A stretch of 64,000 nt of DNA, taken from the sequence record PQ227241.1; one strand, written 5' to 3'. Made by a program: the position numbers and the translations under genes. The stretch's first letter is position 1. Every line of letters starts with the position of its first letter. The notes below the pieces were generated by a model. The model made no database searches, was not told where the DNA came from, and saw only the letters and a list, made by a program, of their open reading frames with translations. Shown here one piece after another: positions 1 through 64,000 of this stretch.

Positions 1-696
1 AAACCACTCATATTTAGGGATTACACGAGTGTCTTCAAGATTACGCCATGTCTTACCGTAAACAGCACCTAGATCGCCGCCGACCAGACGCTCTGGTTCT
101 TTATGCATCAAAGCACGATACAGTCGCTTGTTATATTCAGCACGAATACCTTCAGGATTTTTGGCTTCATCGAACCCTTCAGTAGCGAACCTATTCCACG
201 ACGTTACGCTAACTCCAATGATGTATTGGATTTCCTCACGGTTAACTGGATATTCATCCCAGAAGGCCTGAATAGTCTCTGGAGTCATACCCGACTCGAA
301 TTCCGCTACAGTCTCAATGAATGGAGTAGAGTCATCGTTCATACAATGTAAGTACATTACGAATGGGGCACCAATGAGGGCAGTTACTGCTTTAAGAACG
401 GCCTCATCGGTCATCGGCTCATATACTGCGGTTTCAGGTTTAACCCACTCGTTCCAGATGCGTACACCATTAGCGATCAGGTAATCCACCTTAGTATCAC
501 CTGACAGCATCCAGAACAATTCATGAATTACAGAAGCTAGATGAATCTTCTTGGTGGTTACAACTGGTAGCTGATTATTACGCAGACTATAACGTTCTTG
601 TTGACCAAACATGCTCTGAGTACCAGTACCAGTACGGTCACCTTTATGTACACCGTGTTCTTTAACTAAACGGATTGAATTAAGATATTGTTCCAT
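1..696 (-). CDS. thyA: Thymidylate synthase ThyA (runs off the left edge; absent from the ORF track)
   Basis: Hand translation from ATG at 696: [31 protein letters not shown]...PVVTTKKIH...[10 protein letters not shown]...GVRIWNEW...[12 protein letters not shown]; canonical ThyA motifs, frame open to base 1. Confidence 0.95.
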
Positions 697-896
697 TACT
701 TGATCCTCGGATTGTCTACTAGTCCACAGTTGAACCAGAGATGTTTATCATGGCGGCGCTCATCACTAATAGATACGATCGTACCCTTACCATCTTTAAA
801 GTTAATAATCAATGCCCGAACTCGACCATGGGTGAGAGCATTGAAAATTTTGTACGACTTTACACTGAATGCGATTCTTTCATCAAGACGATCCAT
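696..896 (-). CDS. Hypothetical protein (66 aa)
   Basis: ORF track; its TAA overlaps the thyA ATG (TAATG coupling). Confidence 0.7.
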
Positions 897-923
897 ACTT
901 TATTCCTCTAGTCTTACTAATAA

Positions 924-1217
924 TCACAGATCAACCTCTATCCGTTTGTATTTGATTTCAACCGGAATACCTAATTCATTTTTTACAAGATTAAATGAGT
1001 TTTTTGATGGAGTGTATGTAGCAATTATAACGGCTTGACTATCAGCTACAGCTACATCTCGCCATTCCATGTGCATGTTATCGAAATCATCTTTACCCAT
1101 AATCAAGTAATAAGACGTATCATTATGCGTAATGGTATTTTCAAACGGTCTAATTACAAAAGCACTTAAACTAGACTGTATACGGTGTCCTACTTGTTCA
1201 AGTGTAACTGTATACAT
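924..1217 (-). CDS. Hypothetical protein
   Basis: ORF track; GGAGG RBS upstream; co-directional. Confidence 0.75.
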   Translation of the reverse strand: MYTVTLEQVGHRIQSSLSAFVIRPFENTITHNDTSYYLIMGKDDFDNMHMEWRDVAVADSQAVIIATYTPSKNSFNLVKNELGIPVEIKYKRIEVDL

Positions 1218-1238
1218 AAAACCTCCTAGACGGCATAC

Positions 1239-1258
1239 GGGAGTCCCGAAGGACCCCC
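1239..1258 (-). terminator. Intrinsic terminator-like hairpin with UUCG loop
   Basis: gggagtcc-cgaa-ggaccccc; on the minus strand the loop reads UUCG and the mismatch becomes a G-U pair. Confidence 0.6.
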
Positions 1259-1322
1259 TAAGCGCAACTAACCAATCGGCCAGTATTTTGCCTATAATAT
1301 TAGTCTATTAAAAGTATTTTTA

Positions 1323-2030
1323 TTACAGACCAATACGAGTCAAAATTTCAGCCCAACCTTTCTCTTTAGCATATCGCAATAGGCTATTTTCAATATGGGT
1401 TTCACTATAGACAATAGGCTCATGACCACCTTGTACATGATACATTGTTAATGGTTCCACCACATGTTGACTAGACCAAGCATCGTATAAACGATCATTG
1501 ATTTTAATCACCACATATACCATCAATTTATCGTCGATGTCAAGATCAATACCTGCTACAAATGCATTAACATTGGAACGCACTTGGTCAGCAGTTAGTT
1601 GCACTTGCAGCCCGCCATGTACTTCAAATTCGATATCACAGATATTCTTATTTAACCAAGTATACACTGCCTGATTAGCATATGTCTCAATTGGATCACT
1701 ACTACGTAAATCTATTAATGGACCATATGTTTCTAATGATGAGACACTGGTATCAACTAAGTCATTCAATGAGTATTCGGTACTAGAACAACTATCTAAA
1801 ACACAGATAGTGTTATCCTCGATATGGATAGGTAATACCTTGAATACCACATTAGCAACATTAGGTAATGACGTATCTGGTTCAGAACTATTGAATGGAG
1901 TATAAAATAATCGATCAGCCACTTCAGTATCAATAGTTGATACATCCATTGGAATGAATCCATTAAGATCTTGTTTGATTACGTCATTGTGTCCAATTCC
2001 AGAAAAAGATAAATACATTTTCTCAGACAT
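1323..2030 (-). CDS. Hypothetical protein (235 aa)
   Basis: Long ORF in tightly packed minus-strand block. Confidence 0.8.
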   Translation of the reverse strand: MSEKMYLSFSGIGHNDVIKQDLNGFIPMDVSTIDTEVADRLFYTPFNSSEPDTSLPNVANVVFKVLPIHIEDNTICVLDSCSSTEYSLNDLVDTSVSSLETYGPLIDLRSSDPIETYANQAVYTWLNKNICDIEFEVHGGLQVQLTADQVRSNVNAFVAGIDLDIDDKLMVYVVIKINDRLYDAWSSQHVVEPLTMYHVQGGHEPIVYSETHIENSLLRYAKEKGWAEILTRIGL

Positions 2031-2038
2031 ATCCGTAC

Positions 2039-2296
2039 CTATTTATTTACACAGATTAGAGTATGTTCTACTTTACTGGTACTAGAAGAAAAATAACGTA
2101 ATAGAACACCATCGCTGATTTTTACAGTCTCTACATTATTACGAATAGCACTTGCTTTAGCTAGTTTTTGAATACGCTCAATCGCGCTAAAACAAGTAGT
2201 CATGTCAGAGAACTCAGTGGTTGACTGCGATGCACCATTGGCTTGATAACCAGCGATACTGATACTACTAAAAAGAATTGCTAAAGTTGCATTCAT
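2039..2296 (-). CDS. Small exported/membrane protein with a Cys pair
   Basis: Hydrophobic N-terminus; EFSDMTTC...LICVNK. Confidence 0.7.
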   Translation of the reverse strand: MNATLAILFSSISIAGYQANGASQSTTEFSDMTTCFSAIERIQKLAKASAIRNNVETVKISDGVLLRYFSSSTSKVEHTLICVNK

Positions 2297-3201
2297 TTCT
2301 TACCACCTTTAATAACAGTGAGTTTTGGTGGACCAGTAGGACGAGAAGGTTTATTAATAATAATCTGCGAATTGGAAGAATTATTGAAATCCTCAACCAT
2401 CTTATTTACATCATTGTCAAATGAATTAGATGTATTATCACCCGAGTCCACAGTTGATTCACTAACCACATTTGAAATAGGGTAACTGAGGAGTTCCATC
2501 ATAAGTACATTGATGTTATCCTGATAGTTTTCATTACGTGTACAATTAATAACCCGCTCACACCAATCCATAATTAATTCTGGTGCATTCTGTTTAATTG
2601 CAGTTACCGCTACTCTAATATGTGCATCTAATTCTGGATTACTAAATTCAGTTACTCTGTTAATGGCGCTTTCAATCATCTGATCATGCTCATTCTCAGA
2701 TGTATTCCTTACAACTAACTTACCATTAGTGGTATCGGCTTTATTTTTAAAATTAACCTCAGTGACATTACCTACGGTAGTTAATACTGGGTTTTTGTCA
2801 ACTACATTATTAACAGTTCCTTCTAATGTTGCACGAATAGTATCTGCATTGAGATATCTATCCACTAGCGGCATTTCAAAGAATGCGTTAGAATTATCAT
2901 CAATAGGTGTAACTACACCCAATACTGCATAAAGAGGAAGTTTAATACTGACCCCAACTCCATTTACTGTTACATTGAAAGAGATATATTCGTCACTGAT
3001 ATAAAAATTCTTTGCACAGCGTGGATGGATATTGAAAGTGATAGTGTGATCTTCTTTCGCATGCTTTAGAGCTACCTCAGATAAATCAGGTACTAATTGA
3101 GTATGTGCTACAATTAGAATATCTCTGAAGTTATTCTCAAGAAACCAATCATAGGTAGCTCGAAGAATATGGCCAGTAAGTAATGATTTTACCTTTAGCA
3201 T
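2293..3201 (-). CDS. sspB: SspB-like ClpXP specificity adaptor, extended
   Basis: N-terminus (ILRATYDWFLEN...ITFNIHPRC...ISFNVTVNG...LPLYAVLGV) aligns by eye with SspB (LLRAFYEWLLDN...IVLNIAPRA...VRFNARFGG...VPLAAVLAI); tail PPKLTVIK resembles the RPALRVVK ClpX-binding tail. Confidence 0.85.
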   Translation of the reverse strand: MLKVKSLLTGHILRATYDWFLENNFRDILIVAHTQLVPDLSEVALKHAKEDHTITFNIHPRCAKNFYISDEYISFNVTVNGVGVSIKLPLYAVLGVVTPIDDNSNAFFEMPLVDRYLNADTIRATLEGTVNNVVDKNPVLTTVGNVTEVNFKNKADTTNGKLVVRNTSENEHDQMIESAINRVTEFSNPELDAHIRVAVTAIKQNAPELIMDWCERVINCTRNENYQDNINVLMMELLSYPISNVVSESTVDSGDNTSNSFDNDVNKMVEDFNNSSNSQIIINKPSRPTGPPKLTVIKGGKK

Positions 3202-3223
3202 ATTTGTATTACCTTTAAATAAA

Positions 3224-3691
3224 TTATAGGAAGATATCTTCTACTGAGGGCACTATATTCTTTTCTTTTACAAGTTCAGTAGATTTGGTATAATGTGCAT
3301 TAAATAGTTTCTTTAAATCTGCTTTTTCATATTTTACAGTATCTGCTAATTTCCAAATAGTAAGACCTAGATGAATACTAACTGAATTAACATGTTTTAC
3401 GCATAGATCAATTAATTTGTTAAACTCTTCTAATTCATTTTTAATCAACGTTGCATCTAAAGCTTGGTGCAAACGATTAGATAATTTAACTTTATCTTTG
3501 TCAATTGTAAAGTTATTTTCAATATCCTTAGCACTCATCGGTGGTTCAACTTTATACCACACATTGGTTAGTTTACCGTCCACACGCGTCGTGATGGGAT
3601 GTTTATAATCAGTCCAACTTCTATGTAGATTATGTTTATCATCAAGAACATCTACAGTAACTTTCTCATTACCTGTAAAGAATGGATACAT
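3224..3691 (-). CDS. Hypothetical protein
   Basis: ORF track. Confidence 0.75.
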   Translation of the reverse strand: MYPFFTGNEKVTVDVLDDKHNLHRSWTDYKHPITTRVDGKLTNVWYKVEPPMSAKDIENNFTIDKDKVKLSNRLHQALDATLIKNELEEFNKLIDLCVKHVNSVSIHLGLTIWKLADTVKYEKADLKKLFNAHYTKSTELVKEKNIVPSVEDIFL

Positions 3692-3864
3692 TAGGTTGCC
3701 TTTATTTTATCAATGAGTAATTTTAATAGTTCATCATTAGTTAAATTGTCTTTATTTTTAATAATGTCTTTTAGTTTAAACATATTGAAAGTATACCACA
3801 ACCACTTATGAATTATATAACAAATCACTATAACTAATAATAGTAGTGAATGTAATGCTAGCAT
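3691..3864 (-). CDS. Small membrane protein, 57 aa (below track cutoff)
   Basis: Hand translation MLALHSLLLLVIVICYIIHKWLWYTFNMFKLKDIIKNKDNLTNDELLKLLIDKIKAT; RBS-like AGGT; TAATG coupling to next gene. Confidence 0.7.
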   Translation of the reverse strand: MLALHSLLLLVIVICYIIHKWLWYTFNMFKLKDIIKNKDNLTNDELLKLLIDKIKAT

Positions 3865-3900
3865 TATAACTACCTATTTTGATATGACTTGACCAAATAT

Positions 3901-3922
3901 GTAATATAGATTTCAAAAAAAA
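3901..3922 (-). promoter_or_regulatory. Early-type promoter (TATATTAC)
   Basis: Minus strand ttttttgaaatcTATATTAC; matches the phiKZ early-promoter core. Confidence 0.7.
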
Positions 3923-3935
3923 TTTAATGTAATAA

Positions 3936-3957
3936 AGGAGAGCTAAATAGCTCTCCT
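3936..3957 (-). terminator. Hairpin terminator
   Basis: aggagagct-aaat-agctctcct directly after the 3966 stop. Confidence 0.65.
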
Positions 3958-3965
3958 ATTTATGC

Positions 3966-4256
3966 TTATTTATTTTTCTTTCTTGACTTATCTTTAATAA
4001 CTAAGTCTAATGCTTCAAACATTTTAACAGCAGTTAAATGGTCGATAGAGTATGCCTTTTTACGTAAACGTCCAATAGCTACTGTATACTGGTATTCAGA
4101 TAAACCATCACTCATATTGTCAATAATTGATAGTGCTTCTTTATAAAGCCTGTTACACTTTATCGTGTGTTTGATGGCATAATAACCCCAGTTAATTAAA
4201 GCCATCATTATAATCAGAAACAAAATACCTATAATTACTGTCATGATATCATTCAT
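3966..4256 (-). CDS. Membrane-anchored hypothetical protein
   Basis: N-terminal hydrophobic helix. Confidence 0.75.
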   Translation of the reverse strand: MNDIMTVIIGILFLIIMMALINWGYYAIKHTIKCNRLYKEALSIIDNMSDGLSEYQYTVAIGRLRKKAYSIDHLTAVKMFEALDLVIKDKSRKKNK

Positions 4257-4566
4257 TTGCTGTTTCCCTATTATTACATTTTAATATAATCAATGAGTTG
4301 ATATCGTAAATAAAAGATGTAAAAATATGTTGATTTGTTATTTTAGATGATTCTTTATCTATAATGTCTTGGACAGCATTTTGATAGAAAAAATAACTTA
4401 TGCCATTGGGCATTTTATCTAATACATATCTAACCTTATAAACACCCATCCAGTGAATATAATGATTTTTTATATTAATAATGAAAGTTACACATGTTGA
4501 TATAGCCGTTAGTGTTATCATTGATATAACAAATACTTTATACATTTGCAACCCACAGATTCTCAT
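4249..4566 (-). CDS. Membrane-anchored hypothetical protein, possible paralog of 3966..4256
   Basis: N-terminal TM; MPNGISYFFY resembles MSDGLSEYQY in the neighbour. Confidence 0.7.
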   Translation of the reverse strand: MRICGLQMYKVFVISMITLTAISTCVTFIINIKNHYIHWMGVYKVRYVLDKMPNGISYFFYQNAVQDIIDKESSKITNQHIFTSFIYDINSLIILKCNNRETANE

Positions 4567-4579
4567 CTAGATGAAATAA

Positions 4580-4599
4580 ACCAGCCCCGAAGGGCTGGT
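4580..4599 (-). terminator. UUCG-loop hairpin terminator
   Basis: accagccc-cgaa-gggctggt; U-rich tail on the minus strand. Confidence 0.75.
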
Positions 4600-4601
4600 A
4601 T

Positions 4602-4970
4602 TTATTTTACAACCACAGCTTTACCGTAGTTGTTATCCATACAGGTTTTAAATGATGTAACGTATGCATCACGTGGGCTTTGTCTACGTGAATACACAAC
4701 GTGCACCTCTTTAATTGCTGCTGGGAGAACATTGTAAAGAACGTTATCTTTGTTCTTCACGCCGTACCCTTTTAGGGATCGTAGGTTTTCTTCCCATTGT
4801 AAAATGGGTGTTTTACGCTGACGTGCTTCTGCTGTGGCATGTGCTATAAGTGCAACACCATTACAGTAATTCTCGTCAACTACCAACGATGCAGCTAGTG
4901 GGTTTGATACGTATAACAACGTACTTAATACGGCCACTAACTTCATTACGTGTGTTAAACATTGCATCAC
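4602..4970 (-). CDS. Putative exported helical protein with a Cys pair
   Basis: Signal-peptide-like N-terminus; two Cys in the mature part. Confidence 0.7.
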   Translation of the reverse strand: MMQCLTHVMKLVAVLSTLLYVSNPLAASLVVDENYCNGVALIAHATAEARQRKTPILQWEENLRSLKGYGVKNKDNVLYNVLPAAIKEVHVVYSRRQSPRDAYVTSFKTCMDNNYGKAVVVK

Positions 4971-5023
4971 GTTGTACCTAGGTTGCTAAGATCAGAATAT
5001 AAAGCTACTAAAATAGCCTTAAA

Positions 5024-5623
5024 TCATTCTACAACCTTAACGTTACCATCTTCAATAACTAGATCTTTACCTACAACATCGGCAAGATCTAACTTATCCT
5101 TTACTTCCAGTTTCTTGATACTGTGTACAAAACGGAATACAGATAGACGAAGAATTAGTTCTTCTGGTACATCAACAACATCAATAAAGTATTCTGATGG
5201 GTTGATATCACAATTGACATATTCCCAACTTTGTCTTAGTTCAGTTTCATTCTCAGTTACTTGTGCATCAAGAACTTCTTCAAAGTTAATATTGGCAATA
5301 TTAGTATCATTATCATTCAGATAAGTAAATTGAAGACTAGCATTATTAATGAATTCTTCTTCAACTACAGTTAGTGCACGTTGAGCGTGAATGGGTAGAT
5401 GATATCGAATACACCCATTAATAATAACCTCATTTGCCTTTTCAATATAACGTTCTTCTTTGAATTTTACATTAGATACGACGTAATCTAGGATTGCCTT
5501 GTAATATTCTTTATGATCTGGGTGGCTCTTTTCAATCCACTGTCGGCTACTTACGCTAATTTTTTTCTCGGCTAGAAAATCTCGGAATTTAGCACGATCG
5601 ATATAAGCGGTACGTTTTTTCAT
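5024..5623 (-). CDS. Hypothetical protein
   Basis: ORF track; AGGA RBS. Confidence 0.8.
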   Translation of the reverse strand: MKKRTAYIDRAKFRDFLAEKKISVSSRQWIEKSHPDHKEYYKAILDYVVSNVKFKEERYIEKANEVIINGCIRYHLPIHAQRALTVVEEEFINNASLQFTYLNDNDTNIANINFEEVLDAQVTENETELRQSWEYVNCDINPSEYFIDVVDVPEELILRLSVFRFVHSIKKLEVKDKLDLADVVGKDLVIEDGNVKVVE

Positions 5624-5635
5624 CAGTAGTTCCTA

Positions 5636-6151
5636 TTATTTAACATTTCTAGGTGTTAGTTCGATATGTGAACAGATCACATAAGATGCACATGCCAGTA
5701 CATCTAAACCATAATACTCATCATAATGGAAATATCCTCTGAGATTACCTTGTTTAGTAAAGGTGTATTCATCAGCTAAATCTAACTCGTTACTTGTCTC
5801 TAGCACATTGATTAATTTATCATATTCAACTTTTAGTGCTATATCAGTACAGATTATTTGCTTGATATATTTATCAGAGTTTGGATCATTTTTATAATCT
5901 AAAGTATCAGTTAATACAGTGGTTAATGCTAGAATAACATAGTCATGGTAACTTTCCGGTTGTTTAATCTCACCTTCAGGTATTTCAATCCATTCCCAAC
6001 CATGTCGTAATATATTTAGCATTACATGCCACTTACTGGTTTCATTACTAACCACAGCTATTGGTGAATCATTATAAGGTTTATATAAACCTGTTGTTTT
6101 TAAAAGATCTTTTTTAATAGCAGCTATATATAACGGGCGGTTTTCTGACAT
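5636..6151 (-). CDS. Hypothetical protein
   Basis: ORF track. Confidence 0.8.
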   Translation of the reverse strand: MSENRPLYIAAIKKDLLKTTGLYKPYNDSPIAVVSNETSKWHVMLNILRHGWEWIEIPEGEIKQPESYHDYVILALTTVLTDTLDYKNDPNSDKYIKQIICTDIALKVEYDKLINVLETSNELDLADEYTFTKQGNLRGYFHYDEYYGLDVLACASYVICSHIELTPRNVK

Positions 6152-6160
6152 TTTTATAAC

Positions 6161-6490
6161 TCACATATATTTCAAATGTTTGCCAATTGGTCTGTTAGGG
6201 TTATACATATAACCACGACCTGCTGCTGCCCTAATTACTAATTTCTGCATATCTGTTAATTTTCTATAATTATCACCAATTAATTTAAGTATAATACTTT
6301 CTATAGAATCATTAGTTAATTCAGAAGGATCTGTTACTTTGAAATAATTATATACTAATTCTCTTTTAACTAGAAAATCAACTCTTCGTTTTTCTTTAAT
6401 TCGTTTATAACGTTGCGATACATGGATAAATGAAAATAAAACAACTATCCAGAATAAGGTCAAAAGTAGGTACTCATCAACTACATTCAT
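6161..6490 (-). CDS. Membrane-anchored hypothetical protein
   Basis: N-terminal TM segment. Confidence 0.75.
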   Translation of the reverse strand: MNVVDEYLLLTLFWIVVLFSFIHVSQRYKRIKEKRRVDFLVKRELVYNYFKVTDPSELTNDSIESIILKLIGDNYRKLTDMQKLVIRAAAGRGYMYNPNRPIGKHLKYM

Positions 6491-6492
6491 TT

Positions 6493-6816
6493 TTAATCCC
6501 TATCTTTTTTTTTCAAATTATCTTGTAACTCAACTAGTGTTCTGTTTAATAAACTAATTTGTTTCTGTTGTTCACATACAAGTTCACTTAACGTATTAAT
6601 CTGTGCCTGTAGTTCTTTAGTATTAGTATCAATAACATCAAGAATATATTCTTTATTTTTCTTAGGCATTCTTTGCTTCCTCAACGTTAATTCACCAAAC
6701 GGCAGAAAAGATGACTGGGCAGCCAACACTCTTTTAGAATGTCTTTTGCCCAGTCTTTTAAATGTCTTACGAAGTTTAATTGGTATAAGCATTAAATAAT
6801 ATCTCTTGATGCCCAT
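6493..6816 (-). CDS. Hypothetical coiled-coil protein (start uncertain)
   Basis: ORF track; heptad-like C-terminus. Confidence 0.65.
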   Translation of the reverse strand: MGIKRYYLMLIPIKLRKTFKRLGKRHSKRVLAAQSSFLPFGELTLRKQRMPKKNKEYILDVIDTNTKELQAQINTLSELVCEQQKQISLLNRTLVELQDNLKKKDRD

Positions 6817-7226
6817 GTACCATCTACAGAGTCATTTACAAATGGTGCACGGTCACCAGGTATTACTTGAGCCCATAAATCCACTTCAAGTAATATCCGA
6901 CGACATGCATAAAAAGGCTCTACTTCTACCCTGTATGAATTATCTTTAGGATCAATATACACAGTAGCAACTAGCTTAGGCTGGGCTCTTCGCCATTTAT
7001 CCCATACTTTAAGAATTACTTCGCCTTCCATTCTGGCTATACGTGGAGTTATCTTTACCTCACTAATGATTAGCCCATCTGGACCTACCACTCGTTTAGG
7101 GGATAGCCATTTATGATAACCAATATCATTAATCCCATTCTTTGAAAATACCGAGTCTTCAAGATATCCTCTCACACCAGGGTATAACGGAACCATTGTA
7201 AGCATATGACACCTATAGTGATCCAT
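6792..7226 (-). CDS. Hypothetical protein
   Basis: ORF track. Confidence 0.75.
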   Translation of the reverse strand: MDHYRCHMLTMVPLYPGVRGYLEDSVFSKNGINDIGYHKWLSPKRVVGPDGLIISEVKITPRIARMEGEVILKVWDKWRRAQPKLVATVYIDPKDNSYRVEVEPFYACRRILLEVDLWAQVIPGDRAPFVNDSVDGTWASRDII

Positions 7227-7611
7227 TGGATGCCCATAAAACTGAATAAGGATTTTGAGTTAATTGGAATCTAATTGCAAAGTTTTCGATTTCCCAAAAA
7301 CGATCAGTCTTATTCCACTCTAATTCCTTTTTCGCCAGATCAACATTAATTGTTGATATAATACGATTACGCTCTTCTTCAAATACAGTAAACCTGACGA
7401 TTGCTGGAAATAAGCAATCTCTTTCTTTATAAAAGTTTAGAGTATTCTTATCGATATAACCTGGTCCTGGAATAATTTCAAGGATATTAAAATCAGTCCA
7501 TCCTAAGTCTGGTGTACCTAGATCAGGTAAATGTTTTAAAACCCCATTGCGTATAAAGGGTTTTCCATATTCTAGTGTGACCTCATGAAAAGAAGAACCA
7601 TAGATTTTCAT
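7213..7611 (-). CDS. Hypothetical protein
   Basis: ORF track. Confidence 0.75.
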   Translation of the reverse strand: MKIYGSSFHEVTLEYGKPFIRNGVLKHLPDLGTPDLGWTDFNILEIIPGPGYIDKNTLNFYKERDCLFPAIVRFTVFEEERNRIISTINVDLAKKELEWNKTDRFWEIENFAIRFQLTQNPYSVLWASNGSL

Positions 7612-7771
7612 ACAACCACCGCGCGTTTTAATTCATAGGGTTAGTATGTTTAGTACCGTTTGAATTTTATTTCATTACAGATGATCGCTTTGTTATATTT
7701 GGTGTTTGAATATTTTAGACTAGTTTCAATAAATGCTTTCTTTTTCATATATACACTTACGCAAAATAAAT

Positions 7772-7794
7772 AGGGACTCTCATTAAGAGTCCCT
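7772..7794 (-). terminator. Hairpin terminator
   Basis: agggactct-catta-agagtccct after the 7800 stop. Confidence 0.65.
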
Positions 7795-7799
7795 TAATA

Positions 7800-8132
7800 T
7801 TAAACGAATAATAACTCCAGTACTAATACTGGAAATTTATGCCGATATTGTGGATGTACATACGTATGAAATTTATGTGTTCCTAAATGGAATTCAACGT
7901 ACAGTACAATAAAATCTTTAGCTACATTTCGATCATGTACGTAAATAGTGAGTATTTCACCATCATCATCTTTCTTACGTCCATAATCAAAATAGTAATT
8001 TTTGTTATCAGCTATCCCTTCAGCATTTAATTGAATGCCCCTTACATCAACAACATTTAAACTAGAATCTTCATTAAATAAAGATCTAGTGCTACCATGG
8101 TAAACCATTAATGGATCTAATTGAATCTGCAT
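7800..8132 (-). CDS. Hypothetical protein
   Basis: ORF track; GAGG RBS. Confidence 0.75.
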   Translation of the reverse strand: MQIQLDPLMVYHGSTRSLFNEDSSLNVVDVRGIQLNAEGIADNKNYYFDYGRKKDDDGEILTIYVHDRNVAKDFIVLYVEFHLGTHKFHTYVHPQYRHKFPVLVLELLFV

Positions 8133-8200
8133 GTGTTAGTCCTCTACTATGTAGTGAGGCACATGCCTCACTTATATTGTTTTAATTTTCATATTAATGA

Positions 8201-8548
8201 TCAATTAAAGTTAACAGTGCTATAAGCTTTACCTAATGCTGTAAATAGTTCTTCATTAAGTTCATCAAATTCTAACCAACCATTCATTTCACCTAAGATA
8301 GTTTTAACAATCGTAAGATTAACAATCTCAGAGCTAGGAATGATATCTCGAATTCTCTCATGGAAATTAACTACTTGCTGAATACTTACTTTAGTATCAT
8401 TGACTGAGATATCATCATCAGTTAACTTATTAATAGCCATCATTGCTATACGTGAGAATAGATCAGTATGTTCTTCCTTAACAATTTCCCATGCTGCATT
8501 AAAGGAGTCAAGAACATCTAGATCATCAGAATTTAGTTGCTTTTGCAT
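8201..8548 (-). CDS. Hypothetical helical protein
   Basis: ORF track; GAGG RBS. Confidence 0.8.
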   Translation of the reverse strand: MQKQLNSDDLDVLDSFNAAWEIVKEEHTDLFSRIAMMAINKLTDDDISVNDTKVSIQQVVNFHERIRDIIPSSEIVNLTIVKTILGEMNGWLEFDELNEELFTALGKAYSTVNFN

Positions 8549-8650
8549 TTTAACCTCTTAAACATTATAACACATATACCCCACAACATAAGTCATGGAG
8601 TATATGCCTCGAAAGGTACGTAATAGAAATACTACTACATAGTATTGTAT

Positions 8651-9121
8651 TTACTCATTAATAACAGATACTTTGTTATTCTCAGCTTTATTTTTAGCCG
8701 ATAGGGCTAAATAGAGACAACTATACCAAGTGAAGTAGTCTCTTGGGAAATAACCCTTTAAAAAAGTAGCCATATTTTTAGCACACGCTTTATTAATATT
8801 CTTATTAATGATTTTCCTCTCATTCATTATTTTACAAGCTAACAATGAATAATGTAGTTGATTATTAGTACTTAGGTCTTCAAGGAATAGTTCTTTCACT
8901 GCTTGTGGCTTAGAACTTAGACACATTATAATTTCTTGAACAATATAGTCATTCGTCACTGAATGAATGAGTTCAAGATAGAGTGAAAGATTAATCGAAT
9001 ACAGATCTTGTTTATTATTGAAAATGTATCCATTTCTATCTAATGTAACTAATTTCTTATATGTGGGAGACATCTTTTCATTAACTATTTTATAAAAAAG
9101 ACTAATCACTAATTTAATCAT
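8651..9121 (-). CDS. Hypothetical protein
   Basis: ORF track; 4-nt overlap with upstream gene. Confidence 0.7.
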   Translation of the reverse strand: MIKLVISLFYKIVNEKMSPTYKKLVTLDRNGYIFNNKQDLYSINLSLYLELIHSVTNDYIVQEIIMCLSSKPQAVKELFLEDLSTNNQLHYSLLACKIMNERKIINKNINKACAKNMATFLKGYFPRDYFTWYSCLYLALSAKNKAENNKVSVINE

Positions 9122-10251
9122 TTTAATAAACTTCCATCTACTCTATAAAAACCATGGACATCACGTTTACCATTTAGACTAGGTATCTCATATGGATCAG
9201 TTGATGGATTTATCAGTTTGATTTTGCATTTATCTAAACGATCACGCAAGCTGATATTACCAGATAATGTTAAACCACGATACTGAATATCGATATTATC
9301 TAAATCAACAATGAGCGTACTAAGCTCCCCATTTGTTAAGTATGGTACTACAACCGAGTCAATTACTTTTGCAATTGTCTTAGCTTCAATATGTATCCAG
9401 TTTCCAATATGATTAGCAATCTCTGGAAACTTATCTAGATCTAATATGATACTATAGTCACACCTAATTTTGATAATTCCATTACTTGACCAATAATGCA
9501 TTGCACTATTTATACCACCTAGATGATTCTCCATAGGTGTGAACTTTAGCCGTCCATTGAAATCTATAAGCACTTTTGAGTTATCACACGCATCAACTAT
9601 TCTTGACCGATACATAAACATATTAAGTAGTTTTCTATTGATGGCCACAGTTGTACCATTAGTTAGTTCAACTACGACGATATCACCATCTGCTTCATAA
9701 GACTCTACAATTAGAGTTATTGGGTTACTATCAAATTTGGAATTATCAGATAACCCATCCATCACAATCTTGTAATTACTATTAACTGATTTAACTTGAT
9801 CTATTAAAGATGGATCAATGAAATCCTTAGTGAGTGATTTTGATGTGAAAATTACAGCCACATTTAGATCACTATTGATTGGTGTATTTACAGGTATGTA
9901 TTGTTCATTAGAGAAATAGAATAATTTAAGATCTTTTATATCAGTTAGATTAATAATATCTAATGAATTATTAGTTACTTTATACATGAATGAATCAAAA
10001 TTTTGTTCAACAAAATAAATCATCCATGTCTTAGTTTCTTTGGTATAATAACCCCATACTAAACTTCGATCATGTAATTTACCAGATAGCATTCCTGTGA
10101 AGTAACCTGACAAAATATCAATTTTATCAACATCTACATTTTCTCTGATGTATTTATCATTTAGATCAGCTATCTTTTGTTCTAATGTATCTACCTTTTT
10201 TGGTTTGTTAAAACTATCAATAACATTTTTTAAGTACTTAAACATAATCAT
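9118..10251 (-). CDS. Hypothetical protein (377 aa)
   Basis: Long ORF; AAGG RBS. Confidence 0.85.
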   Translation of the reverse strand: MIMFKYLKNVIDSFNKPKKVDTLEQKIADLNDKYIRENVDVDKIDILSGYFTGMLSGKLHDRSLVWGYYTKETKTWMIYFVEQNFDSFMYKVTNNSLDIINLTDIKDLKLFYFSNEQYIPVNTPINSDLNVAVIFTSKSLTKDFIDPSLIDQVKSVNSNYKIVMDGLSDNSKFDSNPITLIVESYEADGDIVVVELTNGTTVAINRKLLNMFMYRSRIVDACDNSKVLIDFNGRLKFTPMENHLGGINSAMHYWSSNGIIKIRCDYSIILDLDKFPEIANHIGNWIHIEAKTIAKVIDSVVVPYLTNGELSTLIVDLDNIDIQYRGLTLSGNISLRDRLDKCKIKLINPSTDPYEIPSLNGKRDVHGFYRVDGSLLK

Positions 10252-10300
10252 AAATTACCTTTTGAGTATAAACACGGAATAAAAGCGGTGTACACACCGC

Positions 10301-10600
10301 TTATTGTTCAAATTTGATTTTGATATATCCACCACCAACATTAGGCTGCTTAGGTCTTAGCCATCCTAGATTAAGATCCATATTCAAAACAAACGTATAC
10401 GCTGTTACTCCATTTTCATCATCAACACTAATGGAGTGCCATCCATCATGATTTTGATCTTTAAGAGAATGGATTTTGGGATATAGTTGATTATGATTCA
10501 AATCAAATACTGTAACATCTCCAATTGATCTAATTGGATAACCGCGAGATCCTAAATGATGGGCTCCTCTGCGGTCCAGTGAAATAATAGCTTCGTTCAC
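10301..10600 (-). CDS. Hypothetical early protein
   Basis: GTG start, GAGG RBS; promoter-like motif upstream. Confidence 0.75.
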   Translation of the reverse strand: MNEAIISLDRRGAHHLGSRGYPIRSIGDVTVFDLNHNQLYPKIHSLKDQNHDGWHSISVDDENGVTAYTFVLNMDLNLGWLRPKQPNVGGGYIKIKFEQ

Positions 10601-10677
10601 GATAATTACCTCATGTAGATGTTTCCATTAGTATATGCTAATCTATAATGTAGATCTCAAATAAAATTTAGTGCAAT

Positions 10678-10699
10678 AGCCCTCCCCGAAGGGAGGGCT
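10678..10699 (-). terminator. UUCG-loop CCCTCC-family hairpin
   Basis: agccctccc-cgaa-gggagggct. Confidence 0.75.
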
Positions 10700-10710
10700 T
10701 TATGACAACA

Positions 10711-10941
10711 TTACCGCTTACTCATTATCGCAGCTAGTTCAACTTTAAATAATGCTTCTTCGACTTTACGAGAAATAGCATTTATTTGAACACGTTTATT
10801 ATTTTCACGATCTAATGCAATTGTATTTTTTCGTGTACAATAATCGTGTAAACCCAGTTGTCGCCTAACATAGAAAATAACAATTAATTTCAAAACACGA
10901 ATATATCTCATAACGCGCTTGAACATTTTATAAATCCTCAA
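10711..10941 (-). CDS. Hypothetical protein
   Basis: ORF track. Confidence 0.7.
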   Translation of the reverse strand: MRIYKMFKRVMRYIRVLKLIVIFYVRRQLGLHDYCTRKNTIALDRENNKRVQINAISRKVEEALFKVELAAIMSKR

Positions 10942-10945
10942 TAAT

Positions 10946-11137
10946 TTAAGGAATTGCTTTTAAAGCTTCTTCGCGTTCAGCTAAAAGCTTATCATATTGT
11001 ATTTGTAATCGGTTAATTTCCGCACGAGTTAATTTTGTCTTAGCATTAGGTTTCAACTTATGGTTAATATCAACGGTAATACCATGGTACCTAAATAGAG
11101 CTTCCATTTTGGCTATTTTCTTTTCAATATCATCCAT
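10946..11137 (-). CDS. Hypothetical protein
   Basis: ORF track. Confidence 0.7.
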   Translation of the reverse strand: MDDIEKKIAKMEALFRYHGITVDINHKLKPNAKTKLTRAEINRLQIQYDKLLAEREEALKAIP

Positions 11138-11168
11138 AGCTAAAATCCAAAAAAAATAATAATGACTA

Positions 11169-11188
11169 AGGGGACCAGAAGGTCCCCT
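11169..11188 (-). terminator. Hairpin terminator
   Basis: aggggacc-agaa-ggtcccct followed by a long T tract on the minus strand. Confidence 0.7.
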
Positions 11189-11194
11189 ATATCG

Positions 11195-11671
11195 TTAGGC
11201 AGTAATAGCGCGGCGGAAGACTGAATCAAACTCTTCCTGGTATGCTTTAATCAGCTTTGCAGTTTCTTCACAAATGGTATTATTACCATAAAATGCATCT
11301 GCAAAAGATTCTTGCTTACGTACTTCACAACCGAATAGCTCAAGACCATTTTTTGCTAGCTCAACTTTGAACTTAGCTAATTCGGTCATACCAATTGGTT
11401 TGGCCCGCCCTTCTTCGATACCATTTTCTTTTAGTTTAATATTATCACATACACTGCAATGACGAACATCTTTTTGTTTGTTCTTACGGAAGTTAGGACT
11501 TGATTTAGTTTGTTTTGCAGCAATGTCCATAAAGGTTTCCCTAGAATTTTTACGAACCGCAGCTTCATGATTCTTTTTAGCTCGATTTTTCTGTTTCTTC
11601 TGAACCGGCTTCGGCTGTACACCCAGCATTGAACCAAGTTCACTCCAGGAAGAAATAGTATTGCGTGACAT
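11195..11671 (-). CDS. Basic early protein (monocistronic)
   Basis: GGAG RBS; own promoter-like motif and terminator; K/R-rich; CSVC motif. Confidence 0.8.
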   Translation of the reverse strand: MSRNTISSWSELGSMLGVQPKPVQKKQKNRAKKNHEAAVRKNSRETFMDIAAKQTKSSPNFRKNKQKDVRHCSVCDNIKLKENGIEEGRAKPIGMTELAKFKVELAKNGLELFGCEVRKQESFADAFYGNNTICEETAKLIKAYQEEFDSVFRRAITA

Positions 11672-11710
11672 GTATTAGAATCTCCTATATATGTTGATTA
11701 TATCACATTT

Positions 11711-11728
11711 GTGATATACTGTTTAAAA
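11711..11728 (-). promoter_or_regulatory. Early-type promoter variant (TATATCAC)
   Basis: Minus strand ttttaaacagTATATCAC, 40 nt upstream of the 11671 start. Confidence 0.5.
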
Positions 11729-11761
11729 TGCTTTGAATGTATAAACCACTATGTTGGTCAA

Positions 11762-11998
11762 TCATAGATAGAATGGTTCATGAATAACAACCCGATAACG
11801 AGTGTTATATTGGTTAATTGGAAACATATGAACAATCTTAAAATGCAGTTCAGCAACCAAATTAAAGAATTCAGCATGCATGTTATCAGTTGAAATATCA
11901 AATGAGATTGTATCATTAACTGCACAAAGTTCTGAATCAGATGCCTTTGTAATTTCAGTTAGCCGACTGACAAACTTTTCTTGGTTAGGACTAAGCAT
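11762..11998 (-). CDS. Hypothetical protein
   Basis: ORF track; coupled to dcd. Confidence 0.7.
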   Translation of the reverse strand: MLSPNQEKFVSRLTEITKASDSELCAVNDTISFDISTDNMHAEFFNLVAELHFKIVHMFPINQYNTRYRVVIHEPFYL

Positions 11999-12000
11999 TA

Positions 12001-12570
12001 TTAAAGTCTCGCTGTTGTGATACCAATTTGATTTTGATATTTACCATTACGTTTTGCATAACTAACTTCACATGGGGCATCACCTCTAAAGAACATAAAC
12101 TGAGCAATACCCATATCAGCATAAATTTTTAGAGGTAGTGTAGTGCAGTTTGCAATCTCAATAACGACTTGTCCTTTGAAACCTGGTTCAATAGGAGTGA
12201 CATTAACAATTGCACCTAGTCGTGCATAGGTTGATTTACCTGTGCAAATAGCTAGGACATCATCTGGAATATTAAACGATTCTACAGTATGACCAAGAAT
12301 ATAACTGTTAGGTGGAATAATACAATAATCACCAGTCCAATCTACTAAGAATCCATCACTAGGGTCTAATGGGTCAATAACTGCACTTGTTACATTAGAA
12401 AAGATCTTAAAATTACGGGCTAGCCTTACATCGTACCCATATGAACTAAGCCCATAACTAATAATCTTTTTACCATCTTTTTCACGGACCTGGTGACCAA
12501 TGAAATCCGTAATCATTGGTTCACGACCTTTAGATAAGTCAGTGATTGTTTTATCAGATAGAATAGCCAT
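12001..12570 (-). CDS. dcd: dCTP deaminase
   Basis: ISYGLSSYGYDVRL, GKSTYARLG, VTPIEPGFKGQVVIEI, YQNQIGIT motifs. Confidence 0.95.
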   Translation of the reverse strand: MAILSDKTITDLSKGREPMITDFIGHQVREKDGKKIISYGLSSYGYDVRLARNFKIFSNVTSAVIDPLDPSDGFLVDWTGDYCIIPPNSYILGHTVESFNIPDDVLAICTGKSTYARLGAIVNVTPIEPGFKGQVVIEIANCTTLPLKIYADMGIAQFMFFRGDAPCEVSYAKRNGKYQNQIGITTARL

Positions 12571-12593
12571 TTTTAACTTTTCCTGTTAAGTAA

Positions 12594-13178
12594 TCATCCC
12601 CAGAATCGGGCGATGAAGTGAACACACTCCATCTTTTTAGTTTCTTCCAGGAACTTGAAATAACCATCATCCACACCATTGCTCAAAAATAGCTGGCGAT
12701 AGGTTTTTTCCGAAATGACTTCACCATTAACATCTTGATCGAACATCGTTGGCTTCTGATCATAATCGAAGTTCCAGAGGTCTTCCATATTGAAGATCAT
12801 TGTAAGTGGGTACCAACCATCTTCACTATAATAGGCGTACGGTGTTAGATTGTCCTGTTTGGAATTGACAATTTGTGAAAGGCGACCTTCAAAGTTGTTC
12901 CATACTGGATGCGAGTCATCACTGACGAGTGTACCAAATCCACAGCCTTTAAGAGTCGGTCGACAGAATCGGTTGGTATACTCATTATTATCGGTTAACC
13001 AATCCCAAAGATAATAGCAACGGCTAAAGTTAAGAGCCTCGCATGTATGCATGTCAATGAATTTAAGTACACGTGCACCATCTGAAGAACGTGTGGAACG
13101 TTTGGTAACTACAGGGAAAACATCAATACCCATTTTAATCATCCATTTAACAGAATTTTTCTTGACCAGGGATTTCAC
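12594..13178 (-). CDS. Hypothetical protein
   Basis: ORF track; start may be downstream. Confidence 0.75.
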   Translation of the reverse strand: MKSLVKKNSVKWMIKMGIDVFPVVTKRSTRSSDGARVLKFIDMHTCEALNFSRCYYLWDWLTDNNEYTNRFCRPTLKGCGFGTLVSDDSHPVWNNFEGRLSQIVNSKQDNLTPYAYYSEDGWYPLTMIFNMEDLWNFDYDQKPTMFDQDVNGEVISEKTYRQLFLSNGVDDGYFKFLEETKKMECVHFIARFWG

Positions 13179-13491
13179 CGTCCATAACCTCTAGTACCCA
13201 ACGGCCAGTCATCAACTCACGTGCAACATCACATGCCGCCCCGCCAATCTTCTCAGCTACTTTGTCCAGCAGAATTGGATGATAGTTGTGATCACCCATT
13301 ACTGCGAACTTGCTTTCCCGTTCTATTTCAGCAAGTAAATCAGTGTCAACCCATTCAACACGCCCATCTGGATAGACAATATTAAGACCATACCACTTAC
13401 AATAGTTTTCGATGGTTACAACTGGAATGTCATAAACACCTTTAAAACACAGCGGTAACTTACGATCTGAGTAATGAATACGTTCAGTCAT
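13147..13491 (-). CDS. Hypothetical protein
   Basis: ORF track. Confidence 0.75.
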   Translation of the reverse strand: MTERIHYSDRKLPLCFKGVYDIPVVTIENYCKWYGLNIVYPDGRVEWVDTDLLAEIERESKFAVMGDHNYHPILLDKVAEKIGGAACDVARELMTGRWVLEVMDGEIPGQEKFC

Positions 13492-13907
13492 TTGCCATTC
13501 ACCAATTCAAAATAATTTTTTAGTAGATCTTCAGTTATTGGACGAGTATGTTCTTTAATCGATAATTCCTTACTGTCCATTTCAATTTCATATTCAGAAA
13601 TTTGAAATTGCTTATGTGGCACTGAACCATCTAACATAATGATCACATCTGCTAAGACTTGATCCACTGCACATTGCAACAAATTATTAACTTGTTGATT
13701 ATCAGTAAGTGAGTAATCATTGATGGCTTTATTACGAATGTCATATAGCCTTTTACTTAAAGGAGTATTACGTTCAATATGTTCTGTTCGCCACTCTTCT
13801 AAAATCTGTTCTGTACTTAGTTTGGATAATGACGATCCGCCAAGTTTCTTCCTAACTTCATTTTCTGAAAATGGTTTATCATGCCAGAATTGATGATCTT
13901 GTTTCAT
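13488..13907 (-). CDS. Hypothetical protein
   Basis: ORF track; AGGA RBS. Confidence 0.8.
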   Translation of the reverse strand: MKQDHQFWHDKPFSENEVRKKLGGSSLSKLSTEQILEEWRTEHIERNTPLSKRLYDIRNKAINDYSLTDNQQVNNLLQCAVDQVLADVIIMLDGSVPHKQFQISEYEIEMDSKELSIKEHTRPITEDLLKNYFELVNGK

Positions 13908-13919
13908 AGTGAATCCTTT

Positions 13920-14177
13920 TTATAATTTAGAAATAGGTTTTAATACCGTATCTTTTTCATTGAATGGATTATAAACTTTATGCGGATTAATCATCTTTAG
14001 TTGCTCATTCTTTCTTTCTAAATAAGCATCTGATGGTTTAATTGTTTTAGTTTTCCAAAAGTCATCGATTGGTTTTAACTTATCCATTTCTGACTGTTCG
14101 TTATCAAAAGGAGTTTCCCGATTTCTTAGTCGGGTCGAATTGAATAGGAGTCGTAAACTCCCGTCGTAATTCCTCAT
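13920..14177 (-). CDS. Hypothetical protein (start uncertain)
   Basis: ORF track. Confidence 0.55.
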   Translation of the reverse strand: MRNYDGSLRLLFNSTRLRNRETPFDNEQSEMDKLKPIDDFWKTKTIKPSDAYLERKNEQLKMINPHKVYNPFNEKDTVLKPISKL

Positions 14178-14439
14178 CTAAATTCTTCTCTTGAATTAAT
14201 TTAGGAAAATGTTTTCTAACTGTTTTAATTGAAGCTATTAAATTGGAATAGGCTTTTTCTATGGACATTTTTATAACTCAAAATACATTATAAAGACAGT
14301 GGCTAAAACCACTGTCTAATTATTTCCCATAATGATCCACCTATAACTGCACTTAGAAAAAGCATTTTGAATATGGGTGGTTCTTCTTGTTCATGTTGCA
14401 TGTCTGATTTATTATTTTCGCTAGCCATTTTCTTTTACT

Positions 14440-14808
14440 CTAATGCCCACCATATTCTCTAATTTTCTCACCATCCCAAAACTCATAACCAGTCATATTG
14501 TGATTAAATGGCTTTATTTTAGTAAACCCACTACGATAGATCCAGAAATGACCAGTGCCTCTTTTTAAGCGGCACTTATACATTGCTTTTTTCTCATATT
14601 CCGTGGGAGGGCTAATTTCTAGAACTTCAAGTTCATCACCCCGTATACAGAATAGCGCTGGTGGATGCTCACAGGATGCTTTCATACCGAGAACACCTGT
14701 TGACCAAACTGTATCACCTGGCTTAATAACAGTGATGTCATTTGATACAGGTATTACAGGAATTGCACACATATTAGATGCTCCAGAGTAATTACCTCCA
14801 AAGAGCAA
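14440..14808 (-). CDS. Hypothetical protein, SH3-like beta-barrel pattern
   Basis: IKPGDTVW...GDELEVLEI...YKCRL...FWIY pattern. Confidence 0.65.
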   Translation of the reverse strand: MLFGGNYSGASNMCAIPVIPVSNDITVIKPGDTVWSTGVLGMKASCEHPPALFCIRGDELEVLEISPPTEYEKKAMYKCRLKRGTGHFWIYRSGFTKIKPFNHNMTGYEFWDGEKIREYGGH

Positions 14809-14899
14809 ACACTGATATATTCATAGTCTGCTCTTTAGTAATATTTAAGAAGTTGGAATACTCATACTGGAGATAAACTAATGTCCATTTATACTAATC

Positions 14900-15502
14900 T
14901 CATTGTGTATAATAATTCTTTTTGAGATTATCCATATCGTAAGAATCATGTTTGAACTCAAACTTCTTAGCTATCTCACTCGAAAAAGCTTGTTTACGTT
15001 TTTCTTCTTGTTCACGGATATCGTAAGGACCATTCTCTTTAACAAGATATTTTTTATACGGCCCAGTTCCTTGGATATATCCATCAGGAATAATGGTTGT
15101 GAGATATTTAGCCTCTACCAACCGGATGCACCGTCCATAACCAACTTCATTGGCATGACGAACTTGGATTAGTTGTCTATTCTTGGCAATACGTTCAGAT
15201 ATGCATGGGAAGTAAACCGGATCATCTCCTTTTTTACAGTTACCCATATCAACCTTTGCGTACAGAATTTTTCTATGATTGGCTTCGAAGAAAGCCCGAG
15301 CTTCACGAATACGTTGGGACCGAATAGCTTCCTTAGTTCTGACATTCTTTAGATGTGCAGGTTGTAAAAAAGGATTCATCTTTCGCACGTGACGTTGGAT
15401 AAGTTTTGTCGTGTAATGAGGTGAATCATTAGCCATAGCCAGTAGGCTATTGTACATCTCAATCGACATGATTACTTGCTGCGGGTCATTATTGCGCTGC
15501 AT
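14900..15502 (-). CDS. Basic hypothetical protein
   Basis: ORF track; GGAG RBS. Confidence 0.8.
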   Translation of the reverse strand: MQRNNDPQQVIMSIEMYNSLLAMANDSPHYTTKLIQRHVRKMNPFLQPAHLKNVRTKEAIRSQRIREARAFFEANHRKILYAKVDMGNCKKGDDPVYFPCISERIAKNRQLIQVRHANEVGYGRCIRLVEAKYLTTIIPDGYIQGTGPYKKYLVKENGPYDIREQEEKRKQAFSSEIAKKFEFKHDSYDMDNLKKNYYTQ

Positions 15503-15609
15503 GCTGATCTCCGTATGTGAAATAATGCTTTACTTTAAGGTCATCAGGATTATAAATAACACGTTGGAATTCATGTTTCTTCGCTAGTTTAAAAGCAGCT
15601 TACTTTTCC

Positions 15610-16710
15610 TTAGAAACCTACACGACTTGCTTTGCGTGGGCTACTGCAAGAACTAGTATTCAATGCTTCAGCTAAAGTAAGATTATTACCGACAAACTCA
15701 ACTGGATCTAGACCATTAGCTAAACGAGCTGCATTCGCTTGTTCAGCAGTAAGTGTTTTGAAGGTAAGAATATCGAAAGCACGGCCAGGTCGAACTAAAG
15801 CTTCATCAACATCACGAAGAGTCGGAAGATTAGTAGAAATGATAATCTTGGTCTTAGTAGATACTAGACCAGCTGTAGCATTTAATAGCCCTGACATATT
15901 ACTATTACCATCTACACGTTTAGCCACCATTTTATCAGAGTCTTCTGTAATAATGAGTGAATTATCCTCAACACCACGAATAAAATTAGTCAAACCGGCG
16001 TGGCCAAGTACATCATCTTGATCAGCTAGATACACATTACGATCATTATAACCACGAGCCCGAATAATCTCATTGATATAATTAGACTTACCAGTACCAG
16101 GAGGACCAATCAATAGTAGAACATTAGATTCAGATGCAGCGAATTCAGTCCAGATTTCAACTGGAGATCGATCTAGGAATGGATACATTTCCATCATATT
16201 TGGATTGTAGTTACGAACAGAAATAACTTCACTAAAGCTATATAGTTCATTATTTTGATAGTTAACCCGAATTCTTTTAATACTAGGTGGACGAGTCTGA
16301 TCAAATACTTCTTCAAAACGTAATTTAAATACTTTGATCAGTTCTTCATTGGAGTATAATCTAAAGTTCTGACTAGTGGTACCTTCCATTCCATTCATTA
16401 GGAAACCAATGATTCCTTCATCATCTAGTAATGCAAAACCACCACTAATTCTGAATGCTTTCAGATTTAAAGGGCTTATAACTTCATCACATAGTTTGTA
16501 AATTTGTTCTTTGATGAATTCTTTTCTATCAACTCCAAAAGGATAGTGAATACGTAGATCTTCACTATCTGAACTAATTCCCTGTTCATTAAGAGTATAG
16601 CGATATGCATTGGAAATTGCACGGCCATTATCAACCTCCATAGCAATGGAGATAAAACGATCAATCCACTTCTGCTGGACTAACGTAAGTTTGCTATTAC
16701 GATAATTCAT
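15610..16710 (-). CDS. AAA+ ATPase with N-terminal accessory domain
   Basis: Walker A GPPGTGKS; Walker B-like IITEDSD; sensor ISTN; SRH DEALVRPGRAFD. Confidence 0.9.
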   Translation of the reverse strand: MNYRNSKLTLVQQKWIDRFISIAMEVDNGRAISNAYRYTLNEQGISSDSEDLRIHYPFGVDRKEFIKEQIYKLCDEVISPLNLKAFRISGGFALLDDEGIIGFLMNGMEGTTSQNFRLYSNEELIKVFKLRFEEVFDQTRPPSIKRIRVNYQNNELYSFSEVISVRNYNPNMMEMYPFLDRSPVEIWTEFAASESNVLLLIGPPGTGKSNYINEIIRARGYNDRNVYLADQDDVLGHAGLTNFIRGVEDNSLIITEDSDKMVAKRVDGNSNMSGLLNATAGLVSTKTKIIISTNLPTLRDVDEALVRPGRAFDILTFKTLTAEQANAARLANGLDPVEFVGNNLTLAEALNTSSCSSPRKASRVGF

Positions 16711-16751
16711 TTGATGTTCCTTTTCTAATTGATAATCTAATTTGAGACGAT

Positions 16752-16781
16752 ATAAACCCTCCTACTAAGAGGAGGGTTTAT
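16752..16781 (-). terminator. CCCTCC-family hairpin terminator
   Basis: ataaaccctcct-actaag-aggagggtttat. Confidence 0.7.
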
Positions 16782-16813
16782 TTTGGCTATTATAACTAAT
16801 TCATTTGAGAAAA

Positions 16814-17467
16814 TTAATTATTATATTCATCCATCAATTCAGGTAGACGGCTATCTCTAGGATCTAAGATTTCAGACCAATCAATTGGCATATATGGCTC
16901 ATCAGATTCATTTTTATTTAACCATTCTTCTAGTCTCTTTACATCATCGGACCAGTATAGGTTATACATAGTTGGCACATTTGCATCTAATGCCAACTGC
17001 CACGCTGTATTAGTACCACCACTAATTACAGAGGTTGGTGTCTTTTGTTCACCGTATGCAATAATAGTTGAAACAGGTTCACGTAAAGTATGGCCATGAA
17101 TTTGAAATACATTACGAGTATGTAGTTCAATACCTGTTCTACCTAAACCATTGAAACTTCCCCGAGCTGCACAGGCCATTGCCATAGCTGTGGGAATGGT
17201 ATCAGTATATACGGAGGCATCATGAAACCACGCTAGATTCTCAATTCGTCTTCCAAGAAATCCATTTCGAATAATGTAAATACGACTTTCTACTGTATCC
17301 CATTTATCAGACTGAATTGCACCATACCAACCAGCTCTATCTGATCCATATGCATCGCCTGATGAAATACCTATACCTAGATCAACAAATGTTCTTCCTG
17401 CGCGTATCATCAATTCTAGGGCCCATGTAGGGGCATAGCGACTACCGACAATAGCTGTCATTGCCAT
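16814..17467 (-). CDS. SLOG-superfamily (DprA/Smf/YpsA-like) protein
   Basis: AIVGSR, ISSGDAYGSDRA, RNVFQIHG, GGTNTAWQLA motifs. Confidence 0.8.
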   Translation of the reverse strand: MAMTAIVGSRYAPTWALELMIRAGRTFVDLGIGISSGDAYGSDRAGWYGAIQSDKWDTVESRIYIIRNGFLGRRIENLAWFHDASVYTDTIPTAMAMACAARGSFNGLGRTGIELHTRNVFQIHGHTLREPVSTIIAYGEQKTPTSVISGGTNTAWQLALDANVPTMYNLYWSDDVKRLEEWLNKNESDEPYMPIDWSEILDPRDSRLPELMDEYNN

Positions 17468-18177
17468 TATCTAACCCTCATTAGAAGACGGATATCACCG
17501 TACTTAAGAACGGCATTTCGGACTTGATAAATAAAAGGTTTAAATTCTTTTCGCTGTTGATCAGCCGTGAGTGTATAAGTTACTTTGATAGGTTCATTAG
17601 GAACATTGCAGAAAGATAGATAACGCGATACTCGACGTAGATTACGTAGGTGATTCTTACCACATTTAGGCCCGACTCGTTGTAACCGACCGTCGATAAC
17701 CTTCCAATCATAATTAGCTTTAAGGTTTAGAGAATAAAAACTTTCAGTTAAATTCTTATAATACTGTAATTGTTTTTGAGAGATTTTATTAATTTTTGGT
17801 TCATCTGTTACAAGACGTGGGCTATACCGTGAATAACAATCTGGTTCTGACATACGATCCCAGGACATATAAGTATATAGACTCATATATACTGTTTTAG
17901 TAACTGGTTTAAGCTCACTCATACCTTTTAGAATAGCTTCACCACTAATCCATGCATCACAGCGTGGATCATCATCATAACTACTCCACCATTCTGGTTT
18001 CTTTTTCAGATCATCAGGAACACCATTATGGTAAGCAAATGGTTTTACATCCCAATAATTGCGAATATCAAGTAGATATGCATAAAGATCATAATTCTGT
18101 GTTAGTTCAATATCTTCGATACCAATCCATTCATTATTTACTTTAGCTTGAGTTTCTAAATATACATAATCACCCAT
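17467..18177 (-). CDS. Conserved phage hypothetical protein
   Basis: NYDLYAYLLDIRN...GVPDD motif of a widespread phage family (recalled). Confidence 0.75.
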   Translation of the reverse strand: MGDYVYLETQAKVNNEWIGIEDIELTQNYDLYAYLLDIRNYWDVKPFAYHNGVPDDLKKKPEWWSSYDDDPRCDAWISGEAILKGMSELKPVTKTVYMSLYTYMSWDRMSEPDCYSRYSPRLVTDEPKINKISQKQLQYYKNLTESFYSLNLKANYDWKVIDGRLQRVGPKCGKNHLRNLRRVSRYLSFCNVPNEPIKVTYTLTADQQRKEFKPFIYQVRNAVLKYGDIRLLMRVR

Positions 18178-18381
18178 TTTCTTTATTTCCTGTATTAGAT
18201 TAATATAAATGTTTTATAACAACTATTTCAATATTGAATAACGTATTATTGGTTGTTTTAATTTACTACTCAACCTGATAATGTGTAATACGTCTATCTA
18301 TATATCTCTTTTCTCTGGTGAAGAGCATTAGCATTATTCCAAGGTAGAGTCCTTATTCTATTAAACATATGAGTAAATAAT

Positions 18382-18403
18382 CCCTCCCCAATAAAGGGGA
18401 GGG
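18382..18403 (-). terminator. CCCTCC-family hairpin
   Basis: ccctcccc-aataaa-ggggaggg. Confidence 0.65.
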
Positions 18404-18419
18404 TATATGTTATCTTAAT

Positions 18420-18821
18420 TCATGCTTTTGAAAGATCATATTTAATAGCTTCATCTTTCATAGGAGTTAATACAATAGTCACTTTTTCAAAACCATGTAT
18501 ATCCCTACCATTATAAGAAATATCAATACTCTCCCAATCCTGGTTAACTACTTCAGCATGAAGAATATTTTTAATATTGATAGCATCTGTTTTATCAAAC
18601 CATTTAAAAACCTTTGGGTTAAATACAAGTTCGAAAGTAGTTTGATATGGATAGCTTTTCTGTTTAACAAGCCTACTAGATGCTAGTGATGTATTCTCAA
18701 TGTTTCGAATAACATCAATCATTGCTTTACGGATAGTAAGTAATTTACTTTTCAGAACCAAATCAATAAATGCTGGATCAGTTGTCATTACTTCTTTTAC
18801 AGATGGAAATGTGATTTCCAT
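18420..18821 (-). CDS. Hypothetical early protein
   Basis: GAGG RBS; likely paralog of 18986..19381. Confidence 0.8.
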   Translation of the reverse strand: MEITFPSVKEVMTTDPAFIDLVLKSKLLTIRKAMIDVIRNIENTSLASSRLVKQKSYPYQTTFELVFNPKVFKWFDKTDAINIKNILHAEVVNQDWESIDISYNGRDIHGFEKVTIVLTPMKDEAIKYDLSKA

Positions 18822-18837
18822 AGCATCCTCTTATAGG

Positions 18838-19014
18838 TTAATTATTAAAAGATAAATCATAATCACTTTGTCTGCGATTCGGATTAACAGGATCAGGATA
18901 TTTTCCAGTTTTGATAACTTCTTTTATAGCTCTAAAATCACGTTCTAGAAAATCTAGTTTTTTAACTAACTCTTTTTCTAATTCTTTATTGAGTAGTCTT
19001 CTTAATTTGCTCAT
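18838..19014 (-). CDS. Small basic helical protein, 58 aa (below track cutoff)
   Basis: Hand translation MSKLRRLLNKELEKELVKKLDFLERDFRAIKEVIKTGKYPDPVNPNRRQSDYDLSFNN; fills the gap exactly. Confidence 0.6.
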   Translation of the reverse strand: MSKLRRLLNKELEKELVKKLDFLERDFRAIKEVIKTGKYPDPVNPNRRQSDYDLSFNN

Positions 19015-19381
19015 CTACGTATACTCTTACAATGAACCAATTGATTAGGCCAAAACCTTTTGGTGTGATGGTAATGTCATCTTTATATCCATTTTTAGTG
19101 ATTACATTACGTAATACTTTAATTGCTTCAGGTGGAATAAGATTAGCATTACCGGTAACACTATACTCGAAATAATAACCTACACCTGGTAAATAACCTG
19201 ATGCAATCTGGTTAGTACCTGTGATATTACTAACGTGTTGGAAGTCACTAAAAGCATTCTTGTAGAATAACAAAATATTAGGAATTACTTCATCCCTAAT
19301 AGTAGAACTAGTAATGGCATCCGCCGATGGAAAATAAGGTACTAATTCATCTGTTACATTGGTGCTATTAATATCGGACAT
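18986..19381 (-). CDS. Hypothetical early protein
   Basis: GAGG RBS; first gene after a TATATTAC promoter. Confidence 0.8.
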   Translation of the reverse strand: MSDINSTNVTDELVPYFPSADAITSSTIRDEVIPNILLFYKNAFSDFQHVSNITGTNQIASGYLPGVGYYFEYSVTGNANLIPPEAIKVLRNVITKNGYKDDITITPKGFGLINWFIVRVYVDEQIKKTTQ

Positions 19382-19427
19382 AATCTTTTCCTCATTATAA
19401 AAGGATAAATATCTTTATGGTAATCCT

Positions 19428-19450
19428 GTAATATAGATTTAAATTAATTT
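19428..19450 (-). promoter_or_regulatory. Early-type promoter (TATATTAC)
   Basis: aaattaatttaaatcTATATTAC on the minus strand. Confidence 0.7.
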
Positions 19451-19463
19451 ATAATGAATGGCA

Positions 19464-19490
19464 TAAAGGAGCCCCTGGTGGGCTCCTTTA
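19464..19490. terminator. Bidirectional hairpin terminator
   Basis: taaaggagccc-ctggt-gggctccttta, perfect 11-bp stem. Confidence 0.7.
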
Positions 19491-19499
19491 ATGTAATAG

Positions 19500-19662
19500 G
19501 TCCGACCCCTATCTAGAGGTCGGTGAGTAGCAAGGCACCGTAGTTGGGGTTCGTGTCGTTCCTGACGATACTTTAGTACCCCGGTTTATTTACGACTGGA
19601 TCACCCCCTTAAAGTGCAGTGCGTTTTACGCAAACTGCCTTGCTCTATATCATTGCACTGTG
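19500..19662. ncRNA. Candidate structured non-coding RNA (pseudoknot-capable)
   Basis: GC-richer non-coding island with multiple helices, two of them crossing (see findings). Confidence 0.45.
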
Positions 19663-19731
19663 CGTATTTTTATTCGTTAGCTAATCTTATGACTTAGAGT
19701 TATATTTACATACCCCTTAAGGAAAAATGCA

Positions 19732-21843
19732 ATGATAGACTCATTTAGGAAGCTAATGGGCTCGCTATCAATTACTGAAACTGATCAAGAAATTATCATC
19801 AGTGGTTTTGATGGTGCTGCATTCATTAGAGATATTAACAAGTATTGGCGAACCACTAAATTAGCTACGCAGTTATTTAACACGGTTAGTCGTCGTAGTA
19901 TTTCATTTTATAAATTCTTTGCTCCTGAAATATATTACATGCTAGAAGCAGTAAAGAATTATAGAAGTAGATACATCTCTATTAAAACTGTTAATGCCAT
20001 CCGTGAAGCAATGCTTCAATATACCTGGTTAAAAAATACTCGTCCTGTAGATACCAACTCTGTACCAGGTAGACTCAATTTCAAGATGTTAGACAAATTG
20101 ACATTTACACCAGATGAGTCTCAAAAAGCTTATTTTGAAAATTATAATTATCGAATTGACCAGTATGGTTTACGTGGTGATATTGTTGCAGGTAAACCTG
20201 GTACTGGTAAGACATTCATGACGATGGCTATTGCTGAAATGGTTGAGTCGGATATCATTATAGTTGTTTGTGAAAAGAAGTCTATTGATCTAATATGGAA
20301 GCCATCTATTATTGAGATGTATAAGGAAAGACAAAAAGTATGGTCGACCATTGATGATAAAGCCTACAACGGTCAAAGAATACTTATATCCCATTACCAG
20401 GCGCAAGATAAAATAATTGATCTATTAAGAAGCGGTATATTCAAAGGTAAGAACATTACGGTGATTCTGGATGAATCACACAATATGAACGATCCTAATT
20501 CTGCACAATCTCTTAAGTTCCAGCAAATATGTTTTATGTCTAACTCTAATAACAGATTATTAGCGTCAGGTACCCCTGTTAAAGCACTTGGTTCTGAATT
20601 AGTAAGTGCATTAAGAGTATTAGACGATCTCTTCACCAATGAGGTTGAAGAACGTTTTAAGAAAGCATTTGGAAAAGAGACACAGAAAGGATTAGATATT
20701 GTCCAACATCGCTTTGGGTTAATTGCGTACGTCATTGAAAAGAAAGATACTGAGGTTTTACCACCGAGGATAAAAGCGTATCGTATCAAGATACCAAATG
20801 GATCACAGTATACTCTTAATGCCATTAAACGTGATTGTGAAGCTTTTATTAGAGAACGTGTAAAGTTCTATGCTGCGCGCCGACCAGAAGATGAGAAGTA
20901 TTGGGCTAAACTAATGGCGATACACGAGAACTCTCTTAAGACCCAGGCGCAGAAAGATGGTTTCGCTCGCTATAAGAATTTGATTAAAATAATTCAGAAG
21001 AATCAAGACCCGCGATACATTGGTGAAGAAATTAAAGAATCTAACCAATATGAAAAAATGTTTATAGAGCCAACTTTACCTCGTAATGAAATAGCTGCTT
21101 TTAGAGATATTAAATCAGTTATAAAATACGTTATGCTAAAGATACAAGGTGAATGTTTGGGAAGGGTTTTAGGTGCTAAACGCATTCAGTGCCATGTGGA
21201 CATGGTACCGTATATTGACTGGGTTGGTATCACTGAATCAACTATGAAGAAAACGATTGCATTTACATCGTTTGTTGAGGTTGTTGATACTGTTGATAAG
21301 TACACCAATAAATTAGGTATGCATCCGGCGGTGGTGTATGGTAAAACCAATGACAATTTACCTCAAATAATCAGTAGATTTGAGAAAGACCCTAAATTAA
21401 ATCCATTGGTAGCTACATATGCTTCCCTTTCAACAGCGGTCCGTATGACGATGGCTGATACTATGGTGACAATTAATTCACCGTTTAGGCATTACATTCT
21501 AGAACAAGCTATTGCTCGAATTTACCGTAAAGGTCAGGATTCACAAACAGTCGTATATCAATGTACTCTCGATACAGAAGATGAACCGAATATCTCAACA
21601 AGGTCAGATGACATTCTAAAATGGAGTCAGGCAATGGTTGAAGCTATTATGGGTATTAAATCTCCATTTGAGATCACAGAGTCATTAGAAAGTTATGTTG
21701 ATAAAAATAATAATTTTGATGAAAATAAAATCATTTATCAGATGCTAAAAGAATCATTTGAGAAGTATGACATCGCAATTGATTTTAATGACTTTGATAC
21801 ACGTATGTATAAACCATATCAGCCCGCATATATGCGGTTTTAA
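19732..21843 (+). CDS. SF2 (SNF2/DExD-like) helicase, phiKZ-type virion-associated
   Basis: GKPGTGKT, ILDESH, ASGTP, EQAIARIYRKGQ motifs. Confidence 0.9.
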   Translation: MIDSFRKLMGSLSITETDQEIIISGFDGAAFIRDINKYWRTTKLATQLFNTVSRRSISFYKFFAPEIYYMLEAVKNYRSRYISIKTVNAIREAMLQYTWLKNTRPVDTNSVPGRLNFKMLDKLTFTPDESQKAYFENYNYRIDQYGLRGDIVAGKPGTGKTFMTMAIAEMVESDIIIVVCEKKSIDLIWKPSIIEMYKERQKVWSTIDDKAYNGQRILISHYQAQDKIIDLLRSGIFKGKNITVILDESHNMNDPNSAQSLKFQQICFMSNSNNRLLASGTPVKALGSELVSALRVLDDLFTNEVEERFKKAFGKETQKGLDIVQHRFGLIAYVIEKKDTEVLPPRIKAYRIKIPNGSQYTLNAIKRDCEAFIRERVKFYAARRPEDEKYWAKLMAIHENSLKTQAQKDGFARYKNLIKIIQKNQDPRYIGEEIKESNQYEKMFIEPTLPRNEIAAFRDIKSVIKYVMLKIQGECLGRVLGAKRIQCHVDMVPYIDWVGITESTMKKTIAFTSFVEVVDTVDKYTNKLGMHPAVVYGKTNDNLPQIISRFEKDPKLNPLVATYASLSTAVRMTMADTMVTINSPFRHYILEQAIARIYRKGQDSQTVVYQCTLDTEDEPNISTRSDDILKWSQAMVEAIMGIKSPFEITESLESYVDKNNNFDENKIIYQMLKESFEKYDIAIDFNDFDTRMYKPYQPAYMRF

Positions 21844-21854
21844 AGGAGACAGAA

Positions 21855-22325
21855 ATGTCTGATCCACATTCATCTAATACTGGTGAAGATCTTATTCTTG
21901 GGCCTGAAGCCACCAGTGAAGAAATGTATAATGCGATTTTAAGGTGGGTTGACAAAGTAACAACCATCCTAGAATCTGGTGGTGGCCCTGGTCCAGGTCC
22001 TAGTACTGGTTTAAAACCAATTCTATTTCAAACTGGTACATTAAACCCAGGAGATGTAGTTACTTATGATCTTTCCAAAGTTATTACTTCTATGGGTGAT
22101 TATACTCTGGCTACAGCCATCGTTGATCTCAAGATTATCGACCCTGAAACTACTAGTCCTACTAGTGGTAAGCTTATTAGCGCTTCTGCTAGTATTGGTT
22201 GGGATCTCGATTCATCTACAGGGATTTTAAATATCCGTGGGTATAGCCTGTCTGTACCAATCACTTATTATATTCGAGTTGACTCACCTATTAAGACGGC
22301 TGATATTCCCGTGTATACCCCGTAA
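21855..22325 (+). CDS. Putative virion structural protein
   Basis: AGGAG RBS; GGGPGPGP linker; beta-rich C-domain; late plus-strand operon. Confidence 0.65.
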   Translation: MSDPHSSNTGEDLILGPEATSEEMYNAILRWVDKVTTILESGGGPGPGPSTGLKPILFQTGTLNPGDVVTYDLSKVITSMGDYTLATAIVDLKIIDPETTSPTSGKLISASASIGWDLDSSTGILNIRGYSLSVPITYYIRVDSPIKTADIPVYTP

Positions 22326-22335
22326 GGAGTGAGAA

Positions 22336-24285
22336 ATGCCTTCTATTGTCCCGTCGCAAGTGCCGGGTCCTGTGGCACTAAACTCTAAAGTTAAATTTAA
22401 CTTTAGTTCAGATATTCAGAAGGTGTATTATACAGTGAGCCCGGAGTTACTTCCGGTGCTCTCTGAATACATTGCTTATGATGGTGACCCTGCAACAGGT
22501 GGTAGTCCATTTATTGCTGTTGTGCAAGATGGCACTGGTAATGTTCTTTATGATTGTAGTTTTCCAAAATTCTATAATTTAAACTATGATACTTACCAAA
22601 TTCCGGCTAATACAACAAACCCTCAAGATCTATGGGGATGGGTAAGATATTTTTATAATGCTATTGGGTTTATTAGGAATGGTAGTAAGTACGAATCAAC
22701 TGGAAAGAAATTCTTAGTAATCACAGATAGTAATCCTAGTGAACCTTATTCAGTCCTCAATACGTCAGGTAATGGTTTTAAAAAGATACTAGATACGGCT
22801 GCTCGTGTACAAGATTCTACCTATGATGTTTATTACCCAGAAATGATGGGTGGCACAGTAGACCTTACTTTAACAGATCTTAATAAGTATTATGCATGTA
22901 TTCTATTTTCTACTAAAGATCATAATACTGGCGCATTAACTCCTGAAAGAGTGAGTCAGGCGACTATCGATAATCTAGCTACTTGGCGTAAATCGGGTAA
23001 TGGTATCTTTGTTATAACTGATTCTGCTTCAAGAGATTACACTAATATTGAAGATGCTAAAGAAAATAATGGTAGTTTTGCATTTACCGCTAATAGACTA
23101 GCCTTTAATTTTGGTTCTTATTTCTCTGGTGTTGTTGATAGGTCAGATGTTCAATATACTGTAAATCAGATGCTAAGCTGGTCACCAAAAGCTGCATCAT
23201 CTGGTTTGTTTACAGGTATGAATAAATCTATTGGTAATGGTCAAGTAACTGACTTTGTTATCAAAGGTGATTCAAGTGAAAGTGAGATTAAGCTTGTTAC
23301 TTTCCCAGCGTATAACAAAGAAGATATTCCTGAATTTACCTTCGATCATACTGGCGAGTACATTTACAATTTTCTGTGTACGACATCTGAAAATCCTAAT
23401 AAACCGTATGCTATTTCATTTAGATTCCAAGTTGGTGTAGATGATGGTATCTTTGTTGCACGTGATAATGGCCAAGCTATTGATACTACTCAGATATTAA
23501 CAGCTAAGCGTTATTTTGATCTTAATCTAGGTTACTCAAATGGCACTGACCATCAGGATTATCTAGGCGATATTCAAATAAATGGCTATTTAGTTGGATC
23601 ATTCTTATTTAGTCAGGGCATTACTCAGTGGGATCTGATAACTCATGGATCAACTCTTTTAATCCATGATAATGATCAGATACGTATTAACGTACGTGTA
23701 CCTTATACTTACACAATGCAGCATCAAGTGGTACTTAGTTCAAAACCTGCTTCTCTTTATAATGAAGCATCCCTTATAGGTACAATGGCATGGGATGATT
23801 ATAAAGGGATAAGTAAAGCTAAAATTTATGAATATATTAATCTTAGCATGACCAAGTATATGTATCGTGTAGCGAATGCATATAAGAATAACATTAATAT
23901 AAAACCAATAGTATTGACTGCATTACGTCGTACATTCCTTGGTGAGACATTGAATACAGCTAATGTATATGTTTATGATAATAACTCCACATGGGGTAAA
24001 CTATCACAACGTGTCCAGAACGGACGACATGGTGATATTGTTATCTTTGCAGATACTTCTAAAGTTGTCCAGTATGATGAACTGGCTTCAACACCTGGCT
24101 GGTATGTAATGAAAGATCCAGGATTAGCTGATGTAACAGTAGCTAAACTAGTTCCATTCTTTGGAAATAACCGAGCTATTAAAAATAGGTTAAAGACTGG
24201 TGACATTCTTGATGAGACCACTGGTCAACCAATTTCTTTCCATGCTAATTGGAAAATAGAAAATGATAAACTTGTAAAAGTTTAA
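22336..24285 (+). CDS. Putative tail-fibre/virion accessory protein with a central alpha/beta domain
   Basis: AGGAG RBS; YDCSFPKFYN...KKFLVITD...GNGIFVITD pattern recalled from phage tail-associated proteins. Confidence 0.55.
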   Translation: MPSIVPSQVPGPVALNSKVKFNFSSDIQKVYYTVSPELLPVLSEYIAYDGDPATGGSPFIAVVQDGTGNVLYDCSFPKFYNLNYDTYQIPANTTNPQDLWGWVRYFYNAIGFIRNGSKYESTGKKFLVITDSNPSEPYSVLNTSGNGFKKILDTAARVQDSTYDVYYPEMMGGTVDLTLTDLNKYYACILFSTKDHNTGALTPERVSQATIDNLATWRKSGNGIFVITDSASRDYTNIEDAKENNGSFAFTANRLAFNFGSYFSGVVDRSDVQYTVNQMLSWSPKAASSGLFTGMNKSIGNGQVTDFVIKGDSSESEIKLVTFPAYNKEDIPEFTFDHTGEYIYNFLCTTSENPNKPYAISFRFQVGVDDGIFVARDNGQAIDTTQILTAKRYFDLNLGYSNGTDHQDYLGDIQINGYLVGSFLFSQGITQWDLITHGSTLLIHDNDQIRINVRVPYTYTMQHQVVLSSKPASLYNEASLIGTMAWDDYKGISKAKIYEYINLSMTKYMYRVANAYKNNINIKPIVLTALRRTFLGETLNTANVYVYDNNSTWGKLSQRVQNGRHGDIVIFADTSKVVQYDELASTPGWYVMKDPGLADVTVAKLVPFFGNNRAIKNRLKTGDILDETTGQPISFHANWKIENDKLVKV

Positions 24286-24288
24286 CGG

Positions 24289-24320
24289 CATAAGCCCTCC
24301 CGCAATGGGAGGGCATTATG
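24289..24320. repeat. 32-bp palindrome at convergent junction (copy 1 of 5)
   Basis: cataagccctcccgcaatgggagggcattatg. Confidence 0.85.
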
Positions 24321-24325
24321 TTGTT

Positions 24326-24985
24326 TTAACCACGCGTTATATTAAATAACCGTCTTTTCTGATCAAGTAATAAAATAGCGCTTGTGGTAATTTTAATGTT
24401 AAACCTACGTTTAGCTAAACTCTGAGCTACTAGTTCAATAGCATCAACTAGATCGATTGATTCTATATCACCTGTATTTTTAGATTTACTAATTGGTTTA
24501 CTAAGAATTTTCCATCCCTTAGTAAAATTACTAGCTGATGGCTTTTGACCTATCTTGCTACGAAAAAATAGTCCAACTAATTTACTAGCCAGTTCACGTG
24601 GATCATTAAAATCTGCTTCTGGTGAATGTAAGGTAATATTACTGTTTGCCAGGAATTCATGGTTCTCCGCACGATCCTCGATAGTTTTAGCACGTGGATC
24701 AAAATCCCAACAATTAACAGTTATATTTACGTCATTACCATTACGACGTAGATCAATACATCTAACGAAATCAGTCATGTCAAACTTACGTTCAACATCA
24801 CGCATGTCATTAGCAATCTTCTCTAATTCATCGTTATCAGTAATACCAACTTGCTTAGTAATATCAAAAGTCAAATCGGCTAAAACGGATTGAGGAAAAC
24901 TGGTTGCGATCAGCAAACGCAGTACGATTTCTGGACGACTTTTTCTATATTTGTCGCCTGACATCTTCTCAAAGGTGTTAGTCAT
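24326..24985 (-). CDS. Hypothetical protein
   Basis: ORF track. Confidence 0.8.
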   Translation of the reverse strand: MTNTFEKMSGDKYRKSRPEIVLRLLIATSFPQSVLADLTFDITKQVGITDNDELEKIANDMRDVERKFDMTDFVRCIDLRRNGNDVNITVNCWDFDPRAKTIEDRAENHEFLANSNITLHSPEADFNDPRELASKLVGLFFRSKIGQKPSASNFTKGWKILSKPISKSKNTGDIESIDLVDAIELVAQSLAKRRFNIKITTSAILLLDQKRRLFNITRG

Positions 24986-25004
24986 GATGGCTATCCCAAA
25001 AAGG

Positions 25005-25436
25005 TTAGTTCACACCATTTAAACGCTCCCAGTCATCTAGAGTTGCACGAGCATCAAATAGTGCGTTGTGAAGCATTTTAGAACCTTTTCCACTTAGCTC
25101 ATGATTTAATTCAAATATAGTTGGTAACTCAACAACTTGTTTACCTTTACCCATATCCATAGCTTTACCAGTGTAAACCATATCGTTAACATGATTAGCT
25201 ATAAAATGTAATCGAGCAAACTGACCAAGAAACTTGGCTAGTCTATCATGGAATTCTTCTAAAGAGATTGGTTCTTTTTGAAGAATAGGAATAACGTTTT
25301 CTTTAACCCATTCATCTTCAATATTGTCATATGGTAGAACTTCGTAGAATTCACAACGTCGATCTTCACTAACAATACCAAGTGAAATAAGAGTACCAGT
25401 AGGCGTATCAAATTCTGTATCAACAAAAAGTAACAT
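25005..25436 (-). CDS. DEDDh 3'-5' exo(ribo)nuclease
   Basis: FVDTEF (Exo I) and HNALFDAR (Exo III). Confidence 0.85.
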   Translation of the reverse strand: MLLFVDTEFDTPTGTLISLGIVSEDRRCEFYEVLPYDNIEDEWVKENVIPILQKEPISLEEFHDRLAKFLGQFARLHFIANHVNDMVYTGKAMDMGKGKQVVELPTIFELNHELSGKGSKMLHNALFDARATLDDWERLNGVN

Positions 25437-25526
25437 AGTAGTTTTCCTTGTACGAAAGTCTTATCATAACAATAATGCACTTACGTCAAAAAGAGAGAAC
25501 CATCATGGTTCTCTCCTATAAAAGTA

Positions 25527-26015
25527 TTAGACTTTTAGTCCACGAATATTGAAGATTATTTGACAAGCTGCAATTATTCTATTTCTAGAAATCTTTACAG
25601 GAATTTTATAGTGATTGAGTACAGCTTTAGGATTCTCAACACTCATCAATTCTTTAAGTAATTCGTCGCTAATTTTATTATGTGTCAGGACAAAGGTTGC
25701 GACATCGTGGTCCCAGCATCGTTTTATTGCACTACAAGCACGAATATACTTCTCGGCTAATTCGGGGCTAAAATCTAATGCTTCTAGCCATCTTTTGCGA
25801 CCAGCAGTGTAAATCACTCGTGTACGAGTATTCGATGGGACAGCTACAATGTAGCCTGTACCTGGTGTCCTACGTTCTTCAATAGGTCTGATATTCCAAT
25901 CACCAATCGTCCTAATTAGTGTAGATAAATCATCATTAGCACCATAGTAGCCAATAGGTAAACCTAAACTAACTTGTGTATCTATCTGGTCTACAGTTTG
26001 ATGTGTAATAACCAT
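25527..26015 (-). CDS. Hypothetical protein
   Basis: ORF track; followed by hairpin at 25493..25515. Confidence 0.8.
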   Translation of the reverse strand: MVITHQTVDQIDTQVSLGLPIGYYGANDDLSTLIRTIGDWNIRPIEERRTPGTGYIVAVPSNTRTRVIYTAGRKRWLEALDFSPELAEKYIRACSAIKRCWDHDVATFVLTHNKISDELLKELMSVENPKAVLNHYKIPVKISRNRIIAACQIIFNIRGLKV

Positions 26016-26123
26016 TGTAGTTCTCTTCCCAATAGGGTTTTATAAACTTCCACAAGACTAAACTCCATTATAGTCCTATCAGATTGGGTAATAAAACTTA
26101 ACAAAAAAAATATTAAACATAAA

Positions 26124-26145
26124 ACCCTCTCCCGAAGGAGAGGGT
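26124..26145 (-). terminator. UUCG-loop hairpin terminator
   Basis: accctctcc-cgaa-ggagagggt. Confidence 0.75.
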
Positions 26146-26156
26146 AATATATAACT

Positions 26157-26519
26157 TTATCCATACATTACGAAAGGTACTTCGTAAACAATTAGATAAG
26201 TATACATTAGTTTAAAACCAATGTGTAACCACTGATCTTGATTAAATGTAATTTTATTATCACATTTTAAATAATCAATAATGCAGTGAGAAATTGTTTC
26301 AATAAGTCCTAAAACTAATGAACCAGTAATGAAATAAACTGCGCCACCATGCATGAAGCTGTGTGCAGGTAATACCCATTTCCAATATAGTGAACCTAGT
26401 TCAGTAGTATGATTTTTAGCCTTTGCAATGAAATCATTTTGCAATGAAAAATCAAAGATGAAGTGCGCTACAATTAAACCAAAGAATAATGCCATTGAGT
26501 TGACACTGATTAATTCCAT
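26157..26519 (-). CDS. DUF3307-like membrane protein
   Basis: AHFIFDFSLQ, HSFMHG, HCIIDYLK, DQWLH motifs with TM helices. Confidence 0.8.
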   Translation of the reverse strand: MELISVNSMALFFGLIVAHFIFDFSLQNDFIAKAKNHTTELGSLYWKWVLPAHSFMHGGAVYFITGSLVLGLIETISHCIIDYLKCDNKITFNQDQWLHIGFKLMYTYLIVYEVPFVMYG

Positions 26520-26530
26520 TTTATTTCCGC

Positions 26531-26893
26531 CTAGAAAGGTATTTCATCTTCAACAATGTGTGAATAGTCGATATTATGTTTTTCACATAATTCTTTAAAT
26601 TTATCTATTTTGGTCATAGCCTCTAATAAATCATTATGTAATTTATTTTTATAATTCTTACCAAAATCAGCAGGGTCAAATACAGATTTATAATAGGCAT
26701 ATATTTCAGAATATTCTTTCTTTAAAATATCAATAACTACTGGATCATTACCATCACCAAGATAACTAATCAGATGACATAAATCATAGTTTTGACGACG
26801 AGCTGCTTTTAAGATAAGTTCATTAATTTCAATTAATTCAGACTTATTACATCGCCTTCTTTTTATAGATCGAGTGATTTTATTAAATATCAT
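26531..26893 (-). CDS. Hypothetical protein
   Basis: ORF track. Confidence 0.75.
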   Translation of the reverse strand: MIFNKITRSIKRRRCNKSELIEINELILKAARRQNYDLCHLISYLGDGNDPVVIDILKKEYSEIYAYYKSVFDPADFGKNYKNKLHNDLLEAMTKIDKFKELCEKHNIDYSHIVEDEIPF

Positions 26894-26894
26894 A

Positions 26895-27269
26895 TTAAGT
26901 TATCCCTAACCATTGTAGATAACCACTATCACTTAATCCACGATAATAATCATCTTTATTTTTACGTAAATAACAATAAACTATTTTACCCATTAATTGA
27001 TAGTTAGCTTCATTATCAAAGGTAAATTCTTTTTCTAATCTATTATTACTATCCACTAATGAGATTACTACATTACCGTAACGTACTGTTAATTTAACTG
27101 TACGAGTAGAGTCGGTATCATGAAAGATATAAGTCAACCCATAATTCAACTCATTATTTAATACTTGAATACTAGTAGATCTATTAGATTTAATCTGAAG
27201 TGGATGCTCAACAATCGCCTTGAATGCTTTATTGCATAAGAGAATATTTTGTATTTTTAATGAATCCAT
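26895..27269 (-). CDS. Hypothetical protein
   Basis: ORF track. Confidence 0.75.
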   Translation of the reverse strand: MDSLKIQNILLCNKAFKAIVEHPLQIKSNRSTSIQVLNNELNYGLTYIFHDTDSTRTVKLTVRYGNVVISLVDSNNRLEKEFTFDNEANYQLMGKIVYCYLRKNKDDYYRGLSDSGYLQWLGIT

Positions 27270-27345
27270 GACATTACCTGACTTTGTATTTATAATTTAC
27301 CTATATCAAATTAGAAGTAGGCAATAATGAGCTGACCCAGTAGTC

Positions 27346-27389
27346 TTCAATCTCAGCCTAATTGGATCAGTGTTTAGACTGAGATTGAA
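27346..27389 (-). other. 16-bp inverted repeat with 12-nt loop in an intergenic gap
   Basis: ttcaatctcagcctaa / ttagactgagattgaa; the single mismatch is G-U on the minus strand. Confidence 0.7.
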
Positions 27390-27424
27390 TATTAAGCTGT
27401 AGTGGTACTTTAATCAATGATGTA

Positions 27425-27781
27425 TTATGGATTTCCGGCAAGCCAGCTTACTGCACATATTGCTGCCTCATCAAATTGATTCAATGAGAATTTGGTTATC
27501 CGAACAGCCTGTGCCATATTAAGAACTTTAAATTCACTATCACCAGACTCAATATGAGATATCATGCCAAGATGATCATTGCTGGTATCATAAACTGCAA
27601 TGCGGATATCCTTGCCTCTCTCAACCACATATGCAATAGATCGTTTTGTTACAGGGTTATCGATGACATTAACTGTTTCACGCAATGTAGCGTCAATCCG
27701 GGATGCATTAATATGAATGCTAATTGCATTCAGCAAATGATGCTCAATCTGTCGCCCTGTTTCAAGAGTTAGAGAACCCAT
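27425..27781 (-). CDS. Hypothetical protein
   Basis: AGGAG RBS. Confidence 0.8.
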   Translation of the reverse strand: MGSLTLETGRQIEHHLLNAISIHINASRIDATLRETVNVIDNPVTKRSIAYVVERGKDIRIAVYDTSNDHLGMISHIESGDSEFKVLNMAQAVRITKFSLNQFDEAAICAVSWLAGNP

Positions 27782-27793
27782 TATAATCTCCTT

Positions 27794-28156
27794 TTAGAAT
27801 CCAAGATAATCAAAGAATCCATGGTAATCGAATGTGCGTGTTGGGATACTTGTATCCGAAAAGAACGTATTTATTTGTTTGGCTAATTCAGTGTAGTAAT
27901 GTGAATTATATTTGTTGATCTTAGTAACCATCTTCTCATCAAAGAGATAGGTTACACGCATATTCAGTGGTTTAACTACATTGATCTCAATAACTACCTT
28001 ACGAACCATATCCTCAGATAAGAGTATACACTTAGCGTCACATGGTGAAACCTCTATTTTAATACCTACACAAGGCTTGAGGTTATCGTGATATTTCGTG
28101 AGTTCCTCTAATACAGCATCCATAGTTTGGATGAGCTTTATATTGGTAATGTTCAT
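27794..28156 (-). CDS. Hypothetical protein
   Basis: TAATG coupling with upstream gene. Confidence 0.8.
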   Translation of the reverse strand: MNITNIKLIQTMDAVLEELTKYHDNLKPCVGIKIEVSPCDAKCILLSEDMVRKVVIEINVVKPLNMRVTYLFDEKMVTKINKYNSHYYTELAKQINTFFSDTSIPTRTFDYHGFFDYLGF

Positions 28157-28893
28157 TACAGCCCCTCGTAAATATCCTTTCGTTTTGGATTGATGCCTGC
28201 AACCTTACCTTTATCATTATTGATGTAACAAAGGAATTCATCGCAAGTGGTGGTCTTTACAAATGGGATAATTTGAATGAGTTCTAGTAAAGTATATTCT
28301 TTACCAAAGTATTTACACATTTGTGTAAGTTGACTACACACTACATTATAAAAGCCCCTAGTATTTTGTAGTGTAAGATACTCACCATCAATCACTCTAT
28401 CATTATTTACCATGTATACATCACGAATAGGATAAGTGTCTTTTAAGGGACCATTGCCAAATTTGACACCATGTACCCCATTAGGTCCATTTAGTAAATA
28501 GTATCCAGTTGGTACTGACCAATAAGTAGTTCCTTTAAATCCCAATAGATGTCCATATGGTTCATGATAATCGGATGTATAGCACTGATCATCCTCACAG
28601 ATAACCTCCTGGTACATCGAGTATTCAACAGGTAGTTGTTTAGTTGGATCACTAGGGTGAACCACCAATATTATTGAATTTTCTGGATAACTGGTCCAAC
28701 CGCAACTACCCAGTTTGGATTGCTTATTGAAATTACATGGAGCAATTCGCGGAGTATGATTAGAGTAGAATAATGGTACTCCATAAAAAGCAAGTGGTTC
28801 GTAATTAACACTAGCTTTAGTATACATGCCAATACTAATCAGAAATACTGCACAGAATATACGCATCGATAATTTAAACATCAGTGCATCCAC
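28156..28893 (-). CDS. Cys-rich putative exported protein
   Basis: Signal-peptide-like N-terminus; four Cys pairs in the mature part. Confidence 0.7.
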   Translation of the reverse strand: MDALMFKLSMRIFCAVFLISIGMYTKASVNYEPLAFYGVPLFYSNHTPRIAPCNFNKQSKLGSCGWTSYPENSIILVVHPSDPTKQLPVEYSMYQEVICEDDQCYTSDYHEPYGHLLGFKGTTYWSVPTGYYLLNGPNGVHGVKFGNGPLKDTYPIRDVYMVNNDRVIDGEYLTLQNTRGFYNVVCSQLTQMCKYFGKEYTLLELIQIIPFVKTTTCDEFLCYINNDKGKVAGINPKRKDIYEGL

Positions 28894-29665
28894 CCTCGGT
28901 TTCCTTAATTGCTAATTTTACTAATACACTTACCCATGCGCCTTCATCGAGTAGCCAACCAGCTGCACCCGTGCCATGCTCGGCAAATCCAAGACTATCT
29001 AAATAATGTAGCATGAATGTAGTCGGACCAAATCCATATTTCTTATCACATTCATTACGTTTAGAAATATTCCACCCTTGGCGATATATATCCAATACAT
29101 CATCAATATACTGCAATTCTGCTTCTGGATGACCACAACCACACAGGTTTAATAATTTGCGTGTAATGGTATTGCATGTATCACTATATTCTTTTTCATT
29201 ATAATCAATGAAAGTGCCTTCCCGTTTGAATAGTTGCTTATCGGATGTTAAATCATTAAAATGACCAGGGTAATCTTGAGATGGAAGTGCACCTAGTGCC
29301 ATTAGTATAATAACACGCGGATCTTTACGCTCAACTGATTCAATGAGTACTTTAAAGTTGAGTTCTCGTTGTACCACATTGTTATCAATGTTGATATTAT
29401 TCAGAAGAATGTCCATAGCTTCTTGACCATGCCAACTACGGAGGTTAGGTTGATTATTAGTATAACCAGTGATGGTCAATTGGTTAGCTGTGTTTGATTT
29501 ACCAACAGTAACATGTAAGTAATAAGGGCATTGTTCTAATTTATCAGCAATACCAGTTGAAGATTTGTTACCCTCAAGTAGTCCAACATCACCATGGCCG
29601 ATGTACAAACAGATACCTTCTGTAGAAGGTTGAGTAGTATAGTTAAAGTTCAAGGATTTAAACAT
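28874..29665 (-). CDS. Two-domain hypothetical protein; C-terminal CGCG...EHG...W domain
   Basis: LCGCGHP...YLDSLGFAEHGTGAAGWL motif recalled from phage proteins. Confidence 0.7.
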   Translation of the reverse strand: MFKSLNFNYTTQPSTEGICLYIGHGDVGLLEGNKSSTGIADKLEQCPYYLHVTVGKSNTANQLTITGYTNNQPNLRSWHGQEAMDILLNNINIDNNVVQRELNFKVLIESVERKDPRVIILMALGALPSQDYPGHFNDLTSDKQLFKREGTFIDYNEKEYSDTCNTITRKLLNLCGCGHPEAELQYIDDVLDIYRQGWNISKRNECDKKYGFGPTTFMLHYLDSLGFAEHGTGAAGWLLDEGAWVSVLVKLAIKETEGGCTDV

Positions 29666-29692
29666 ACTCTTTCCTCTATTATAAATGATTAG

Positions 29693-30133
29693 TTATTTAC
29701 CGTTTATATAAAGATTAAATGGACATTGACACATGAATTCCGCATTTAGAATACTTTCAATATTGTAACTAATTGATTTATCAGTGATGATGTTGATATC
29801 TAAATACCACGTTTTAGTATTTTGAGTAACTAGTCTGTATTCAATGTCAATACTAAAGCCAGGTGCATCGACTGGGTCATTATCACCTTCATGCTGATAA
29901 ATAAAGTGTGAAGATAATGTATATCTGGCTTTAATATATTCATCTGGTTTTATAACTTTTAAAGGGGCACTAATATGTGAAATAAAACCATGATAATTAA
30001 ATTCTTTATCCCTAATGTCGATAACTTTAGGAGTAACCGATATATAGGCTGGCCATTGTGGTAAATCTAGTTCACCATGTTTAGATTGGTCTTTATCAAC
30101 AATATGGAAAGCTCTAACAATCCTATTAAACAT
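29693..30133 (-). CDS. Hypothetical protein
   Basis: ORF track. Confidence 0.75.
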   Translation of the reverse strand: MFNRIVRAFHIVDKDQSKHGELDLPQWPAYISVTPKVIDIRDKEFNYHGFISHISAPLKVIKPDEYIKARYTLSSHFIYQHEGDNDPVDAPGFSIDIEYRLVTQNTKTWYLDINIITDKSISYNIESILNAEFMCQCPFNLYINGK

Positions 30134-30166
30134 TTGATATACCTTTTAACAAAAAAATTATAAAGA

Positions 30167-30189
30167 AGAGTCCCCATAATGGGGACTCT
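30167..30189 (-). terminator. Hairpin terminator
   Basis: agagtcccc-ataat-ggggactct. Confidence 0.7.
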
Positions 30190-30202
30190 ATTATATCGTG
30201 CT

Positions 30203-30454
30203 TTATTTTTTATCGCGACTAGATGGAGCTAGCTTATAGAACTTCCGGAACTTATTAATAGACAATGTAAATGAATCTTCCCTACCATCTGGATAACCGA
30301 GATAAACATCACGTCGAGATAGTTTAATTAGCTTATGTGCAGTTGATACACCATTGCGCTCAACTAGAAAAGTTCGACCAATATAAGCTTCTAGATTATC
30401 AAGCTCAGTTGCAGGAATATATTTAGATTCTTTCAGAGTCAGGGTAGTGCTCAT
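30203..30454 (-). CDS. Small beta-rich hypothetical protein
   Basis: ORF track. Confidence 0.75.
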   Translation of the reverse strand: MSTTLTLKESKYIPATELDNLEAYIGRTFLVERNGVSTAHKLIKLSRRDVYLGYPDGREDSFTLSINKFRKFYKLAPSSRDKK

Positions 30455-30490
30455 TTAATTTCGTCACCAGTTACGAAGTAATAAATTGAT

Positions 30491-31552
30491 TTATTTCCAG
30501 AGTGTTTTACCAATTAGATCATTTTCTGTGATGAAACTATCTAATTGATGTCCATAGTAAAGTAGACTATGAATTTGTTGATTTAGACGTTCTTTATTTG
30601 ACCCTAGGAACATCTTATGCTTTTCTTCATCCGGTAATTTATCATAGACAAGTTGGCAATACTTTTTAGCTACTACCTTACCTGATGCAAGAAAACGTTC
30701 ATCCCCTGTAAATAGTTGAGGAACGATATTTTCATCTAGATATTTATTAATCTCAGCATCCAGATCAAAATGTAAATCGCTGTCAGATACTTCTACAGGA
30801 TTTTCCTGCTGCGTATCATTCCATGGAATGTCCGAACTTTCACTTTCACTATCAAATTCGCTATTACTTGAGGATGTGTTAGATAGCTGCTCATCAAAAG
30901 ATGACTGTTTATTCTTTTGTTTTTCACGCAAGAAGATAATCGATTCAACAATTTCATTAACAATGACATCTAGACCACGATTAGCATCGACCGTAATAGA
31001 ACTAGGTTGATTGATAAGTCGTTCAAAACCTTTATCAACCTTATCGAAGTAATCGGATCCTTTAGATTCATAATAATCAAGGCGCCTATTACTTTTCTTA
31101 ATTCGTTCTTCACGTACTTCTTTAGGTGCAGTCAGGAAGAAGGTAGCTGGCTCTGGGATAGAGTGTAAGGTTCCTTGAAGGATATCCATAAACAATTTTG
31201 ATAGATATGGATTAGTTTCTTCGAAAGGATACACATTTAGAGCATATGTCGATGCAATGAATCGCTCGGTAATAACAATCTTATCTTCTTTAAGAGCAGG
31301 TAAGATGATATTCTCTACATTCATCACTCTATATGCACTATGCATCAGTACATCAAATTCCGGTGGTCGAACATCATTGTGTTTAGGCCAAATCAGCATT
31401 TGTCGGATTTCTTCTGATGTATTTGTACCGCCAGGTTCACGTAGTGTTACGACATCATATCCACGTTTAAGAAGCTCCGCAACAACCATTTTTGTAACGG
31501 TCGTTTTACCGACACCTTCATTCCCTTCAATACTTACAAATAAACCATTCAT
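30491..31552 (-). CDS. tmk: Thymidylate kinase with C-terminal extension
   Basis: SIEGNEGVGKTT P-loop, LREPGGT, ITERFIASTYA. Confidence 0.92.
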   Translation of the reverse strand: MNGLFVSIEGNEGVGKTTVTKMVVAELLKRGYDVVTLREPGGTNTSEEIRQMLIWPKHNDVRPPEFDVLMHSAYRVMNVENIILPALKEDKIVITERFIASTYALNVYPFEETNPYLSKLFMDILQGTLHSIPEPATFFLTAPKEVREERIKKSNRRLDYYESKGSDYFDKVDKGFERLINQPSSITVDANRGLDVIVNEIVESIIFLREKQKNKQSSFDEQLSNTSSSNSEFDSESESSDIPWNDTQQENPVEVSDSDLHFDLDAEINKYLDENIVPQLFTGDERFLASGKVVAKKYCQLVYDKLPDEEKHKMFLGSNKERLNQQIHSLLYYGHQLDSFITENDLIGKTLWK

Positions 31553-31884
31553 TACTGATCCTTCATCTTAAATTCAATTATTGCTTCAACGTTATCTTTT
31601 AAATCTTGTTGCGATAATTTTAATGAAGCCCTATAACCTAAGCTATATAGAACGTCAACTAATGCATCAATGCTTAGAGCTGGTAAATTACACATTTTAA
31701 TATTTTCACTAAGTTCATCAGAGATACCTAGTTTAGTGAAAACATCGTCAATCAATACTTTTTGAGAAATGGCTTTTTGTCGAACAGTTTGTACAATTAC
31801 AATAACTAGATTAGATTTGATATCGTTAGAATGTGATTTTTTATTATCACCATAAACTTCTTTAAATAAATTCTGATCCGCCAT
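31552..31884 (-). CDS. XRE/HigA-like HTH protein
   Basis: Helical pattern ending SIDALVDVLYSLGYRASLKL, typical of HTH_37-like proteins. Confidence 0.55.
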   Translation of the reverse strand: MADQNLFKEVYGDNKKSHSNDIKSNLVIVIVQTVRQKAISQKVLIDDVFTKLGISDELSENIKMCNLPALSIDALVDVLYSLGYRASLKLSQQDLKDNVEAIIEFKMKDQ

Positions 31885-32001
31885 GATACCTAATTCCTTA
31901 AATTATTAAAATGTATTATTTAACCATTAAACTTTTTAATATAAAATGACCAGTGGGTACATTACCCACTGATCTTATTATATTGACATAGCTAGTATAT
32001 A

Positions 32002-32406
32002 TTAGCTATTGACATCTTCAAAGAAGCTGGCTACACTTTCAACAACATCATTCATAGCGCTGCTCTTATATTTGGTATCTACCACCGTAACAAGCTCGCC
32101 TTTACGATCGATAATACCAGAAACAGTTGCACCACCTGCATTATAGGAATAACCCAGTTCAGCAATGTTTTCATTTTCTTTCATGTACGGTGCAGCTTTT
32201 TCAGCAAATACATAACTTACAGCTGCTGCCAGTTGCCCTGCACCTTCATGTACCTGAGCATACTGCTCGGCGGTCACGCCTGCCGGTTGTAGAACAACTT
32301 CTTCAAATAGACCATCCGGGATTTCGAATACCCCGGCATCGGACATGCTTACTTTTTCATTTAGGTTGTGAGTTTCGATAAACTTCTTGGTGGTTTCGAT
32401 GGACAT
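32002..32406 (-). CDS. Conserved jumbo-phage hypothetical protein
   Basis: Monocistronic with hairpin at 31951..31971. Confidence 0.75.
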   Translation of the reverse strand: MSIETTKKFIETHNLNEKVSMSDAGVFEIPDGLFEEVVLQPAGVTAEQYAQVHEGAGQLAAAVSYVFAEKAAPYMKENENIAELGYSYNAGGATVSGIIDRKGELVTVVDTKYKSSAMNDVVESVASFFEDVNS

Positions 32407-32436
32407 TTTAGTACTCTCTCTATTTAGGGTGGTGGT

Positions 32437-32733
32437 TTAATTTACATCTTTCATTACAAAGCAACTACCATCATTAAAGACAATCTTAATTAGATTGTCA
32501 GTTAATGGTCGTTTATATACAACACATTTTACATCGGGGAGTTTAACTACTTCTTTTAAAGCATCTGGCATACCAATTAGATTAATGGTAGCTGCTACTT
32601 TATTTAGTGTGTCAAGATGTGAAATCAGCTCATGTGCTGACTTAACCAAATCTACCATTGTTTTGTCTTTATCTACCATGCTAGTTACTCGATTTGATAT
32701 ATGAGGTACATACATCGCCAAAGTCTTCACCAC
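32437..32733 (-). CDS. Hypothetical protein (start uncertain)
   Basis: ORF track. Confidence 0.65.
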   Translation of the reverse strand: MVKTLAMYVPHISNRVTSMVDKDKTMVDLVKSAHELISHLDTLNKVAATINLIGMPDALKEVVKLPDVKCVVYKRPLTDNLIKIVFNDGSCFVMKDVN

Positions 32734-33175
32734 TAGTATCAGCTACAATTGCAACTGGCGACCATCGAGCGGCAACAGCCTCACATACACCGATCGAATT
32801 CACTCGACGAATCGCATGAGCACCAGTATCAATTACACTGAAACTGAGTTCACTAATGATTTCCACTCCTTTTAGTTCAGCGCTACTATCAATAACCTGG
32901 GTACTAATTAGATAGTTAGCTGTATCATTATTATACGCAAGTACTAGTCTAAAAACCATGAGGGAGTTATCATTATCGGTGATGCCAGCGACTAGCTCAT
33001 GATTCGAAGTGAGTGTATAGATACAACTACTTTCTTGAGTGGTAATTGGTAATCCTGGTGAAGAACTATATACACTAGGTGCATTAGCTGTATGTAGTTC
33101 AAACTTATTTACAGCGGAGTTAGGACCAGGAACTTTATAACCAATAGGTCGGGCAGTGAAGATTACAACGTTCAT
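32681..33175 (-). CDS. Hypothetical early protein
   Basis: GAGG RBS; follows a TATATTAC promoter. Confidence 0.75.
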   Translation of the reverse strand: MNVVIFTARPIGYKVPGPNSAVNKFELHTANAPSVYSSSPGLPITTQESSCIYTLTSNHELVAGITDNDNSLMVFRLVLAYNNDTANYLISTQVIDSSAELKGVEIISELSFSVIDTGAHAIRRVNSIGVCEAVAARWSPVAIVADTSGEDFGDVCTSYIKSSN

Positions 33176-33220
33176 TATGATTCCTCTTTACTAGATAGTT
33201 ATTTTCCTAATTGCGTATTA

Positions 33221-33244
33221 GTAATATAAATCTCAAATTTTTTT
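33221..33244 (-). promoter_or_regulatory. Early-type promoter (TATATTAC)
   Basis: aaaaaatttgagattTATATTAC on the minus strand. Confidence 0.7.
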
Positions 33245-33258
33245 CATTACGATATAAA

Positions 33259-33276
33259 GCCTCCCCGAAGGGAGGC
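33259..33276 (-). terminator. UUCG-loop terminator ending the structural operon
   Basis: gcctccc-cgaa-gggaggc, 7 nt after the 33283 stop. Confidence 0.75.
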
Positions 33277-33282
33277 AATATG

Positions 33283-33975
33283 TTAATTACCACTATAAGT
33301 ACCTTCAGTACCCTGTTCTTTACGTCGTACGAAGCGTTGATGAATTGCACTAAGAGCACGGTCCATTGAATTAATCACTACCTGATTCTCTTCACATGCA
33401 AATGGGCCTGCTTGGTAACCTTCAAATAAATCTTTAACGATTTTAATTAGACAGTCAGCAGTTAGGCCATTTACACCAACTTCTGGAACAAGTCCATTCT
33501 GCATTAGGATAACGCATTCAGTCAGGTTATCACCAGGCATAGCAGCTGGGTTAGTCTGAGCATTATAACCAGTTACCACATAACGTTTAGTTGCACCTGA
33601 TTTCTGGTCAATGCCACTTGCTTCAATATTTAGACCATTTTCATCAAAATGTTCATGGCCATAAATACCTTGCATAGTTACCCATCCACCATCTTCTTGA
33701 TAAATCCAATCTACCCCATTTACATGATAAGTATCGCCTGGTTCAGGGTCAGCTGGAAGATCTTTAGTAGTGGTTAATGCACGGATACGCGCATATTCTT
33801 CAATTGCAATTTGTATATCAGTTGCAGTTATATTCTTCTCAGTTTCAGAAGCTTCGTCATGTTGTGATTTATCACTACCTTCCTTTTGGTCATTATCCAT
33901 ATCAGAAGCATCTACTGTACTTTTAGCTTCTTTACTTTCTAAGGAAGCTAACCACTCAAGATTAGGTTTAGACAT
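33283..33975 (-). CDS. Tad1-like anti-Thoeris/CBASS signal sponge fused to an acidic leader and small beta domain
   Basis: C-terminal GATKRYVV...ILMQNG...GVNGLTADCLIKIVKDLFEGYQAGPFACEEN...HQRFVRRKEQGTEGT follows the Tad1 pattern; start moved to MSKPN (GAGG RBS). Confidence 0.78.
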   Translation of the reverse strand: MSKPNLEWLASLESKEAKSTVDASDMDNDQKEGSDKSQHDEASETEKNITATDIQIAIEEYARIRALTTTKDLPADPEPGDTYHVNGVDWIYQEDGGWVTMQGIYGHEHFDENGLNIEASGIDQKSGATKRYVVTGYNAQTNPAAMPGDNLTECVILMQNGLVPEVGVNGLTADCLIKIVKDLFEGYQAGPFACEENQVVINSMDRALSAIHQRFVRRKEQGTEGTYSGN

Positions 33976-33982
33976 ACTTACC

Positions 33983-34288
33983 TCAATAAATGAAACCACC
34001 AATGTAAAGTGACACTACAACATCGGCAACCCGAGGGTCTTGTGAATATTTAGATTTGACTAGTTTAATAAGTTCGGCTCGATTTTTAATGAAGCCTAGT
34101 TTCTTATTATCAATTTCTTCAGCTTCAATTAGGAAGTCATTTAACTTCTTCTTACTACCCAGTACATTAATCACCATTTGATCAATAACTGCATTAGTAT
34201 TTGATAGTTTAGTTAACTCTTGTTCAAAAACTTCCTTACGTCCTTCTGATCCAATTAGAGCTAGACCGATCTTTTTAAGTAGAGACAT
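33983..34288 (-). CDS. Hypothetical protein in the structural operon
   Basis: ORF track; its stop overlaps the RBS of the Tad1-fusion gene. Confidence 0.75.
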   Translation of the reverse strand: MSLLKKIGLALIGSEGRKEVFEQELTKLSNTNAVIDQMVINVLGSKKKLNDFLIEAEEIDNKKLGFIKNRAELIKLVKSKYSQDPRVADVVVSLYIGGFIY

Positions 34289-34346
34289 GTTAATTACCTA
34301 TTACATTGGTTTAAGAATGGTTACAATAAATAACTATTCCAAGTAT

Positions 34347-43122
<8,776 letters not shown>

Positions 43123-43185
43123 TGACGATTAGTAAAGTATCATATCGTTGTTTAACTTAGTATTACCAAAATAGGAAAATAGAAA

Positions 43186-44838
43186 ATGAAGAAGGCATTA
43201 GTTCCTTTTAATATTTCTTTACTTATTCCTACTAAAGAACAATTAAAGTTCTTAGGTCAAGTAAAGAGTCATGAGATATTTGAAGGTTTAGGTGGTAACT
43301 TTCATGAAGATGGTTTGTTCTCTGTTTCCATTTTTGGAAGAGTTGGATCAACTGATCGTGAGAGTTTATTTGGATATATTCATTTAGGTTTAGAACTTAT
43401 CCATCCAGCTGTATATCGAAACTTAATTAAATTAAAAGCTTTCTATGAAGAAATTATTCTTGGTAAGGCATTTGCAGTATTTGACGAATCTATTAAAGAT
43501 TTTATCCGCGCCGATGAACTAACTGGTAAAACTGGTTATACATTCTTTTTTGATAACTGGAAACGAATTGACTTTGGGTCCACTAAGTCAGGGGTTCGGC
43601 TATCAAGGTTACAATTAATCGAAAAATATAAAGATAACTGTATTTTTAAAGACATGCTTGTAACACCAGCCGCTTATCGTGATGCAGAGATTGATGAGAA
43701 TAATCGTGTTGAGATGGATGAGATCAATGAACACTATAGGTATCTATTAAATCAGTCGTTTGGTGTACCTGATAGCTTTGGACCAAATGATGACTTGAGT
43801 ATCTATGATCGCAAACGAGTAGCAATGCAAAACACCGTATTAGCTATTTATGAACATTATGAACGACTGCTATCCGGTAAACGTGGATACATTCAATCTA
43901 AATGGGCATCCCGTCGTATTGCCAATGGTACACGTAACGTCATTAGTTCGCTAGATACTAATGCTGCTGATCTTGATTCACCTAATCGACCAACATTCAA
44001 AGATGCCGTAGTTGGCTTACATCAAGCAGCTCGTTCAGTTGCACCGCGTACAATCTTTGCACTAAGGCAAGGTGTAGTTGGTGAAGTGTTTGATACAGTT
44101 ACTAACACTGTACAGCTCATCAATAAGAAAACACTACGTTTAGAATGGGTTGATATCTCTAACGAAGATATGGATCTATGGGGAACTCCTGAAGGGCAAG
44201 AACAAATCATCAATGAGTTAGATGTCATTGAAAAACGTTCACGTGCAATTGAAATTGCTGATCATTATCTAGCCCTTATTTACGTTGATGATAAACAGAA
44301 TTTTAAAATATTCCGCAACATCGATGAGTTACCTACTAATCTAAATAAGAAATTTGTTAGACCTATTACTTATGCCGAATTAGTTTACCTTAGTGGATTA
44401 AGTATGTGGCGAACAAACTCAGCGTTTGTTACACGATATCCTGTAGAAAACTACAATAGCTCTATCCCCTGTAAGATGTATGTTAAAACAACCGTAGTGG
44501 GTGAATTACGTTATCCGTTAAATGATCAATGGGAACGTGATGATACGTTGGAACCAGCCTTAGAATTCCCTGTGTTTGAATTAAATAAACCAGCCCAGTG
44601 GCATGACTCAGTATCCATCTCTCCTTCTATTCTCGCGCCATTGGGGGCGGATTTCGACGGGGACACTGTATCATTTAACGCAGTTTATTCAGAGGAAGCT
44701 ATCGCTGAAACAGATGCTTTCTTTAAGAAACGTATTGCATATATACATGCCGATGGTCGACTGGCATTTAGTGTTGGTATCCATACACTCAATTTAACTC
44801 TTCGGTACATGACTGGGGAACCCAAACAAAGGGATTAA
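43186..44838 (+). CDS. Virion RNA polymerase beta' subunit, N-terminal part (phiKZ gp180-like)
   Basis: Catalytic ADFDGD motif (PLGADFDGDT); GLFSVSIFG; FGYIHL. Confidence 0.92.
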   Translation: MKKALVPFNISLLIPTKEQLKFLGQVKSHEIFEGLGGNFHEDGLFSVSIFGRVGSTDRESLFGYIHLGLELIHPAVYRNLIKLKAFYEEIILGKAFAVFDESIKDFIRADELTGKTGYTFFFDNWKRIDFGSTKSGVRLSRLQLIEKYKDNCIFKDMLVTPAAYRDAEIDENNRVEMDEINEHYRYLLNQSFGVPDSFGPNDDLSIYDRKRVAMQNTVLAIYEHYERLLSGKRGYIQSKWASRRIANGTRNVISSLDTNAADLDSPNRPTFKDAVVGLHQAARSVAPRTIFALRQGVVGEVFDTVTNTVQLINKKTLRLEWVDISNEDMDLWGTPEGQEQIINELDVIEKRSRAIEIADHYLALIYVDDKQNFKIFRNIDELPTNLNKKFVRPITYAELVYLSGLSMWRTNSAFVTRYPVENYNSSIPCKMYVKTTVVGELRYPLNDQWERDDTLEPALEFPVFELNKPAQWHDSVSISPSILAPLGADFDGDTVSFNAVYSEEAIAETDAFFKKRIAYIHADGRLAFSVGIHTLNLTLRYMTGEPKQRD

Positions 44839-44840
44839 TC

Positions 44841-47800
44841 ATGCGCTTAAATATTACACAGTTTCTGAAAAATTATAGTGTACGCGAATATGCTAAACTT
44901 CAGTCACCTAAGTTGCATGCTCTAAATAAACTTGATCTACCTTTCGAATCCATTTATCAGTTCTTCGATGGTAATAATGCAGTAATGGGTCCTAGTCAAA
45001 CAGACCCATTATTCTCCAAACATCAAGGTAAAATATATATTGAGCATGTTACTGATATGCTTACATTTGAAGGTAATCCACGTAGGACTTCAAATATCCC
45101 AGCAACAATGATTCAAGAGTTTCGCCGCCAGAACCGTTTCTTTAAACCTTTACGCAGTGATACCGGTTTTAAATTATCAAACCAGAACATTCTGGTAATG
45201 AATTATAATTTAATTAACCCTCAATGGAATTATATGGCTTCTTATAAAGCTACATGGTTCCGTTGGTCAAATGACATGCGTACATTCTGGAGTGGCGTAG
45301 CGGCTGCATGTGAACGTTTTCCTGGTTGGAACCAGTTCATTGATGTACACTTACCTGAGTTAGTTCCACCTCCTTCTTCTTTTAATAAACTACGAGGGGG
45401 TTTAACTCAAGATCTAGCTAATCAATTCAATACACCTGATATTCTAAATATATTTGATTTAGTTCGCTGGGTTTCTGATGATCGTGAAAGTTCTTTCATG
45501 AATGTCATCGATGCTAAGTATTACGGTAACATTAATCTTTTATTCCGTGTACAAAGTTCATTCTTTGTTATTAACTTAGGGATGCTTGATCAATGGCGTC
45601 GTGATCCAGAAATTAAAGATGATAAAGGTTATGATACCCAGCAAATAGCTAGGCGCCTTATTTCACTAGTATCAGCGATGGTTGAATATAACCAAGGTAA
45701 TACTTCATTAATTAAAGAAGATACGCCTATCTTTAATGAAGATATTATTGTTGATGAAGAAACTCCGGTTAGTTATGAAGAAGGTGAAGCAGAAGAGGTT
45801 GAGGATGTTGAGTCTAATAACGTTGAAGAAGAAGTAACTGAAGTTGATGTTATTGATGATGTTCAATTTGACCCAACCAACTTAACTAACTTAATTGATA
45901 TTGGCGCAATTGAGGTAACATATACCCCACCACCAGAAAGTGATCTTGAGGTAACAAAGCTTATCATTGAAAAAGATCCACTGGAATCTTCACCTTCTCG
46001 CCAAATTAAAGAAGAGAAGGAACTCATTGTAACAGATGTACCAGAAGATGAGTTATTCATCAATACTGAAGTTGATGAAGAAGATAAACTAATCGATGCC
46101 ATTAGAGCTAAAGCATACGACATGTATCGCGTGAATATGATTTCTGCGAATACATTCGAGCAAGCTCAAGAAGATTCGATTATGTATCGTCGTCTACCTG
46201 ATCCATTTACCGATCCTAATGATGAATCAGTAGAACCTATGACGATCGCTGAGGCGATGGAATATCATCCAGATGATCTTAAGATTCCAGAAGACACCAC
46301 TTTTGAAGATAAGCCAACCATTGTTGATAAATCAATGTTGGGTAGTAAGTTAAAAGCCATCCAACGCAAATACAACAAGGTCTTATTAAAGAAAGATATT
46401 TTAAACAGTGTGTTATCTGTTCAGAAACAAGGCGTATCAGTAACTAATTACAAAATTGAAACTGTACGCGATTCTGGTAACCATTACCAAATCCACAAAG
46501 TTACATTAAAGCCTATTCGTGGTAGAAGTTCACAAGTAATGTTCCGTATCCCTGTCATTGATAATGACGGTAGGTTCATGTCTAATGGGGTAACATATCG
46601 CCAACGTTTACAACGTGCTGATATTCCAATTCGTAAAGTTAATCCACGTAAAGTTGCATTGACCTCTTATTATAATAAGACCTTTGTGACCAGATCTGAA
46701 CGTGCTGAAAACAACTTTGATAATTGGTTAATCAGAGCGATTACCAACCGTGCATTAGATGGAAGTGATATGTCTGTACATTCAGTTACCTATGCTGAAT
46801 TAGATCAATCCAACTATGTTCTACCAAGGGTGTACACTACTTTAGGAACAGCTTTTAAAGGCTTCCATAATCACCGTAATGTGTTCTATTTTAATTTCAA
46901 AGATCGTAATGAATTCTTTGCAAAACAAGGATTACATATCGAAGATTATGAAACTGATGATTTGATAATGGTGGGGTTCAATGGCACTGATGCTATCTTG
47001 TTAGATAAGAATTCCATCTTTTACATGAAAACAGGTAATGAGCTAGAACCTATTGGTACCATTACAGATATACTTGGCTTAGATCTAACCAAAGCGCCGT
47101 TAGAAGCTATTCTAATGTCAATTGGTGGTAAAGAGCTACCATTAGGTTTCATTTTAGCATATCACCATGGCTTAAACAATCTACTTAAGAAGTTGAATGT
47201 TAATTATCAGCGTCATCAGCGTGGTACCAGGATTGTTGTCAATAGTACGGATTATACATTAGCGTTCGCTGATGAGATCCTAGTATTTGATCGAGCTGAT
47301 TATAAAGCAATGCTTGTATTAAGTGGACTCAAACGTTATCATAAATCACTGCGGCGTTATTCTGTTTATGATTTCAATAAACGAGATGTTTACTTCAGGG
47401 TTCTTGAAGAAGCTGGATTAAGTAATAGATTTACACGTGATATTGATACACTCTTCTCAGCATGGGTCGATCCAATCACTGAGGGTCTACTCAAGGAGAT
47501 GGGTGAACCAACTACTTTTGAAGGATTGCTTTATCGGTCTGTCGAGTTATTAACGAACGACTGGAGTCCAGCAGAAGTAGATGGTGCATATATGCGCTAT
47601 CGTGGTTATGAGCGCATGGCAGGGGCTATTTTTAATGAACTCAATAGAGCGGTACGTGTATTTAATATGCGTAATGGTGGGTCAGTGCAAACTGTCGAGT
47701 TAGATCCACACGTGATCTGGCGCAAGATTGTACAAGATCCGACAGTAGCCACTATTGAAGATTCTAACCCCATTGCAAATATCCGTGAACAAGAAGCGAT

Positions 47801-49196
47801 GACTTATCGTGGAGATGGTGGACGCGGTCCAACTTCAATGGTTGCACGTACACGTATTTACGGTGAAGCGGATGTTGGTGTGGTTAGTGAATCAACTGTG
47901 GACTCAGGTGACGTTGGTGTTATTGCTTACTTAGTACCTGATGCTAACTTTGTAAACATGCGTGGTGTTACGCGTATGTTTGATCCAAAGACAGATGGGC
48001 CAGCTAGACTACTCTCAACTAGTGCACTGCTTGGTGTTGCAACCGAACATGATGACCCTAAGCGAATTAACTTTATATCAATTCAGCAGCAGCAAGGTAT
48101 TTATGCTGATGGGTATACAGTTACACCAGTTCGTACAGGCTATGAACAAATCATAGCCCAAAGGACTAGTTCTATCTTTGCTGTAGCAGCAGAACAAGAT
48201 GGTGAAGTTGTAGCTATTGATGAATATGGTATCCAAGTTAAATATGCTGATGGTAATGTATTTGGATATCAATTAGGTACAGTTCATGGCACAGCAGCTG
48301 GTGTTAACTACCCACACATTCTTGTTACCTCATTAAAGAAAGGTGATAAGTTTAAACGTGGAGATACTATCACATATAACAAACGTTATTTCTCTGAAGA
48401 TAGGTATACGCCTGGGCAAGTATTATGGAAAGCCGGTTGTATGGCTGTTGTAGCATTTGATGATAACCTTGACACTTTAGAAGACGGTTCAGTTATTTCT
48501 GAAGACCTAGCTAAAAGGTTAAATACTCAAACAACTGCAATCAAGAATATCGATGTTAGGTTTGATCAGACTATTCGAGATATGGTGAAAGTTGGGGATC
48601 ATGTCGACTTAAATTCAATTCTATGTATAATTGAAGATCCTGAAACAGCTGCTCACTCACTATATGACGAGGCATCTATTGAGACATTACGCAAACTATC
48701 AGCATATTCGCCACGTGCTAAGCTCGTAGGTACAGTATCAAAGATTGAATGCTTCTATCATGGTGAAATAGACGATATGACACCAAGTTTACAAGCATTA
48801 GCTAATACGTCAGATAAACAACGCGCTGAACGAGCTAAATCATTGAAAGAACCTACTTTCACTGGACAAGTAGATGCTAACTATCGAGTGAAAGGACGAG
48901 CCTTAGAATATGACCACATGATTATTCGAGTGTATATCGATCATGATATCCCATGTGGTGTTGGAGATAAAGGCGTAGTAGCTAACCAGATGAAAACGGT
49001 ATTCTCCCGTGTAATGACTGGACGTAATGAAACTGAAGATGGCCGTAATATTGATCTACTATTCGGTAATACATCGGTAGAAGAACGAATGGTTCTATCT
49101 CCTAAAATCATTGCTACAACAACTGGTATCTTGTGGGCAGCTGGAAAACATCTTGTAGCTGTATATAGAGGAAACACTAATGCAAAAGCTAAGTAA
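44841..49196 (+). CDS. Virion RNA polymerase beta subunit (phiKZ gp178-like)
   Basis: FMSNGVTY, VGDKG...NQMKT, NIDLLFG beta-subunit motifs; adjacent to beta'. Confidence 0.92.
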   Translation: MRLNITQFLKNYSVREYAKLQSPKLHALNKLDLPFESIYQFFDGNNAVMGPSQTDPLFSKHQGKIYIEHVTDMLTFEGNPRRTSNIPATMIQEFRRQNRFFKPLRSDTGFKLSNQNILVMNYNLINPQWNYMASYKATWFRWSNDMRTFWSGVAAACERFPGWNQFIDVHLPELVPPPSSFNKLRGGLTQDLANQFNTPDILNIFDLVRWVSDDRESSFMNVIDAKYYGNINLLFRVQSSFFVINLGMLDQWRRDPEIKDDKGYDTQQIARRLISLVSAMVEYNQGNTSLIKEDTPIFNEDIIVDEETPVSYEEGEAEEVEDVESNNVEEEVTEVDVIDDVQFDPTNLTNLIDIGAIEVTYTPPPESDLEVTKLIIEKDPLESSPSRQIKEEKELIVTDVPEDELFINTEVDEEDKLIDAIRAKAYDMYRVNMISANTFEQAQEDSIMYRRLPDPFTDPNDESVEPMTIAEAMEYHPDDLKIPEDTTFEDKPTIVDKSMLGSKLKAIQRKYNKVLLKKDILNSVLSVQKQGVSVTNYKIETVRDSGNHYQIHKVTLKPIRGRSSQVMFRIPVIDNDGRFMSNGVTYRQRLQRADIPIRKVNPRKVALTSYYNKTFVTRSERAENNFDNWLIRAITNRALDGSDMSVHSVTYAELDQSNYVLPRVYTTLGTAFKGFHNHRNVFYFNFKDRNEFFAKQGLHIEDYETDDLIMVGFNGTDAILLDKNSIFYMKTGNELEPIGTITDILGLDLTKAPLEAILMSIGGKELPLGFILAYHHGLNNLLKKLNVNYQRHQRGTRIVVNSTDYTLAFADEILVFDRADYKAMLVLSGLKRYHKSLRRYSVYDFNKRDVYFRVLEEAGLSNRFTRDIDTLFSAWVDPITEGLLKEMGEPTTFEGLLYRSVELLTNDWSPAEVDGAYMRYRGYERMAGAIFNELNRAVRVFNMRNGGSVQTVELDPHVIWRKIVQDPTVATIEDSNPIANIREQEAMTYRGDGGRGPTSMVARTRIYGEADVGVVSESTVDSGDVGVIAYLVPDANFVNMRGVTRMFDPKTDGPARLLSTSALLGVATEHDDPKRINFISIQQQQGIYADGYTVTPVRTGYEQIIAQRTSSIFAVAAEQDGEVVAIDEYGIQVKYADGNVFGYQLGTVHGTAAGVNYPHILVTSLKKGDKFKRGDTITYNKRYFSEDRYTPGQVLWKAGCMAVVAFDDNLDTLEDGSVISEDLAKRLNTQTTAIKNIDVRFDQTIRDMVKVGDHVDLNSILCIIEDPETAAHSLYDEASIETLRKLSAYSPRAKLVGTVSKIECFYHGEIDDMTPSLQALANTSDKQRAERAKSLKEPTFTGQVDANYRVKGRALEYDHMIIRVYIDHDIPCGVGDKGVVANQMKTVFSRVMTGRNETEDGRNIDLLFGNTSVEERMVLSPKIIATTTGILWAAGKHLVAVYRGNTNAKAK

Positions 49197-49377
49197 TAAT
49201 GTAGCACATGGTCAGAACATTGCTGTTCTTCATGCTGCTGTTAAACTAGGTACTCAAGCAATTCTACAATCGCTTGGTGGCACCACCAGCTCCCCATCTC
49301 TGAATGGGGAGTTTTTAACTGAGGCTGATATTGCAGCAGCTTTAAACGCTCGCTTAATGAAGAACCTCAATATCTAA
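49180..49377 (+). CDS. Small hypothetical virion protein
   Basis: GAGG RBS; overlaps the beta stop. Confidence 0.7.
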   Translation: MQKLSNNVAHGQNIAVLHAAVKLGTQAILQSLGGTTSSPSLNGEFLTEADIAAALNARLMKNLNI

Positions 49378-49388
49378 GGAGTGTTAAA

Positions 49389-50948
49389 ATGTTCTGTAAA
49401 GAAACCCAAGCTGCGATTGTTGGCTCAGCACGTAGTCTAACTGAGGATAACCTTGTTCTAGTTATCCCTAATGAAACATATCCCCTTGCGGTCTTTGCAG
49501 ATGGTTTCAGTGTAGATGGCAACTCTAATAAAGTTGCCCTCTCTGAAGAGCTGGAAGCATCTGTAGAAGAGTTCTTCGAGGAAGCTAACCAAGAGCAACC
49601 TGTTAGTGTAGAAGAAGAGCAAGAAGCTCTGATTGCACATGTCTGCTCATCATTACAAAAGATCCAATTCAATACGCAGAATGTTATTTGCCCTGCAATT
49701 GAATATATGGTACGTGTTTTTAATGAGCGTCAAAGCATTAGTTGTCAACCAGATGTAAGCGCTACATTCTACCACTATAATGCAGTTCATAGTGATCCAC
49801 GCTTAACTGCACACGTTAGTACACGATACAATAATTTACAGCCGCTACCTGAGTATCGTACCTTTATTCTAGAATCAATTGATGCTAATGAAATTATTCG
49901 GTTAGTGTCAATGGGTAATCCGCATCTAGATCAAACTGAAGTTGAAGAATGGCTACTATCTATTCCTAATAGTGCCGCTGTTATTGAAGGTGTGTGGAAT
50001 TCTATCTTCAATGATGGTCGTCTTCTCATTCCAGGTGAACTTGAATATGTTGTGGGTAGGTCCTTCCCATTCACTGTTGATTCACTAGCTCTGGCTTACA
50101 TGATTTGCGGTCACTACATCGATAACCCGGTTGAAGTTATTGGCGAGAGTGATGTTGACCTAGAAACATGGTCACTAACTATTCGTAAACTACATGAGAT
50201 GTTTGGATTCTATCTCAAGCGTGCTTATGAACGTCGTCAAGCTGATCGTGATGCAGGTCTACTCATCCTAGCCTCAGAAGCTAATAATGTAGTTGCTAAT
50301 TCTCGTTGCAAAGTAATCATTAATGGTGATGTTGCACCTCAATTTGAATTAGCCGGTGGTGACATCCAAGCTATCCTTGGTGCAGCTGTAGCAGGTAGTA
50401 ATAACATTTACCTAGAACAGATTCTTAATAACTCAGAACAGTTTATTCAACGTTGGCTATCAGTATATCCGCTGATTAAACAATCGGCTATGGATAAAGG
50501 TTTACGTAAACTACGCAATGACATTCATGAATCATTTATGGATGGTGTCATTAATACTGAACTTAAAGATCGCCATGTTAATGAACTCGAATATCGTATT
50601 AAAGAAGCAATGAGTACGATGACGACTGAAGATCTTAAGAATCCTTATATCACCTTTGGTAAACTTATCTGTAAAACATTCTTTACAGAAAATGTTTACT
50701 GGCAATATCTGCTAGCAGTTGATGAATTTAGTCAAATGTATCCTGAGGCCACTCTACGTGAACTCAATACACAATCACTAATTTCACTAATGGCAGCATG
50801 GCTGTCTCAACAGATTAAAGTTGAGCGGTTCACTGGTGTTGTTGATCCTTATGCAAAACTACCAGTAAAAGAAGTTATTGAAACTGTAGAAGATGATAGC
50901 ACTGAAACTTTAGATGATGTTGAAATCGAAGAAGAAGTTTCTAATTAA
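49389..50948 (+). CDS. Head/virion protein (phiKZ gp177-like)
   Basis: Synteny; acidic N-terminus with S-x-E sites (ASVE, VSVE). Confidence 0.65.
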   Translation: MFCKETQAAIVGSARSLTEDNLVLVIPNETYPLAVFADGFSVDGNSNKVALSEELEASVEEFFEEANQEQPVSVEEEQEALIAHVCSSLQKIQFNTQNVICPAIEYMVRVFNERQSISCQPDVSATFYHYNAVHSDPRLTAHVSTRYNNLQPLPEYRTFILESIDANEIIRLVSMGNPHLDQTEVEEWLLSIPNSAAVIEGVWNSIFNDGRLLIPGELEYVVGRSFPFTVDSLALAYMICGHYIDNPVEVIGESDVDLETWSLTIRKLHEMFGFYLKRAYERRQADRDAGLLILASEANNVVANSRCKVIINGDVAPQFELAGGDIQAILGAAVAGSNNIYLEQILNNSEQFIQRWLSVYPLIKQSAMDKGLRKLRNDIHESFMDGVINTELKDRHVNELEYRIKEAMSTMTTEDLKNPYITFGKLICKTFFTENVYWQYLLAVDEFSQMYPEATLRELNTQSLISLMAAWLSQQIKVERFTGVVDPYAKLPVKEVIETVEDDSTETLDDVEIEEEVSN

Positions 50949-50966
50949 ATTATCTTAATGGTTAAT

Positions 50967-51058
50967 AATCATTAAAACATGCAATCGATGATAAACTCCG
51001 GTATTTGGAAGGATACCGGAGTAATACAGCGAATATTTAAAGGTGCATGATTTTGATT
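50967..51058 (+). promoter_or_regulatory. Structured 5' leader/intercistronic RNA element
   Basis: 12-bp hairpin with GGAA loop enclosed by a catgca/tgcatg outer stem. Confidence 0.45.
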
Positions 51059-51095
51059 AAGTATTTTAATCTTTACATAAATGAACAATTAGGAC

Positions 51096-51824
51096 ATGAT
51101 AATGGACGTACGTTCTCTTCGACGGGATCCAGAACGGGTCCACAGTCATCTAACTGATTTAGAAGATAATTCAGTAGTAACTAATGCCCCATGTAAAATA
51201 CAGATTCCAGAAAGATTTACAGGAAGACATCTAGCTGTTATTGGTAGTGAAGTATTCACTATTGGTATATTTCCTATTATTTTTAATGATGAATATTACG
51301 CAGTAAATAATACTATTGCAATGATGCGGATAAATCCAATCTCTACTGAACGCGTCCACATCAATGGTGAAGTTTATCTAGAATTTCATTTTGATAAAGG
51401 TAGTAAGATTTTCCAGAATACTTACTTAGTTGTTAATGATACATTAACTTACTATGTCTATGATGAGTTAATTAACAAAGGAAACTTCCCTTGGTATATT
51501 AACTATTATGACAAAGCCAAATTATTTGAGACAGCTAATTTACACGCTGGTGTTAACCTTGGTGGATGGCCTACATTACAACTTATTATTTCAACCACTC
51601 AGCGTGCCTCGGATGATATATCACAACTATATCGACATGTGTTAACTAGACACAGTGATATCGTGGATAATCCACCAGTCGACGTACCATTCCGTTCAGT
51701 TATCTGGAATACTTCAGACACAACATCAAAACTCAATGGGGCTTATTTTGATCAAGGTATCACATCAGCACTTGTTAACCCATCTGAGTCAGTAGAGCTT
51801 ATTGAAGAACTCCTCAGGACCTAA
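51096..51824 (+). CDS. phiKZ gp176-like protein (small virion RNAP subunit)
   Basis: Synteny between the gp177-like gene and the protease; size. Confidence 0.65.
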   Translation: MIMDVRSLRRDPERVHSHLTDLEDNSVVTNAPCKIQIPERFTGRHLAVIGSEVFTIGIFPIIFNDEYYAVNNTIAMMRINPISTERVHINGEVYLEFHFDKGSKIFQNTYLVVNDTLTYYVYDELINKGNFPWYINYYDKAKLFETANLHAGVNLGGWPTLQLIISTTQRASDDISQLYRHVLTRHSDIVDNPPVDVPFRSVIWNTSDTTSKLNGAYFDQGITSALVNPSESVELIEELLRT

Positions 51825-51835
51825 GGAGTTGCGTT

Positions 51836-52648
51836 ATGCAACCATATTCTAATTTTTCTGGTTTGCAACAGCGTACTAATAACCAAGTAGTTATCGGCAG
51901 TGATATGTTAGCCGGTACTAATAAAAAAGGTGTATTAGTACCTGATGCGGATGGTTACTATCTAACTCCACTAGGAGCTTATGGTACCCGAAATTCAGCT
52001 GGTATGTTCTATGAAATGGCATCCGGCGTATCTATGTTTAATCCAGACTCACCTTTAATGCGCCGTGTTAAAAAGGGTGTTCTATTCATGGAATACAAAC
52101 ACCCTGAACCCTATCGTAAAGATGGCACACGGATGAATGAACATGAGTACCTAATGCGAATTCGTCAAATCGATGATGATCGTGTGTGTGCGCATATTAA
52201 GGAACTTATTCTGGTTGATTCTACAGATGAGAAAGGTCTTCCTATTAAACTAGTACTTGGCAAATGCAAACCATACGGTCCTTTTGGTAAGTACTTCGAA
52301 GCATCTATTACCAATCCTTCTCAGAATACTTATTGCTCGGTAAGGTCAATAACTCAAGATGATCCTATGCGCGGTATCAAATATACCCGTGAGATTTCAA
52401 CTTGGGATATGGTTGGGGAAGGTGGTATTTACGGTGCTAATAAATGGAATTCCCCTGCATTAGAGAACTATGAAGATCAATTAATGGTTATCACGCCTGA
52501 TACTCTATATCAGGTACAGCGTGAACGTGAACGTCAAATTAACATGGGTTTTGAATGTTCTGATATCACCAATGTGACAGATCTAGCGAAAAGTCTTGGC
52601 TGGGATATTTCACCAGTTAAACATAGGCGCCCTGGCTTCATGCGTTAA
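51836..52648 (+). CDS. Prohead (head maturation) serine protease (phiKZ gp175-like)
   Basis: EYKHP His motif; CSVRSIT catalytic-Ser motif; TWDMV; C-terminal SPALE autocleavage-like site. Confidence 0.85.
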   Translation: MQPYSNFSGLQQRTNNQVVIGSDMLAGTNKKGVLVPDADGYYLTPLGAYGTRNSAGMFYEMASGVSMFNPDSPLMRRVKKGVLFMEYKHPEPYRKDGTRMNEHEYLMRIRQIDDDRVCAHIKELILVDSTDEKGLPIKLVLGKCKPYGPFGKYFEASITNPSQNTYCSVRSITQDDPMRGIKYTREISTWDMVGEGGIYGANKWNSPALENYEDQLMVITPDTLYQVQRERERQINMGFECSDITNVTDLAKSLGWDISPVKHRRPGFMR

Positions 52649-52662
52649 AAATAAAAAAAAGA

Positions 52663-52694
52663 CATAATGCCCTCCCGTAATGGGAGGGCTTATG
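52663..52694. repeat. 32-bp palindrome at convergent junction (copy 2 of 5)
   Basis: cataatgccctcccgtaatgggagggcttatg. Confidence 0.85.
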
Positions 52695-52697
52695 CTG

Positions 52698-53822
<1,125 letters not shown>

Positions 53823-53845
53823 TCAAGCCCCAATATTAAAAACTA

Positions 53846-54820
53846 CTATTTTTTATAAGCAATAAATTTTCCAATATGCTTGAATCCCTTACAACTAATA
53901 GTAACTTTAATCGGATATTTAGCCTTCATTACATAAATTAACCTGGACATATTAAACGGCGCATAAAGTATAAAATCATTATCTACCATTTCTTTATGGA
54001 ATGCATTAATCTTATCTTGGACTAGTTTAATATAATCCTCATCATTAATAATACTTTGTTTATCTGAAATAACAATCTTATCTACAGTATCGCCTTCAGC
54101 ACATAGTCTTTCATATACCTCAGTGCGGATAAATGTATTAACTGCGATATATGTATTTTCTGTTACTTGTGTAGCTTGTGCACTATAAATATCACTAATA
54201 CAGTAATTAGGTTTATATGGACCAAATGGATCAATAATATCTTTAATAGATACACTCTTTTTTGGTAGAACATGGGGTGTTTCTAAAAATGAAACACTGT
54301 CATGTGCATCAATATCTAAATACTTATTGACTAGTGGGGCAACGCGGTTGAATGCCTCTTCATAGATAGCATACATGTAGCCACGGTAATCTGGTAAAGA
54401 CGCATAATAATTACGCTGAACAACAGTCTCGCAACTACTAACATAATTATAAAAAATATCTGCGTGCCTTAAAACATTATTAAATTCATCTACGCCTAGA
54501 ATTGAACTAATCCAACTAACATCATTATCGTGGATAAATATAGCTAAACGAAGGTTTTGCCGTTTTGGATTAGTTTCATCTTGGAATGGATATGTTGTAT
54601 ATAGCTCAGTGATAGCTTGTTTAACTACATCAGGTGATTCATTGAAAAATTCTTTTGAGAATTGATCAATTGACATATTTTGTCTTTGCTGATATAGTTC
54701 ATTAATACGTGCTTCTACTTGCACAAGGAAGTTAATCTTTTTACTGATTTTAAGGCTATGTTCAGTATGCATTAAGTTATCTCTGTTTGATTGATTTAAT
54801 AACATCACAAACAATTTCAA
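53846..54820 (-). CDS. Hypothetical protein (likely start ~54772)
   Basis: Long ORF. Confidence 0.75.
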   Translation of the reverse strand: MKLFVMLLNQSNRDNLMHTEHSLKISKKINFLVQVEARINELYQQRQNMSIDQFSKEFFNESPDVVKQAITELYTTYPFQDETNPKRQNLRLAIFIHDNDVSWISSILGVDEFNNVLRHADIFYNYVSSCETVVQRNYYASLPDYRGYMYAIYEEAFNRVAPLVNKYLDIDAHDSVSFLETPHVLPKKSVSIKDIIDPFGPYKPNYCISDIYSAQATQVTENTYIAVNTFIRTEVYERLCAEGDTVDKIVISDKQSIINDEDYIKLVQDKINAFHKEMVDNDFILYAPFNMSRLIYVMKAKYPIKVTISCKGFKHIGKFIAYKK

Positions 54821-55268
54821 ACCATTCTTTTTCTTGAATGGTTAGGTTTGCTCCTGATAAAACTAATGGACCAAAACTTTTTGCTTTAAATAAAACGAAT
54901 GGTCGACTATTAAGATTTAATAATAGGGTATCACGAAGGATATTGGTAAGTCCATCTACGTATTGATACTTTAAACCATAGTCTAATTTATAATGGGAAT
55001 TAACCTCTGGTTGAAGAAAAGCCTTTTCTTTTTTACCAGTGATGAGATACATCCGAAGACCTTTGAATGAAAAGAAATTCTCATTATCAAGTGTGGTCTT
55101 CTTCTCTTTTCCATTAAACTGAAATAGATCAGGGAGCGGTGTATTACCGCTCTGATCTACAATGATACTATCTACAGGATAATTATTTTGTACCCATGGG
55201 GTTTCTGGATTATTCATTTGAATTAGGCTCCACCCAATGAGGATCAGGTACAGGAACAATATGCACAC
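54777..55268 (-). CDS. Hypothetical protein (likely start MNNPETPW ~55217)
   Basis: ORF track. Confidence 0.7.
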   Translation of the reverse strand: MCILFLYLILIGWSLIQMNNPETPWVQNNYPVDSIIVDQSGNTPLPDLFQFNGKEKKTTLDNENFFSFKGLRMYLITGKKEKAFLQPEVNSHYKLDYGLKYQYVDGLTNILRDTLLLNLNSRPFVLFKAKSFGPLVLSGANLTIQEKEWFEIVCDVIKSIKQR

Positions 55269-55971
55269 TGTCCTCTAGTTTATCTCGAAGATTAGGATCA
55301 TCAGTCCATTGTAGAGAAAGAGTGTATCTCTCCTCTTTAGGCCGTAGTAGTAGGAATCCACGTCTTAATGTATTCCAAGACATATTGGGCGATAGTAAAC
55401 CACGCCTTTGTGTATTAGCCAATGAGGTAAGTTTCTTTTTATCCAATCCTACAAGGTTGACTGGATTATTTAAAAACTCTTCCCATAGCTTATCCCACTT
55501 CTCCTGGTTAATTCCTTCTTTCCAGAGAATATGCCTATACAGATGGGCCATTGTAGTTGTAGCTGGTTTTTGATTCTTAAAAATTTCACATTCTTCATAG
55601 GGGAAATCATTTGCAGAGCAAGTTACCTCATCTTCAGTTGGATCGATATTGATCGTATAAACTGAATCAGGTTTTGATGTACCCCAAATCAGACGTACCT
55701 CTAATGTTGCTTTAACAGGTGATAAGAAATCAATAGCTTTCTTAAAGCCATCCCAACTCATTGTATCAGCTTTAAGTGCTTTATTAAGATTACCTTTATC
55801 TGGGTTATTCTTGTTATGTGGTTTTTGAAAGTATGCATTCAAACGTTTATCCCAAGCAAACTGTGTCATATTACGCCACAGTAGTACTTCCCGGAAAACA
55901 TAACACAAAACCCCTTCTGCCTGCCTTAATCCTTTTTGAGGATCGCTTAATAAGTCTTTTACAGATTCCAT
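55210..55971 (-). CDS. Conserved jumbo-phage protein with an internal tandem domain duplication
   Basis: Two halves share L/M-x-x-x-F/Y-R-x-x-L...WDK...MSW...W pattern. Confidence 0.8.
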   Translation of the reverse strand: MESVKDLLSDPQKGLRQAEGVLCYVFREVLLWRNMTQFAWDKRLNAYFQKPHNKNNPDKGNLNKALKADTMSWDGFKKAIDFLSPVKATLEVRLIWGTSKPDSVYTINIDPTEDEVTCSANDFPYEECEIFKNQKPATTTMAHLYRHILWKEGINQEKWDKLWEEFLNNPVNLVGLDKKKLTSLANTQRRGLLSPNMSWNTLRRGFLLLRPKEERYTLSLQWTDDPNLRDKLEDSVHIVPVPDPHWVEPNSNE

Positions 55972-56041
55972 CTTTTTTACACCTACGGTGAATTGATAAT
56001 AAACACACTTTATATTAATTTATACTTGTATAGTCTGCACC

Positions 56042-56566
56042 TCATAGTAACTTAATAATTGCTCTTGATAGTTCAATAATATCATAGTACATTCTATCCA
56101 TCTGGCGCTGATATGCTTGATGGTTAATCTGTTCAAGATATTCAGTTTGTTGCCAAATTAAGTCACGCATAGTTTCAATAGATTTACATACATCAATAAA
56201 ACTATCATTACTGTTTATAAAATATTCATCAAGGTCAATTGATTTCCTGTCGATAAACTCAGTACGACACATTTCACTAATCTTTAGATCATCTTCATTT
56301 GCAATATGATCATTTAACCTAGTTAGAGCATCTAATAAATAACCAATACTGTAATGTCTTAGATAGACAGGAACACCTATCATCTTCCTGATGGTCAGAG
56401 TTTTTAATTCATCCAGATTAATTAATTGCCAGAAATTATTAATAGCTTTTAATCGTTCTTCACCTGAAATAATATCTTTATCTATCCGTTCTAATTCAGT
56501 TAGAAGTTGTTCTTTACCAACTTCCTTTTGGAAGCCCCGGAAATATTGAATAAGTTTCTTAAACAT
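56042..56566 (-). CDS. Hypothetical helical protein
   Basis: ORF track. Confidence 0.8.
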   Translation of the reverse strand: MFKKLIQYFRGFQKEVGKEQLLTELERIDKDIISGEERLKAINNFWQLINLDELKTLTIRKMIGVPVYLRHYSIGYLLDALTRLNDHIANEDDLKISEMCRTEFIDRKSIDLDEYFINSNDSFIDVCKSIETMRDLIWQQTEYLEQINHQAYQRQMDRMYYDIIELSRAIIKLL

Positions 56567-56645
56567 GATATAGGACCTATTTTTCAGATACTTAGCATAT
56601 GGTAAGTATGTTAGGTATTACTATTACTAATTAGAGGATAATAAA

Positions 56646-57161
56646 ATGTTCCATGGTGCAGATTTATCTGATGAGCCTTTAGAAAAGAAATCATCAACTA
56701 CAGAAGAAAAGGTATATGCTGATCTAGAATATGAGCAGCAGATACGGTATACACAATCAGTTAAAGAGAAAGTACTAAAAGCTGTATTAGAAAATACAAC
56801 TGGTAAAGTACCTACTGATAAAGAATCAGTTGATATGATTCTTAAATTAACAGATTCAATGGATAAGACAACAATTGCTAACCGTCGTATTCAAGTTGAT
56901 TCTGAGGGTGCACGCTCTAACCGTGAACTTGCTGAAGGCTTTGCTGAATTCGTTAAGATGCAAATGAACCGTAATCCATTAATACGTGATCCGAATGATG
57001 TCCCTGCAACACCACGTGAGATTCCAGATATTCCTGATGAGGAATTTGAGAATTACACTATTGAAGAAGGTGAAACTGAAATCGGTATCATCATGGAGGA
57101 ATCCAATGCATTTATGGAGCGGATGGATGCTGCACGAGAAAAAGAATTAGAAAACGATTGA
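56646..57161 (+). CDS. Helical protein with acidic tail (possible small-terminase-like)
   Basis: GAGG RBS; monocistronic plus-strand gene. Confidence 0.75.
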   Translation: MFHGADLSDEPLEKKSSTTEEKVYADLEYEQQIRYTQSVKEKVLKAVLENTTGKVPTDKESVDMILKLTDSMDKTTIANRRIQVDSEGARSNRELAEGFAEFVKMQMNRNPLIRDPNDVPATPREIPDIPDEEFENYTIEEGETEIGIIMEESNAFMERMDAAREKELEND

Positions 57162-57170
57162 TATTAACGA

Positions 57171-57203
57171 CATATAGCCCTCCCGTAATGGGAGGGCGTT
57201 ATG
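57171..57203. repeat. Palindrome at convergent junction (copy 3 of 5)
   Basis: catatagccctcccgtaatgggagggcgttatg. Confidence 0.85.
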
Positions 57204-57206
57204 CAC

Positions 57207-57905
57207 TTAATACAAATCGATATCTAATACATCACCAACTGTATTTACGATTACTTCAACAGGTGGTAGCTCAATATTACCAATTGATTTCTTAATAACA
57301 TTCATTTGGTTAATAACTTGATTATGATCAGATGTTACTTTAAGAGCTAATAGTCCAATAGCAGTTAAACTTACGATTGCAGTTGAGTTATCTGAAATAG
57401 TTTCATATGCAGCTTTACCTACTTTCTTAATAGTTTTAAATAGAGTAGGTTTATTTTGACGAATTAGTTTTCGTTCTTTTGCTTTAGCTAGCTCATCATC
57501 AAATTCTTTATTAAAGCTACGGCGTTTACTCCAATCATAAACACCTGGTGAAACTTCTTCAAAATTGGAAGAGATTGCACCAAAATCACTAGCATGGCTA
57601 AACATCCATTTAAAGATAAAGCGATTAGAAAGAACCCACGCCTGTAGATTAGTTTCTGCATCGTTGATTAGTTTAATAGCATCGCTTCCAGTAGCCACTT
57701 GGCCATTAGCTTTAACAAATAAAATCAGTCTTACAGTAGTACCATTGATTACTGTGTTATTCACATTTGCAATCCTGGTATAAATTTCTTTAATAATTCG
57801 CTTTTGTTTATCTAAATCAGCACCATTTAAACGAATATTAAATTGACGGTCTAATACGGCCATTGCAGTTTCCTCTAGGGTTATTGTACCTAAAGTATAC
57901 TGCAT
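57207..57905 (-). CDS. Early membrane-associated protein
   Basis: Single hydrophobic segment AIVSLTAIGLLAL. Confidence 0.75.
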   Translation of the reverse strand: MQYTLGTITLEETAMAVLDRQFNIRLNGADLDKQKRIIKEIYTRIANVNNTVINGTTVRLILFVKANGQVATGSDAIKLINDAETNLQAWVLSNRFIFKWMFSHASDFGAISSNFEEVSPGVYDWSKRRSFNKEFDDELAKAKERKLIRQNKPTLFKTIKKVGKAAYETISDNSTAIVSLTAIGLLALKVTSDHNQVINQMNVIKKSIGNIELPPVEVIVNTVGDVLDIDLY

Positions 57906-57912
57906 GACCGTA

Positions 57913-58341
57913 TTATTTTAATTTTTTACATGCTTTATAAAACCGTGTACCAACGTACAAAATAAACCCGCCAATAACAGCAACTGATGTGATTGTTTCC
58001 AGCGGCATGCGCTTAGCGGGTTCTTCAATTGGTACTGTAACAGCTGGTAATTCAATTCTTTTCTCAATAACTTTTTTACCAGTTAACTTATAATAAACAT
58101 CTGGTTCTAATGTTATCGATTCAAGAATCTGATTACTACATGGATAGCGTGTGACGCCTCCATGTCCATCTGCAACATAGAAGCTGAATGTATCGCCTAC
58201 ACGATGTAAGTCAACCACACTACCCATATATGTCATATGAGCTGGATAGAGTTCTGCCTTGACCTTTCCATCGTTGAATAAGTCAATGACGGAACTCTTC
58301 TTTAGCTCACCCATTAAGTTTGCTAAAGTGAATGCCGCCAT
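57913..58341 (-). CDS. Early tail-anchored membrane protein
   Basis: C-terminal TM followed by basic residues. Confidence 0.75.
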   Translation of the reverse strand: MAAFTLANLMGELKKSSVIDLFNDGKVKAELYPAHMTYMGSVVDLHRVGDTFSFYVADGHGGVTRYPCSNQILESITLEPDVYYKLTGKKVIEKRIELPAVTVPIEEPAKRMPLETITSVAVIGGFILYVGTRFYKACKKLK

Positions 58342-58359
58342 TAGCGATAACCCTATTAT

Positions 58360-58566
58360 TTAATCGACTTGTTGAGCACTATCATCAATATCGATTTTAT
58401 CTAGCTCATCAGTTAGAATATCTACTTCACTGTCTAGTACCGTATCATCATCAGCTACGGTGTCATCAATAACGGTTGATTTAGAAACGGCCTTATATAG
58501 ATTAATAGCGGCAACAGCGAGGGCACCAGTTGAGATAATTGCAGCTGCGATCTTTAGTACTTTCAT
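58360..58566 (-). CDS. Early small membrane protein with acidic tail
   Basis: N-terminal TM; Asp-rich C-terminus. Confidence 0.75.
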   Translation of the reverse strand: MKVLKIAAAIISTGALAVAAINLYKAVSKSTVIDDTVADDDTVLDSEVDILTDELDKIDIDDSAQQVD

Positions 58567-58621
58567 TTTCTATTTTCCTAATCATTAAGTTTTAATAAGT
58601 ATCCAATATAGATACATGTCT

Positions 58622-58646
58622 GTAATATAGATCTTAAACTTTTTTT
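58622..58646 (-). promoter_or_regulatory. Early-type promoter (TATATTAC)
   Basis: aaaaaagtttaagatcTATATTAC on the minus strand. Confidence 0.7.
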
Positions 58647-58675
58647 AGTGTAATAAAAAAATTAATGCGATATAA

Positions 58676-58697
58676 ACCCCCTCCCGAAGGAGAGGGT
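58676..58697 (-). terminator. UUCG-loop terminator
   Basis: accccctcc-cgaa-ggagagggt (G-U on the minus strand). Confidence 0.7.
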
Positions 58698-58707
58698 AAT
58701 ATGTATA

Positions 58708-59103
58708 TCAGTATTCCATCGAAGTTAATACTCGATAATGATCTAATAGTAAATCAATAACAGAGTAAAAAGAATCACAGTTGAATTGCGTATCTATATT
58801 TGCAGATACTCCAGTAATACGATTGATAATATGGAGACACTTAATATCTCCACCACGTTGTCTGATAAAAACAACTGCCCACACTGGCCACGTACTATCT
58901 GGTGTGGTGTCTTGAATAACTAATCTGTAATACCCATCATTTACTGTTTCAATGGATGCTTGGATTGGATCATCTGTATAAGCCGATTCTACTTGAACAT
59001 ATTGATCATTATAATAAAACATTTCCTTAATAAGTTTAGCACAGGCATGTAATGTCTCCATTACCTTAGCTGAACTATTTGGATTATATTGTTGATTAAA
59101 CAT
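58708..59103 (-). CDS. Monocistronic early hypothetical protein
   Basis: GAGG RBS; own promoter and terminator. Confidence 0.8.
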   Translation of the reverse strand: MFNQQYNPNSSAKVMETLHACAKLIKEMFYYNDQYVQVESAYTDDPIQASIETVNDGYYRLVIQDTTPDSTWPVWAVVFIRQRGGDIKCLHIINRITGVSANIDTQFNCDSFYSVIDLLLDHYRVLTSMEY

Positions 59104-59137
59104 GTCATTAACCTCTTAAGATATTGTATGCATAGTA

Positions 59138-59160
59138 GTAATATATATCTTAATTATTTT
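59138..59160 (-). promoter_or_regulatory. Early-type promoter (TATATTAC)
   Basis: aaaataattaagataTATATTAC on the minus strand. Confidence 0.7.
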
Positions 59161-59194
59161 TTAGTGTAGTTGTGAAAACTTAGAGGAATATACG

Positions 59195-59371
59195 ATGCCT
59201 AGTAAAAGTAAAAAACAACATAACTTCATGGCTGCTGTAGCCAATGATAAGAAGTTTGCTAAGAAAGTTGGTGTACCACAATCAGTTGGTAAAGACTTTG
59301 TTGAGGCTGATAAAAATAAAAAGAGTTTTGAAAGTGTTTCACTTAATAGCACTTATAAAGATAGTTACTAA
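59195..59371 (+). CDS. Small basic protein, 58 aa (missed by the track)
   Basis: GAGGA RBS; MPSKSKKQHNFMAAVANDKKFAKKVGVPQSVGKDFVEADKNKKSFESVSLNSTYKDSY; stop followed at once by the convergent-junction palindrome. Confidence 0.85.
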   Translation: MPSKSKKQHNFMAAVANDKKFAKKVGVPQSVGKDFVEADKNKKSFESVSLNSTYKDSY

Positions 59372-59403
59372 TATAATGCCCTCCCATTGCGGGAGGGCTT
59401 ATG
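59372..59403. repeat. 32-bp palindrome at convergent junction (copy 4 of 5)
   Basis: tataatgccctcccattgcgggagggcttatg, near-exact reverse complement of copy 1. Confidence 0.85.
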
Positions 59404-59413
59404 TTGCTTATAA

Positions 59414-61906
59414 TTATTTTAATACTAGATTTTTATTAAATACTTCTGGAGTACTAATATTAGCTGGATCAAGTACAATAAATTCAGCTTGGTTAAATGC
59501 ACCGTGTGTTGATTCAAAGTGGCTGATGAAGAACACTTGATTAACAATGCCATTTTCAATTAACCTGTTAATGAATGGAATAGCATTGGCTCGATGTTGT
59601 TCATCAAAAGTCCTGCTAAATTCATCTAAGAAAAGGGGCATGTCATCTAGATGTAAAAATTTCAAGATAGCCATTCTAAAAGCAAAATCAACAATCTCTA
59701 ATTGTGAGTCAGACCCGTATTCAATGTCCGGTGGCTGAACGTCACCACCTGCAATATGCATTGGGAACTTATAATCCATGCCATCTTTGTCAACATTAGA
59801 AGGTAATACTTCTAACCTATAAGTCCAAATCTCATTGATGTATGCATTTACTAGTTTAACTACTCCTTGTAAGAAACCTAATAAATAGCGACCAAGAATA
59901 CCACTTTTTGGTGATAATGCTTTTTCAAGAATAGCTAAATCAGTAGCCATTTGTTGTGCATGGTTAACTTCTGATTCTAAAACTTTAATACGTTCTTCAT
60001 GACGTTCCATTTCACTTAAACGGCTATGTACACTAGATAGTTCTAAGTTAACAGCATCAATCTCCGCTTGGTATGCCTTATCTACAAAGTTGTCAGCTGT
60101 ATCCACTATCTTTTTAATAAACTGCTCCCACCGTTCAATAAAAGAATGATACTTATCTTCCCATTCACGAATAGCATTACCAGCTTTATTGAAATGAGCT
60201 GCTTTTCTTTGTAAGTCAGTTGCTACATGTGTTTTATTATTAATTTCAGTTTCTAGTGCAGTTGTACGTGCCTTAATGAATCCTAATGCATCTTGATCCA
60301 TCTCAGCAATAACACGTAGTCGTTGAGCTAATAAAGTAGCTTCCGCATGAGCTTGCTTAGAGACAATGAGTTGCTGCATTGCATCTCGCCAGTCTAATGC
60401 ATCATTTATATATTTTGCTGGTGTGCGATACATTACGATATGCTCAGCTACATAGTTCCATAATGTATCAAATTCGTTATACTCTTTCGTTAATTGAACG
60501 TAGCCATGTACATAACTTACATATTCATTGAAGTCAGTCATGTACTGTTCAAGAACCTTGATCTCATTTGAACAGCTATCCATCGCTTCATCTAACTTAG
60601 CTTTGCGCTCTTCTGCTATTGTGATATCTTGTTCACTAACACCAGGTTTAAATGAATGAGTGCACGATGGACAAATAATAGATGCACATTCCTTAAATGA
60701 ATTTAGGCGTTGATTAATTTGTAAATACATGCCTTCCATGGTTGAATATTTACTTTTTAATTCTTTTAGCCTTTCTGCATTTTTAATAGCAGTTTCTTTA
60801 CTTAAGTAACCATTCTCATTATTAGGAAATGTAGTGAGAAGTTTGATCCAACGATCTGAGAGATCAGTAAGTTTACCAGATGGATCACCGTTAACAGAAA
60901 TGTCAACCAAAGGAAATCTACCGGTATACTTCTTATATTTACTAATAGCTTCTTCAGCAATGCGTGTATGATGTTCATGTCTGTCCTTAAGTTCTTGTAT
61001 TTCTTCTGGAGACATACGTTCAGCTGTATTCGGATTAGAGCTTTTTAATTCTTCTAATTCTTCAACTAAACGTGCAATAACTGCTTGTATAGATTTATAT
61101 TCTTCAATCTTCTTATTATTTAGTTCTAAGAAAGATTCATACCCATCTACTTTAACTTGAATAGGTAACATTGGAAATGACATTAACAATGAACGAGCTT
61201 CATCTAAGATAGAATCTAATTCTTTACGTGCAGTGGTTTCATCTCTAAAATGAAGGACACCTTTCTTATCACGTGTTTTATAAAGTAAATCAATACGACT
61301 AACTAACCGTTGTTTCACTTCTTTCAACTGTGTCATTTCTGAATCATTCAATACCCCATGGTGTTCTGTGACCAATCGCTTATTAATTGTTTTAACAGTA
61401 CCTTGCTGGTTAGATAATTCTTTACGTACTTTGTTATAAACATTAAATGCATAATCAAGGTTAACTACAGACATTCTAGTTAACCATGCTTTACGTTCAT
61501 TAGGTTTTAACTTTGTAAAACGCATCTTACCTGTCAACATTTCATGCAGTTCTCGGTTTAACCCGAAATGCGCCATTACAAGTTCTTCTTGTTCTTTAAA
61601 GGTATGACCACTATTTAATTCTTCATCATTACATAAAAAGGAATGATGTCCAGTGCCACGGTTATATTTAGAAATTAATTTATAGTCTTTACCATTTGCA
61701 TGACAATGGAAATGTTTCTCGCCACCTTGCTTGAAGTTTGAACTGCTAGATACAACAGGTGTCAGTTCACTAATAATAGATGATTTGCCAGAACCATTAC
61801 TACCAAGTATAACCATCATCTGTTTGCTTGGAGTCCATTCAAAATAATGTGTATTATTGGCCATCAACCTAGTATAGCCAATTAGCTTAAGTAGCTTGAT
61901 CTGCAT
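59414..61906 (-). CDS. sbcC: SbcC/Rad50-like SMC ATPase (phiKZ gp165-like)
   Basis: Walker A GSNGSGKS, long coiled coil, signature-like GSDSQ, Walker B LFLDEF, FISH. Confidence 0.9.
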   Translation of the reverse strand: MQIKLLKLIGYTRLMANNTHYFEWTPSKQMMVILGSNGSGKSSIISELTPVVSSSSNFKQGGEKHFHCHANGKDYKLISKYNRGTGHHSFLCNDEELNSGHTFKEQEELVMAHFGLNRELHEMLTGKMRFTKLKPNERKAWLTRMSVVNLDYAFNVYNKVRKELSNQQGTVKTINKRLVTEHHGVLNDSEMTQLKEVKQRLVSRIDLLYKTRDKKGVLHFRDETTARKELDSILDEARSLLMSFPMLPIQVKVDGYESFLELNNKKIEEYKSIQAVIARLVEELEELKSSNPNTAERMSPEEIQELKDRHEHHTRIAEEAISKYKKYTGRFPLVDISVNGDPSGKLTDLSDRWIKLLTTFPNNENGYLSKETAIKNAERLKELKSKYSTMEGMYLQINQRLNSFKECASIICPSCTHSFKPGVSEQDITIAEERKAKLDEAMDSCSNEIKVLEQYMTDFNEYVSYVHGYVQLTKEYNEFDTLWNYVAEHIVMYRTPAKYINDALDWRDAMQQLIVSKQAHAEATLLAQRLRVIAEMDQDALGFIKARTTALETEINNKTHVATDLQRKAAHFNKAGNAIREWEDKYHSFIERWEQFIKKIVDTADNFVDKAYQAEIDAVNLELSSVHSRLSEMERHEERIKVLESEVNHAQQMATDLAILEKALSPKSGILGRYLLGFLQGVVKLVNAYINEIWTYRLEVLPSNVDKDGMDYKFPMHIAGGDVQPPDIEYGSDSQLEIVDFAFRMAILKFLHLDDMPLFLDEFSRTFDEQHRANAIPFINRLIENGIVNQVFFISHFESTHGAFNQAEFIVLDPANISTPEVFNKNLVLK

Positions 61907-61955
61907 GATTAACCCTTAATAATGTCTTACTCTATAGAGTTAATAACCCTAGTAA

Positions 61956-63128
<1,173 letters not shown>

Positions 63129-63132
63129 AGAA

Positions 63133-63164
63133 CATAATGCCCTCCCACTATGGGAGGGCTTATG
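63133..63164. repeat. 32-bp palindrome at convergent junction (copy 5 of 5)
   Basis: cataatgccctcccactatgggagggcttatg. Confidence 0.85.
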
Positions 63165-63167
63165 CTG

Positions 63168-64000
63168 TTAAATACCTTCATTCTCATAATGAGTAATGCA
63201 GTGACTAACAAATGTTAACCAGACTTTAAGAGTTACTGCTAACCAATGGGTGTAGTTACCAACAGGTTCTGCTAATTTTCGGGATATCTCAGCGAGCATA
63301 TTAATTGCCTCGCCATTTGCCCTTCCCAATAACTCACTACGTTCAGCTAGCTGTCGAATTGAATCATCTACAACTACCTTAACTGTTTTATATTCTACTT
63401 CGCCTTGTTTAGCACGTTCAGCGATCGTTAAAATATTAGCAATACCAGTTACAATATCACTTAGCGTAGTTACAGAAGGTACTTCTATATCTCGTTCAGT
63501 GCTATCAATTGCATTGATTTGTAACTCTGTAAATTCCATTGTAAATGTATTGCGAACCATTTCTAGTGCAGATTGTTTATTAGTAACTGATGTAGCTATA
63601 TGGTCAGCATCAGTATAAACAAATGCACGATTAGCTGGTAAAATATAACTTCTATGGGTACCAGTAGAAGTAGTCTCACCTTTCTTTAATGGCTCATCCC
63701 CTGGCGGCGCTTTAAAATCACGACGCACTATATCGGCAAAAGATTGTAATAACTCATCAATGATTTCTGTAGTGGTATCTTCGCCTTGATTATCTAAGAT
63801 ATTCAATGCTTGTCTACTAATATTTCGAGCAATATTAGAAGTCATTTTAGGATAAGTCATTAAAATATAATTAGTGACTTCTTTGATATCTAAAAGATTA
63901 TCTGGTCGATCACCAATGAATTCACCGTTAATAGATAATCGCTGTAAACCAGAAACAGTCAATCGAGTATTAGTCGTACGATTACCTAGTTTTGCAAGTC
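63168..64000 (-). CDS. Inner head protein (phiKZ gp93/gp162 paralog family), 5' end outside the window
   Basis: Frame stays open to base 64000; SYILPANRAF motif; position next to spike/PAAR. Confidence 0.6.
   Translation of the reverse strand, partial: LAKLGNRTTNTRLTVSGLQRLSINGEFIGDRPDNLLDIKEVTNYILMTYPKMTSNIARNISRQALNILDNQGEDTTTEIIDELLQSFADIVRRDFKAPPGDEPLKKGETTSTGTHRSYILPANRAFVYTDADHIATSVTNKQSALEMVRNTFTMEFTELQINAIDSTERDIEVPSVTTLSDIVTGIANILTIAERAKQGEVEYKTVKVVVDDSIRQLAERSELLGRANGEAINMLAEISRKLAEPVGNYTHWLAVTLKVWLTFVSHCITHYENEGI

Follow-up and report, generated by a model that had tools for sequence, protein, structure and literature searches.

PhiKZ-like phages possess a nucleus-like shell and their own polymerases, and they depend fully on host ribosomes. 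To our knowledge, the steering of ribosomes in these phages has so far been tied to proteins alone, such as gp14. Ribosome modulation factor and similar hibernation proteins hide the anti-Shine-Dalgarno region and block initiation, and synthetic antisense oligomers against the 16S rRNA 3' end (e.g., those of the oligonucleotide work of the 1980s) also inhibit initiation. 6S RNA, an abundant structured RNA, imitates promoter DNA and sequesters RNA polymerase.

Small RNAs (sRNAs) encoded by phiKZ-like phages have been described as well: sRNA candidates derived from 5' untranslated regions (UTRs) were reported for phiKZ (Putzeys et al. 2024, PMC10914365), and a study of 201phi2-1 reported a conserved sRNA that lies ahead of the gp182/gp277 tail gene (PMC11512511). 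The phiKZ Grad-seq study sampled cells only 10 min after infection and took as noncoding those RNAs that were missing from the ribosomal fractions (PMC8545117); owing to this criterion and this sampling time, an RNA that travels with the 30S subunit or appears later would escape the screen. Antisense tools based on PNA have been applied to phiKZ (PMC12571901). Our literature search returned no paper on a phage RNA with complementarity to the 3' end of 16S rRNA, and the RNA of the element analyzed here goes unmentioned in the main text of the phiKZ Grad-seq and ONT-cappable-seq papers, whose supplementary tables may list it.

We analyzed a noncoding element in a stretch of 64,000 nucleotides from sequence record PQ227241.1 (the window). 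The best description of this element is a new family of jumbo-phage sRNAs that is well supported and has a core directed by sequence at the 16S rRNA 3' end. An original prediction, made from the letters of the window, had proposed a structured noncoding phage RNA at this locus; this proposal has held up, with conservation in 14 phages or contigs and covarying helices, and the key feature that it missed is a complementarity of 14-21 nucleotides (nt) to the 16S rRNA 3' end.

Like the published sRNAs of phiKZ-like phages, the element is short, terminator-bounded, phage-encoded and conserved across jumbo-phage genera. The sRNAs treated in the main text of those papers, at PHIKZ221, PHIKZ302, PHIKZ298, p40 and gp182/gp277, are gene leaders or trailers, whereas the element is a separate unit with a recognizable target sequence. 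It resembles a Shine-Dalgarno sequence in its complementarity to the 16S 3' tail, its core AGGRGGUGAUCC being a "perfect" Shine-Dalgarno sequence, but no start codon or open reading frame (ORF) comes after the block, the complementarity is 14-21 nt long and extends into helix 45, and the block is placed in the junction of a structured RNA with its own promoter-like motif and terminator. The analogy with ribosome modulation factor is one of target only, since that factor is a host protein and not a phage RNA. Synthetic oligomers resemble the element in being short nucleic acids with complementarity to the 3' end of 16S rRNA, but they are man-made, whereas the antisense of the element would come from a natural, conserved phage gene. 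6S RNA is likewise a structured RNA that imitates the nucleic-acid ligand of a core machine; it differs in target and fold, its sequence is unrelated, and the element matches no Rfam family.

Location and predicted boundaries of the element

Positions 18900-20300 of the window are 100% identical to positions 212199-213599 of NC_004629 on the minus strand, and the source of the sequence is phage phiKZ or a near-identical isolate. A window position x corresponds to phiKZ position 232499 - x. The element sits in a 350-bp gap (19382-19731) from PHIKZ204 to PHIKZ203 (Table 1). In agreement with the original prediction, the gap contains no ORF of at least 30 amino acids (aa), and across 11 homologues no frame of either strand holds a conserved ORF; it also includes a GC-richer island (46-53% at 19450-19650 vs 24-38% in the flanks).

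Table 1. Coordinates, in the window, of the element, its parts and its neighboring genes
Feature	Position	Strand	Remarks
PHIKZ204	18986-19381	minus	left neighbor of the gap
PhiKZ-type intrinsic terminator	19458-19490	minus	GC-rich hairpin 19487-19467, then TTTATGCCAT
Predicted small RNA, ~184 nt	19462-19645	minus	bounds given by promoter-like motif and terminator
H1 hairpin	19502-19523	minus	present in 12/14 members; stem sequences differ
Junction AACUACGGUG and P1 3' strand CCUUGCU	19529-19545	minus	conserved segment
H2 domain, outer stem GGGGU/ACCCC and inner hairpin	19546-19582	minus	covariation
16S-complementary block ("super Shine-Dalgarno") CUUUAAGGGGGUGAUCCAG	19596-19614	minus	match to 16S rRNA 3' end
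H3 hairpin, GCAG..CUGC and inner stem	19616-19637	minus	covariation
P1 5' strand AGCAAGG	19638-19644	minus	pairs with 19529-19535; helix closing the core
Promoter-like motif	19646-19675	minus	A-rich run, TAC (19666-19664), 10-12 nt, ATGATATAG ending 19645
PHIKZ203, SNF2/DEAD helicase gene	19732-21843	plus	right neighbor of the gap

The sRNA, which would occupy about 212854-213037 on the plus strand of NC_004629, is predicted from the promoter-like motif to start with the G at 19645, and a short U-rich tail follows its terminator hairpin. The RNAs predicted for homologues are 149-183 nt long. Folding of 19462-19645 supported the proposed structured RNA: the minus strand had a minimum free energy (MFE) of -71.1 kcal/mol and a z score of -4.95 against dinucleotide shuffles, and the plus strand had a z score of -4.37. 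The region was also found in contigs from RNA libraries of several studies (13 runs recorded as RNA). These contigs are strandless, and the public runs (24), available as contigs only, give presence but not strand, ends or level; the contig boundaries 19506-19657 and 18800-19604 fit the predicted RNA ends poorly.

Conservation of the element

A sensitive DNA search with the gap as the sole query showed that positions 19531-19727 are ~70% identical in PA1C-like phages and that the core of the element is 81-85% identical in phiPA3 and 201phi2-1, with every match in noncoding DNA; the gaps of these phages follow a shared plan. The family was enlarged by pattern scans of IMG/VR and metagenomes and by a covariance model (R1), and it consists of 14 distinct sequences from phiKZ-like Pseudomonas jumbo phages or contigs. 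The phage members are phiKZ itself, SL2, phiPA3, PA1C, 201phi2-1, Viktualia, Phabio, Psa21 and Noxifer, the PA1C element being identical to that of HHBS36_1; the contig members (L013, L021, L442, L450 and L455) come from IMG/VR or metagenomes. Each genome searched carried one copy of the element, and no second copy or target was found in the 64-kb window or the nearest whole genome. The adjacent helicase proteins of the family phages are merely 51-58% identical to that of phiKZ, yet the element has been kept, which argues for strong selection on this noncoding sequence.

Secondary structure and covariation

Covariation was measured on a model-guided alignment of the 14 sequences (24 pairs, 500 shuffles). 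Standard pairs were found in 89.5% of the cells vs 77.7% in the shuffles, double-sided changes occurred at 16 of the 24 pairs, and none of the 500 shuffles reached the observed values. When the partners were slid by 1-3 columns, pairing fell to 28-42%.

Most helices of the original prediction, namely, H1 (ccgacc/ggtcgg), P1 (agcaagg/ccttgct), H2 (ggggt/acccc with its inner hairpin) and H3 (gcagt..actgc), do exist, and covariation across the 14 sequences supports three of them (P1, H2 and H3). P1 showed compensatory changes at three pairs. In H3, 92.5% of the cells are paired and the inner pairs covary, with a loop that reads GUAA in phiPA3 and GACA in Noxifer. H2 showed compensatory changes at 11 of 11 modelled pairs, and paired cells amounted to 98% and 85% in its two parts. 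H1 and the terminator hairpin lie outside model R1; their pairing is kept between phages despite changed stems, the compensatory changes of H1 having been judged by eye across homologues, and the H1 loop motif CUAWUCUA is common to several members.

Other parts of the predicted fold fared less well. The 9-bp pseudoknot proposed between 19613-21 and 19651-59 is perfect in phiKZ and SL2 alone and retains 4-6 of its 9 pairs in other phages, and its 3' arm (19651-59) falls upstream of the position at which the RNA is predicted to start. The ccggtt/gactgg helix and the competing helices taken as a hint of switching received no support from the homologues, and nothing points to the ribozyme or the replication element that had been listed as possible functions.

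Strand and transcription unit

The element is most likely transcribed from the minus strand, as suggested by the terminator, its loops, the tip of H2, the promoter-like motif and a module that moves as a unit. Watson-Crick covariation is blind to strand. A crude count of G-U vs A-C cells on the model alignment gave 15:13, which is uninformative because of local misalignments and alternative registers, and the preference for the plus strand that had been read from G-U pairs was thus not borne out. The G-U pairs of H1 (5:0) fit the minus strand only, whereas the plus strand is favored by the inner stem of H2 in phiKZ and by P1 in contig L021; the comparison of MFE between strands had a mixed outcome.

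The terminator motif published for phiKZ consists of a hairpin plus YTTATKYYGT (PMC10914365). A GC-rich hairpin with (T)TTATG-YY(G)T adjoins the element on the minus strand in 14/14 members, and in phiKZ the hairpin at 19487-19467 followed by TTTATGCCAT has the form of a phiKZ-type intrinsic terminator. In the window, the signature (hairpin, then TTAT[G/T]YY) occurs 2-21 nt past same-strand ORF stops at 10 sites, and the copy at 19487-19467 is the sole minus-strand signature without a same-strand ORF upstream. The plus strand at 19464-19490 lacks the signature, so that the terminator described originally as bidirectional carries it on the minus strand only. Read on the minus strand, the terminator loops are UUCG or UACG in 8/14 members, and the H2 tip is GGGA, GAGA, GUGA or GCGA (GNRA, with all four N) in 11/14, the exceptions being phiKZ and SL2 (CAGGA) and Phabio (GGGAA); on the plus strand the H2 tip would be UCNC, which matches no known motif.

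The promoter-like motif (A-rich run, TAC, 10-12 nt and a sequence like ATGATATAG) was found in 13/14 members, with TATTGTATG standing in its place in Noxifer, and it ends 2-5 nt ahead of P1. The middle promoter of phiKZ was described as a TACT centered 22 nt upstream of the start with an A-rich repeat before it (PMC8244752), a description that the putative promoter of the element fits.

Gene order also points to a separate unit. In phiPA3, the module is inverted as one unit with respect to the helicase gene, giving the order gp232, element, terminator and helicase on one strand. In 201phi2-1, Phabio and Viktualia, the element lies between small genes, after a separate terminator that closes the upstream gene. 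Nearer to its start codon, at 19683-19695 on the plus strand, the helicase gene carries a conserved AATCTTATGACTT motif (TTATG) of its own. A 5'UTR-derived leader of the downstream gene was considered and rejected: in phiKZ and PA1C the strand defined by the terminator is opposite to the helicase gene, and small genes separate the element from the helicase in 201phi2-1, Phabio and Viktualia. Only in phiPA3 is the element upstream of the helicase on the same strand, and there the terminator and a separate TTATG motif intervene. The element is therefore not a leader of the helicase gene, given its own promoter-like motif and its own terminator on the opposite strand.

Complementarity to the 16S rRNA 3' end

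The longest invariant block of the family, AGG(G/A)GGUGAUCCA, lies between H3 and H2 at 19597-19609 on the minus strand (invariant core AGGRGGUGAUCCA). The block and its flanks are complementary to the 3' end of Pseudomonas 16S rRNA, which carries the anti-Shine-Dalgarno tail. The sequence of this 3' end was confirmed by exact matches over 51 nt in many genomes of Pseudomonas and other gammaproteobacteria, and among 101 genomes of the P. putida-group genus, 73 share the last 22 nt of the 16S rRNA exactly; the tail of P. aeruginosa is presumably the same as the verified Pseudomonas tail. The duplex that the block would form with the final 20 nt of Pseudomonas 16S rRNA is predicted at -36.9 kcal/mol and ranks first among 42,650 scanning windows on both strands of the 64 kb, the next best being -25.5 and the mean -7.6 (sd 3.1), so that the block has a z score of about -9. 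The 11 homologues scored form 14-21 consecutive pairs with predicted energies of -26.6 to -38.2 kcal/mol, and three metagenome members carry the same 16S-complementary block.

The pairing spans the free anti-Shine-Dalgarno tail (nt 1530-1542) and usually continues as far as nt 1525, in the 3' strand of helix 45. At its variable positions, the sequence has A or G facing U1537 and U1541 and C or U facing G1526, and every variation in or beside the block keeps the pair with 16S rRNA, either standard or G-U. When a profile of the phage RNA was compared with bacterial loci, antisense of 16S 3' ends was found (E down to 6e-5), with the match limited to antisense of the last ~25-50 nt. The block occurs once in a near-identical genome, and the 64-kb window holds no other target-like sequence.

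The 3' half of the element (CUACGG-n-GCCUUG, with ACGACU in some) is collinear with antisense of 16S nt about 1493-1515, the collinearity having p values of 0.0005-0.016 in 5/11 members and being weak in six. This suggests descent from captured host rDNA, in which the tip of helix 45 may have been replaced by H2. In thermodynamic folding, the block had an unpaired probability of 0.39-0.58, i.e., moderate accessibility. In the phiKZ fold, the G-run of the block is able to pair with the ACCCC of H2; the conserved helices leave the block unsequestered.

Coding potential and known RNA families

None of the 4227 Rfam models matched the window at gathering thresholds, consistent with the original prediction, which recognized no Rfam family; a permissive search of 19300-19800 gave chance-level matches (E 1-10, 15-18 bits vs thresholds of 49-72). 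The model of small-subunit rRNA (RF00177) matched neither the window nor the nearest genome, and ARAGORN found no tRNA or tmRNA gene in the window. A Rsm/Csr-type sponge was also rejected, as repeated GGA loops are absent and, although some members have AGGA or GGGA at the tip of H2, most have GAGA, GUGA or GCGA there. With regard to Hfq-dependent sRNAs, which bind Hfq and pair with mRNAs through a seed, the element has a terminator hairpin and a short U-rich tail. As for a Shine-Dalgarno site, the complementarity to the 16S tail is present, whereas no start codon occurs 4-12 nt downstream of the block and, as mentioned above, no conserved ORF was found. In Viktualia, an annotated 29-aa CDS overlies the element and is probably spurious.

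Possible function and alternative explanations

Ribosome docking is the most likely, but unproven, mechanism predicted for the element. We give about an even chance to the element being a free-standing, minus-strand sRNA gene of ~184 nt that acts in trans and docks on the 30S subunit through pairing with 16S rRNA. A promoter of the type used by phage RNA polymerase would start the sRNA, transcription would run from 19645 to ~19462, away from the helicase gene, and the phiKZ-type terminator would end it. The predicted RNA would fold into a junction closed by P1 and bearing H3 and the larger arm H2 (usually GNRA-tipped), followed by H1 and the terminator hairpin, and between H3 and H2 it would display the stretch that matches, as antisense, the final 14-21 nt of the host's 16S rRNA. 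By pairing in trans with the anti-Shine-Dalgarno tail and the adjoining strand of helix 45, the sRNA may dock on the 30S subunit like an over-long Shine-Dalgarno sequence without a start codon, occupying or sequestering the mRNA-recognition site in competition with mRNAs. The outcome would be a shift in the mRNAs translated in middle or late infection, and the extended pairing, if used, might also disturb helix 45 and late 30S maturation. One objection is that a blocker of the anti-Shine-Dalgarno tail would also affect the phage's own mRNAs that use Shine-Dalgarno sequences.

A bolder form of this proposal, which we consider speculative and on balance unlikely, is that the element is a domesticated antisense copy of the 16S 3' end, which would capture or disable 30S subunits or block their late maturation and so reprogram translation. 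The RNA would then be able to pair on either side of helix 45 (with nt about 1493-1515 and with nt 1525-1542), and the tip of helix 45 would have been swapped for a folded arm with a GNRA loop. If this is true, the element would be the first natural antisense RNA against ribosomal RNA in a bacterial system.

Alternatively, the minus-strand sRNA may be real with a block that does not act on ribosomes, a tentative explanation to which we give somewhat less than one chance in four. The block could be an rDNA relic, a core for protein binding or tertiary structure, or a site of pairing with another RNA, and the function could lie elsewhere, such as in regulation of a neighboring gene, as a protein sponge or in counter-defence. 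The resemblance of the 3' half to antisense of 16S nt 1493-1515, with the order kept, suggests rDNA descent and would suit this explanation, as would an H1 loop motif that is conserved and unrelated to 16S rRNA and the moderate accessibility of the block in predicted folds. However, a relic should decay, yet the block is the most conserved part of the element next to helicases of 51-58% identity; moreover, the few variable positions are exactly those that keep the 16S pairing, and other target-like sequence is absent from the window. Among the functions first suggested, the sponge RNA is the closest in spirit to ribosome docking; GGA loops of the Rsm type are not conserved. It is quite unlikely that the plus strand is the functional one, either as a mimic or decoy of the 16S 3' minor domain or as a long leader of the helicase mRNA. 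A mimic would be laid out as AGUC..CAAGG..CCGUAG, an enlarged helix 45 and then GGAUCACCYCCUUA, and a decoy would target a factor that recognizes or cuts the 16S 3' end. The plus strand indeed reads like the 16S 3' end, its fold also beats shuffles, one G-U pair in H2 of phiKZ and one in P1 of L021 fit it only, and the RNA-library contig 19506-19657 extends toward the helicase gene and leaves the terminator uncovered. On this strand, however, the flanking hairpin would be a backwards terminator at the 5' end, the hairpin loops would read UCNC and CGAA, neither of them a known stable motif, and the RNA would be directed away from or antisense to its neighbors in phiPA3, 201phi2-1, Phabio and Viktualia; a mimic would also carry C at the position of 16S U1537 in 11/14 members, and the TTATG motif of the helicase gene itself lies downstream of the element.

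An insulator or attenuator acting in cis between divergent units, or a DNA site such as a replication or packaging signal, is improbable. The position of the element between divergent or tandem units and its ending in a terminator are what such a cis element would have, and in phiPA3 the element could be the 3' UTR of gp232; but the compensatory multi-helix core, the GNRA tips and the invariant single-stranded block exceed the needs of a terminator, in 201phi2-1, Phabio and Viktualia the upstream gene ends at a separate terminator that precedes the promoter-like motif of the element, and the repeats of an origin are not seen in the sequence. We regard it as hardly credible that the block is a very strong ribosome-binding site of a tiny unannotated ORF, for which the annotated CDS of Viktualia and the long Shine-Dalgarno sequences common in other phages (among the matches listed) could be cited, since the block lacks a start codon at the proper distance and a conserved ORF in the 11 homologues.

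The preferred reading, in which the sRNA docks on the ribosome, offers a concrete and testable handle on ribosome steering, namely, a conserved RNA with a 14-21-nt match to the mRNA-recognition tail. If the RNA binds ribosomes, it would represent a new viral route onto translation and a natural counterpart of the synthetic oligomers directed at the ribosome. Should it not bind them, a new and well-supported family of jumbo-phage RNAs with a clear structure remains, which merits a place in RNA databases and in the annotation of phiKZ.

Distribution among other jumbo phages

Within our search, the family was found only in the lineages of phiKZ, phiPA3, 201phi2-1, Phabio, Psa21 and Noxifer and in related contigs. 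Model R1 had no match in chimalliviruses that infect Xanthomonas, Ralstonia, Erwinia, Klebsiella, Serratia, E. coli, Vibrio and Aeromonas or in Pseudomonas phage EL, and in OBP it gave chance-level matches alone, inside coding-like sequence. Two looser pattern scans of IMG/VR revealed no further members among the matches listed, which were unrelated sites; those listed for the second scan included ordinary long Shine-Dalgarno sequences. Pattern scans for the block in chimallivirus genomes outside the family matched coding sequences, with the exception of one intergenic site in the E. coli phage Goslar.

This site (NC_048170, 87200-87412, minus strand) is an intergenic stretch with AGGAGGUGAUCC and is a possible analogue of the element; no relatives of it were found in the collection searched. 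Its Shine-Dalgarno-like part is predicted to be paired with a nearby CUCC, and the stretch folds strongly (z -4.7) and carries a terminator of the phiKZ type.

Signals flanking the sRNA

Promoter-like motifs lie on both sides of the sRNA, the predicted noncoding RNA between PHIKZ204 and the helicase gene PHIKZ203. The motif AATCTTATGACTT, which also precedes the helicase gene in phiPA3, Psa21 and contig L013, looks like a TATG-type late promoter of that gene, and is arranged back-to-back with the promoter-like motif of the sRNA. On the PHIKZ204 side stands an AT-rich early-promoter core, CTATATTAC, and the same order, terminator and then core, was also found in Phabio, Psa21 and contigs L013 and L442. 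The sRNA terminator is one-directional, whereas four hairpins elsewhere in the window, each between convergent genes, show the TTAT signature on the plus and the minus strand alike and are therefore genuinely bidirectional terminators of the phiKZ type.

Coordinates of the features discussed in this section
Feature	Position	Strand	Remark
Helicase-gene upstream motif AATCTTATGACTT	19683-19695	+	~40 nt 5' of helicase start codon
Early-promoter core CTATATTAC	19428-19436	-	directly downstream of sRNA terminator, upstream of PHIKZ204
sRNA terminator	19467-19487	-	
Bidirectional hairpins	4580-4599, 24294-24314, 52669-52689, 63139-63159	+/-	
16S-tail complement AAAAAGGAGATGATCCGG	~15213-15238	-	-23.9 kcal/mol
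Hypothetical CDS, 29 aa	L036:1460-1549	-	Pseudomonas phage Viktualia annotation, inside sRNA homologue
Goslar intergenic stretch	NC_048170 87200-87412 = L434:801-1013	-	Escherichia phage Goslar, gp077-gp076

Candidate recognition site and analogue

In seven homologues of the sRNA the loop of hairpin H1 has a common motif, CUAWUCUA (CUAUUCUA, CUAAUCUA, CUAUCUAA), on differing stems; they are those of 201phi2-1, Viktualia, Phabio, PA1C and contigs L021, L450 and L455. This motif may be a second recognition site. A possible analogue of this Pseudomonas-phage RNA is the Goslar stretch, in which AGGAGGUGAUCC is not followed by a start codon. The stretch folds strongly (z -4.7) and has a phiKZ-type terminator, a hairpin followed by CTTTATGCCGT. 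The third-best complement of the 16S rRNA tail within the window, AAAAAGGAGATGATCCGG, may be an ordinary, if unusually long, Shine-Dalgarno sequence.

Neighbouring and overlapping coding sequences

The Viktualia CDS is probably a mis-annotation, because its ORF showed no conservation in the other phages. The PHIKZ203 homologues of SL2, phiPA3, PA1C and PS119XW (L037, L002, L003) align in two pieces and are annotated as "DarB-like" proteins of ~1000 aa, or in PA1C as two overlapping CDSs, from which we infer an insertion or extra domain (intron, intein or fusion) in these helicase genes that is missing in phiKZ.

Follow-up and report, generated by a model that had tools for sequence, protein, structure and literature searches.

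A phiKZ-type gp184 gene combines a leader, a putative capsid anchor and a Tad1 domain, and very probably supplies an ejected sponge of immune signals

The window analyzed here, a stretch of 64,000 nucleotides from sequence record PQ227241.1, comes from a phiKZ-like Pseudomonas phage. It carries on its minus strand a three-gene operon that ends with a gp184-type gene. The operon and the elements around it are, in the direction of transcription:

36362..36389 (-), terminator-like hairpin (12-bp stem, 7 GC pairs) that separates the operon from a 2241-aa lytic transglycosylase gene
34347..36341 (-), gp182-like 664-aa gene, first of the operon, matching phrog_3181 (E 4e-259)
33983..34288 (-), gp183-like 101-aa gene, middle of the operon, matching phrog_27341 (E 5e-65), function unknown
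33283..33975 (-), gp184-type gene (leader, putative capsid anchor and Tad1 domain), 230 aa plus stop
33259..33276 (-), intrinsic-terminator-like UUCG hairpin closing the operon (7-bp stem, 6 GC pairs)
33221..33228 (-), exact match to the TATATTAC motif, between the UUCG terminator and the next gene
32681..33175, next gene after TATATTAC, 164 aa

The gp184-type gene starts at an ATG (position 33975) located 7 nt beyond the stop of the 101-aa gene, with a GAGG ribosome-binding site 8 nt 5' of it, and ends with a stop codon at 33285..33283, as given by the list of open reading frames and the translation. The mechanical call of open reading frames takes the frame back to a TTG at 34002, giving 239 aa and an overlap with the end of the 101-aa gene (33976..34002, minus strand). 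We rejected this longer form and prefer the 230-aa form because the latter is supported both by the ATG with its GAGG site and by the deposited gp184 sequence, 8y6v_I, which begins MSKPNLEW. The protein strings quoted in the initial annotation of this DNA recur unchanged in the translation of 33283..33975. At the nucleotide level, the gene is 100% identical to those of Pseudomonas phages PA02, kmuB, and HUST_1; about 30 further phiKZ-like genomes match it at 95-99% identity. Its product shares 96.1% amino acid identity with PHIKZ184 (AF399011.1) and matches PDB entry 8Y6V chain I, named 'gp184', with an E-value of 1.4e-150 (phmmer, PDB); judged by sequence comparison, it is the phiKZ-type gp184/Tad1 protein.

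The gene order described in the initial annotation (664 aa, 101 aa, 230 aa) is found in the window, with the hairpin at 36389..36362 lying upstream. The 664-aa gene also matches phrog_20401, 'virion structural protein' (E 3e-20), and the annotations of its counterparts in 201phi2-1 and phiPA3 point to similarity with phiKZ gp182. On the 3' side of the gp184-type stop, the expected UUCG hairpin (GCCTCCC-TTCG-GGGAGGC, followed by the tail TTTATATCGT) closes the operon at 33276..33259. Past this terminator, at 33228..33221 and thus downstream of the gene as had been noted, lies TATATTAC, which we read as a candidate phiKZ early promoter. With 9 occurrences in the window against 7.6 expected, the 8-mer shows no enrichment; because it is at chance frequency, the match was rejected as evidence for such a promoter in its own right, and only its intergenic position counts. 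phiKZ early promoters are described as having an 'AT-rich early consensus'.

The 230-aa protein is composed of three unequal parts:

33799..33975 (-), residues 1-59, acidic leader, a candidate propeptide and capsid-targeting part
33652..33798 (-), residues 60-108, putative capsid anchor, a small β-strand module (DLPADPEPGDTYHVNGVDWIYQEDGGWVTMQGIYG) that ends with G-H-E108
33286..33651 (-), residues 109-230, Tad1 domain, a β-sheet plus two long helices

Residues 109-230 form a genuine Tad1 domain, as phmmer, the profile search, the AF2/Foldseek fold, and the pocket residues all agree, and the initial reading of the C-terminal ~120 aa as Tad1-like is thereby upheld. A single-sequence phmmer search of all PDB chains matches residues 117-226 to Tad1, with six sequences scoring between E 1.5e-6 and E 1.3e-5; apart from these and the gp184 chain 8y6v_I, nothing in the PDB chains scores below E 1. 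When searched exhaustively with phmmer at E<=1e-3, residues 111-230 retrieve 2040 cluster representatives. The best of these, 19 other homologues, and residues 109-230 were combined into a 150-sequence profile, which matches the Tad1 chains with E-values from 5.4e-31 to 4.2e-28 and spans residues 8-124 of the 125-aa chains. In addition, phrog_2428 matches the gp184-type protein with an E-value of 3.7e-18. The AF2 model of residues 109-230, computed as a monomer from the 150-sequence alignment, has a pLDDT of 94.5 and consists of a β-sheet (strands at model residues 2-4, 7-14, 21-27, and 45-50) followed by two long helices (65-81 and 87-112). The Tad1 fold is described as an N-terminal antiparallel β-sheet followed by two long C-terminal helices (PMC10680739). 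Superimposition of the model onto PDB structures with Foldseek, a check that the initial annotation had proposed, returns Tad1 chains as all of the top 20 matches (E 9e-8 to 4e-6, prob 1.00, TM 0.60-0.77), the first match after them having an E-value of 0.087.

Neither the whole protein nor either of its halves gave a relevant Pfam-A match with hmmscan, PF24729 being absent even at E<=10, and NCBIfam gave no match for the gp184-type protein. PF24729, which we take to be the Acb2/Tad1 hairpin domain, is nevertheless the precomputed Pfam label on most of the homologues in the protein database, and the name Acb2/Tad1 hairpin domain appears in BFVD descriptions. The discrepancy is between libraries and not in the sequence: either the Pfam-A copy is without this model or the match was missed. 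AntiDefenseFinder reports Tad1 in phiKZ (PMC11724313).

The pocket of CbTad1 that accommodates gcADPR and cyclic dinucleotides is formed by F82, N92, R109, and R113 (PMC10680739). In the phmmer alignment, with which the Tad1 pattern given in the initial annotation is in keeping for CbTad1, these residues correspond to Y187, N197, R214, and R218 of the window protein, and the four columns are conserved in 147/150, 150/150, 150/150, and 146/150 relatives, respectively. From these residues, the conserved pocket is predicted to bind the gcADPR of Thoeris and the cyclic dinucleotides of CBASS. Two other CbTad1 residues, R90 and T97, belong to the cyclic-trinucleotide site and to the hexamer contacts (PMC10680739). 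They are replaced by E195 and N202 in the window protein, and the trinucleotide site is therefore predicted to be absent. The R90 column holds E or D in 19 of the 20 leader-bearing homologues and R in only 16 of the 150 relatives; because this column varies family-wide, the loss of the site would characterize a subtype rather than define the family. We predict, then, a leader-bearing Tad1 subtype without the CbTad1-type trinucleotide site.

The altered residues E195 and N202 could also be taken to mean that the likeness to Tad1 is limited to the fold and that the ligand is something other than immune nucleotides. With four out of four gcADPR/dinucleotide pocket residues kept, a profile match (E 5e-31) that spans the whole Tad1 chain, and three papers that name the protein Tad1 (PMC12676376, PMC13282480, PMC11724313), we regard this as improbable in the extreme. 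Two papers that refer to Li 2024 (PMC12676376, PMC13282480) report that phiKZ Tad1 blocks CBASS and Thoeris; phiKZ is absent from the 2023 preprint by Li et al.

The N-terminal part of the protein has the acidic leader that had been described ahead of the Tad1 part: D and E make up 23% of residues 1-120, residues 1-59 are predicted to be mostly disordered (AF2 pLDDT 31-37), and a W-x-x-S/G-L-E motif is located close to the N-terminus. Between leader and Tad1 domain, full-length AF2 predicts strands at residues 64-67, 82-85, 88-92, 98-100, and 105-111, the last of which continues into the Tad1 part. This full-length model (20 sequences) is poor, with a pLDDT of 57.6, and served only to place the 34-residue fragment seen in the capsid. 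Indeed, phiKZ gp184 is a minor capsid protein of the inner capsid surface, where it belongs to the vertex-binding complex (PDB 8Y6V chain I), and it is described as mainly β-strands in the capsid, with large parts unresolved (PMC11297242). The 8y6v_I chain comprises only 34 modeled residues, which share 97% identity with the window protein and superimpose onto the full-length model with an rmsd of 1.6 Å (Foldseek); the chain is not among the Foldseek PDB matches of the Tad1-domain model. Given the single substitution allowed and the mainly β-strand description, we place the fragment, with the help of the model, within residues 55-108 and not in Tad1. A placement at residues 1-38, which also implies one substitution, was rejected in view of the disorder of this segment (pLDDT ~31-35), the β-strand description, and the 1.6 Å superposition. 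With the fragment mapped to residues 55-108, it would therefore be the small module that docks on the capsid. The initial annotation had rightly recognized a small module at this place; judging by the 8y6v_I fragment, the module is a capsid-bound piece and not a spacer. Its proposal that the protein is loaded into the capsid is matched by the presence of the 96%-identical phiKZ gp184 in 8Y6V chain I.

Five S/A/G-x-E sites are found in the N-terminal part of the protein: S-L-E13/S, S-K-E16/A, A-S-E44/T, A-I-E59/E, and G-H-E108/H109. The number of such motifs in the first 110 residues (5 vs a mean of 2.6 in shuffled sequences, P=0.08) is not above chance, so the evidence lies in their positional conservation and not in their presence. 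The E13 site has an S/A/G-x-E at the same alignment column in 18/20 homologues, the E59 site is aligned with one in 5/5 long-type homologues, and the E108 column carries one in 20/20. Moreover, all 26 of the 26 leader-bearing homologues examined have an S/A/G-x-E that precedes the KRxV core of Tad1 by 8-40 residues, a retention that is supportive rather than a probability since the sequences are related. The A-S-L-E13/S and A-I-E59/E sites had been listed in the initial annotation and both occur in the leader. G-H-E108/H109, absent from that list, sits at the junction of anchor and Tad1 and is, on its sequence and position, most likely the site that frees Tad1. The gp175-like protease gene said to lie in the window is also present:

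51836..52648 (+), head maturation protease, gp175-like, matching phrog_3014 (E 3e-90)

For phiKZ, gp184 is reported to be cut by gp175, with 'previously verified cleavage sites' (PMC11297242, citing Thomas 2012), in line with the trimming postulated for the window protein, 96% identical to it.

Comparison of the locus that follows the gp181-like transglycosylase, gp182-like, and gp183-like genes reveals three modular states. The phiKZ-type phages have leader, anchor, and Tad1, all three; the other two states are found in the following proteins:

L002:2857-3132, Psa21 gp249, leader and anchor only
L004:3357-3635, RVTF4 XDJ14874, leader and anchor only
L003:3773-4342, phiPA3 gp217, leader and Tad1, without anchor
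L005:3264-3863, 201phi2-1 gp280, leader and Tad1, without anchor

Psa21 gp249 and RVTF4 XDJ14874 (91-92 aa) stop right after GLYGH(V), which is aligned to GIYGHE108 of the window protein. Without recourse to the protease motif, the three states therefore put the domain boundary at residue ~108; they also suggest that a gene was fused or split at a protease site. According to its annotation, 201phi2-1 gp280 has been detected by mass spectrometry.

The persistence of the anchor alone at this locus in Psa21 and RVTF4, together with the gap-filling position of gp184 between gp86 and a capsomer subunit in the vertex-binding complex (PMC11297242), would also be expected of a protein that acts mainly as capsid cement, with Tad1 tethered in the head and no role in the next host. 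Such a role is, however, very unlikely to be the main one. The tad1/gp184 gene is non-essential, being dispensable at 37 C in TnSeq and competition assays (PMC12676376), and gp184 bearing a C-terminal 3xFLAG tag is injected into cells blocked in translation by gentamicin and recovered from them, as seen by western blot (PMC10449902). Furthermore, the residues of the ligand pocket are strictly conserved among the 150 relatives, and the phiPA3- and 201phi2-1-type proteins keep leader and Tad1 without the anchor.

Extensions are also seen elsewhere among Tad1-domain proteins. Among the 167 that were collected (P0021-P0167 included), more than 50 residues precede the domain in 66 proteins, and more than 30 follow the matched stretch in 23; these extensions are of several unrelated kinds, and some may be miscalled start codons. 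An N-terminal domain 'LPRYRSHKVV...' recurs in P0038, P0046, P0057, and P0068, with a similar one in P0072. Some members reach 440-484 aa, and P0055 has two matched stretches, its N-terminal part also resembling the Tad1 core. P0022 (300 aa) carries a W-A-K-G-I-E leader as in the phiPA3/201phi2-1 type, some 100 extra residues between leader and Tad1, and an S-V-E-D motif immediately ahead of the Tad1 domain; its extra domain may represent a second cargo loaded by means of this leader. Stand-alone Tad1 matches occur in the Bacillus phages Bc431v3 (orf166), Bcp1, JBP901, BCP8-2, Z3, QCM8, and Emiliahah, several of them annotated as '(putative) structural protein', and Tad1 may perhaps be present in the virion proteomes of these phages too.

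The explanation that we consider highly probable is that the window encodes a three-part gp184/Tad1 which is loaded into the capsid, cut by the head protease, and ejected as a sponge of immune signals. gp184/Tad1 would be produced along with the other virion proteins and incorporated into the prohead, where the small β module (residues ~60-108) would dock on the inner capsid surface close to each vertex. The gp175-like protease would then cut at S/A/G-x-E sites and leave the anchor on the shell, while the Tad1 part would be freed inside the head and ejected into the next host, there to sequester Thoeris/CBASS immune signals. The published model for phiKZ, in which 'N-termini wedged into the capsid and C-termini liberated by a head protease are injected' (PMC12676376), has the same outline, and the ejection with the genome that the initial annotation had put forward is in accord with the delivery of gp184-3xFLAG into translation-blocked cells. 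Protection would depend, we infer, on the ejected dose rather than on new synthesis.

The dose itself has a bearing on this last point. With five vertex-binding complexes per vertex (PMC11297242) and our own vertex count, the resolved capsid sites amount to only ~55-60 gp184 copies per virion, and roughly 60 ligand sites would make a small buffer unless further copies sit unresolved in the head. In addition, ejected proteins may enter the early-infection vesicle and not the cytoplasm (PMC13282480), and none of the papers cited here by PMC number was found to tell the contribution of ejected Tad1 apart from that of newly made Tad1. All this would suit a situation where packaging is real and protection nonetheless comes mainly from Tad1 made during infection, which we hold to be unlikely, though less so than a cement role. 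Phages of the phiKZ, phiPA3, and 201phi2-1 types have all kept a leader-Tad1 fusion together with the protease motif before the domain, which argues that loading is selected; the western blot documents injection of gp184 under conditions of blocked translation (PMC10449902); and the gene is within an operon of virion genes, not behind the early-type motif.

A wider reading, which we offer as possible and give somewhat less than even chances, is that phiKZ-type heads are loaded with cargo in a modular manner. The leader (W-x-x-S/G-L-E), alone or with the 45-residue β anchor, would bring a passenger into the head, and a protease site at the junction would free it. On this reading, phiKZ gp184 would be a fusion of a minor capsid protein of the Psa21/RVTF4 type with a leader-Tad1 cargo of the phiPA3/201phi2-1 type, and leader or anchor may carry other, so far unrecognized ejected anti-defence passengers, for example in P0022. 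No statement of modular loading was found in the cited literature on phiKZ gp184.

If the preferred explanation of an ejected sponge holds, the phage pre-loads its counter-defence in the head, so that it is present before any phage gene is expressed. The shell of a nucleus-forming phage would be useless against diffusible signals, and the packaged sponge would be its answer to Thoeris and CBASS. A virion-packaged, trimmed, and injected Tad1 has already been published for phiKZ and is not new; because of this, the value of the present work lies in the confirmation that an earlier sequence-only reading was sound and in a sharper domain map. The additions are small: the distinction of anchor and cargo, the E108 junction site, and a pocket that is conserved without the trinucleotide-site residues.

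The closest known system is gp184 of phiKZ, the same gene in a close relative, of equal length and with a shared position in the operon, for which reason the published findings on it should apply here. Nine substitutions, at positions 23, 39, 43, 45, 48, 54, 75, 176, and 215, distinguish the two proteins and spare both the pocket residues and the E13, E59, and E108 motifs. The stand-alone CbTad1 and CmTad1 (Clostridium prophage; 7UAV, 7UAW, 8SMD, 8KBB-8KBH) have the fold, the gcADPR/dinucleotide pocket residues, and probably the sponge mechanism in common with the window protein, but they are ~125-135 aa long and without a leader, whereas the window protein has 108 extra N-terminal residues that would serve its loading into the capsid. 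phiPA3 gp217 and 201phi2-1 gp280 are syntenic and have the acidic leader with W-x-x-S/G-L-E followed by Tad1, but are devoid of the β anchor module and measure about 190-200 aa. Conversely, Psa21 gp249 and RVTF4 XDJ14874, also syntenic, share leader and β anchor and do not possess a Tad1 domain. A similar route is taken by phiKZ gp93 and further gp175 substrates of the inner body or head: their N-terminal piece remains in the capsid lattice, and the head protease releases the C-terminal piece, which is injected (PMC12676376, PMC11297242). The C-terminal parts of gp93-type proteins differ in being helical inner-body domains and not a known anti-defence fold. Further afield, T4 IPI* and P1 DarA/DarB are anti-defence proteins that are packaged in the head and leave it along with the DNA on ejection, and IPI* likewise carries a short capsid-targeting leader that is removed by the prohead protease. 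These proteins have unrelated folds and counter restriction-type nucleases by binding or protecting, without sponging of a small-molecule signal.
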